DNA of 64,000 nt from Plasmodiophora brassicae. Taxonomy: Eukaryota. Where the stretch lies: NCBI GenBank assembly GCA_036867785.1, contig CP145424.1, positions 806,001 through 870,000 on the forward strand. The letters run 5' to 3'. This document shows positions 1 through 64,000 of this stretch, one piece after another. The notes under the pieces are model-generated. The model ran no database searches, was not told the DNA's origin, and worked only from the letters and a program-made list of their open reading frames with translations. Within the stretch, counting starts at the first letter, position 1, and the number at the start of each line of letters is the position of its first letter. The position numbers and the translations under genes are program-made.

Positions 1-292
1 TCCATTGCTTGTCAGTCGGCAGCGTGCGAACGCATTTCCAAAACATTCCCCCTCTTTACAAAGAGTGGAACCGCATGCACAACGAAACCGTCCAGCAGCT
101 TACCCTTGTGATCGGGCGATATCATGCGGATTCGCATGCATAAGGCTCCATCTGTTTTGAAAATGCACTCGCACGCTGCCGACTGACAAGCAATGGACAA
201 GATGAAGTAGCCAGCCGCGACATTTGGGGGCTCTCCTGCCCAAGGTATCGCCAATATGACGCTGCGTCCAAAGAACACAGTTTTTCGGTAAT

Positions 293-338
293 CCCAAGCA
301 CATCGATTTTAAGCTCCCAAGCACATCGATTTTAAGCT
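293..338. repeat. 23-bp perfect tandem duplication that frameshifts the transposase remnant
   Basis: CCCAAGCACATCGATTTTAAGCT x2. Confidence 0.95.
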
Positions 339-768
339 GTTCGCCGTCAGCATCGTAAGCAATGAATTTGCGGAAATAGAAGCAAGCGGAGTCAGCCAAG
401 ATCCGAGCGGACAAGAGGTTCCGATCCCTGTAACGAGATCCTGAACGCATTTTGCAACGCGAAATCAGATCCCGAGCCGTCATCGACGTCGACGGATAAA
501 ACAGGAATGCTATGATGAAGAGCGGTTGTTCTTCTCCATCCCAGCGTTTCTCAATTTCCGAAAGCATGCGCGAGCCGTGCTTCAGCGCTTTGAAGAGATA
601 ACCGAAGCACAGGAAGACATGCGCCAAGGTATTGTCATCCCTTTGCATTAGGAAAGACGCCGACGCAAGAGGACAGATAGACGTTCAGCTTCTTCGAGCA
701 ACAGCCAAAATGTGCGCTAACCCCAACACTGAAACGCATCGGGAATCATCATCACCACCATATTGCAC

Positions 769-862
769 ATGGAATTCTTTGAGCGCGTTCACCATACGAA
801 GTTGGGACGCACGTGCACATGCGTCCCAACTTCGTATGGTGAATGCGCTCAAAGAATTCCAT
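769..862. repeat. 94-bp near-perfect palindrome
   Basis: ATGGAATTCTTTGAGCGC...GGGACGCA, centre GTGCAC, then TGCGTCCC...GCGCTCAAAGAATTCCAT; 2 mismatched pairs. Confidence 0.95.
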
Positions 863-1270
863 TGTTCCACCTGGTCGCAACGACGGTCATTATGGCCAGA
901 GATGAACCATAAAGTTGTACCAGTGCAGAAACTCGGGGTCCTCATAGGAGTTGCTCAACGATGCTGCAGCAGCAGTTGCAAGCCTAGCAACATCGGAAAA
1001 GAGGGGGTGCCCTAACAGCGACCTCCAGTCTAGCAATATGCAGTCTGTTAATTTATCATTCTAGCCTCGACCACAGCTCACGGAGTCCGGAAGTCCGGGC
1101 CAGGCCTGCTCTATTGCATGCATGTGCCCTAATATTGAATCATAATGGGAAGGCTAGCGACAGTGGCCGACCCGCGAGTCACGACCACGTGACGCAACTG
1201 AAGCGCACAGTGGCGACCGCGCCACTCTGAGGGCGACGTCATTGGGACATCGGCTCTCCCCACGTTATAC

Positions 1271-1604
1271 ACACTGGGGACAACACTTTCCTAAAGGCTT
1301 CGAACTGCTTGCACATTATACGAATCAGATTAAGAGTCCCAGTCTCTACGACTGCTACGCTTAATGGCGACGATCCCAACCATCTCGGCGATCACGGCCT
1401 GATCCGCTTGGGCCGGGTCTGCTGGCCAGGATGGTTGGGATCGTCGCCATTACGCGTAGCAGTCGTAGAGACTGGGACTCTTAATCTGATTCGTATAATG
1501 TGCAAGCAGTTCGAAGTCTTTAGGAAAGTGTTGTCCCCAGTGTATCTAGCGTGGGGACAACACTTTCCTAAACGCTTCGAACTGCTTGCACATTATACGA
1601 ATCA
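1271..1604. repeat. Fold-back: ~114-bp inverted arms (1271-1384 / 1430-1543) plus a third partial direct copy (1552-1604)
   Basis: ACACTGGGGACAACACTTTCC...CCCAACCATC is matched by its reverse complement. TGGGGACAACACTTTCCTAAA...ATACGAATCA recurs at 1552. Confidence 0.95.
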
Positions 1605-2886
1605 AATATGCCACAGGTGTGCAGCTGCCGATCAAGTGTTATGACAAACAGAAATACCATGGCATGAAATCAATACCGTTACACGACACGTGCGAGAAAC
1701 CGACTTGGCAGAATCGACCATGAGGCTTAAGCGCCGCCGTTCCTCGCAGGCACGAGCAATTGATAATTGCGCTTGGGCTTCGGCCATTTATGAGCCTTGC
1801 GGCAAGATAGCATTGCGGATAGTGTCGCGGGAAGGGAGAATAACATTGGATCTCAGGTACGAAAGGAGCTCTTTGACCTCTGAGACTTCGAAAAACGCGA
1901 AAGGAAGGCAGGCAACGATTACGTTAGTGATGAGGAGATACAGTTTGTTGAGGGCCTCTCCAGCCAAAGGAGGCGGGAGATACTGTACAATTGACGATCG
2001 GTGGGCGTCCTTCCGCTTCTTAATAGACAATGGCGCATGACGACCGACCGCTTTCGATTGATGCACCCTGCAGTTTAGACATGATCAGTACTTGAGAATA
2101 CGGACGCTCATGAGCCACCGCCCTACCGGTTGGCCATGGTACTTAGTCAGGATCACAGTCACTGTGCGTCTCAGCCACTCGGTCGAGGTCGAGCTCCCAC
2201 GCCACGCACAACAAGGACACCGGGCGGACAGTGAGAGTTGAGACTGGAGACTTGACTCCGGGCCTCGGCGGACATTGCGAGCTGCAGTTCAGTTGCCGGC
2301 TGCCGCACCACTTTTGCTGTCACGACTGTGAGCGAGGACTGTGGCACAGCCCCTTTAGGGAGTTTTAACTAGGCCCCTGAATGCGACCCCGAACCTTTCG
2401 TGCATGGATACAGTTGCCTTTCCCATAACATTCCTTGCAGTATTGGCGACGTATGCGGCGGAAAGGTCGGGTACGCAACAAACAGCCTGTTTCTGGCGCC
2501 GCTCCCGCTCTGCCGAGAACTTGATAGAACGCTTCGGACCCGAGGCCGAGCAGTAAATAGGTTAACAGCGCTGCTGCCCTGTTGTGTTGGCTGGACCTGT
2601 GTCCTGTGCACGGGCAATGTGTGTTAGCGAACCTAGCCATCGGAGATGCGAATCGATGCCGGTCCCCTGTTGTGGACGTTCCGAGGCGCCTGCGTGAAAA
2701 GCGCGAAACCCAAATAGACTAAACTGCTGTGGACGTAACTCGAACGGTTCGGCGCGCCTGTCTGCGCCTAATTTGGTTCATCGTGGACCTTTCTCTCGAT
2801 GTTCCGTGGCGACTTGTATGGTCAGGGTGGTTGTTGCTGGGAGATAGGGTTGACCAAGGAGCGCCGTGCATGGGTTGGCGCCTGGC

Positions 2887-4258
2887 ATGGACGGCGGGCT
2901 GGAAAGGCCGTTCCACTGGGAGTTATTTTCGGATGCAGTACGTCACGCAGGAGCGGTGTCCGTGGAGTGCCCGTCGTTGGGAGCGCAATTACTCCGACCA
3001 CGGTTTGCAAACAACACCGATCCGCTCATGGTCGAACCACAGATCATCATGATGCCGACGACGATGGAGGCGGCGACCGTCACCGTCGACGACGGAAGAT
3101 CGCTGGACGCCGCTGTCTACGAATATCTGGTCGCCTGCGAACTACCGGACCTGGCGGCGACCTTCTGGCAGACGCCTCGGCCGGCAACTGCGCTGACCCA
3201 GACAGCGCTTGCGCGCGCCTGGAACGAGGCATGCTCATGCAACGCGAAACGCGCCCCGGACGCCGGCCTGTCGCTGTCCGCCGTTCGTTCTGCCGTGTCC
3301 CCTGGCGAGGTCCGCATCGTCGCACCGAATATTCAACGGTCCCGCCCGCAACCGGAACGGAAGCGCCACTATTGCACGGAGCCGGGCTGCACGGCGTCGT
3401 TCACGAAGAAGGGCAACCTGAGACGGTACGGGCGGCCCTTTTCGACTCGTTGTGTCCCCTGGTCTGAATGCGCTCCGTCATTAGCCATATCGACCTTCAT
3501 CTGGGCAATAAGCCATTCATATGCGTGGAGACTCTGGACGACGGGATGCCCTGCGGTCGTCGGTTCTCTCGACGGGCCGACCTTGACAGTCACCTTCGTT
3601 CGCACAGGTCCGCCGACACATGCGCCTTTGTTTGTTGCCCCCTGCCTAACGGTATTGCATTTCAGCGGCGAACGACCATACCAGTGTTCGATCTGCAACA
3701 AGCTCTTCACGCGCAACTCTGTACGATGGTTATCCGTTGACGCGCGCATGTGCCTCATTTGCGTTTGACCTACAGGACTGGCGAATCCACGTGAAGACAA
3801 CGCATGGCATCGCTCCATACAACTGTTTCGTCGAAACCTGCCAATATCGTTGCCATACGCAGAAAGAGCTTCGGTTGCACCTCGTCGAGTCGCACCCGAA
3901 CGTCAGGATGTCGAACGGGAGCTTCGAAATCGTCGTCGACTGCCCGACGAATGACGTCAACGGCGAACCGCTCATCATCAACCGGGAGGGATGCATCGAT
4001 CCCAGTGTCGGGCATCCGTCTAAGCAGCCCATCAACGCGCCGAACGTTCTGTACAACGGGTGCATGGGCCATCTCGAATCCGCCCTTCAAGTTCGCCACG
4101 ACGATCACATTGACTTCTTGATCGACGGTGTGTGCCCCGATTCGAATGCCTGGTTGGTGACCTGCGCTGACGAGTGCGACAGGCGAACTGCACCATTTGA
4201 ACATGGACGGGCAATGCGAAAACCATGGCGTCTACACGGGCATGATGCACCCGGATGA
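2887..4258 (+). CDS. C2H2 zinc-finger transcription factor (4 fingers, 3 introns)
   Basis: Fingers: YCTEPGCTASFTKKGNLRR|HIDLH, CVETLDDGMPCGRRFSRRADLDSHLRSH, SGERPYQCSICNKLF, CFVETCQYRCHTQKELRLHLVESH. GT-AG introns join the frames. Start codon uncertain. Confidence 0.85.
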
Positions 4259-4468
4259 GCCCATGCGTGGCGAAATGCCCATAGCGCAGGAGCTCGACGC
4301 ACCGGGGGCCTGACACCACTAGTTCTATGATATTCTAGACCCACATCGCATTGTTCACTTCCACGCACGTTCGACGCGTACCTGGAACACACCGGCGCAC
4401 GGTAACGCCGCCGGATGTCCGTCTTGTATCGGTTACGGCCGGCGGTGGTGGGGAACTCCCCCTCCCCA

Positions 4469-4555
4469 GTCTCCCCCCAAAAAAGGCGCTTGATGAGAGC
4501 GCGCGCGCGCCGGTCTCCCCAAAAAAGGCGCTGGATGAGAGCGCGCGCGCCGGTC
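4469..4555. repeat. ~43-bp intergenic tandem duplication
   Basis: GTCTCCCC(CC)AAAAAAGGCGCT(T/G)GATGAGAGCGCGCGCG(CG)CCG x2. Confidence 0.9.
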
Positions 4556-4812
4556 GGGTGCGAGTTTCAGAGGAGTGTCCCGGGTGCGGTGAGCCGGGCC
4601 GGACAGTTCGTCAGTGGGTCCCCCAGACCGGTAGTCAAGGTTGATGCACTTAGAGTCGGGTGCATCGAGCGCTCCAATCGCGGCACCCGCGATAATGCTG
4701 CCGGACGGTGGCAGCGCTAGTGGTACCCAGCACGGGCGGCGGCGGCGGCGCGTGTCATCGCCGATCCGTCGACGGTCGGCGGCGCGCGGACATTCCCTGC
4801 CCGACCGGGACG

Positions 4813-6488
4813 ATGGCCAGTCCGCTACGTATAACCGTGTCCATTACCACCAGGCGGTCGCCCGTTAATTCATTCCGGGCACGTGGACAGAGGCAGCAAA
4901 GCGCGTCGGGCACGACGGAGGCGGAAGTCGGCCCCGTACAAGGCCCTGGCGACGATCCGGTCGCGGGAGTTCGGCATGGGCCCGCATGGCGCCTACCACG
5001 GCGCCTGGAAGACGATGCCGGCCGCGCCAGCACGGTCGCTGTGCGTCGAACGCTGCCCGACGCCGCTCCACATGGACCAGACCACGTCGTGCGGGTGCGA
5101 CCCTGGCCCGGGACGGCCGCTGGTGGACGCGGCGGCCGCAACGTCGCTGTCGCAGTCCAGCGCCGCCCTCGAGCTCGTCTTCATGCAGTTCGCTGCCGGC
5201 ACGCGCTGCTCGTCACCGCAGGGCGACGACCTGGACGCCGACGATGCCATCTAAACGTGCGCGTCCGACTGTGTTGCCCGCCGCTGATGGTGGCGGTTCG
5301 ATGATGGACGGGTCTGTCAGTGGAGCGTGGCGACGGCGGCGTCCCGCCCGCGGAGTTGACGGTCGTCGTCGCCCCCGATGGACTGGGGCTGGACGCCCAC
5401 CGCCGACCTGCCGTACGCGGTGCACCTGGCCGGCGCCGTCAACGACCTGTACGCGCGCCTGACCGTCCACGCGCCGCCGCGCGATGCGACCGGCGTCGCC
5501 AGGCGCCTCTGGGAGTACCGGCGACGCGCGCCCGCGGCACGACGCGGCGTCGCGGCCGGCCCGTTCCTCTCGCGTAATCTGCGACGCGCCCAGAGGACAA
5601 GGCGGAAGACGGAGGCCGGGAAGCGGAACGCGCGCCTGGACGCCAGCCGGTTCCGCAAGCAGGCGACGTCGACGAAGCGCCCTGCCGAGGAGGCGACGCA
5701 GGCCCCGTTCATGTCGTCGTGGTTCGCCGCCAAGAAGCCGAGCAGCGCGCGCGCGCCGGGACCTACGTCGCGGCCGTCCGTTCCATCGCAGACGCCCAGG
5801 GCTGTTCGACTACGCCCGCCACCCCGAATATGATGAGCCGCGTTCGTGAATCGGTCATTGTCGTGTTGACGTGTGGCCGCCGGGAGTGTATCGTTGGCGG
5901 CGGACGGGACCGCTGGGGCGGAGGAACGTGGGACGACAAGGAGGAGAACCACCGGGCGGGTCCCGCTGTCATTCCTCGTCCGGGGCTGGTTGCGGGTCGT
6001 CGTCGTCGATGTCGAAGCGCGAGCTGGATCAGCTGATGCGGGACCAGGAGGTCTGGCTGGGCGGCGGGCGACCGTCGCGTACGACGTCGACGGCCACGGG
6101 CGGCCCGGCGTCGACGGCTGCCACACGTGGGAGTACTGTACCGTCGGCTGGCAGCGGCGGTTCCACGTCGGCCAGCACGACGTTGACGGCGTCGTACTCG
6201 ACGGTGGAGGCGCCCGAGTACGGCAGCGCCGGTAGCAGCGGCGGCCGCAAGGGCGGGGACACGAGCAGCAGCAACAACAGCCGTTCGGGGTCGACCTCGA
6301 TCTCGCGTTCGTCCACCGGTGTCGTTCGTGGACGAGGGCGCGGCCGGTCCGGCGGTACCAAAGGGGCGGGACGTCGTGGAGGAGCCGCCGCTGCTGGTTC
6401 GCCCGACACGGTTCGCGGTGGTCGTCGTCGATCCCGTCGCGGAGGTGGTGGTCATGGCGGGTCGACCCCTGGCACAGCGTCGGTCTGA
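4813..6488 (+). CDS. Probable low-complexity hypothetical coding region (one or more genes; structure unresolved)
   Basis: Successive + strand ORFs with coding-like GC3 bias (4883-5254, 5378-5833, 5871-6488); no recognisable domain. Confidence 0.3.
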
Positions 6489-6604
6489 GTGCGCGCGCGC
6501 CGAGCACGATCGATCTGCTTCATGTTCAATACAAAGTGTGCACCCCGGTCGCCGAGTATGGCACGCGCCACCACCACCACCACAGGTCGTCGTCGTCGTC
6601 GACG

Positions 6605-7778
6605 ATGGACGCAGACCACGATGCGTCTGATGCGCCGGTTGTGGTGCACCGCGTTGCCATCGACGACGTGCTGAAGGTCGGTGTGTGTGCGCGTCGCCAT
6701 CGGCAACCGACTGGTGGTGATCGACGCGCTGCTGGCAGTTCTGCTTCCCGGCGAACATTCTGCATCCCCGGTCGACGACGCGCCTGTACGCCCTGGCCGA
6801 GTACGGGCCCCTGTACCGGGAGCATTCGTTCGCGACCTGCGTCTGCCTGGACTGCCAGCATCGGGCGCGCCAGCATCGCGCGTCGATGAAGGTCCTCCTG
6901 CGCGCGGCGCGCCTGCGTCAGGTCGAGCAGCGCGCCCTCTGATCCGACGTGCAGAGCGCGGACGCGGCCCTGCTCACGTCCATCATGTTCGACAGGAGAG
7001 CGCTGGCCGAGGGCGACCTGGAACGCCTGCCGTTCCTGTGCGCGACCTGTACGACCCACATCCGCAGCATTGTGCACCTGAAATCGGGCCACAAGGGCGC
7101 CCATGTCGTGTCCGACAGTGTAGGCGGCCCCATGCGCGCCCACCATCGCCTTGCTGACGGTGGCGCCCTCCCCCCCCCCTGCAGGAGCTCGAGCGGATGT
7201 GTGCGCTGGAGGAGCGCCGCGACCTGGTCTCCGTGTTCATGCCGCCCGAGTACCTGTCGGCGCTGGAGCGGGACGCGTTCCTGCGCACGCTGGACCGGCG
7301 CATGCAGGCCGTGCCGAACCTGCGCCGGGACGACGTCCTCGCCATGCTGGCCCCCCTGGCCGACCCGGACCGATCCATCGAGTTCCACGCGTTGTCCCGG
7401 GCGGTTCGCGCGCACCGGGTACGTTTGTACCGCCGGGGGGTAACGAACGTTCGCTGACCGCCGCCGGCGCCGTCGCAGGCCGCCATCGTGCGACAGTTCG
7501 CCAACCCGAACTATATCGTCAGGCAGGCGGCCAAGGAGCACCGCATCCGGCTGGCGAGACGGTGCCCGGTGATGACGGTGGCGGACCGGACCTTGCCGGA
7601 CGACCTGCCGCCGTACGAGCGCCTGGCGAAGCTCCTGCACCGCCATGCGTTCCAGATCACGCCGTCCAGGGCGGCGTCGTCCAGCGCCAACGTCAACGTC
7701 CGCATCCTGCTGGACCGGCCCAGCGATTCGACCACCGGCTGGGATGGCAACTTTGGCCTCGCCGTGCGACACGACTGA
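6605..7778 (+). CDS. Hypothetical multi-exon protein
   Basis: Exons MDADHDASD..., FCFPANILH...CVCLDCQH, SADAALLTSIMF...CATC, ELERMCALEE..., AAIVRQFANP...AVRHD* can be joined by 4 short GT-AG introns. Confidence 0.6.
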
Positions 7779-7923
7779 TAAACGCATCATCGCCACACGA
7801 ATAGGTAGCGGATCACGCGCCCGGGTGAACGAGGGTGGGTGCCCGCTCCCAGTGTGACGTGCGACGACGCCTGCTGCTGGTGCCGGCCAGCCAGTTCTAG
7901 CGCCGCCTGGGCGATATCCTGCC

Positions 7924-10900
7924 ATGGACGATGGCGACGCTGCCCCGGGCGACCTGGCGCCGCCGAACGCCGAACCGAACGTGCTGTCGCCGCCGCCGTC
8001 GCCGGCGATCGGGCAGGCGTCGGCACTGTCCGTCCCCGACCTGCCGTCGTCGCTGGAGTTCCGACGCGAGGCCAAGCGGCAGCCGACGCGGGCCATCTCG
8101 GTCAACGACCGCCTGCAGAACCAGCAGCGCGAGTACCCGAGCAACGTGATCCGCACGTCCAAGTACACGCCGCTGACGTTCCTGCCGATCAACCTGTTCG
8201 AGCAGTTCCGGCGCATCTCGAACTTCTACTTCCTGATCATCATCTGCATCTCGATCCCGCCCCAGTTCGCCCCGTACCCGTGGTACACGACCGCCCTGCC
8301 CCTGATCTTCATCCTGACCATCTCGGCCGCCAAGGACGGCTACGAGGACTTCCTCAGGCACCGCGACGACAGCGCCGCCAACAGCCGCGTGTTCCAGCAG
8401 GTGCAGTCGGCCAAGGGCGCCCTGGTCCCGATCCGGTCCGGCGACATCACCGTCGGCGACGTCATCAAGATCGACGAGGGCCAGGAGTTCCCCGCCGACC
8501 TGATCGTCCTGGTCACCTCCAAGCACGACAACACGTGCTACATCAACACGGCCAACCTGGACGGCGAGGTCACGCCCAAGCTCCGCGTCGGCGTCCCGCT
8601 GGCCGACCCGGCGTCGCCGCCGAACCAGGAGTTCGACCTGGCCGTTCTCGCAGGTGGGTGCCGCCCTGGGCGCGCCCATGGCCCCGTTGCCGACCGTTCG
8701 TTCTGTGCCACAGGTGCCAAGGTCGAATCCGGGGAGCCCTGCAAGCAGCTGGACGGCTTCGAGGGCACGCTGACGATGGCGGATGGGGCGCAGCGCCCGC
8801 TGGGCGACCGGCAGGTGCTGCTACGCGGCGCCAAGCTGCGGGGGACGGCGCACGTCTACGCGGTCGTGTTCGCCACCGGCCCCGAGACGAAGCTGATGCT
8901 GAACCGGAACCCGATCCGGTACAAGTTCTCGTCGTTCGAGAAGGTCCTGAACAAGTGCGTGTTCGCGTCGCTGATCATCGAGGTCGTCATCTGCACGTTC
9001 ATGAGCATCATGTGGGACACGACGTCGACCATGCCGGGCGTACGTGGGGCGCGTGCGCGTCCGGTCGCTGACGGCAACCGACCTTTGTGCACAGGTCAAC
9101 GTGCTCAGCACGCCCGACATGCGCGCGTACGACGTGTACGGCGTCCAGGACCAGGTGACGTCGGGCGGCGGCCTGTTCATCACGTCGTTCATCCTGTATT
9201 CGTTCCTGATCCCCGTGTCGCTGTTCGTGACGATCGACTTTGTCAAGATCGGCCAGGCCATGGTCATCGAGATGGACACGGCCATGTCGGTGCCGGGCAG
9301 CGCCTCGGACGTCGCCGAGGGCATCCACCGCGTGTACGCCTCGGTGAAGTCGTCCAACCTGAACGACGAGCTCGGCATGATCGAGTACCTGTTCACCGAC
9401 AAGACGGGGACGCTGACCTGCAACCGCATGGAGCTGTCCAACATCTCGACGGACGGGTTCGTCAGCCCGAACCGGCGCCTGTCGGGCGTCCAGCAGCAGC
9501 AGCAGCAGCAGCAGGCGGCGCCCGGGGCGTCGCCGTCCGTCGAGGTGCCCGTCGGCACCGGGTCCGCACCGGTCGTCCCGGCCAACGAGGACAGCGGGCG
9601 CGCCCTGAACTGCCTCGTCGAGTGGGCGTTCCAGAACTTCCGCAACCGGTTCTCGTCCGACGACCTGACGTCGATCCAGCAGAACCGGCAGCCGCACCAG
9701 GTGCAGCAGCACCTGCACCTGACGACCAGCCAGGCCGTGTTCGACGCGCTGTCCACGTCCAAGTCGGTGCGCATCGCCCAGGACATGCTGTTCTGCATGC
9801 TCGTCTGCAACGACATCCTGCCGGAGCGCCAGGGCGGCGCGCCCGACGCCCCGATCGCGTACTCGTCGACCAGCCCGGACGAGATCGCCCTGGTCGAGGC
9901 CCTGCGCCGCAACGGCATGACGCTGGTGTCGGCCGGCCCGTCCCAGCCCTGGGTGATCCAGATCGACTGCGCCCCCGGGTTCACCTTCACGTTCAGGCGC
10001 ATCGCCCAGCTGGACTTCTCGTCCGACCGCCGCCGCATGACCGTCGTCGTCCAGGTGCCCGACGGCACCACGATGCTGTTCACGAAGGGCGCCAGCAGCA
10101 CGATCGCGCCGATGCTGTCGTCGGACGCGGCGAACGCGGCACTGCTGGCCGAGACGGAGAAGCACCTGACGCAGTTCGCCAAGCACGGCTCGCGAACGCT
10201 GATGATGGCCTGCAGGCACCTGGACGCCGCCCAGCTGCTGGCGTTCCAGGCGACGTACGACCAGGCCCGCGTGCAGCTGCAGGAGCGCGAGAGGGCGATC
10301 GAGCGCGCGTTCCGCCTCGTCGAGCGGGACCTGACGCTGCTGGGGGCCACGTCCGTCGAGGACCAGCTGCAGGAGATGGTCCCGGAGACCATCGAGCAGC
10401 TGCTGAACGCCGGCATCAAGATCATGATGCTGACGGGGGACATGCAGGAGACGGCGGTCACCATCGGGCGGTCGTCCCGCATCATCAGCCGCGACTCCCA
10501 GCTGCTCCTGATCCAGGCGGAGACGCCCAAATCCTGCGAGTTCCTCATGTCAGGCACACAGACACACGCTCGTGGCGTTTGGACGCACCGATGACGCTGA
10601 ACTTGGCAGGGACCGGTACATCAAGAAGACGAGCGAGATGGACGCCCGGGGCGGGCCGCTGCAGAAGCTGGCGCTGGTCCTCAACGGGAACAGCCTGGAG
10701 CTGGCCATCGAGCATCACCCGGCCAAGTTCCTGTCGCTGTTCGCCCGTTGCGAAACGATCATCTGCAACCGGGCGACGCCGTCGCAGAAGGCGGCCGTCG
10801 TCGAGCTGGTCACGACGCGGCACCCGGGTGTCGCCATGGTCGGGCGGCGGCTTCGATGACGGATCCGCCTGGGGGGCTAACGTGGACGCACAGGCGATCG

Positions 10901-12410
10901 GCGACGGGGCGAACGACGTCAGCATGATCCGGCGGGCGCACGTCGGCGTCGGCCTGATTGGGCGCGAAGGACGCCAGGCGGCCCAGAGCGCCGACTTTGT
11001 CCTGCACAAGTTCGCCCACCTGCGCCGCCTGCTCTTCGTGCATGGCCGCTTCTCGTTCCTGCGATCGACCAAGGTACACGAGCCGTCGCGCGCGTGTGTG
11101 TGTGTGTGTGCCCCCCGGTCGGCTGACGGTGCTCCCCACAGGTCGTCCTGTTCAGCTTCTACAAGAACTTCGCGTTCCCGTTGCCCATGTTCTGGTTCCA
11201 GTTCTTCTCGCAGTTCAGCGGGAACAGCATCTACGACGGCCTGATCATGTCGACGTTCAACATGTTCTTCTCGTCGTTGCCGCCGCTGATCGCCGGCGTC
11301 CTGGAGACGGACGCCACCGAGGTCTGCCTGCTGAAGCACCCGATCGCCTACAAGATCTTCCGAAGCCAGCCGACGTTCACGGTCACCATCTTCCTGTCCT
11401 GGCTCATGCTCGGCACCGTCCAGTCGTTGATCATTTACTTTGCGGCGCACCTGATCTGGGCACCGACCGATGGCGTCCTGGCCGACGGCACCGGCGTCGT
11501 CCTCGACCTGTGGACGTTCGGGACCTGGATGTCGACGGCGACGATCGTCACCGTGAACCTGACGTTCCTCATGGAAACGATCAACCTGACCGTCATGACC
11601 ATCCTGTTCTCGTTCGTCGGCATCGTCCTGTACCTGCTGGCGCTGTGGCCCTACACGGAGCTGTTCCCCAGCATCGCCAGGAACATGTACGGGCAGACGC
11701 CGTACATCTTCACGACGCCCATGTCCTGGGTCTACCAGCTGCTCGTCCTGCTGACGTGCATGATCCCCCTGATGGTCATCAATCAGTAGGTCCCCGCCGG
11801 GCGGCCGTATCGCCGTGCGCCGCCTCTGACGAACGGTCTGCACAGCCTGGTTCGCGTGTACTTCCCGACGTACAGCACCGTGCTGAGGGAGTTCTGCTCC
11901 GGCAAGGGTTCGTCGACGGCCCCGCTGGGGACGATCGGCTGCTGCCTGACGGACCATATCGTGAACGGCGAGCTGGACCTGAACCGGTCGCACCCGGGCC
12001 GACGGTTCCCAGCGGTGGCGCCGCAGCCGCCTCAGCAGCAGGCGCAGGACGGGCACAGGCGGAACATCAGCTCGCTGGACGTGCCGCATCGTCAGCAGCA
12101 GTCGATCGGCGCGAACAGGGACAGGGAGCCGAACGGCAAGGACGCGGCCCCCGCCCTGGACTCCATCGTGGAACTATGCAACACGAACGAAGATCAGAAG
12201 TTGAAGGCCGAGGCGCGCCCCGTCGAGATTCGGATCACCAAGACGGACGAACCTGCCATGAGCGCCGTGTTGCCGAACGACCAGGCCATACCTAGTACGA
12301 TGCAGGCAGCGGCACCGGCAGCAACAGCACCGTCGGAACCGCTGCCGGCTGCCGCTGCCGCCAGCGCATCACAAGACGCAACCGGCGACCATGCCGATGC
12401 GGTGGCCTGA
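7924..12410 (+). CDS. P4-type ATPase (phospholipid flippase)
   Basis: Motifs NVIRTSKY, LFEQF..SNFYF, FPADL, NLDGE, LLRGA, IPVSL, DKTGTLT, SPDEIAL, FSSDRRRM, LTGD, GDGANDVSMI, FYKN; about 6 introns. Confidence 0.97.
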
Positions 12411-12922
12411 AGCCAGGGACGCAATCGGCGATAAATTATTCGGCAACGTACAGATTGGTAATCCAGAGTGCGGGTCCGGTACCGGACGAACGGTTGCACA
12501 CGGATACACTTGCCCAATAGACGGCGGCGAAACCGATGCGCATCGCGCGATGTGCTGTGAGAGGGGTCAGGATTTAGTCCCAGCCAGCAGCATCACCTTG
12601 GTCGCCTGATGGTTGTGCATTTGCGTGCCCTTCGTCCCTCCAGTACTCTCTCGAATCGGTGACCTGGGCGGGTCTACCAACCATACGCGTCCGGAACTGG
12701 GCTGTTGCGAATAGTCAGCGTACGTTTCTCGTGTTATAACAGTTTACTGTGTGGCATCGTTTTCTGTCGCGCCCAAACAACCCAAGAAACCGGCATACTA
12801 CGTCAAACGTCGGACATCACGGCGAAGAGATTCCCCGATTCTCGTGCTGAATCTGCGGACCGAGGTCACAAAAACAGGCCGCGTTTTTTTAAGGCGCCGG
12901 GCGTGGGCCGCGCCAGCCGACT

Positions 12923-12942
12923 GGGGGGGGGGGGGGGGGGGG
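12923..12942. repeat. G20 homopolymer (G-quadruplex potential)
   Basis: 20 consecutive G, 44 nt upstream of the ATG at 12987. Confidence 0.9.
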
Positions 12943-12986
12943 CGGTGTCCACTGTGGCAAGTGACCGGGCACAGGGGGAGGCGTGA

Positions 12987-15023
12987 ATGATGGCAACCCA
13001 GGTCCCGTGGAAGAGCGCCTTGCTACAGATGTCCATAACGTGCCGGTGCGGGCAGCATTTCGGAATGGTCGGTCTGACCGACCACCAAGCTCGACTGTGC
13101 CCGGCGCGTTATCGAGTGTGCCGTTCCTGCCAGTCGCGTCTCTCGCTGGATGCTCTCGCTGAGCACGCCTGCGCCGGCAGGTCGTCGACGTCGGCCCATG
13201 TTGCGTCGTCCGAGACCGACCTCGTCGGTGACCAAGACCTGTTCCTGTTCTTCGTGCAGACGCAGATCGGTCGACGGTCGAGCTTTTTCGGTTTGCACAG
13301 ACTTCTATCGTCGTGGCGGGACCCGGTGCGAAGCGCGACATGGCTGATCGTCGAGTCGCAGCTCGTGGCTCCGGGGCCGTCCTTCGATTTAGTCAGCGAA
13401 GCCATGCTCGTCGGCTCCGACCTGCAGCACGAGATTCTGACCATCACCATGCTGCTTGCCAAAGCCCTCCTCGAGAGGCGGCGACACGCCGATGCAACAG
13501 AAGTCCTGCGGATCGGCGTACGCCAGCTGAAGAGCCAGGTAGAAATCGGATATCTGGAATGCATCCTTGGCAGCTTCGCGCATTGCACATCGTTGCCGGT
13601 CTATCCAGCGTTGTGGATGGCACCCCACATGGCTGTCACACCAACCGAAACAATGCGGCTGACGCAGCTGTTTCCTGCTGGAACGGCGCCATCCGATTCC
13701 CAGGTCCGATGTCACCGGGATCCGCTCGATGGAGACGAGATTGGCGACAGCTTGTCCTCGGGCCAAATCGAGTCCCTCATTCAGTTGCGTCTCGCAGGTT
13801 ATTCCCGCTACTACTCCGATGGCGTCAACCTGCACGTCATCATGTCGGACGCCGACTGCATTGGATATCGGTTTGATCGAGTCGGCGGCCTTCGTCTCCT
13901 GGTGCACATGGACATGCTCTTCCCGTTCGCCGAGGTCCCTGTTCGTCAGCCGAAACCCGCATGGGATCGCAGGCCTAAGGATCCGTTTCCACTGGGAACG
14001 ACACTGCACGACGACCTTACAGAGGGTGAGGTCCAGACGGTCACCGGGGCACTGCCTTGGGTGTCGTCCTTGTATCGAACGTGCCGCGATCTCTGGCTGG
14101 GCGTATTCCCCAGATCTACCATTGACCCTTGGGAGTACCCGGAAACCATTGCAGGTCTCACTGTCCGAGTCGAGTGGGTTGCGGCCATGGCTCAGCACGG
14201 GGCCCGTCTTCTTCCCGACGATACCAATATTGCTGTTATGAACCGCTGGCCAAATCCATGTACAGGCTGTGTCGTTAGGCACGCGCGCAACACTCCTATC
14301 GTCTCCGATGGGATCCTGTGCTCCTATAACGGACAATCCGGCTTGTTGACTGTCCCGACGCACGCCTTCTACACCAGACACCCGGATGACGTCGACGAGG
14401 ATGAGCCCCGGTCGTCTGGTCTCGGTGACTGGTTACGCTATGCGTTTGCATGCATCGGCAGCAGGTCACTATTCTCCGGTCGGCTGGAGGCAAAGCCACT
14501 TCCTGGGCTTCATATTTACCACTGCACGACGGATCAAAGCTTGGGAAGTGTCGTGCACTGCTTCGACGACACGGAGGCGATTCTGAGTCTGCGCGATTGC
14601 CCGAACAACCAGTACGATGTCAGTCTGCTGGATTTTCGGGCAGGGACATGTCCGCTCTGGTACCACAACTGCATCGCTGGGGTATACGGCACGGTGATGA
14701 CCGGGATGGGCGACTTCGACCGCGTGGACATTCGACAGATCCAGTTTTTCCTCTACTACGACTCGTCGCCGCTGGGTCTGTTGATTCTCCGGTACGACGG
14801 GACAGTACATGCGCCCGGCGTCCCTGGCGGGCGCATGCATAGGTTGCATATGTTCACGGTCGACGACGTACCGCCGTTGTGCGAGGGGCAAACGTTTGCC
14901 GGTTGTTGCGGCAGCCCCATCTTTGATGAGCAGGGCCGCATATACGGTTTCGCCAGGTTCTACGACGATCAGAGGCGAACCATCGCTTGCGTTGCGCTCC
15001 CACCGGGGCTGTCGCTCACGTAA
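12987..15023 (+). CDS. 678-aa single-ORF protein: N-terminal Cys/His zinc-finger-like region and C-terminal trypsin-like fold with Cys at the nucleophile position
   Basis: N-term CRCGQHF...H....C...CRSC...HAC; C-term LLTVPTHAF ... YDVSLL ... AGCCGSPIFDEQGRIYGF. Confidence 0.6.
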   Translation: MMATQVPWKSALLQMSITCRCGQHFGMVGLTDHQARLCPARYRVCRSCQSRLSLDALAEHACAGRSSTSAHVASSETDLVGDQDLFLFFVQTQIGRRSSFFGLHRLLSSWRDPVRSATWLIVESQLVAPGPSFDLVSEAMLVGSDLQHEILTITMLLAKALLERRRHADATEVLRIGVRQLKSQVEIGYLECILGSFAHCTSLPVYPALWMAPHMAVTPTETMRLTQLFPAGTAPSDSQVRCHRDPLDGDEIGDSLSSGQIESLIQLRLAGYSRYYSDGVNLHVIMSDADCIGYRFDRVGGLRLLVHMDMLFPFAEVPVRQPKPAWDRRPKDPFPLGTTLHDDLTEGEVQTVTGALPWVSSLYRTCRDLWLGVFPRSTIDPWEYPETIAGLTVRVEWVAAMAQHGARLLPDDTNIAVMNRWPNPCTGCVVRHARNTPIVSDGILCSYNGQSGLLTVPTHAFYTRHPDDVDEDEPRSSGLGDWLRYAFACIGSRSLFSGRLEAKPLPGLHIYHCTTDQSLGSVVHCFDDTEAILSLRDCPNNQYDVSLLDFRAGTCPLWYHNCIAGVYGTVMTGMGDFDRVDIRQIQFFLYYDSSPLGLLILRYDGTVHAPGVPGGRMHRLHMFTVDDVPPLCEGQTFAGCCGSPIFDEQGRIYGFARFYDDQRRTIACVALPPGLSLT

Positions 15024-15181
15024 CCACATCAGTCAGTATCGTCAAAGCGCACATCTTCGCAGGCTTCGGTTCCTGTACTCGCCTGACAGGTCCTTCCTCG
15101 AGCGCGCGTACGTCCCCAGAAGTCCAGAAGGGATGAATGAACAGTCAATGAAGCGTCCCAGCGCTGATATGGGAACGGGAA

Positions 15182-15567
15182 CGACAGCCCGGGGGGAGCG
15201 CAACGCAAGCGATGGCCCGCCTCTGATCGTCGTCGAACCCGGCGAAACCGTATATATACGGCCCTGCTCATCAAAGATGGGGCTGCCACAACAACCGGCA
15301 AACGTTTGCCCCTCGCACAAAGGCGGTACGTCCTCGACCGTGAACATACCTATGCATGCGCCCGCCAGGGAGACCAGGCGCATGTACTGTCCTGTCGTAC
15401 CGGAGAATCAACAGACCCAGCGGCGACGAGTCGTAGTAGAGGAAATACTGGATCTGTCGAATGTCCACGCGGTCGAAGTCGCCCATCCCGGTCATCACCG
15501 TGCTACAGCGATGCAGGTGTGATACCAGATCTAGAGCGGATATGTGCCTGCCCGAAAATCCAGTAGA
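15182..15567 (-). pseudogene. Inverted, diverged copy of the last ~390 nt (14624-15014) of the upstream gene
   Basis: Minus-strand translations repeat MTGMGDFDRVDIRQIQ.FLYYDSSPLGLLILRYD and MFTV.DVPPLCEGQTFAGCCGSPIFDEQGRIY, with frameshifts. Confidence 0.95.
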
Positions 15568-15951
15568 GCGTCCGCCATGGACACCGCAGGCAGCCTGTAC
15601 TATTCGTAGACTTCAACCTTCGTTACTTCGGTACATAGGTACGACGTGCGGTATGTCCGGAGTTATTCATGGACGTGATCTCCGGATTGTTGTTCGGATG
15701 GAGGTCGACGATATGCTCGGAGATGACATCCACGACAGCGACGACGTCGAGCCCCGCAACAACGATTCGTTTTCCGCGGCGTTATTTTTGACGCGGATAA
15801 CAGCGGCATCGTCATCGACGCTGACGACATCCACGACGGTGATGGGTCAGTCGCGCTTCCCCGCATGACGGTTGTCGGTATATCCCCAGGTGCTGCTTCT
15901 GTCGGTTTGGAAATAACTGACGTCGGATTGCCAGATGGCGCAGTCGCAACG

Positions 15952-16120
15952 AGAAGGACAGTGCTGGTAGGCCCGGCCAGACAGTCGTACGCACACGGGG
16001 ACACACCGTGATGACGACCGGGTGTTCATGAGACCGACTCTTCAACCGGCGCCAGGACCGCGAGGCGAGTCAAGAAGCTGCTCGCGAAACTGCCCAGCGA
16101 AGAGCAGGCGAATCGGGACC
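15952..16120 (+). pseudogene. Inverted partial copy of the IF1 gene (16468-16633), including its intron
   Basis: AGAAGGACAGTGCTGGTAGGC...CAGGACCGCGAGGCG..TCAAGAAGCTGCTCGCGAAACTGC.CAGCGAAGAGCAGGCGAATC.GGACCC matches the reverse complement of IF1. Confidence 0.9.
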
Positions 16121-16318
16121 CAAGACGCAATCGGCGAAGATGCCAATTCTGTGGCCTGATGCCAATGGACACATGTCGACGATACATTATTCGGCACGGT
16201 ACAGCACACAGTGGCACTCGGTGCCGGACAAAACGGTTGGCAGAGTGCACACATGATATATTTGACCATAGACGGCACCGAAAGCAGGCGCATCGCTCGA
16301 TGTGCTACGGGAGAGTGA
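16121..16318 (+). repeat. Diverged direct copy of the flippase last codons, stop codon and 3' flank (12372-~12565)
   Basis: CAAGACGCAA.CGGCGA..ATGCC.AT.C.GTGGCCTGA...ATTATTCGGCA..GTACAG...ATAGACGGC...GCGCATCGC.CGATGTGCT is shared; QDATGDHADAVA* vs QDAIGEDANSVA*. Confidence 0.85.
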
Positions 16319-16381
16319 TCAGTGCTTCGGGGAAATATCACTCTACGCGCGTGTTACGTGGGAGAGAACGATGCGACACAG

Positions 16382-16739
16382 TTACTTCTTGCTGGCCCAT
16401 TTGAGGATGTCCTCCTTGAGCGCGGGCGACAGGTTAGTGGCGTGATGCGCAAAGAGCGTCTCCAGCGGGTCCTGATTCGCCTGCTCTTCGCTGTGCAGTT
16501 TCGCGAGCAGCTTCTTGACCGCCTCGCGGTCCTGGCGGTTGAAGTAGTTGGCCTCATCTGCACACCGGTCGGCGTCACGGGGCGTCCCGCGTGCGTACGA
16601 CTGTCTGGTCGTGCCTACCAGCACTGTCCTTCTTCTTGAACGCGTCGCTTGACATGGCGCGCGACGGCAGCAGCGCCGTACGACGCCCGGCCGCCTCGAG
16701 TACCGACCGCGCCATCACGGACGACATCGTCATCACCAT
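16382..16739 (-). CDS. Mitochondrial ATP synthase inhibitor IF1-like protein (intron 16558-16618)
   Basis: Arg-rich presequence, then SDAFKKKDSA|DEANYFNRQDREAVKKLLAKL, resembling the IF1 'F.K.E.A.E..YF' core. Confidence 0.7.
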
Positions 16740-17230
16740 CGCCGTGTGCACCAGGTGGAATTTGTGGTCATGCGAACCCCCCAAAAACGGTCCCCCCTCC
16801 CCCCGCGCCTGCGTGCGCCTCGGCCCCACCCCCAAAAACGATAAATTCTCATTTTTTAATGAAAATAATCTTCGTGGCCTGCAACTGCAGCCGCCCGTCG
16901 CCCCCCAAACGCTGCCCCCAAAATAGAACGCATCGATGTCTGCACTCTGCACTGACGATTGAAACGGTGGCACGTTTATCGTGCGTCGCCTGCGCGCTAT
17001 CGTATAGCAGCACCTCTTGTTGGCCCAATTCCGGATGTGGGCGTTCAGCGCGCGCTGAACGACAGCGTCGTGGGGTGATGCGCGAATATCATCTGGAGCG
17101 GGTCGTCGGCAGCCTGCTCCTCTGCGTCCACCCACCGCCCTCAGCGGGTAGTGCTACGTACGCGCTAGTCGGCGGCAAACGACAGTACGCGGAGGAGTTT
17201 GTTTATGTTTAACGGCGACGATGCGAGCGA

Positions 17231-19567
17231 CTACTGTCCGATGGGCGCCGTCGCGTTCCCTGCCGCACCGCTGCCTTGCTGCTGCGGTGCCGAGGCGCCG
17301 CTACCGCCCTGGGCACCGGTAGCAGCGCCGCTGCCACCCTGGGTACCGGTAGCAGCGCCGCTGCCGCCCTGGGCACCGGCACCAGCGCCGCTGCCTCCTT
17401 GGGCCATGCCGGCGCCACTGCCGCCCGCCTGGGCGCCACTTCCTCCCTGGGCGCCGCCGGCACCGGATCCGCCGAACGCCCCACTGCCACCGAACGCCGC
17501 CCCGACGTTCGCAGAGGGGACCTGCGCGACCTGGAGCGGGATGCCCATGCCGACCGCCGAGGCGCCCTGCACGACAGGCGCGGCGATGGCGCCGGCGACG
17601 GGGACGGCGGCGACGGCGGCGGGCGCCATGATGGCAGCACCGGCCATCGGCGCCGCGTTCTGCGACACCTGCATGCGGATCGGGCGGTTGACCGCGCTGA
17701 GCTGCTGGCGCTGCCGGTTGGCCAGGTCGCGTCGCGCCTGCTCCTGCTGGGCGGCCAGCGCGTTCCGCTGCTGCACCAGCTGCGCCTCGACCTGCGCCTG
17801 CTGCTGGGGCGTCACGCGCGCCTCCATGACCAACGGGGCCGGCGTCTGCACCGGCATCGCCTGCGCCATCACGGGCAGGACGGCGGGTGCGACGGGCACA
17901 ATGGGTGCGGGTGCCGCTGCGACGACGGGGGCGGGCGCCGCTGCGACGACGGGTGCGGCCGTCGGCGGCGCTTCCTGCTGGATGAACATCATCGGGGGCG
18001 GGGTCGGCGGCGCCACCTTGACCTCGGAAGCGGGCACATCCCGGGACCGCACGATCGTCGCGACCTGGAACTGGCGCACGGGCGGCGACGTCGGCGCCGT
18101 CGTTGCCGTTGTCGTCGTCGGCGCCGGCGTGGGCGCCTGCGTCGCCGGCGCTGCGGTCGCCTGCGGCTGGGTGGTGGGTGAGGCCGTCTGCTGCTGCTGC
18201 TGCTGCGGTTCGGCGGCACCGGCGCCGTTCTGCTCCTGGTTGATCGGGATCCGGTTCCGGCGTCGCGTCTGCGTCGCCTCCTGGGCGCGCATCGCCGGCG
18301 CGACCATGACGATGGGCGCCTCGATGTCAAAGTGCATCTTCATCTTCTGCGAGATGGCCATGCCGTCCGTCGTCAGCGTCGTCGCCGACGTTGTCGTCGA
18401 CGCGTCTGCCTCGGACGACGCCTCCATGACGGACCCGCTCTGGAACGAGACGGCCCGCGTTGCCAGGTACGCCGGCCTGTCGGCGGTCGACGCCTCGCTG
18501 GGGGCCGTGTACCTCAGGACGAACGAGCAGCCGGACTCGGCGGGAATCTCTTCCGGGCGCTTGCTGACATGCTTCTGCAGGATGGACGCCGTCGACAGCG
18601 TCGTGTTGGGCTCGACCCACCCGGTGACGTTGACGGCCTGCGCCATCTTGACGACCTGGGCGTACAGGTCCATGTTGGACTTGGCGGCCGACTCGCACCC
18701 GGGCCCCAGCGACTTGTCGTAGACGCAGTTCTCGACGAACGCGCCGAACACCGGGTCGCTCTTCATCTTGGATTCGTGCTCCCCGGACAGGCACGCCGAC
18801 ACGACCTGCTTCATGACGGCGACGCTCTCGAACACCGGGTGCACCGGGAGCGCCGTCTCGTTCTGGGCGGCGTACTTAGGCGCCGGCGCCAGGTACGTGG
18901 CCGGCGCGGACGACGGCGCCGTCGTCGATTCCTGTTCGGCGGCGGCGGCGGCGGCGGCGCACGCCTTGCCGCCCACGATCGCGTCGACGTTGCAGTGGCC
19001 CTCGGCGTACGCGTTGGCGTCCTTGGGCTTGGTCTCCTTGCCGCTGCACGTGCCGCACATGCCCGAGCAGATTGGCGTCTCCTTGGCCGTGATGGCGCAC
19101 TTCTCAGGGCCGGCCACGATCGTGACCTTCTGGCCCTTGTCGCCGGTGACCACCACCGTGACGAGGTGGTTCTTCATGGTCACCGTCGTGCCCAGCTGCT
19201 TCGACGGCTTGAAGTCGCTCAGGTCGGTCATCTTCTGGCCGTCCACGACCGCGTGGGCGTCGTCGTGCGACGGCGTCTGCACGACGAGGTCGCAGCCGCC
19301 GCGCGACACCTTGATGCGGCAGAAGTCAATGTACGTGACCGGGTGCTTGTCGAGCGCCTTGTTCTGGCACTGCACTTCGACGTCGTCCGTCTTGAACATA
19401 CGGTACAGGCCGGTGCCCTGCCAGTCGAAGCGCGTGTGCCCGTCGCACATGGTGAAGTGCGGGTCCCCGTTCGCCGCGCAGACGCAGTCGGCACCGGCGG
19501 GGCGCAGGACGCCCACGATGCCCGCTAGGAGGAAGGTCGCCGCCAGGGCACGCATCGCCCGAATCAT
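17231..19567 (-). CDS. Secreted VWD-domain protein with P/T/A/Q-rich linker and GGSGA-repeat tail
   Basis: Signal peptide MIRAMRALAATFLLAGIVGVLRPAGA; C..NGDPHFTMCDG..FDWQGTGLY and SGMCGTC motifs; 778-aa intronless ORF. Confidence 0.85.
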   Translation of the reverse strand: MIRAMRALAATFLLAGIVGVLRPAGADCVCAANGDPHFTMCDGHTRFDWQGTGLYRMFKTDDVEVQCQNKALDKHPVTYIDFCRIKVSRGGCDLVVQTPSHDDAHAVVDGQKMTDLSDFKPSKQLGTTVTMKNHLVTVVVTGDKGQKVTIVAGPEKCAITAKETPICSGMCGTCSGKETKPKDANAYAEGHCNVDAIVGGKACAAAAAAAEQESTTAPSSAPATYLAPAPKYAAQNETALPVHPVFESVAVMKQVVSACLSGEHESKMKSDPVFGAFVENCVYDKSLGPGCESAAKSNMDLYAQVVKMAQAVNVTGWVEPNTTLSTASILQKHVSKRPEEIPAESGCSFVLRYTAPSEASTADRPAYLATRAVSFQSGSVMEASSEADASTTTSATTLTTDGMAISQKMKMHFDIEAPIVMVAPAMRAQEATQTRRRNRIPINQEQNGAGAAEPQQQQQQTASPTTQPQATAAPATQAPTPAPTTTTATTAPTSPPVRQFQVATIVRSRDVPASEVKVAPPTPPPMMFIQQEAPPTAAPVVAAAPAPVVAAAPAPIVPVAPAVLPVMAQAMPVQTPAPLVMEARVTPQQQAQVEAQLVQQRNALAAQQEQARRDLANRQRQQLSAVNRPIRMQVSQNAAPMAGAAIMAPAAVAAVPVAGAIAAPVVQGASAVGMGIPLQVAQVPSANVGAAFGGSGAFGGSGAGGAQGGSGAQAGGSGAGMAQGGSGAGAGAQGGSGAATGTQGGSGAATGAQGGSGASAPQQQGSGAAGNATAPIGQ

Positions 19568-19840
19568 GAGCGCGCTCCGATATAGATGTTTGGCGTTGCA
19601 ACGTGTGTGTGGGTTGGGGTGTTATCGATTAAATTGGGGAATGCTGGATCAGAGCGTCGACGACCCACCCATCATCGGTGGACTCACCGCGTGACGCCAC
19701 TGACGGGTCAGCTGTCGATCAACACAGATGGGCAGTGGTGTCACGCGCTCCCCCTGCGTCCGCCTGCCTGGGTGGACCCGCCGCCAACACACACGTCGAT
19801 GAATACCGATATACACTTTACAGACTGGCGACGGGGCATA

Positions 19841-20506
19841 TTACGACGAGCCGACCGCCCATTTCGCAGCGGACCAGATGGCGCGCAGGACCAGGTGCGC
19901 CATGCGCGGGTCCTTGTAGATGCCGATGGCGGTGGCCGTCCATCCGTACGTCGCGTACAGGAAGGACCCCCATCCCCAGAGCCGCCCGATCGCGCCCTTC
20001 CCGCGTATCTCGTTGATCGTCGTCGACAGCAATTGCTGCAGGCCGCCGGGCGACATCGACCGGGTTTCGGGTAGCCTGGCCAGCGACAGCGCGATGAATT
20101 CGGCCATGGCCTCGATCACGTCGCTCTTCTCGATGATCACGAACGCATCGTCGACCGGCGGCGCCCAGGTCGGCACGTTGCTCGGGACGAGCGTCCACCA
20201 CTCCGCGTCGTTATCGTCGTCGTTGGGCGGCGACGTCGCCGTCTCGTCGTCCGACGGCACCGACGATTGCACACGGGCGACCGTCTGCAGGAACTCGGGC
20301 GCGTCGACACGGGCGTGCAGGTCGGCCAGCAGGCGATCGGTGCCCCGTTCGGACCCGAGCGACGCCGCCAGCCGGTCCCGGGCCGCGTCGTCCGGCAACG
20401 CGTCGTGCAGGCGCTGGCCGTGCGCCGTCAGCGCCGCCCGCATCGACGGCTCGCGACGTGCCGCCACCCGCCCCACGTCGTCGGACGACGACGCCGCCGT
20501 CTCCAT
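19841..20506 (-). CDS. Hypothetical protein
   Basis: Intronless ORF with coding-like bias and a globular-looking C-terminus (FVIIEKSDVIEAMAEFIA...GRLWGWG..LYATYGW). Confidence 0.65.
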   Translation of the reverse strand: METAASSSDDVGRVAARREPSMRAALTAHGQRLHDALPDDAARDRLAASLGSERGTDRLLADLHARVDAPEFLQTVARVQSSVPSDDETATSPPNDDDNDAEWWTLVPSNVPTWAPPVDDAFVIIEKSDVIEAMAEFIALSLARLPETRSMSPGGLQQLLSTTINEIRGKGAIGRLWGWGSFLYATYGWTATAIGIYKDPRMAHLVLRAIWSAAKWAVGSS

Positions 20507-20866
20507 GGTTGCCGTCGAACTGGGCGATTGGCAAATGCGACGCTGCTCGACCCGAGCACAACAGCAGCCCAACAACCTGTACCGGGAGCGCGGCGAGCGC
20601 GACCGTAAAAGAGACGCGCGCGCGAACGTCGGCCCGGGACCCGGGGGGCGTTCCCAGTCGCCGTCTAAAAATACAACCGCATGGTCGCGGAGTTCTCCGC
20701 GCCCCGTCTAAAAATACAGCGGCCAGCCACGCCGCCCATCGACGACTACCGACGACGACGACGCACGCGCGCCAACGAATGGCCCGTTGCTGTCGCTCTG
20801 CCAGTATAACTACACTGTCCGGCGCCAGTTTATCATTTCGTGCGGTTGTCGAGTGCGCGCGCCTGG

Positions 20867-21328
20867 CTAGGAGACCAGGAGGCCGGTGCCGGTCGGCGAT
20901 CGGCACCGGCAGCAGCGGCCGACGATGCGCTTGGCGAACGGGACGTAGCTCAGCGAGATCCAGAGCAGGGCGCACGTCTGGACGGCGACCGCGGCCATGA
21001 TAGCGAGGCGGCGCCCGCGTACCTTGCGGCTGAGGAAGAAGATCAGATAGACGGACGCGGCCGTCGCTGCGACGTATAGGACCAGGTTGACGAGCCGGTG
21101 CGGTTTCGTGATCGACTTGCCGAGCTTCCGCAGGCCGACCATGAAGAACAGGGCGCCGAACAGGTTCATCTGCCCGAACAGCGACACGACGAAGAAATGG
21201 CTGGGCTTCAGCATCAGGAACACGCTACCGATAGCACAGAATACGCCGATCGCGGTGCATATACAGAATCCGGTCAGCCGGGTCTTGTACGGCAGGGAGG
21301 CACACGGCGACGTCGACTGCTTCGTCAT
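20867..21328 (-). CDS. SFT2/Got1-family vesicle transport protein
   Basis: SLPYKTRLTGFCIC, 4 TM segments, Q..ALLWISLSYVPFA. Confidence 0.85.
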   Translation of the reverse strand: MTKQSTSPCASLPYKTRLTGFCICTAIGVFCAIGSVFLMLKPSHFFVVSLFGQMNLFGALFFMVGLRKLGKSITKPHRLVNLVLYVAATAASVYLIFFLSRKVRGRRLAIMAAVAVQTCALLWISLSYVPFAKRIVGRCCRCRSPTGTGLLVS

Positions 21329-21458
21329 AGTAGGCAATAACAGTGCCGGGCCTACGTCCGGATTGGATATGAACGTGCCGACGCGCACCGCCCGGAAGCC
21401 TGGCACCCGACCCGCATGACGTCATGCGACGCACATAGGTCAGGGGCCGATGGGCGCC

Positions 21459-23809
21459 ATGGCCAGGTACTGGCGGAAGGCAAACGTCGAGGCTCATGCA
21501 GGCACGAATCACCGAACGATCATGGGCGATGGATGGCGCGTGGAACGATCGTGGTCGTTGGCCCTGGGCGCGCGCCACGCAGTCCGCGCCGCCGCCATCA
21601 TCGTCGATTACGATCCGCCTGCACAGCATGTCGTATGGCGATGGCATCCGGTGAGGGAACCCCTGGCCGCCAAGACGACGCCCGCGCGTCAATGCCGACC
21701 GATGCCGAGGACTACCCGGTGATAACGCCGCCGGTGCCGATCGCCTGCCGGTTCGCCGACGATGACCGCCATGAGTATCGCCCGTGGAGCACTCGCCGGT
21801 ATGGTTGGCGCACCCCCCGTTGTCAACGCGCTGGGCACCTAACAGGGCCACAGGCGACCGGCGCCGGTACAGGTCCGACCCTCGGCACGCCCTCAGAAAC
21901 GGGTATCGACGGTCGGCAAACCTGCCGAAGTGTTCCTCAGCTGGGAAGTGCAGCCGTACTGGAGAGGGTTCCGATCCGTCCCATGGTACGCCGACGTCAT
22001 CGCCGATTTCGCCGATCAGAAATGGAAACGGCATCGTGCTGCCCGACGCCATTCCGGTCCACAGAAACTCGCCGCCGAGCCTACCGACATGGAACGCGAC
22101 CTCGTCGCACAGTACAAATCAGCGCATCCGCTTGGTATGGGCGTCGCCGACCGTCTCCCAATGGGACAACCCGGTTAACCTCGTGCTTAGATCTAATGCT
22201 GCTCATTGCACTTGCCAGCACGACGTGCCGAACTGTGGCGTTCGTGCAGGATCTATGGGATAGACAACAGGTGCCCGCTGCACCGACCGAGACGACGGAG
22301 CCGCCGCCCGTCGAACGGGACAGTACGAGGTTGCGTCGGATCCTCGGCGATCGAATCGTCGAGCTGCAAGAGTTGCTGATGAGCCATTACTCGGAGCCGG
22401 ACGCGCTGGACGGCGACCTCCCGTACCATTCCGATGCCTTGCTCGACCAGGCGCTGCGAGGATGCCTCAGTGACAAACGAATTGTAAGCAGTCGACGGTA
22501 CGGCTGCTGCCGCCGCCCGTGTATGACGGGTCCGCTTGTGAAGATTACCACCATGGTGCCGGCTGTCAAGGCCGCCGCTCTTCGAGAGCGGGACATACTT
22601 CAAAAACGGTATCCATTCGTGCCGGCCCTGTCTGTCGATGGCAATTGCTGACCCGATGCGCCCAGATGTGCGCTGTTAGCGCAAGGCGGGTCCAAGGGTG
22701 ACGACGCCCTTGCAGCACTTGCAGCGCCCTCAGTTCGGGCCACCTTTGACCTTCCGCCCAGGTCTCTGCCAAGGAGCCAGCTGACCATAGTGCGGTTGCT
22801 GACGGGATTCACAGATTCATCTATGTCCGCAGGAATTTATTTACGGATTCGGCACCAGAGCCTGATCCCGGCTCGTTGTGTAAGAGACATCTCTTCGCGC
22901 ATACGTAATTCCAGTCCACTGACGCTGGCTGATGACACAGTTGGGTGTCACTGCGTTGGCGAATGCCAGCCATTGACATGTCAATGTGTGCTGGACGGGA
23001 TTCGCACGTATTCCGCGGACGGATCCCTGAACAACAAAGGTATCGGCCTTGTCGTCGAATGCAACAGTACGTGCACCTGTGACCGCGGCCGCTGTCGGAA
23101 CCGAGTTGTTGGACGCCAGGGCAGCGTACGTTAACGTGATTGGATGCATGATCCGCGTTGCCCACGACGCTGTTTGCAACAGATTGGCAAGTTCCCTTTG
23201 GAGGTCCGACGGACGACGTCCTGCGGGTTCGGCTTGTTCTCTGCTGTCGACATCCCGCAGGGGCAGTATGTCTGTGAATACCTGGGCCAGATCATCAGCG
23301 AAAGCGAGGTGACTCGCCTACAGCGAGACGTGTACTTCCCACTGGGCCTGCACTTCATCTGGACGGACGGTTAGGTTCGTCCGTTGATTCCAGTAACGCG
23401 TCACTTATGCGGATCAGGTTTCCACCTACCTTCCGGCATCGAACCGTTTTCCATTGACTCGACAACACATGGCAACGGTAATGCATTTTACGATCGTACC
23501 TCGCGAGCATGCGTGCCTAACTGCTACGGCACAGTCAGCCGATTTGTGAACCACTCGTGCGATCCGAACATGTTCACGTGTCGTATTGAGCGCGAGTACC
23601 GGGATCCGCGAGTCCCGCAGGTGACGATGTGCCTCGTACGCCACCTCGGCTGCGCATGCTAATCGTTATCATTCGCTTAGGTTGCCTTCTTCACGAAACG
23701 GCCAATAGCAGCCGGTGAAGAACTAACAATCGACTACTGCTTCGATGCGTCCCGGAAGACGGTGCAATGCAAATGCGGTTCAAGAAAATGTCGCAAATGG
23801 CTCAAGTAG
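21459..23809 (+). CDS. SUV39/Clr4-like histone-lysine N-methyltransferase (pre-SET, SET, post-SET; multi-exon)
   Basis: GCHCVGEC..CQC, VECNSTCTC...CRNRVV, GFGLFS..DIPQGQYVCEYLGQII, SRFVNHSCDPN, GEELTIDY, CKCGSRKCR. 5' exons uncertain. Confidence 0.9.
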
Positions 23810-24044
23810 CCTGTACCTAGCCACATTAACAGTAAAATCTATTCAAACTCGGGTTGCCCACCTCACCTGGCTGCATTCCTTGATCATCGGTACACGCATT
23901 ATAGACCGCGGCATTCATTGCCTGTGGACGCCCCGATTTCTAAATATAGCGAGGAAGGCTGCTGGTCGGAATATTTTTGGCTAGGGGCAATTGCGCCGGA
24001 TGACCCGTCGTCAGGCATCGTCGCCTCCCATTTGCAAAACCGCA

Positions 24045-24836
24045 ATGCAGCAAGCGGAGCCTATTCGCCTGGCGGCCTCGATCAGCATTCTCATTATCGG
24101 CGCATTGCATGCTGCAGCGAACGACACCTCCTGTGCGTCATGTGGGAACCCTGGCTGTTGTTTCTACTACCGGGGCGACATGGACTGGGACTACCACGAC
24201 CCCACCGCCATGAACCACACGTTCGACAGGGCGTTTGTCGTCAGTCAGCTGTCACGATGGCCGAACTCGACCTCCATTGAGCCGCGTATCGTGTTCACAT
24301 CCGGCGCCATGGGTGCTGGCAAGGGTACCATGCTTCGCAACCGGGCCGCCATGAGCAACGCTAACGTGAGCATCGACCTCGACAACTTCGTCGTGGTCGA
24401 CCCGGACCAATACAAGATCGACCTGCTTCGCGTCCACGGAGTCCCGCTTCAGGAACATTCAGCGCGAGCCGGCCACTTCCACAGACAGAGCGGATACCTG
24501 CAGGAGCTGGTCGTCGACGCAGCCCTGAACTGCAGCCGTAACATCGTCGTGGACGGTTCACTTCGCAATTACGCCTGGAACCACGAGCTGTTCCTCAGGA
24601 TTCGACGCAACCACCCGCAATACCGTATCGAGATCCTGTACGTCTACGCGTCACTGTCGACAGCCAAACGACGAGCCGCGGAACGCCCCGGACGCGCAAT
24701 CACAGTGCCAGGCCTCGTGGAACGATCGTTCAACGAAAGCGCTTATGCAGTCCGGCACCTAACGCGCCTGGCCGACAGCGTTGTCCGCATCGACAATGAA
24801 GAAGGGAAGCCCATCCAAATAACTAAACTTAAATAG
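24045..24836 (+). CDS. Zeta-toxin-like P-loop kinase with N-terminal signal peptide or anchor
   Basis: IVFTSGAMGAGKGT (Walker A), VVVDPDQYK, NIVVDGSLR, YRIEILYVYA...A.RRA.ER.GR, VVRIDN; hydrophobic LAASISILIIGALHAAA; intronless. Confidence 0.8.
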   Translation: MQQAEPIRLAASISILIIGALHAAANDTSCASCGNPGCCFYYRGDMDWDYHDPTAMNHTFDRAFVVSQLSRWPNSTSIEPRIVFTSGAMGAGKGTMLRNRAAMSNANVSIDLDNFVVVDPDQYKIDLLRVHGVPLQEHSARAGHFHRQSGYLQELVVDAALNCSRNIVVDGSLRNYAWNHELFLRIRRNHPQYRIEILYVYASLSTAKRRAAERPGRAITVPGLVERSFNESAYAVRHLTRLADSVVRIDNEEGKPIQITKLK

Positions 24837-25429
24837 TAAGGAACGTGAAACCAACAGAGCAGACGGAAGAAACGGGCATAGTGAGGTAGAATATCGAGGA
24901 AGAACTTGTTCGTTCGGTTCGTCGCTTACATGCCGCTGGTACCATCGGTCCTCCAGGATTACGCACAACCACTCAGCTTGGTGTGCCAAACGGCGGGGCC
25001 AGTTCAGATCAAGTTGTAGAAGATTGTGGATTTCCCCATGGACAGTCCAGCGCCTTCGGACTCGACGACGAATTGGGAGTAGCAAGACTTGTACGCCGGA
25101 CATGCCGGCATATATATAGTTTGGTCTATTCTCATTTCATAATACAACATGGGTCACAAAAAACGAACACGAATGGTGCTACACCAACGGCCAACGTACT
25201 GAGTGGCTTCCGTCATCCTGGATACCCAGTCCCCCATTTGGCTCCAGATTGGAGTCGACTGGTTCCCAGCGGTGTATTCCAATAGAGATGCACGTGAAGC
25301 CAGCAGCGCATCACGTCGTCTGGGTCCACCGTTGACAGTGGACGACGCACCTCGATATGCAGCGACGACGCGCTCACAGCCGTAACATCATCCATGGCCA
25401 TGGTTGATCCATTGTCGAATAGGATCTGT

Positions 25430-25808
25430 GGAAAGCCGTATGGACGATCTTCACCTGGGCGCCTGCTTTCTACCTACTCGAGCAGCTGACGCTCAAACAG
25501 CGCGTGTCCATTGCTGTATCCCTGCTTATCACGACGGTCGTCAGTGCTGTCGCCATCCAGGTTCATTCTATATATCTGCCTCCGCCCTCTGATCCTGACC
25601 TGGCAGTCCGTTGCAGACACTGTACGGCGGCACGTACAGCGTTGGATTACGAGTCAAGGCGTGTTTGATCGACATCGTATACCGGGAAGCGCTCATACTC
25701 CATCCTGCCAATGTTGACGTTGGACACGTTCTGACGATCATGGCCACCAGTGTAGAGGCTGTGGCCGATGCCGTATCGCATTTCCTTTTGTCACTTCGCC
25801 CTCATTGA
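25430..25808 (+). pseudogene. ABCC/MRP-type ABC transporter transmembrane-domain fragment
   Basis: VGLRVKACLIDIVYREALIL...VGHVLTIMATSVE resembles the ABCC 'G.R.R..L...IYRKAL.L...G.I.NLM..D' motif; isolated and truncated. Confidence 0.55.
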
Positions 25809-25860
25809 AAACAGTTTTCCATGAGTAATGATTTCCCATTTGCCTTAATCTGTGGTCAGG

Positions 25861-26099
25861 ATGCCTAGAGGTCTTGCTCGTCCTCGGTCTAGTTGTCTAC
25901 CTGGCCGCGTTACGGGCAGCGATTGCGCCTGCTGTCGTTGTCGTTGCGCCCGTGGTGCCTGTCCAGCTATTGCTGGGCCACTTCCCCAGTCGGTCATCAC
26001 TCTCGTTCGTCACTGCCGACAGCGCTGTCCGCGTCAACAATGAAGAAAGGAAGCCCATATATCCAGATAACTAAACTTAAACAGTTGGGAACCTGAAAC
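25861..26099 (+). pseudogene. Remnant paralogue of the zeta-like gene (hydrophobic leader joined to a copy of the 3' end)
   Basis: 26015-26099 GCCGACAGCG.TGTCCGC.TC.ACAATGAAGAA.GGAAGCCCAT...ATAACTAAACTTAAA is a direct copy of 24770-24851. Confidence 0.75.
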
Positions 26100-26844
26100 G
26101 TTTTACAACCGACCTGGCACGTGTAGAAACTATAAGTGATATGGCGTCGATCGATGTAAGGCTCCGCACTGTTGATTGTGGTCGTCTGCAAGTAGACAGA
26201 CGCAGAGAGGCGCATGGCAGAGTTGGGGAATGTCAAACTTACGTCTAGCAACTTTCGTATCGCTCGGAATGTTCTGGACACGAACTGATCTGCGGACTGA
26301 GCAATCCTCTGTTGTTGTGGCGTTGTCGGTGTCATGCCGAGCGCACCCAGCACGCGTTCCTGATCGCGTACCCAGATCCTATGCGACGTGTCGATCGCGT
26401 ACCCAGTTCCTAGGCGACGTGTCGCGTGCCAAGGTGCCCACGCGACCCTACCCAGGGTCCCTGGATCACTCTCGTTGTTGTCGATACATCACGTTCCACG
26501 CAGTGCTATGTGCGTTCCTGTAGCGTTCGGGCGTTGCCCACGTCTTCAGTCGGGGCGGATCGCAATCTGGACAGGGACATGAGGACGGGCAGCCGTAAAC
26601 ACGGCATGCAGGAGGGAACTGCGGGACAAGGTAGAACGATTTGGGGAGGAACCGAGGTCTGGAGCAACGGGCCGTGGAGGTTCGAGTATGTATGGCCTAC
26701 AAAGTTGTATTTCATCGTTTGTACCCGAACCTCGTCGCCTCGTCGTTCCCGAGTTCGAGTCAATGACCTGCAATAGAGAGCTCCACTGGGGGGAATACGA
26801 TCTACATATCATCACGTGCGTATGTGTGTGTGTGCGTGTGCATG

Positions 26845-28905
26845 TCACCAGACGTCGCCGCAGGTGCAGGACCCGTCCTGGAAATGATGTGCGAGGCTCC
26901 CGTCCCGAATCATGATCGGTCGCTTGTAGACGACGGAGACGTGTTTGACGGCCGCATGGCAGTCGTCGCACATCGGGCGGTTCTTGGCGGCGCGGATCGG
27001 CGCCCCTGCCGGCGACGAGCGCAGAGCGTACGCCAGCGCGATCTTGACGCTGTGCATCTCGACCGACTCGCGCGCCTCCTCCGCGCCGCTGGTCGGCTTC
27101 GTCGTCATGGCCATGTCCGGCGCGTACCCGACCTGCTCGATCGCCTCGATCATGTCGCGATGCTGCTGCCGCAGGCCGGCGTCCGATCGCATGCGCTCGT
27201 CGTCGGCGAAGAACAGGGTCGTGCAGCCCGACAGCGACAGCGTCGTGCGCCCCGGCGACGTCGTCAGGCCCCGCGCCGTCATCTCCTGGCGAACGCGGCA
27301 CATGTCGGCGTGCCGCCGGACGGACGCGTACGCGTTCGACATCATGACGTGGGCGCAGGCCAGGTGCGACGCCGTCTCCGATGCCGGCATCGCCAGGATG
27401 GCCCGGAAGGCGCGTTCGGCGCGCGACACCGCCCTGAACCGGCGGCAGGCGCCCAGCACGGTCATCCAGGAGACGACGTTCGTCGTCGGGGCGCGGGCCG
27501 CCAGGCGCTCGGCCTCGGCCAGGTCGCCGAGGACGGCGTGCAGGCGTATCAGGCAATTCGTGTGGACCGTGCCGGCCGCGACCTGCCAGGCGCCGGCGAA
27601 CTCGTCGAGCAGGGCGCGGGCGCGTCCGGCGTCGCGCGTCTGCACGCAGGCGTTGAGCAGGGCGACGAGCGTGACGTCGGTCGGGCGCAGGCCCGCCGCC
27701 TTCAGGTGGGCGAACAGGGCGAAGGCGCGCGGCGCCGTCGCCTCCCGGCGGCTGCAGGCGGCCATCAGCGCGTTGTACGGGACGATGCCGGGGGAGGAGC
27801 GCGCGCGGAACACGGCCTCGGCCGTCCCCATCTGCCCGCAGGCGGCGTACGCGCCGACCAGGGCGCTGGTGACGGCGTCGTCGTCCAGCAGCATGCTGTC
27901 GCGGGCGTACTCGTGCAGCTCGGCGAGGGCGTCGGCGGCCAGCGCCGGGCCGCACGACGCGACCAGCGCGCTGAACACGGGCACGTCGACGGGGACGCGC
28001 CGGGCGACCATGTCCCGGAACAGGGGCAGGGCGTCGGCCAGGCGCGACGCCCTGCAGAACGCGGCCAGGACCTGCGTGTGGATCTGCATCGACGGCGGCT
28101 GCCCGATGTCGTCCATCAGGCGCAGCGCGCGTCGCGCCTGGTCGAGGCGCCCGTCGGACAGGAGCGCCGCGATCAGGTTGCCGAACAGCGGATAGTTGCC
28201 GTGCGACGCGATGTCGTGCGCCGGCACCAGGCCCAGGAGTTGCTGGGCGCGGTCGGCGCCCACGACCCCGCCCGCTTCCGCACAGCAGGCCGCCAGGGCC
28301 GACACGAGCTTGACGGAGACGAGGCGGGCGGCGTCGGCGACGAGGTCGGCGACCAGGTCCAGGGCGAGGTCCGGGCGGCGCGTCTCCCGGCAGATGCTGG
28401 CCAGCAGGAACAGGATGTCGTGGGACAGCGGCCGACCGCACCGCCCGTACCTGTGCAGGGCGGCGTCGACGAGCGGCGGCCGCGCGTTCAGGCAGGCGCG
28501 CGCGAACGTACAGAACAGGTCGAGGTCGGCGCCGACGTCGACGCCGCGCTCCAGGGCGGCGTCCAGCACGTGCGGCGCCTTGGCGGGCAGGTGCCGCCGG
28601 CAGAACGTCATCATCGACTGGAAGAAGCGCGCGTCCACGTCCAGGCGCAGGTCCATGACGCGCTCGAACACGATCCAGCCGTGCCCGGGCGTCCGGTCCT
28701 GCTTCAGCGTGCTGATGGCCAGCGCCACCGAGGGCGCGCGCACGAACGCGTAGAAGACGGGCTCGGACGTCGGGGGCGGCCCACGGCGATCGCCGGCCCA
28801 GCGCGGCGGCGATCGACGCGAGGGAACGGGCGCGCAGGTGCCGCCGCAACGCACCAGGCGCCGGACGCGTGCGCTCGCGCGGCACAGGACAACGACGAGC
28901 GCCAT
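26845..28905 (-). CDS. Pentatricopeptide-repeat protein with E and DYW-type C-terminal domains
   Basis: PPR repeats (e.g. IHTQVLAAFCRASRLADALPLFRDM, PYNALMAACSR), E domain (SWMTVLGACR...HVMMSNAYA), PG box (SPGRT), HSVKIALAY, KNRPMCDDCH, IRDGSLAHHFQDGSCTCGDVW*; Arg-rich presequence-like N-terminus from the ATG at 28905. Confidence 0.93.
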   Translation of the reverse strand: MALVVVLCRASARVRRLVRCGGTCAPVPSRRSPPRWAGDRRGPPPTSEPVFYAFVRAPSVALAISTLKQDRTPGHGWIVFERVMDLRLDVDARFFQSMMTFCRRHLPAKAPHVLDAALERGVDVGADLDLFCTFARACLNARPPLVDAALHRYGRCGRPLSHDILFLLASICRETRRPDLALDLVADLVADAARLVSVKLVSALAACCAEAGGVVGADRAQQLLGLVPAHDIASHGNYPLFGNLIAALLSDGRLDQARRALRLMDDIGQPPSMQIHTQVLAAFCRASRLADALPLFRDMVARRVPVDVPVFSALVASCGPALAADALAELHEYARDSMLLDDDAVTSALVGAYAACGQMGTAEAVFRARSSPGIVPYNALMAACSRREATAPRAFALFAHLKAAGLRPTDVTLVALLNACVQTRDAGRARALLDEFAGAWQVAAGTVHTNCLIRLHAVLGDLAEAERLAARAPTTNVVSWMTVLGACRRFRAVSRAERAFRAILAMPASETASHLACAHVMMSNAYASVRRHADMCRVRQEMTARGLTTSPGRTTLSLSGCTTLFFADDERMRSDAGLRQQHRDMIEAIEQVGYAPDMAMTTKPTSGAEEARESVEMHSVKIALAYALRSSPAGAPIRAAKNRPMCDDCHAAVKHVSVVYKRPIMIRDGSLAHHFQDGSCTCGDVW

Positions 28906-29091
28906 GACGCCCTGGTCGTCCGCGCAACGACGACGACGACGGCGATCGCACACGGCAGCGGCAGCAGCAGGCAGCAGCGGCGGCGGCGGGCGCTGGCCGC
29001 TATTTCGATCTGCCGACGGCCGCAGCCGTAATGCATTGTGCAGGAGGGGACGGCGCGCGACCCGCACCGCTGTGCCGCCTGCACACGATCC

Positions 29092-31441
29092 ATGGATCCG
29101 CTGCACGGGCCGTCGTCGCTCGTCGGCAACGAGGCGCCGCAGGCCGAGCTAGGCGTGCGCGCGGCGCCGTCGTTCGACGACTACGTCGGGACGCTGGCGC
29201 TGCTGGTCGACGACGTCGCAGTGCAGAGCGTGGAGGCGTGCGCCGACGACATCCAACGCCTGTGGAACGAGGGCCAGCGCGTGCCGGCGTTCCGCGCCGC
29301 CGTCGACCTGGCCGGCACGCTGACGCGCCACACGACGTCGGCGTCGTACCCGGGTCGCGCCTTGCGCATCGCCGACGTCCTCAGGCGGTTCAGCCGACGG
29401 CTACGGGCGCACCTGTCGAGCGGCAGCAGTAAGGTCGAGGTATGTGGTGACCTCCACACGCGCGCATCATCGAACGGGTGTCGCTGATTGCGGTTGGGCA
29501 GACCTGCCGCCGGTGGCTGGCGTTGACGGGCGCCATCTACGGCGTCGTTGCCCGCGTCTACATGGAGACGGCGTTGCTCGACTGCCACCTGGTCGTGGAG
29601 GCGGGCGCGGCCGGCGTGGAGGCGCGCCAGCGTGCTCTGCGGCGCCTCGCACGGTCCTGTCGGGGCATTGCCGACCCCGTCGCCGCCAGCTACGCCCGGC
29701 TGTTCGTCGTGCGCCAGCTGGGCGACGCCGACGACGTCTCCATCGTTGGCGAATGCGCCCACGACCAGATCCGGGGCATGTACCCGCGATGCGATGCGGC
29801 CACGGTGGCCCTGATCGGCCCGTCGCTGACGTGGCAGCTGATGGTCGCCCGGGACCTGCACCCGGCCGTGTTCCCCGGCCTGCTCGACGCCTACCGCGCG
29901 TACTCCAGCGACGCCGCGCTGCTCCAGACGATGCTCGACCTGACGAACGCGGACGTGCTCCTGGACAACGCCGACGCCGTCCTGGCCGTCATCCTGGAGG
30001 TGCACCCGGTGCGTCTCGCTGATGGGGGTGCTCACCCCGTACATGCTGACGCGTGTCTGCCCTACGTAGATCAATGCAGGGCACCTGAAGACGCTCATCG
30101 ACGCAGTGGCGCGGGCGTCGACGGCGCCGGTCACCCCCGCCCTGTTCACCGCGTTGCGTCGCGGTACGCTGCGTTGCCGAACGGGCCATCGTCACGTGAC
30201 GTTGATGTCGTGTCCCCTCCCCGCTAGCCACGATGCGCATGTCGTCCGACGCGTCGATCCTCGAGGCCTGCGCCTGTCTGGCATCGATCGCGGTGACGAA
30301 CGTGTCGCCCCTGACGCCCACGCTCCTCGTCCAGCTTCAGGCCGATGTCGTCGATGCCGCCAGGCGGTGCCGACGCAAGCGCCCCGACACGACGACCGCC
30401 TTGCTGTGCAACGTCCTGGAATCGTTCCTCGACGGGTACCTGGGCGACGACCTGCTCCAGCACCTGGTATGCACACGGCAGCGCCTGCGTCTCGGTCGCC
30501 TGTAGCCGACGACGATGTGCGCCCCAGGATTACTACGCGGGCATCGTCGAGCTCCTGGACGCCGACCGCCAGGCCCAGTACTGGACCCGGATACTCCAGG
30601 GGCAACCGGACCGGGCCGCCTGCGTTCGTCTCGCGGATCGCCTGTCGGGCGGCGGATCACCCGCGCGCCGGGCGCTCCTGGCGTCTGTCGTCGAAAGCAT
30701 GCCCGCCAGCGTCGACGTCGACGACCTGCAGGGGCAGTTGCAGGTCGTCCAGGAGGTCGCGTCGCGCGCTCCCGATCTGGGCGCGCTGCTGACGCGCCGC
30801 GCGCTCAACCTGGCCGTCGCCGCGCATCGCCTCGTCGCTGCCACGAAAGGTTCCAGCGCGTTCACGAGCGACTGCCTGCGGTTCGCTGCGTCAGGTACCG
30901 GGTGGACGGGCCTGTCTGTCTGTCTGGAGGGCACTGCCAGAGCGTATGACATGGGGGCAGGGCTGTCTGATGGGTCGGCGGCGATGGACTACCAGGCGGT
31001 CATCGAGGTGGCGACCGCGACCGGCCACCTGGACCAGGCGGAGGCGACGACCCGGCGCGCGTTCCAGGTCGAGCGCTCCGGTCGGGGCGGATGCGCTGGG
31101 CTGACGACCTCCTCCTCCCGCAGCGTATCGGATCGTGGAGCGCGGGCGACACGCGTCGGATGGTGGGCGTGATGCACGAGCTGGCGCGCCGAACGCAGGA
31201 CGTGTCGCTGCACGAGGCGCTGGGCCGCCTGGGCATCGCCAACGCCGCGTTGATCGTGTCGCTGGTGGCGCTGTTCGATGGGGAACCGCGGGACGACGCC
31301 GTCCGGGCGGCCGAGCAGATCTGGAGGCACGCCGTCTGGGCGCCCGGTCAGCGCGACGCCCTACTCGCCGATGTGCGACGTCGGTCGGTGGCGTGGTGCC
31401 ATCGCCTTCAGGGCTGGCGTCGCGACGACAACGACACGTAA
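29092..31441 (+). CDS. VPS35L: VPS35L (C16orf62)-like retriever complex subunit, multi-exon
   Basis: W..GQRV.A...YPGR..I.DVL..F; ETCRRW...I..VVARVYMETALLDC; L.RL..SCRGIADPVAASYARLF follow the VPS35L N-terminal pattern; divergent and short. Confidence 0.7.
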
Positions 31442-31469
31442 CCGTCCATGGCATAATGTACGGAGAGAC

Positions 31470-32709
31470 TTATGATCGTTCCGGATTGACGAGGACCATC
31501 CGATACCGGGCGGCGTTGTCGGCGACCCGCTTCAGGGCCACGTTGCAATTCTCGGCGGTCATCGGCAGGTCTTCGATCAGGGCCTGGGCCAAGCGGTCAG
31601 GGAATTTAGAACGGGGAGGGGCGCATCGGACGACCAGCGCGACCTGGATGCCGTGGTCGGCGACGAACTGAAGCATCACCGGGATCTGCGACGGCGGCAC
31701 CAGGTACGATCCGGTGAAGGACAGCTCCTTCGTGACCAGGGCGCCGGGCCTGAACGACACTTTCCCCGGCAGCCCGACCAGGCACAGGACGCCGCCGGGG
31801 CGCAGCAGGTTCAGGTACGGTGTCCAGTCGATCCCATCCGCCGATATCGTCGACAGCAGGAAATCTGCGATCGTCCCCCGGGTCAGTGCAGGAACCACCT
31901 TCTGCAGAGCGACGGGGGGCCCACCGAACGTGTTCGCGCCGAGCGCCATCTCCGTGGGGTCCTTCGCGTTCAGGAAATGGTCGGCACCGAGTCGTCGCGC
32001 CTCGTCTGCTTTGTCGGGAGACGTCGAGATGGCCGTCGTCTGGCAGCCGCGCGCGTGCGCGATCTGAATGGCGATGTGCCCGAGGCCGCCGATCCCGATC
32101 ACGCCCACGACGCTGCCCTTGCCGATGCTGTGCGTGACGAACGGCGACCAGGTCGTCTCGCCCGCACAGAGGATCGGGGCCGCCGTCTTTGTGTCCAGGT
32201 TCTCCGGGATCGGGAACGCCCACTTCGCCTGAACGCGGATGCGCTTGCTGAACCCGCCGTACGTATAGGGCTGCCGGGAGTCACCCGTCGGCGAATTGTA
32301 CGATTTCACACGCTGAGCACAGAGCTGCTCGCGCCCTGCGACACCAGTAGGCCAACCGTCAGCAGCGCACGGCGGCAGGACGACGACGAGGAGGAGGCGG
32401 AGCCCTACCGGACGTGCACTCGGTACAGGTTTCGCAGGACCCGGTCTGCGGCCCGACGCCGACCCGTTGCCCGACGTATCGTTCGTGGACGTTGTTTCCC
32501 ATGGCGGTGATGCGCCCGATGATCTCATGGCCGAGCACGATCGGGTACTTGGCGGCGCCCCAGTCGTCGCACTGCTGGTGCAGGTCGCTGTGGCAGACGC
32601 CGCACGCGTCGATCGCGATCTCGACCTGGTCCGACCCCAGCGGCAGCGGCGTGTACTGGAACGGAACCACGGGCCCGCCCGCCTCCATCACAGCGAACGC
32701 CTCGATCAT
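31470..32709 (-). CDS. Zn-dependent NAD(P)H alcohol dehydrogenase (cinnamyl-ADH family)
   Basis: CGVCHSDLH, GHEIIG, C..C..C...C, APILCAG.T, GIGGLGH, RYRMVL; 3 introns. Confidence 0.95.
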
Positions 32710-58396: not shown

Positions 58397-59722
58397 ATGG
58401 TGGCCGTGTACAGGCGTGCGGCGCGGCACGCGTCGACATGGGCGGCGCTGGGCATAGTCGATGACCTGTGCAGGGCGCTGGCCCGAGTCGGGTACAAGGC
58501 GCCGACGGAATCGCAGGAAGCGATTGTGCCCGCGCTGCTGGCGTCGCATAGGACGACGGTCGTGTCGGCGCGAACAGGGACGGGGAAGACCCTGGCGGTC
58601 GGCATACCGCTCATGCAACGCATTCTGGATGGGCCGACCAGGTTGCCGCCGTCGACGCTGGTCCTGGCGCCGAACCTGCTTCTCTGCGAACAGACGGCGG
58701 CCGCCCTGAACAAGGTGTACGCCGGCGTCGCCCAGGTGAAGGCCGATTCGCGTCGCCCGTCGTCATTGGCGCGGCCGTTTTCCGCCCACATCCAGGTTAC
58801 AATGCCGTCGATCGCCATGGCGTCCATGCTGGAATCGGGGGCCACCACATTCGATACCGTCGTGGTCGACGAGGCCGACTTCATGATCGCCAATGGTGGC
58901 GGCCAGGGCGACTGCCTTGACAAGGTCCTGACCGGGTGCAAGTACGACCGACTGGTGTTTCTCAGCGCCACTATGCCGGACACACCCGGAAAGTCGCCCG
59001 GCCAGGTCATCCGTCAGAGGTACGCCAAGCAGGCCCACTGGGTCACCATGCCCGACGTCGATCTCGTCATGACACATGTCATCAAGGGGTTCCTCGAAAC
59101 GAACCCGATCACGACGCTCTCTCTGGTCAGCGCCATGCAGGCCTGCCTGCTTCCCGAGGACAAGACGCTCGTCTTCTGCTCCAGCAGCACAATGGCGAAG
59201 TCGATCGTGACGGAGCTGGCCCGGTACAACATTACAGGGCACCTGTTCACGGCTGACGTCGACGTTGACGAACGCAGGGCGCTCCTAGCCAAGTTCAACA
59301 ACGGCGACATCTTCATGCTCGTCTGCACGGACATAGCGTCGCGCGGCATCGATTTCGTCGACGTCGACCATGTCATCCAGGCGCCGCTGGCCAACGACAT
59401 TCTCACGTTCGTCCACCGGCTCGGTCGGGCTGGGCGCCTGGGGCGTTCCGCTCGATGCACGAGCATCTACAGCAACAAGGAGGGACAGTCGCCAGCCCAT
59501 CTCGTCGAAGTCCTGACCAACGGCGGGCCGATATCCAGCGCGTTCAGTCGGAATCGGTCGCTGCGAAAGAAGCTACGAGCGACCCGACTGGAACGCGAGA
59601 AAGCGAAATTGAAGATGATGGGCACGTGGACAACGGCACACAACAGCATCGCGTCGTTGGAAGCCATGGAGACTGTACCATGGGAACCCGAACCAGAATA
59701 CGGGTCACAATCTGATAAATAG
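58397..59722 (+). CDS. DEAD-box RNA helicase
   Basis: PTESQ, ARTGTGKT, DEAD, SAT, LVF, TDIASRGID, HRLGRAGR. Confidence 0.95.
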   Translation: MVAVYRRAARHASTWAALGIVDDLCRALARVGYKAPTESQEAIVPALLASHRTTVVSARTGTGKTLAVGIPLMQRILDGPTRLPPSTLVLAPNLLLCEQTAAALNKVYAGVAQVKADSRRPSSLARPFSAHIQVTMPSIAMASMLESGATTFDTVVVDEADFMIANGGGQGDCLDKVLTGCKYDRLVFLSATMPDTPGKSPGQVIRQRYAKQAHWVTMPDVDLVMTHVIKGFLETNPITTLSLVSAMQACLLPEDKTLVFCSSSTMAKSIVTELARYNITGHLFTADVDVDERRALLAKFNNGDIFMLVCTDIASRGIDFVDVDHVIQAPLANDILTFVHRLGRAGRLGRSARCTSIYSNKEGQSPAHLVEVLTNGGPISSAFSRNRSLRKKLRATRLEREKAKLKMMGTWTTAHNSIASLEAMETVPWEPEPEYGSQSDK

Positions 59723-59914
59723 TCGCCCGTGTACTGGACGTGTTTCGGCCGTGCTATTTGTGTCATGGTGCACGGGCAAGACGGATGTGGGCCTGTGCGG
59801 GACGCAGGCAGTTCGTGTGGCCGGCTGTGGGGAGGCGCGTTGCGGAGTCCGTGGAGGTGCAGTTCCGTTCGGTGACAGTCGATCCACGTTCGGAGGCTGC
59901 CTTCAGCACAAACG

Positions 59915-62083
59915 ATGGCTAACGAACGATGGGATGATGCCGATCAGATCCGGCAGAAGCGGGTGGCCGTTGCCGAACAGGTCAAGACGTTGAAGGCTTC
60001 GGGTGGGTCCGCGGAAGCGATCGCCGCTGCCGTTCGGGACCTGCGCGATCTCGATGAGCGACTGGCGGCGCTGACCGTTTCGGACAAGACCAACGAGCAA
60101 GATAGCTTGAAAACTGAGCTCGATCAGCTTCTGAAACAGCGCTTCTTTGTCGTGCCCAGTTTCGAGATCTACGGCGGCGTCGCTGGCCTGTACGACTACG
60201 GCCCGCCTGGGACGGCCGTACGTTGCTCTTTTCGACCGTATCTCTGCTGTGTTGCGCGACAACTCATGGCGCACGTCTGTATAGATTAAGGAGAACATTC
60301 TGTCCATTTGGCGAAACCATTTCATCCTGGCCGAGCAGATGCTGGAGGTGTCGACGGCCGTGCTGACCCTGTCGGACGTGCTGAAGACCAGTGGCCATGT
60401 CGATCGTTTCACTGATTTCATGGTGCGCGACACGGTCACCGGCCAGCCGTACCGGGCCGACAAGCTCCTCGAGGAGCACATCGACAAGATGCTGGACGAC
60501 CCGGCCATGATGGAAGGTCGGCGCGCTGAGCTGCGTGCGATTCGTGCCCAGGCGGACGCGTACTCGCAGGCGGATCTGCACACGGTGCTGACCGAGCTGG
60601 AGGTGGTCGCCTCCGACACGGGCAACCCAATCTCGGAGCCCTTCTCGTTCAACCTCATGTTCGGCACGCCGATCGGCCCCAGCGGCAAGCTGCATGGGTA
60701 CCTGCGCCCAGAGACCGCCCAGGGCATCTTCACGAACTATCGGCGGCTGCTCGAGTTCCGGGGCGGCCGTATGCCATTCGCCGCCGCCCAGATCGGCCTG
60801 GCGTTCCGAAACGAGATCGCCCCTCGAAGCGGCCTGCTGCGCGTACGCGAATTCCAGATGGCCGAGATCGAGCACTTTGTGCACCCGCAGCGCAAGCAGC
60901 ACCCCAGGTTCGGCAACGTGGCCGGTCAGGTCATGAACCTGCTGCCGGCGTCCGCGCAGGACGGCAACGATGTTGTCCAGGCGACCAAGGTCGGCGACGC
61001 TGTCCGGAATGGCGTCATCGACAATGAGACGCTGGCGTACTTCATGGCGCGTACGCAGACCTTCCTGCACAAGATCGGTATCGACCCGGCACGCCTGCGC
61101 TTCCGTCAGCACAAGTCCACCGAGATGGCGCACTACGCCAGCGATTGCTGGGACGCCGAGATCCACACGTCATACGGCTGGATCGAATGCGTCGGACACG
61201 CCGATCGATCCTGCTACGACCTGACGCAGCACATGAACCATACGAACATTGACCTACGCGCCTATGAGACCTACGACGCGCCGCGCACCGTGACCACCCT
61301 GGTCGCCAATGTACACAAGAACAAGCTCGGCCCCAAATTCAAGAAGGACGCTCGCGCCGTCGCCGAAACGCTCGAGGAGATGGCCTCGGGCGATCCGGAA
61401 CGCGCGCAGGCTCTCGAGGCCGAGCTGGCAGCGAACGGTAAAGCCATGCTCCGTATCCAGTGCAAAGGTATGCGCGTCATTGCTGCTCTCTGCTGGTCCC
61501 GTTGACTGAGGCCGGCCGGCTGTGTTCTGCAGAGCTGGACGTTTGCATTGAACGGAACATGGTCGAGTTCACATTCGTGACGGAGACACGGTCAGGCGAG
61601 TCGTACGTGCCGAGCGTGATCGAACCATCGTTCGGCATCGGGCGCATCGTGTACTGCCTGCTGGAGCATTCCCTGTCGGTGCGAAACATGGACGAGGACC
61701 CGCGCCGGCACGTGCTGTCGCTTCCTGCCCGTGTGGCCCCCGTCAAGGTGTCCGTTCTGCCGCTGAGCAACCACCCCGATCAGCGTGCCATGTCGACCCG
61801 ACTAACGGAGGCCTTCCTGGACGCCGGCCTGTCGGTGAACGAGGACACGTCATCCGCCTCGATCGGCAAGCGCTACTCGCGCGCTGACGAGATCGGCATC
61901 CCGTTCGGCGTCACGATCGACTTTGAGACGCCCAACGACCAGTCCGTCACCATTCGCGAACGCGACACCATGCAGCAGATCCGCGTCAGCGTCAAGGAGT
62001 GCGTCCCGCTGATCACGTCGCTGTGCAGGCATGAGACCACGTGGGCGGACGCGTTCAAGCAGTACCCGCAGTTCCATCAATGA
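59915..62083 (+). CDS. GARS: Glycyl-tRNA synthetase (eukaryotic alpha2 type, N-terminal WHEP-like helix pair)
   Basis: FEIYGGVAGLYDYGPPG, SGHVDRF.D, YLRPETAQGIF, FRNEIAPR.GLLRVREF, WIECVG.ADR, VIEPSFGIGRI, SIGKRY.R.DEIG; 2 introns. Confidence 0.97.
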
Positions 62084-62559
62084 GGCGTCGTCAATGTACG
62101 AACCTACCTGCCTGCGCTCTATCCACGTGGACTTGGGGAAGGTCGTAGGCGGGCACGCACTTGCACAGGATCTTGTCTGTCGCTTCACCGAAACGAATGC
62201 GACATAGCCGCCAGGTTCATCAGATGCCGGGTCTTCGGCGGACGTCGCTCCTAAAAATACGACCGAACATATCCAAATCGGTCGAGCGAGGGTGCTGGTG
62301 GCGCGGCCCCGCCCCGGGTTCTATTTGTGGAGTGGCGGGCGCGGGTTTGGACCGGTCGGGCAGAATCGGTACGACCGGCCTGATCGATCGTCACATCGGC
62401 ACTTGTTCGGGGCAGGTGTGCGTCTGCATCCGGGCACCGGGACCCGAAGGCCGCCCTCGCGTTCGCTGCGCAACCCCATCGATCTCCACTGACTGACACG
62501 TCAGCCCTCGGTCGCTGACCACTGCCTGACCCAGCGGCCAACGCCACCCTCGGACCCAC

Positions 62560-63253
62560 ATGCAGAACGTCAAATGCGTCGTCGTCGGCGACGGTGCCGT
62601 CGGTAAGACGTGCCTGCTGATCTCGTACACGACGAATGCGTTCCCGGGCGAATACATCCCGACCGTATTCGACAACTACTCGGCGACGGTCATGGTCGAC
62701 GGGCGGCCCATCAATGTCGGTCTCTGGGATACGGCCGGCCAGGAGGACTACGATCGTCTGCGACCGCTGTCCTACCCGCAGACCGACGTCTTCATTCTGT
62801 GTTTCTCCATCATTTCACCGGCATCGTTCGAGAACATCAAATCCAAGTGGTACGGCGCCTTGCACTTCACATTTCGCCCTCCTCGTTCATCGGGTTCCCA
62901 GTCTTTGATTGCCCCGCCTTTGCTGATGATTGCCGGCGTGCTCAACTGATTCGATGTGGTGCGCGTTCAGGTACCCGGAGATCCAGCACCATGCACCCAA
63001 TGTACCAAAGATCCTGGTCGGTACCAAGTCCGACCTGCGAGGCGATGGCGCTGTGGCGAATTCGTTGGCACAGAAGGGCCTGTCGATGATCACGCGGGAG
63101 CAGGGCATTGCACAGGCACAGGCAATCGGTGCGGTCGAGTACCTCGAATGCAGTGCGCTGACCCAGGAGGGCCTGAAGACTGTGTTCGACCGGGCCATCC
63201 ACGCCGCCCTGAACAAGCCCAAGAAATCCAAAGGCAAATGCGATATCTTGTAG
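62560..63253 (+). CDS. RAC1: Rac-family small GTPase, copy B (intron 62850-62970; CAAX = CDIL)
   Basis: Same motifs as copy A; near-identical protein. Confidence 0.97.
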
Positions 63254-64000
63254 CTTATGGGCGGTACCCATGCACGCGTAATACTCTGTATGCCATATTT
63301 GAGATCCTCGTAAACATCATTCAACTGCATGCTGAAGATACCCGTGCATTGCCTCTCTTTGCATACGCCAGTCATGTGAATGGTAGACTGCCTGGGTCAG
63401 TGGATAGTGTAGCGACTGTTTGGTGCGGCATACCATCGCCTACGTGGCGTGTCCCCCGTTCGCCCACGCGGATGCAAACAGCAATGCAACAACGGGCACT
63501 CGTCCACCGTCTCTGCACTGTGTTTTGTCGGCCTGTAAAGAATATGACCTCCAGCCTGGTCACTGAATCGTCGGACGCCCTCTGAGTCCCCGCCGAATGA
63601 TTCACGCAGGCGCTGCATACCTCTGTTGCCATGGCGAGCCGTTACTTCGGCCGGCTTAAGCCCCACGAGGTCCCATCAGCAACTAACTGCCACTTCACCG
63701 CGTTAGGTGTCCACGAGACCAATGGGAATCCTTTATGGCAACGCCCTTGGGACGCTTTGATCCCCCCTTCCTAAGGCCTACTCATAATTGACGGAAGTCA
63801 CCCCTCCTCGTAACTGTGGCTAATCCGGGGACGACCTCCGTCAAGGTCGGTATTATCCTACTGCAGTTTCATTCGCCGGTTCCGAATCCCAGTCGCCAGC
63901 TGTTGATGCAGGATGGATAACGAGTATCGTTAAAGTTATCAACGCAAATTTGGCCTGTCGCGTCAAGTGCAAACGGACCGGCACACTCGAATGCAATAAT

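What the first reader, a model, noticed from the sequence alone, without database searches (positions are those of the whole stretch)
26845..28905. Plant-type PPR-E-DYW RNA-editing-factor architecture in a protist, with the catalytic Glu replaced (HSEK to HSVK)
Seen: an intact intronless ORF with PPR repeats, an E domain, a PG box and a full DYW domain ending DVW. The Zn ligands (His, CDDC) and terminal HHF..G.C.C are kept, but the HxE glutamate codon is GTC (Val, 27046-27048), two substitutions from Glu, so a single sequencing error cannot explain it. Known: DYW domains are the C-to-U deaminases of land-plant organelle editing, occur only sporadically in other eukaryotes, and need this Glu. 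Inferred: a mitochondrion-targeted (Arg-rich leader) pseudo-deaminase that acts as an RNA-binding or processing factor, as partner of an active DYW paralogue, or with altered chemistry. It may point to an undescribed editing system or to transfer from a plant.
Basis: partly seen in the sequence, partly recalled or inferred. Interest (0 to 1): 0.82.

Follow-up and report, generated by a model that had tools for sequence, protein, structure and literature searches.

The report
Dead-deaminase PPR-DYW gene in clubroot parasite
This is a real, expressed gene of the clubroot parasite Plasmodiophora brassicae for a plant-style RNA-editing protein whose deaminase lacks its catalytic glutamate, one of about fifty related genes, roughly half with damaged active sites, which hints at an unstudied RNA-editing system in the parasite's mitochondria.

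Summary
The ORF at 26845-28905 (minus strand) encodes a 686-aa PLS-type PPR-E-DYW protein. It has a full-length DYW_deaminase match (E=1e-24), and the catalytic Glu is replaced by Val (GTC, 27046-27048). Contigs of four sequencing runs from four studies carry the same codon.

The host is almost surely Plasmodiophora brassicae: 19 of 19 named relatives come from it. The gene belongs to a lineage-specific family of 58 representatives that share an N-terminal PPR-like module. Forty of them end in a DYW domain. Of those, 21 keep H-x-E/CxxC, 12 (this one included) lost only the Glu, and 7 lost a catalytic-zinc ligand. All 40 keep the four structural-zinc ligands.

The gene looks transcribed and constrained (1 non-synonymous to 3 synonymous differences between strains), and its DYW domain is otherwise well kept.

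Best reading: a mitochondrial RNA-binding pseudo-deaminase. It most likely recognises a site while an intact paralogue supplies catalysis (ADAT3-like, or like plant E+ proteins with DYW1). Its alternative is an editing-independent role in RNA maturation. A recent transfer from the host plant is not supported.

DYW proteins of this species are already annotated in public databases. The family pattern, and any mitochondrial editing, appear undescribed. Interest is moderate.

The parts
26845..28905 (-). Whole ORF: 686 codons plus the TGA stop at 26845-26847. It has no intron. GC is 73% and GC3 is 95%.
   Evidence: An identical protein is on record in NCBI and Logan.
28759..28905 (-). Residues 1-49: an Arg-rich, acid-poor leader, presumed to be a mitochondrial presequence. 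It is disordered in the model.
   Evidence: 10 R+K against 2 D+E, with the first acidic residue at 39. Most paralogues listed have similar leaders. pLDDT is below 50 for residues 1-47. No targeting predictor was available, so this is an inference.
28195..28758 (-). Residues 50-237: the family-specific N-terminal module, about five divergent PPR-like helical hairpins. Residues at the code positions are non-canonical and are conserved among paralogues.
   Evidence: An HMM of this module finds 58 of 151 representatives at over 130 bits; the next best scores 19.8. No Pfam match lies here. Helix pairs are seen in the model. ESM Atlas features point to PPR clusters, score 0.95.
27478..28194 (-). Residues 238-476: a canonical PPR tract, P, P1-L1-S1, P2-L2-S2, with motif lengths 35, 35, 35, 31, 36, 36, 31. 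Residues at position 5 and the last position: P1 T277/D307, S1 S347/G373, P2 N378/T409, S2 N450/N476.
   Evidence: Pfam PPR and PPR_2. Alignment to the synthetic PLS-DYW 9kfx. Helices of the model. Code positions and their variation among the 40 paralogues.
27256..27477 (-). Residues 477-550: the E1 and E2 motifs.
   Evidence: Pfam E_motif 25.6 bits, under the cut-off of 27.3. The stretch aligns without gaps to E1/E2 of 9kfx. Helices 477-489/493-504 and 515-528/532-544.
26848..27255 (-). Residues 551-686: the DYW deaminase domain with its PG box (P551-G552).
   Evidence: Pfam 86.5 bits. 111.9 bits against an HMM built from 58 intact non-family DYW domains, rank 11 of 40 in the family. Foldseek: 7o4e_B TM 0.87 and 7w86 TM 0.89, both normalised to the target.
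27043..27054 (-). H618-S-V620-K, in place of the HxE(K/R) signature. The Val codon GTC lies at 27046-27048.
   Evidence: It is unchanged in the contigs of 4 of 4 runs.
26956..26970 (-). C646-D-D-C649-H650: the two Cys ligands of the catalytic zinc, followed by the first structural-zinc His.
   Evidence: Alignment to OTP86 and DYW1. Ligand roles come from passages of PMC7611903. H650 is invariant in 40 of 40.
26848..26889 (-). H673 ... C680-x-C682 ... D-V-W: the remaining structural-zinc ligands and the C-terminal DYW motif.
   Evidence: H673, C680 and C682 are invariant in 40 of 40 family members. DVW also ends two intact paralogues; 3 of 40 end in DVW.
26692..29056 (-). Extent of the transcript-like contigs: a 3' end near 26692-26730 and a 5' end near 29022-29056.
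   Evidence: X17 contigs cover 26725-28788 and 28770-29056. The X18 contig covers 26730-29022. Neither run has depth in the outer flanks, where the DNA run X20 continues. The X1 contig starts at 26692 and carries a spliced intron of the neighbouring gene.

Best explanation
Shown: this is a nuclear gene, almost surely of Plasmodiophora brassicae, for a PLS-type PPR-E1-E2-DYW protein. Its deaminase domain keeps the fold, the PG box, the three catalytic-zinc ligands and the four structural-zinc ligands. It has Val where the proton-shuttling Glu must be.

Inferred, general layer (about 0.8): the protein enters the mitochondrion and binds a specific RNA through its PPR tract, but it cannot deaminate cytidine itself.

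Favoured mechanism (the confidence given here): it is the site-recognition, non-catalytic member of a mitochondrial C-to-U editing system. Catalysis is supplied in trans by one of the paralogues that still has H-x-E/CxxC. The dead but folded DYW domain would then serve as a docking or substrate-presenting module. Two known systems work this way. ADAT3, whose Glu is also replaced by Val while its zinc site is kept, serves ADAT2. In plants, E+ PPR proteins use DYW1-type deaminases.
For: - Architecture and fold.
- Loss of Glu is real and stable across 4 runs from 4 studies.
- Alanine at any key HxE/CxxC residue abolished editing in E. coli (passages of PMC6397227). The Glu is described as essential in passages of PMC7611903.
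- The domain is not decaying. It scores 111.9 bits against a profile of intact non-family DYW domains. That is rank 11 of 40, above the median of the intact paralogues (102) and the best of the 12 Glu-less ones (median 87); the Zn-ligand-less median is 57.
- Active partners plausibly exist in the same genome: 21 of 40 DYW-bearing family representatives keep H, E, C, C, and 19 of 19 named family clusters are P. brassicae.
- All 40 keep the four structural-zinc ligands, even those without a catalytic site (mapped). The folded domain itself is therefore under selection.
- Code positions of the P1, S1, P2 and S2 motifs carry canonical T/N/S and D/N/S/T residues and differ among paralogues, as expected of site-specific factors.
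- Constraint and expression: there are 1 non-synonymous (M645L) and 3 synonymous differences between strains, pN/pS 0.12, one-sided binomial p=0.06. The 3' flank shows 8 substitutions plus gaps in 456 bases, against 4 in the ORF. A contig carrying a spliced intron of the neighbouring gene runs through the ORF, and gene-bounded contigs occur in two further studies.
- Precedent for Glu-to-Val with zinc kept in a non-catalytic partner subunit: ScADAT3 Val218 (passages of PMC7713142).
- DYW domains can be recruited in trans in plants (passage of PMC7611903).
Against: - No C-to-U editing has been shown in P. brassicae. I could not compare mtDNA with RNA.
- No partner is identified.
- The canonical PLS tract is short (P plus two triplets), so specificity would be low unless the N-terminal module contributes. 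That module is conserved rather than diversified among paralogues, which suggests a shared function, not a site-specific one.
- The family also holds 7 members without catalytic-zinc ligands, and 18 of 58 representatives without a C-terminal DYW domain. The P. brassicae mtDNA is reported to hold 54 introns (passages of PMC6823432). Both fit an editing-independent RNA-maturation role as well.
- The polymorphism test rests on four differences only.
- Mitochondrial targeting is inferred from composition alone.
Confidence: 0.4

Rival explanations
1. Editing-independent RNA maturation factor. The protein binds a mitochondrial transcript and helps intron splicing, RNA stabilisation or cleavage. The dead DYW domain is kept only as a structural or RNA-contacting appendage, and no active paralogue is needed.
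For: The P. brassicae mtDNA is reported as 114,663 bp with 54 introns, and its annotation was difficult (passages of PMC6823432). 19 of 40 family DYW domains have lost a catalytic residue while all 40 keep the structural zinc site. The median DYW score falls stepwise from intact (102) to Glu-less (87) to Zn-ligand-less (57), as if deaminase-specific constraint relaxes after the loss. A ribonuclease activity linked to DYW1 in vitro is reported (search listing of PMC10318007). Recalled, not checked here: plant DYW proteins CRR2 (RNA cleavage) and PpPPR_43 (splicing).
Against: This particular DYW domain is as well kept as those of intact paralogues, including the PG box and all zinc ligands. That is more than a passive appendage would seem to need. 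From recall: nearly all characterised PLS-E/DYW proteins of plants are editing factors.
Confidence: 0.3
2. Recently disabled gene. The Glu-to-Val change is a fairly young, neutral or slightly harmful loss in a redundant family, and the gene is on its way to becoming a pseudogene.
For: The DYW domain is still nearly as good as intact ones, which a recent loss would also explain. The family is large and may be redundant. No orthologue above 47% identity was found with which to date the change.
Against: The 686-codon frame is intact, and the same codon is present in four runs including a diverged strain. The codon GTC is two steps from GAR, so a synonymous change has followed the replacement. There are 3 synonymous differences to 1 conservative replacement, and the ORF is about nine times less variable than its 3' flank. 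Transcript-like contigs exist. Twelve paralogues independently keep Glu-less domains with all zinc ligands.
Confidence: 0.12
3. Still a catalyst. Another residue takes over the proton shuttle (for instance E616, two residues before the His, unique to this paralogue in the table), or the domain performs other chemistry such as reverse U-to-C editing or RNA cleavage at the zinc site.
For: All zinc ligands are retained. E616 is found at that position only in this member among the rows.
Against: Single alanine exchanges at any key residue of the signature abolished editing (passages of PMC6397227). The domain has a PG box, not the KP form that the listing of PMC11332814 links to U-to-C editing. 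Val is the very residue found in the inactive ADAT3 subunit.
Confidence: 0.05
4. Origin rival: the gene was taken recently from the Brassicaceae host.
For: The parasite lives inside plant cells, and the architecture is plant-like.
Against: The 40 family C-terminal regions plus one fragment form a single clade (SH-aLRT 99) against 63 others. Paralogues share at most 47% identity and have long end branches. The N-terminal module is absent from the plant-like hits. GC3 is 95%. The nearest named outsiders are Balamuthia mandrillaris, Selaginella and Diphasiastrum.
Confidence: 0.03
5. Sequencing or assembly artefact at the codon.
For: None found.
Against: Contigs of four runs from four studies agree. 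A second allele of the protein (M645L) in the protein collection also reads HSVK.
Confidence: 0.01

Closest known systems
Land-plant PLS-class PPR-E-DYW editing factors (e.g. Physcomitrium PPR56/PPR65, Arabidopsis OTP86; synthetic PPR-DYW 9kfx)
   Same: P-L-S motif order and lengths, E1/E2, PG box, DYW deaminase fold, both zinc sites and an organelle-type leader.
   Different: Val replaces the catalytic Glu. It carries a 190-residue N-terminal module found only in this protist family. It ends in DVW. The host is a rhizarian parasite. Activity is untested.
Plant E+/truncated-DYW PPR proteins that use trans-acting DYW1-type deaminases
   Same: Site recognition and catalysis are separated. Trans recruitment is mentioned in PMC7611903. 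The names DYW1, DYW2 and MEF8 as partners are recalled.
   Different: Here the DYW domain is complete and folded but chemically dead, not truncated. No partner is known.
ADAT3 (Tad3), the non-catalytic subunit of the eukaryotic tRNA A34 deaminase ADAT2/ADAT3
   Same: A deaminase-fold pseudo-catalytic domain in which the essential Glu is a Val while the zinc site is kept. It works beside an active paralogue (passages of PMC7713142).
   Different: It is another branch of the deaminase superfamily. It deaminates adenosine in tRNA, has no PPR tract, and its heterodimer is shown. Here a heterodimer is only a hypothesis.
DYW-type PPR proteins of other non-plant eukaryotes (Naegleria, Acrasis, paradinids, Agaricales fungi, rotifers)
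   Same: Plant-type DYW domains occur outside plants, linked to mitochondrial C-to-U editing where it was examined (passages of PMC11946409; PMC13386178).
   Different: The paradinid and fungal sequences reported keep His, Glu and both Cys, and are few (1 and 3 per strain). Here there is a family of 58 representatives with frequent active-site loss.
Glu-less paralogues and a plant counterpart: P0131 (HSVK) and P0150 (HSVI) of P. brassicae; P0267 (HSVK) of Diphasiastrum complanatum
   Same: The same Glu-to-Val replacement, with the zinc ligands kept.
   Different: They share only 39-40% identity (paralogues) or 29% (lycophyte) with this protein. They do not group with it in the poorly resolved family tree.

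Membership tests
PLS-class PPR-E-DYW RNA editing factors | Array of P, L and S type PPR motifs | tested here: met
   Pfam PPR and PPR_2. Alignment to the synthetic PLS-DYW 9kfx, E=1.1e-78. Motif lengths 35/35/31/36/36/31 from the model helices.
PLS-class PPR-E-DYW RNA editing factors | E1/E2 motifs between the PPR tract and the DYW domain | tested here: inconclusive
   Pfam E_motif scores 25.6 bits, below its cut-off of 27.3. Even so, the stretch aligns along E1/E2 of 9kfx and forms two helix pairs. 19 of 40 family members match E_motif at E<=0.001.
PLS-class PPR-E-DYW RNA editing factors | DYW domain with PG box and cytidine-deaminase fold | tested here: met
   PF14432, 86.5 bits over the full profile. 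P551-G552. Foldseek TM 0.87 to 7o4e_B and 0.89 to 7w86.
PLS-class PPR-E-DYW RNA editing factors | Catalytic zinc ligands His ... Cys-x-x-Cys | tested here: met
   H618, C646 and C649 align with those of OTP86 and DYW1. Roles come from PMC7611903.
PLS-class PPR-E-DYW RNA editing factors | Catalytic Glu of the HxE signature | tested here: not met
   V620, codon GTC at 27046-27048. The same codon is in the contigs of 4 of 4 runs.
PLS-class PPR-E-DYW RNA editing factors | Structural zinc site (His, His, Cys-x-Cys) and C-terminal D-Y/F-W | tested here: inconclusive
   The zinc ligands H650, H673, C680 and C682 are present and invariant in 40 of 40. The tripeptide is DVW. In the E. coli assay an aromatic residue was tolerated and Ala abolished editing. 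Val was not tested, but two intact paralogues also end in DVW.
PLS-class PPR-E-DYW RNA editing factors | Site-specific C-to-U conversion in an organelle transcript | not testable with these tools
   No mitochondrial genome or further read mapping was available. No report of editing in P. brassicae was found.
ADAT3-like pseudo-deaminase partner subunits (resemblance in working, not membership) | Deaminase fold with the Glu replaced and the zinc site kept | tested here: met
ADAT3-like pseudo-deaminase partner subunits (resemblance in working, not membership) | Stable complex with a catalytically active paralogue | not tested
   No partner is identified. See Tried and rejected for the one complex job.
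DYW:KP (U-to-C) variant domains | KP-type motif in place of the PG box | tested here: not met
   The PG box is present. The PG/KP distinction comes from the listing of PMC11332814 and from recall.
P. brassicae N-module DYW-PPR family (defined here) | About 218-column N-terminal module directly after the leader | tested here: met
   341 bits for this protein. 58 of 151 representatives score above 130 bits, and the next best scores 19.8.

The most novel reading that the evidence does not exclude
Plasmodiophora brassicae mitochondria may run an undescribed, plant-like C-to-U editing system served by some 40-58 paralogous PPR proteins. In it, live and dead DYW deaminase domains divide the labour. 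Dead ones such as this protein choose the sites, and live ones do the chemistry. That would be an independent re-invention of the plant E+/DYW1 arrangement and of the ADAT2/ADAT3 arrangement.
Probability: 0.3. Interest if true: 0.7.

Novelty: new variant of a known kind. Interest (0 to 1): 0.5.

Why it matters
Clubroot is a major disease of Brassica crops. The parasite's 114.7-kb, intron-rich mitochondrial genome has been hard to annotate (PMC6823432). A family of about fifty DYW-type PPR genes, half with intact deaminase sites, predicts that its mitochondrial transcripts are edited from C to U. If so, gene models built from DNA alone would be wrong. Existing RNA-seq and DNA data could test this directly.

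For the RNA-editing field, the family is a natural series of live, Glu-less and zinc-less DYW domains inside one genome. All of them keep the structural zinc site. That makes it a ready-made data set on what a DYW domain does besides deamination, and on how pseudo-deaminases arise.

For the origin debate, it adds a large, old, monophyletic rhizarian expansion to the sporadic non-plant DYW records.

Tried and rejected
- Whole-genome census: no genome is held for this window. The census therefore rests on the 50%-identity representative library and may include or miss gene-model fragments.
- Rfam scan of the window: no match.
- Taxonomy from a neighbouring DEAD-box helicase: uninformative. The best relatives are at most 33% identical (one short local match reaches 37%), and most are bacterial-type.
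- Search with the N-terminal module alone in the word-indexed collection: only the protein's own cluster and one paralogue were found. This says nothing on its wider distribution.
- RNA runs: 'no RNA holder listed' on record. Expression is argued only from contig shapes and a spliced joint.
- Complex prediction of this protein's E1-E2-DYW part with that of its closest intact paralogue P0004: no verdict (score 0.00, controls not run, alignments not used by the tool). It is not used for or against binding.
- Family tree to count independent Glu losses: star-like, with 2 of 37 inner branches starred. It needs 10 changes for 12 Glu-less rows, which is no better than shuffled labels. Independence is argued from the six different replacing residues instead.
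- Pfam on the two exons of the neighbouring divergent gene: no match.
- Other DYW or N-module genes in the window: none.
- Rejected: a sequencing error, a recent transfer from the host, and the KP-type reverse-editing domain (see the rival explanations).
Dating the Glu loss, because no orthologue was found. A check of the position of E616, because model coordinates are not exposed.
- Supplements were closed. Table S10 of PMC13386178 ('31 DYW in Rhizaria') may list these very genes, and the supplementary tables of PMC6823432 may bear on the mitochondrial gene models.
Full report
**1. What is in the sequence**

The minus strand of 26845-28905 is one open frame of 686 codons, from ATG to TGA. The same 686-aa protein is on record in NCBI and Logan, on a contig of 894,280 bases.

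Pfam finds the following:
- DYW_deaminase over its whole profile (1-93 of 93, residues 593-686, 86.5 bits, E=1.1e-24).
- PPR_2 (63.1 bits) and PPR (45.5 bits).
- E_motif at 25.6 bits, just under its cut-off of 27.3.

The best solved relative is the synthetic PPR-DYW protein 9kfx (E=1.1e-78, residues 279-686). The DYW domains of OTP86 (7o4e) and DYW1 (7w86) align to the C-terminus almost without gaps.

These alignments place the key residues as follows:
- PG box: P551-G552.
- Catalytic-zinc ligands: H618, C646, C649.
- Structural-zinc ligands: H650, H673, C680, C682.
- The position of the catalytic Glu (E894 of OTP86): V620.

Ligand roles are taken from passages of PMC7611903. Residues were checked. 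The Val codon is GTC at 27046-27048.

An AlphaFold2 model built with 40 family sequences is confident (mean pLDDT 89.4, pTM 0.81). It shows a disordered leader (1-47), twelve helical hairpins, E1, E2 and a deaminase domain. Foldseek returns 9kfx first (E=3.8e-26). It matches the C-terminal domain to 7o4e_B (TM 0.87) and 7w86 (TM 0.89), both normalised to the target.

**2. Is the Val real?**

Contigs of 4 of 4 runs laid, from four studies, cover the codon, and none shows another letter. The X1, X17 and X18 contigs carry 0 other letters over the ORF part they cover. X20 is a different strain, with four listed differences in the ORF and none at this codon. A second allele in the protein collection (M645L) also reads HSVK.

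These are assembled contigs, not raw reads.

GAR to GTC takes two changes, but only the first (A to T) changes the residue. The second is synonymous, which suggests that the replacement is not brand new.

**3. Whose gene is it?**

I looked up 21 family clusters other than the protein's own. Nineteen carry names, and all 19 are Plasmodiophora brassicae, mostly 'DYW domain-containing protein'. They lie on contigs of 0.06-2.1 Mb. The other two are unnamed metagenome records.

The runs that hold the stretch are labelled 'plant metagenome' or with two coded organisms. The window has 63% GC, and a neighbouring gene has a 62-base GT..AG intron.

I conclude that the window is P. brassicae, the clubroot parasite (Phytomyxea, Rhizaria).

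**4. The family**

An exhaustive profile search found 11,860 proteins at E<=0.001, and I examined the best 150.

An HMM of residues 50-237 splits them cleanly. 58 of 151 sequences score above 130 bits, and the next best scores 19.8. This N-terminal module has no Pfam match. It is built of helical hairpins, and protein-language-model features place it among PPR clusters (score 0.95). So it is a divergent PPR module specific to this family.

Forty of the 58 end in a DYW domain, and all 40 match PF14432. Their active sites break down as follows:
- 21 keep His, Glu and both Cys.
- 12 lost only the Glu: Val three times, and Thr, Asp, Ala and Pro twice each, Cys once.
- 7 lost a catalytic-zinc ligand.

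Among non-family DYW domains in the same list, 60 of 67 are intact. Family against non-family gives Fisher p=4e-5.

The six invariant columns of the 40-member alignment are C102, H650, H673, G678, C680 and C682. Four of these are exactly the structural-zinc ligands of the OTP86 structure. The family thus sheds catalysis often but never the folded domain.

Against a profile built from 58 intact non-family domains, median scores fall from 102 (intact) to 87 (Glu-less) to 57 (zinc-ligand-less). This protein scores 111.9, rank 11 of 40, the best of its class.

The family tree is star-like, with end branches of about 0.9. It cannot count the losses. The six different replacing residues argue for several events.

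The C-terminal regions of all 40, plus one fragment, form one clade (SH-aLRT 99) against 63 other sequences. The nearest named outsiders are Balamuthia mandrillaris, Selaginella and Diphasiastrum. One Diphasiastrum protein also reads HSVK.

There is no second family member in the window.

**5. Is the gene alive?**

The X1 contig that covers 26692-29437 continues at 29500. It skips 62 bases with GT..AG ends in the divergent neighbouring gene, and the reading frame is kept across the joint (frame worked out). The DNA run X20 lacks this joint. The contig therefore derives from spliced RNA, and it runs through the whole DYW ORF.

In two other studies the contigs are bounded at 26725 and 26730 on one side and at 29056 and 29022 on the other. 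Those runs have no depth in the outer flanks, where DNA continues. The tool's own text rates this as a weak hint.

The strain X20 differs from the window at four ORF positions. Three are synonymous (H673, R573, G360) and one is M645L, giving pN/pS 0.12 and a one-sided binomial p of 0.06. Its 3'-flank contig shows 8 substitutions and 5 gaps in 456 bases.

GC3 is 95%.

Together these speak for an expressed gene under purifying selection, but the numbers are small.

**6. How it most likely works**

Shown: it is a folded PLS-PPR-E-DYW protein with both zinc sites and no catalytic Glu.

Established knowledge:
- Alanine at any key residue of the HxE/CxxC signature abolishes editing in the E. coli system (PMC6397227, passages).
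- The Glu is the proton shuttle (PMC7611903, passages).

Inferred:
- Mitochondrial import, from the Arg-rich, acid-poor leader that most paralogues share. P. brassicae has no plastid (recalled).
- Sequence-specific RNA binding. The P1, S1, P2 and S2 motifs carry canonical code residues: T277/D307, S347/G373, N378/T409 and N450/N476. These positions vary among paralogues, whereas those of the N-terminal module are conserved and non-canonical. From recall of the PPR code, T/D reads G and N/N reads a pyrimidine.

I favour (0.4) a site-recognition role with catalysis in trans from one of the intact paralogues. Three lines support this:
- The dead domain is kept as well as live ones.
- Live ones coexist in the same genome.
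- There are precedents. Plant DYW domains can be recruited in trans. ADAT3 has exactly this Glu-to-Val change with zinc kept, beside the active ADAT2 (PMC7713142, passages).

The main rival (0.3) is an editing-independent role in RNA maturation. It is attractive because the mtDNA is reported to hold 54 introns and its annotation met reading-frame problems (PMC6823432, passages). The family also contains zinc-less and DYW-less members.

A young loss on the way to a pseudogene (0.12), residual or altered catalysis (0.05), recent host transfer (0.03) and an artefact (0.01) are less likely, for the reasons given under the rival explanations.

**7. What is known**

DYW-type PPR proteins outside plants are documented (PMC11946409, PMC13386178; passages). 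A 2026 survey counts '31 DYW in Rhizaria', but I could not see its tables. The 2025 paradinid paper states that C-to-U editing had never been reported in rhizarians before it. It reports 1 and 3 PPR-DYW sequences with all four key residues kept.

The relevant literature searches gave:
- Plasmodiophora with DYW: 2 papers by the search listing. The titles and abstract starts concern host plants; the passages were not read.
- Plasmodiophora brassicae with 'pentatricopeptide': 22 papers by the listing. In the one I read passages of (PMC8298192), there was only a passing mention of differentially expressed PPR genes.
- Plasmodiophora brassicae with 'mitochondrial genome' and 'RNA editing': 11 papers. 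In the P. brassicae mitochondrial-genome paper among them, 'RNA editing' occurs only in a reference title.
- Plasmodiophora with C-to-U: 3 papers. I read passages of one (PMC11589745), and it did not treat editing in this organism. The other two are known from titles and abstract starts only.
- DYW together with phytomyxid names: none of the ten papers listed (of 211 holding at least 2 of the 5 terms) holds DYW.

So the genes are annotated in databases. The family, its N-terminal module, its pattern of active-site loss and any mitochondrial editing appear undescribed in the library I could search.

**8. Verdict**

It is a new variant of a known kind. As a single gene its interest is moderate. 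As a pointer to a testable, unstudied editing system in an important crop parasite, it is worth following up.

Noticed in passing
window 29092-30227 (+): A divergent neighbouring gene starts about 187 bases from the DYW gene's ATG. A 62-base GT..AG intron (29438-29499) is spliced out in an RNA-derived contig of run X1 and keeps the frame. Neither exon has a Pfam match.
   Followed up: partly
window 26842-29031 (+) and other overlapping frames: A 729-aa antisense ORF and several other long ORFs overlap the gene. They are best explained by the extreme GC3 of 95% of the real frame, not by coding.
   Followed up: partly
window 26813-26849: A CA-rich microsatellite lies directly after the stop codon. 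The read-laying tool skipped it as a repeat.
   Followed up: no
window 26268-26541: A short stretch in the 3' intergenic region has up to three times the depth of its surroundings in the DNA run X20 (262.8 against 88.4) and matches pieces of several other contigs. Variants skip 63-105 bases. It contains a 31-base tandem duplication at 26362-26423. It is probably a dispersed, variable repeat.
   Followed up: partly
window 29034-29036 (-): An out-of-frame upstream ATG lies inside the possible 5' UTR. It opens a frame that runs over the main start codon. It is included in the X17 contig but not in the X18 contig.
   Followed up: no
window 24000-24836 (+): An ORF of 278 aa has a Pfam Zeta_toxin domain (PF06414, E=8e-14) in this eukaryotic genome.
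   Followed up: no
window 58397-59722 (+): A DEAD-box helicase ORF (441 aa) has nearest database relatives that are at most 33% identical over most of its length (one short local match reaches 37%). Most of them are bacterial DeaD/RhlE-type.
   Followed up: no
window 54001-56000: There is a strong AT skew (0.328), the highest in the window. It overlaps an ORF with a weak Trichohyalin-plectin-homology match.
   Followed up: no
proteins P0128 and P0294 (paralogues, not in the window): One source labels these nuclear-contig proteins '(mitochondrion)' although they lie on contigs of 1.28 and 2.12 Mb. This is a labelling quirk, not evidence of localisation.
   Followed up: no
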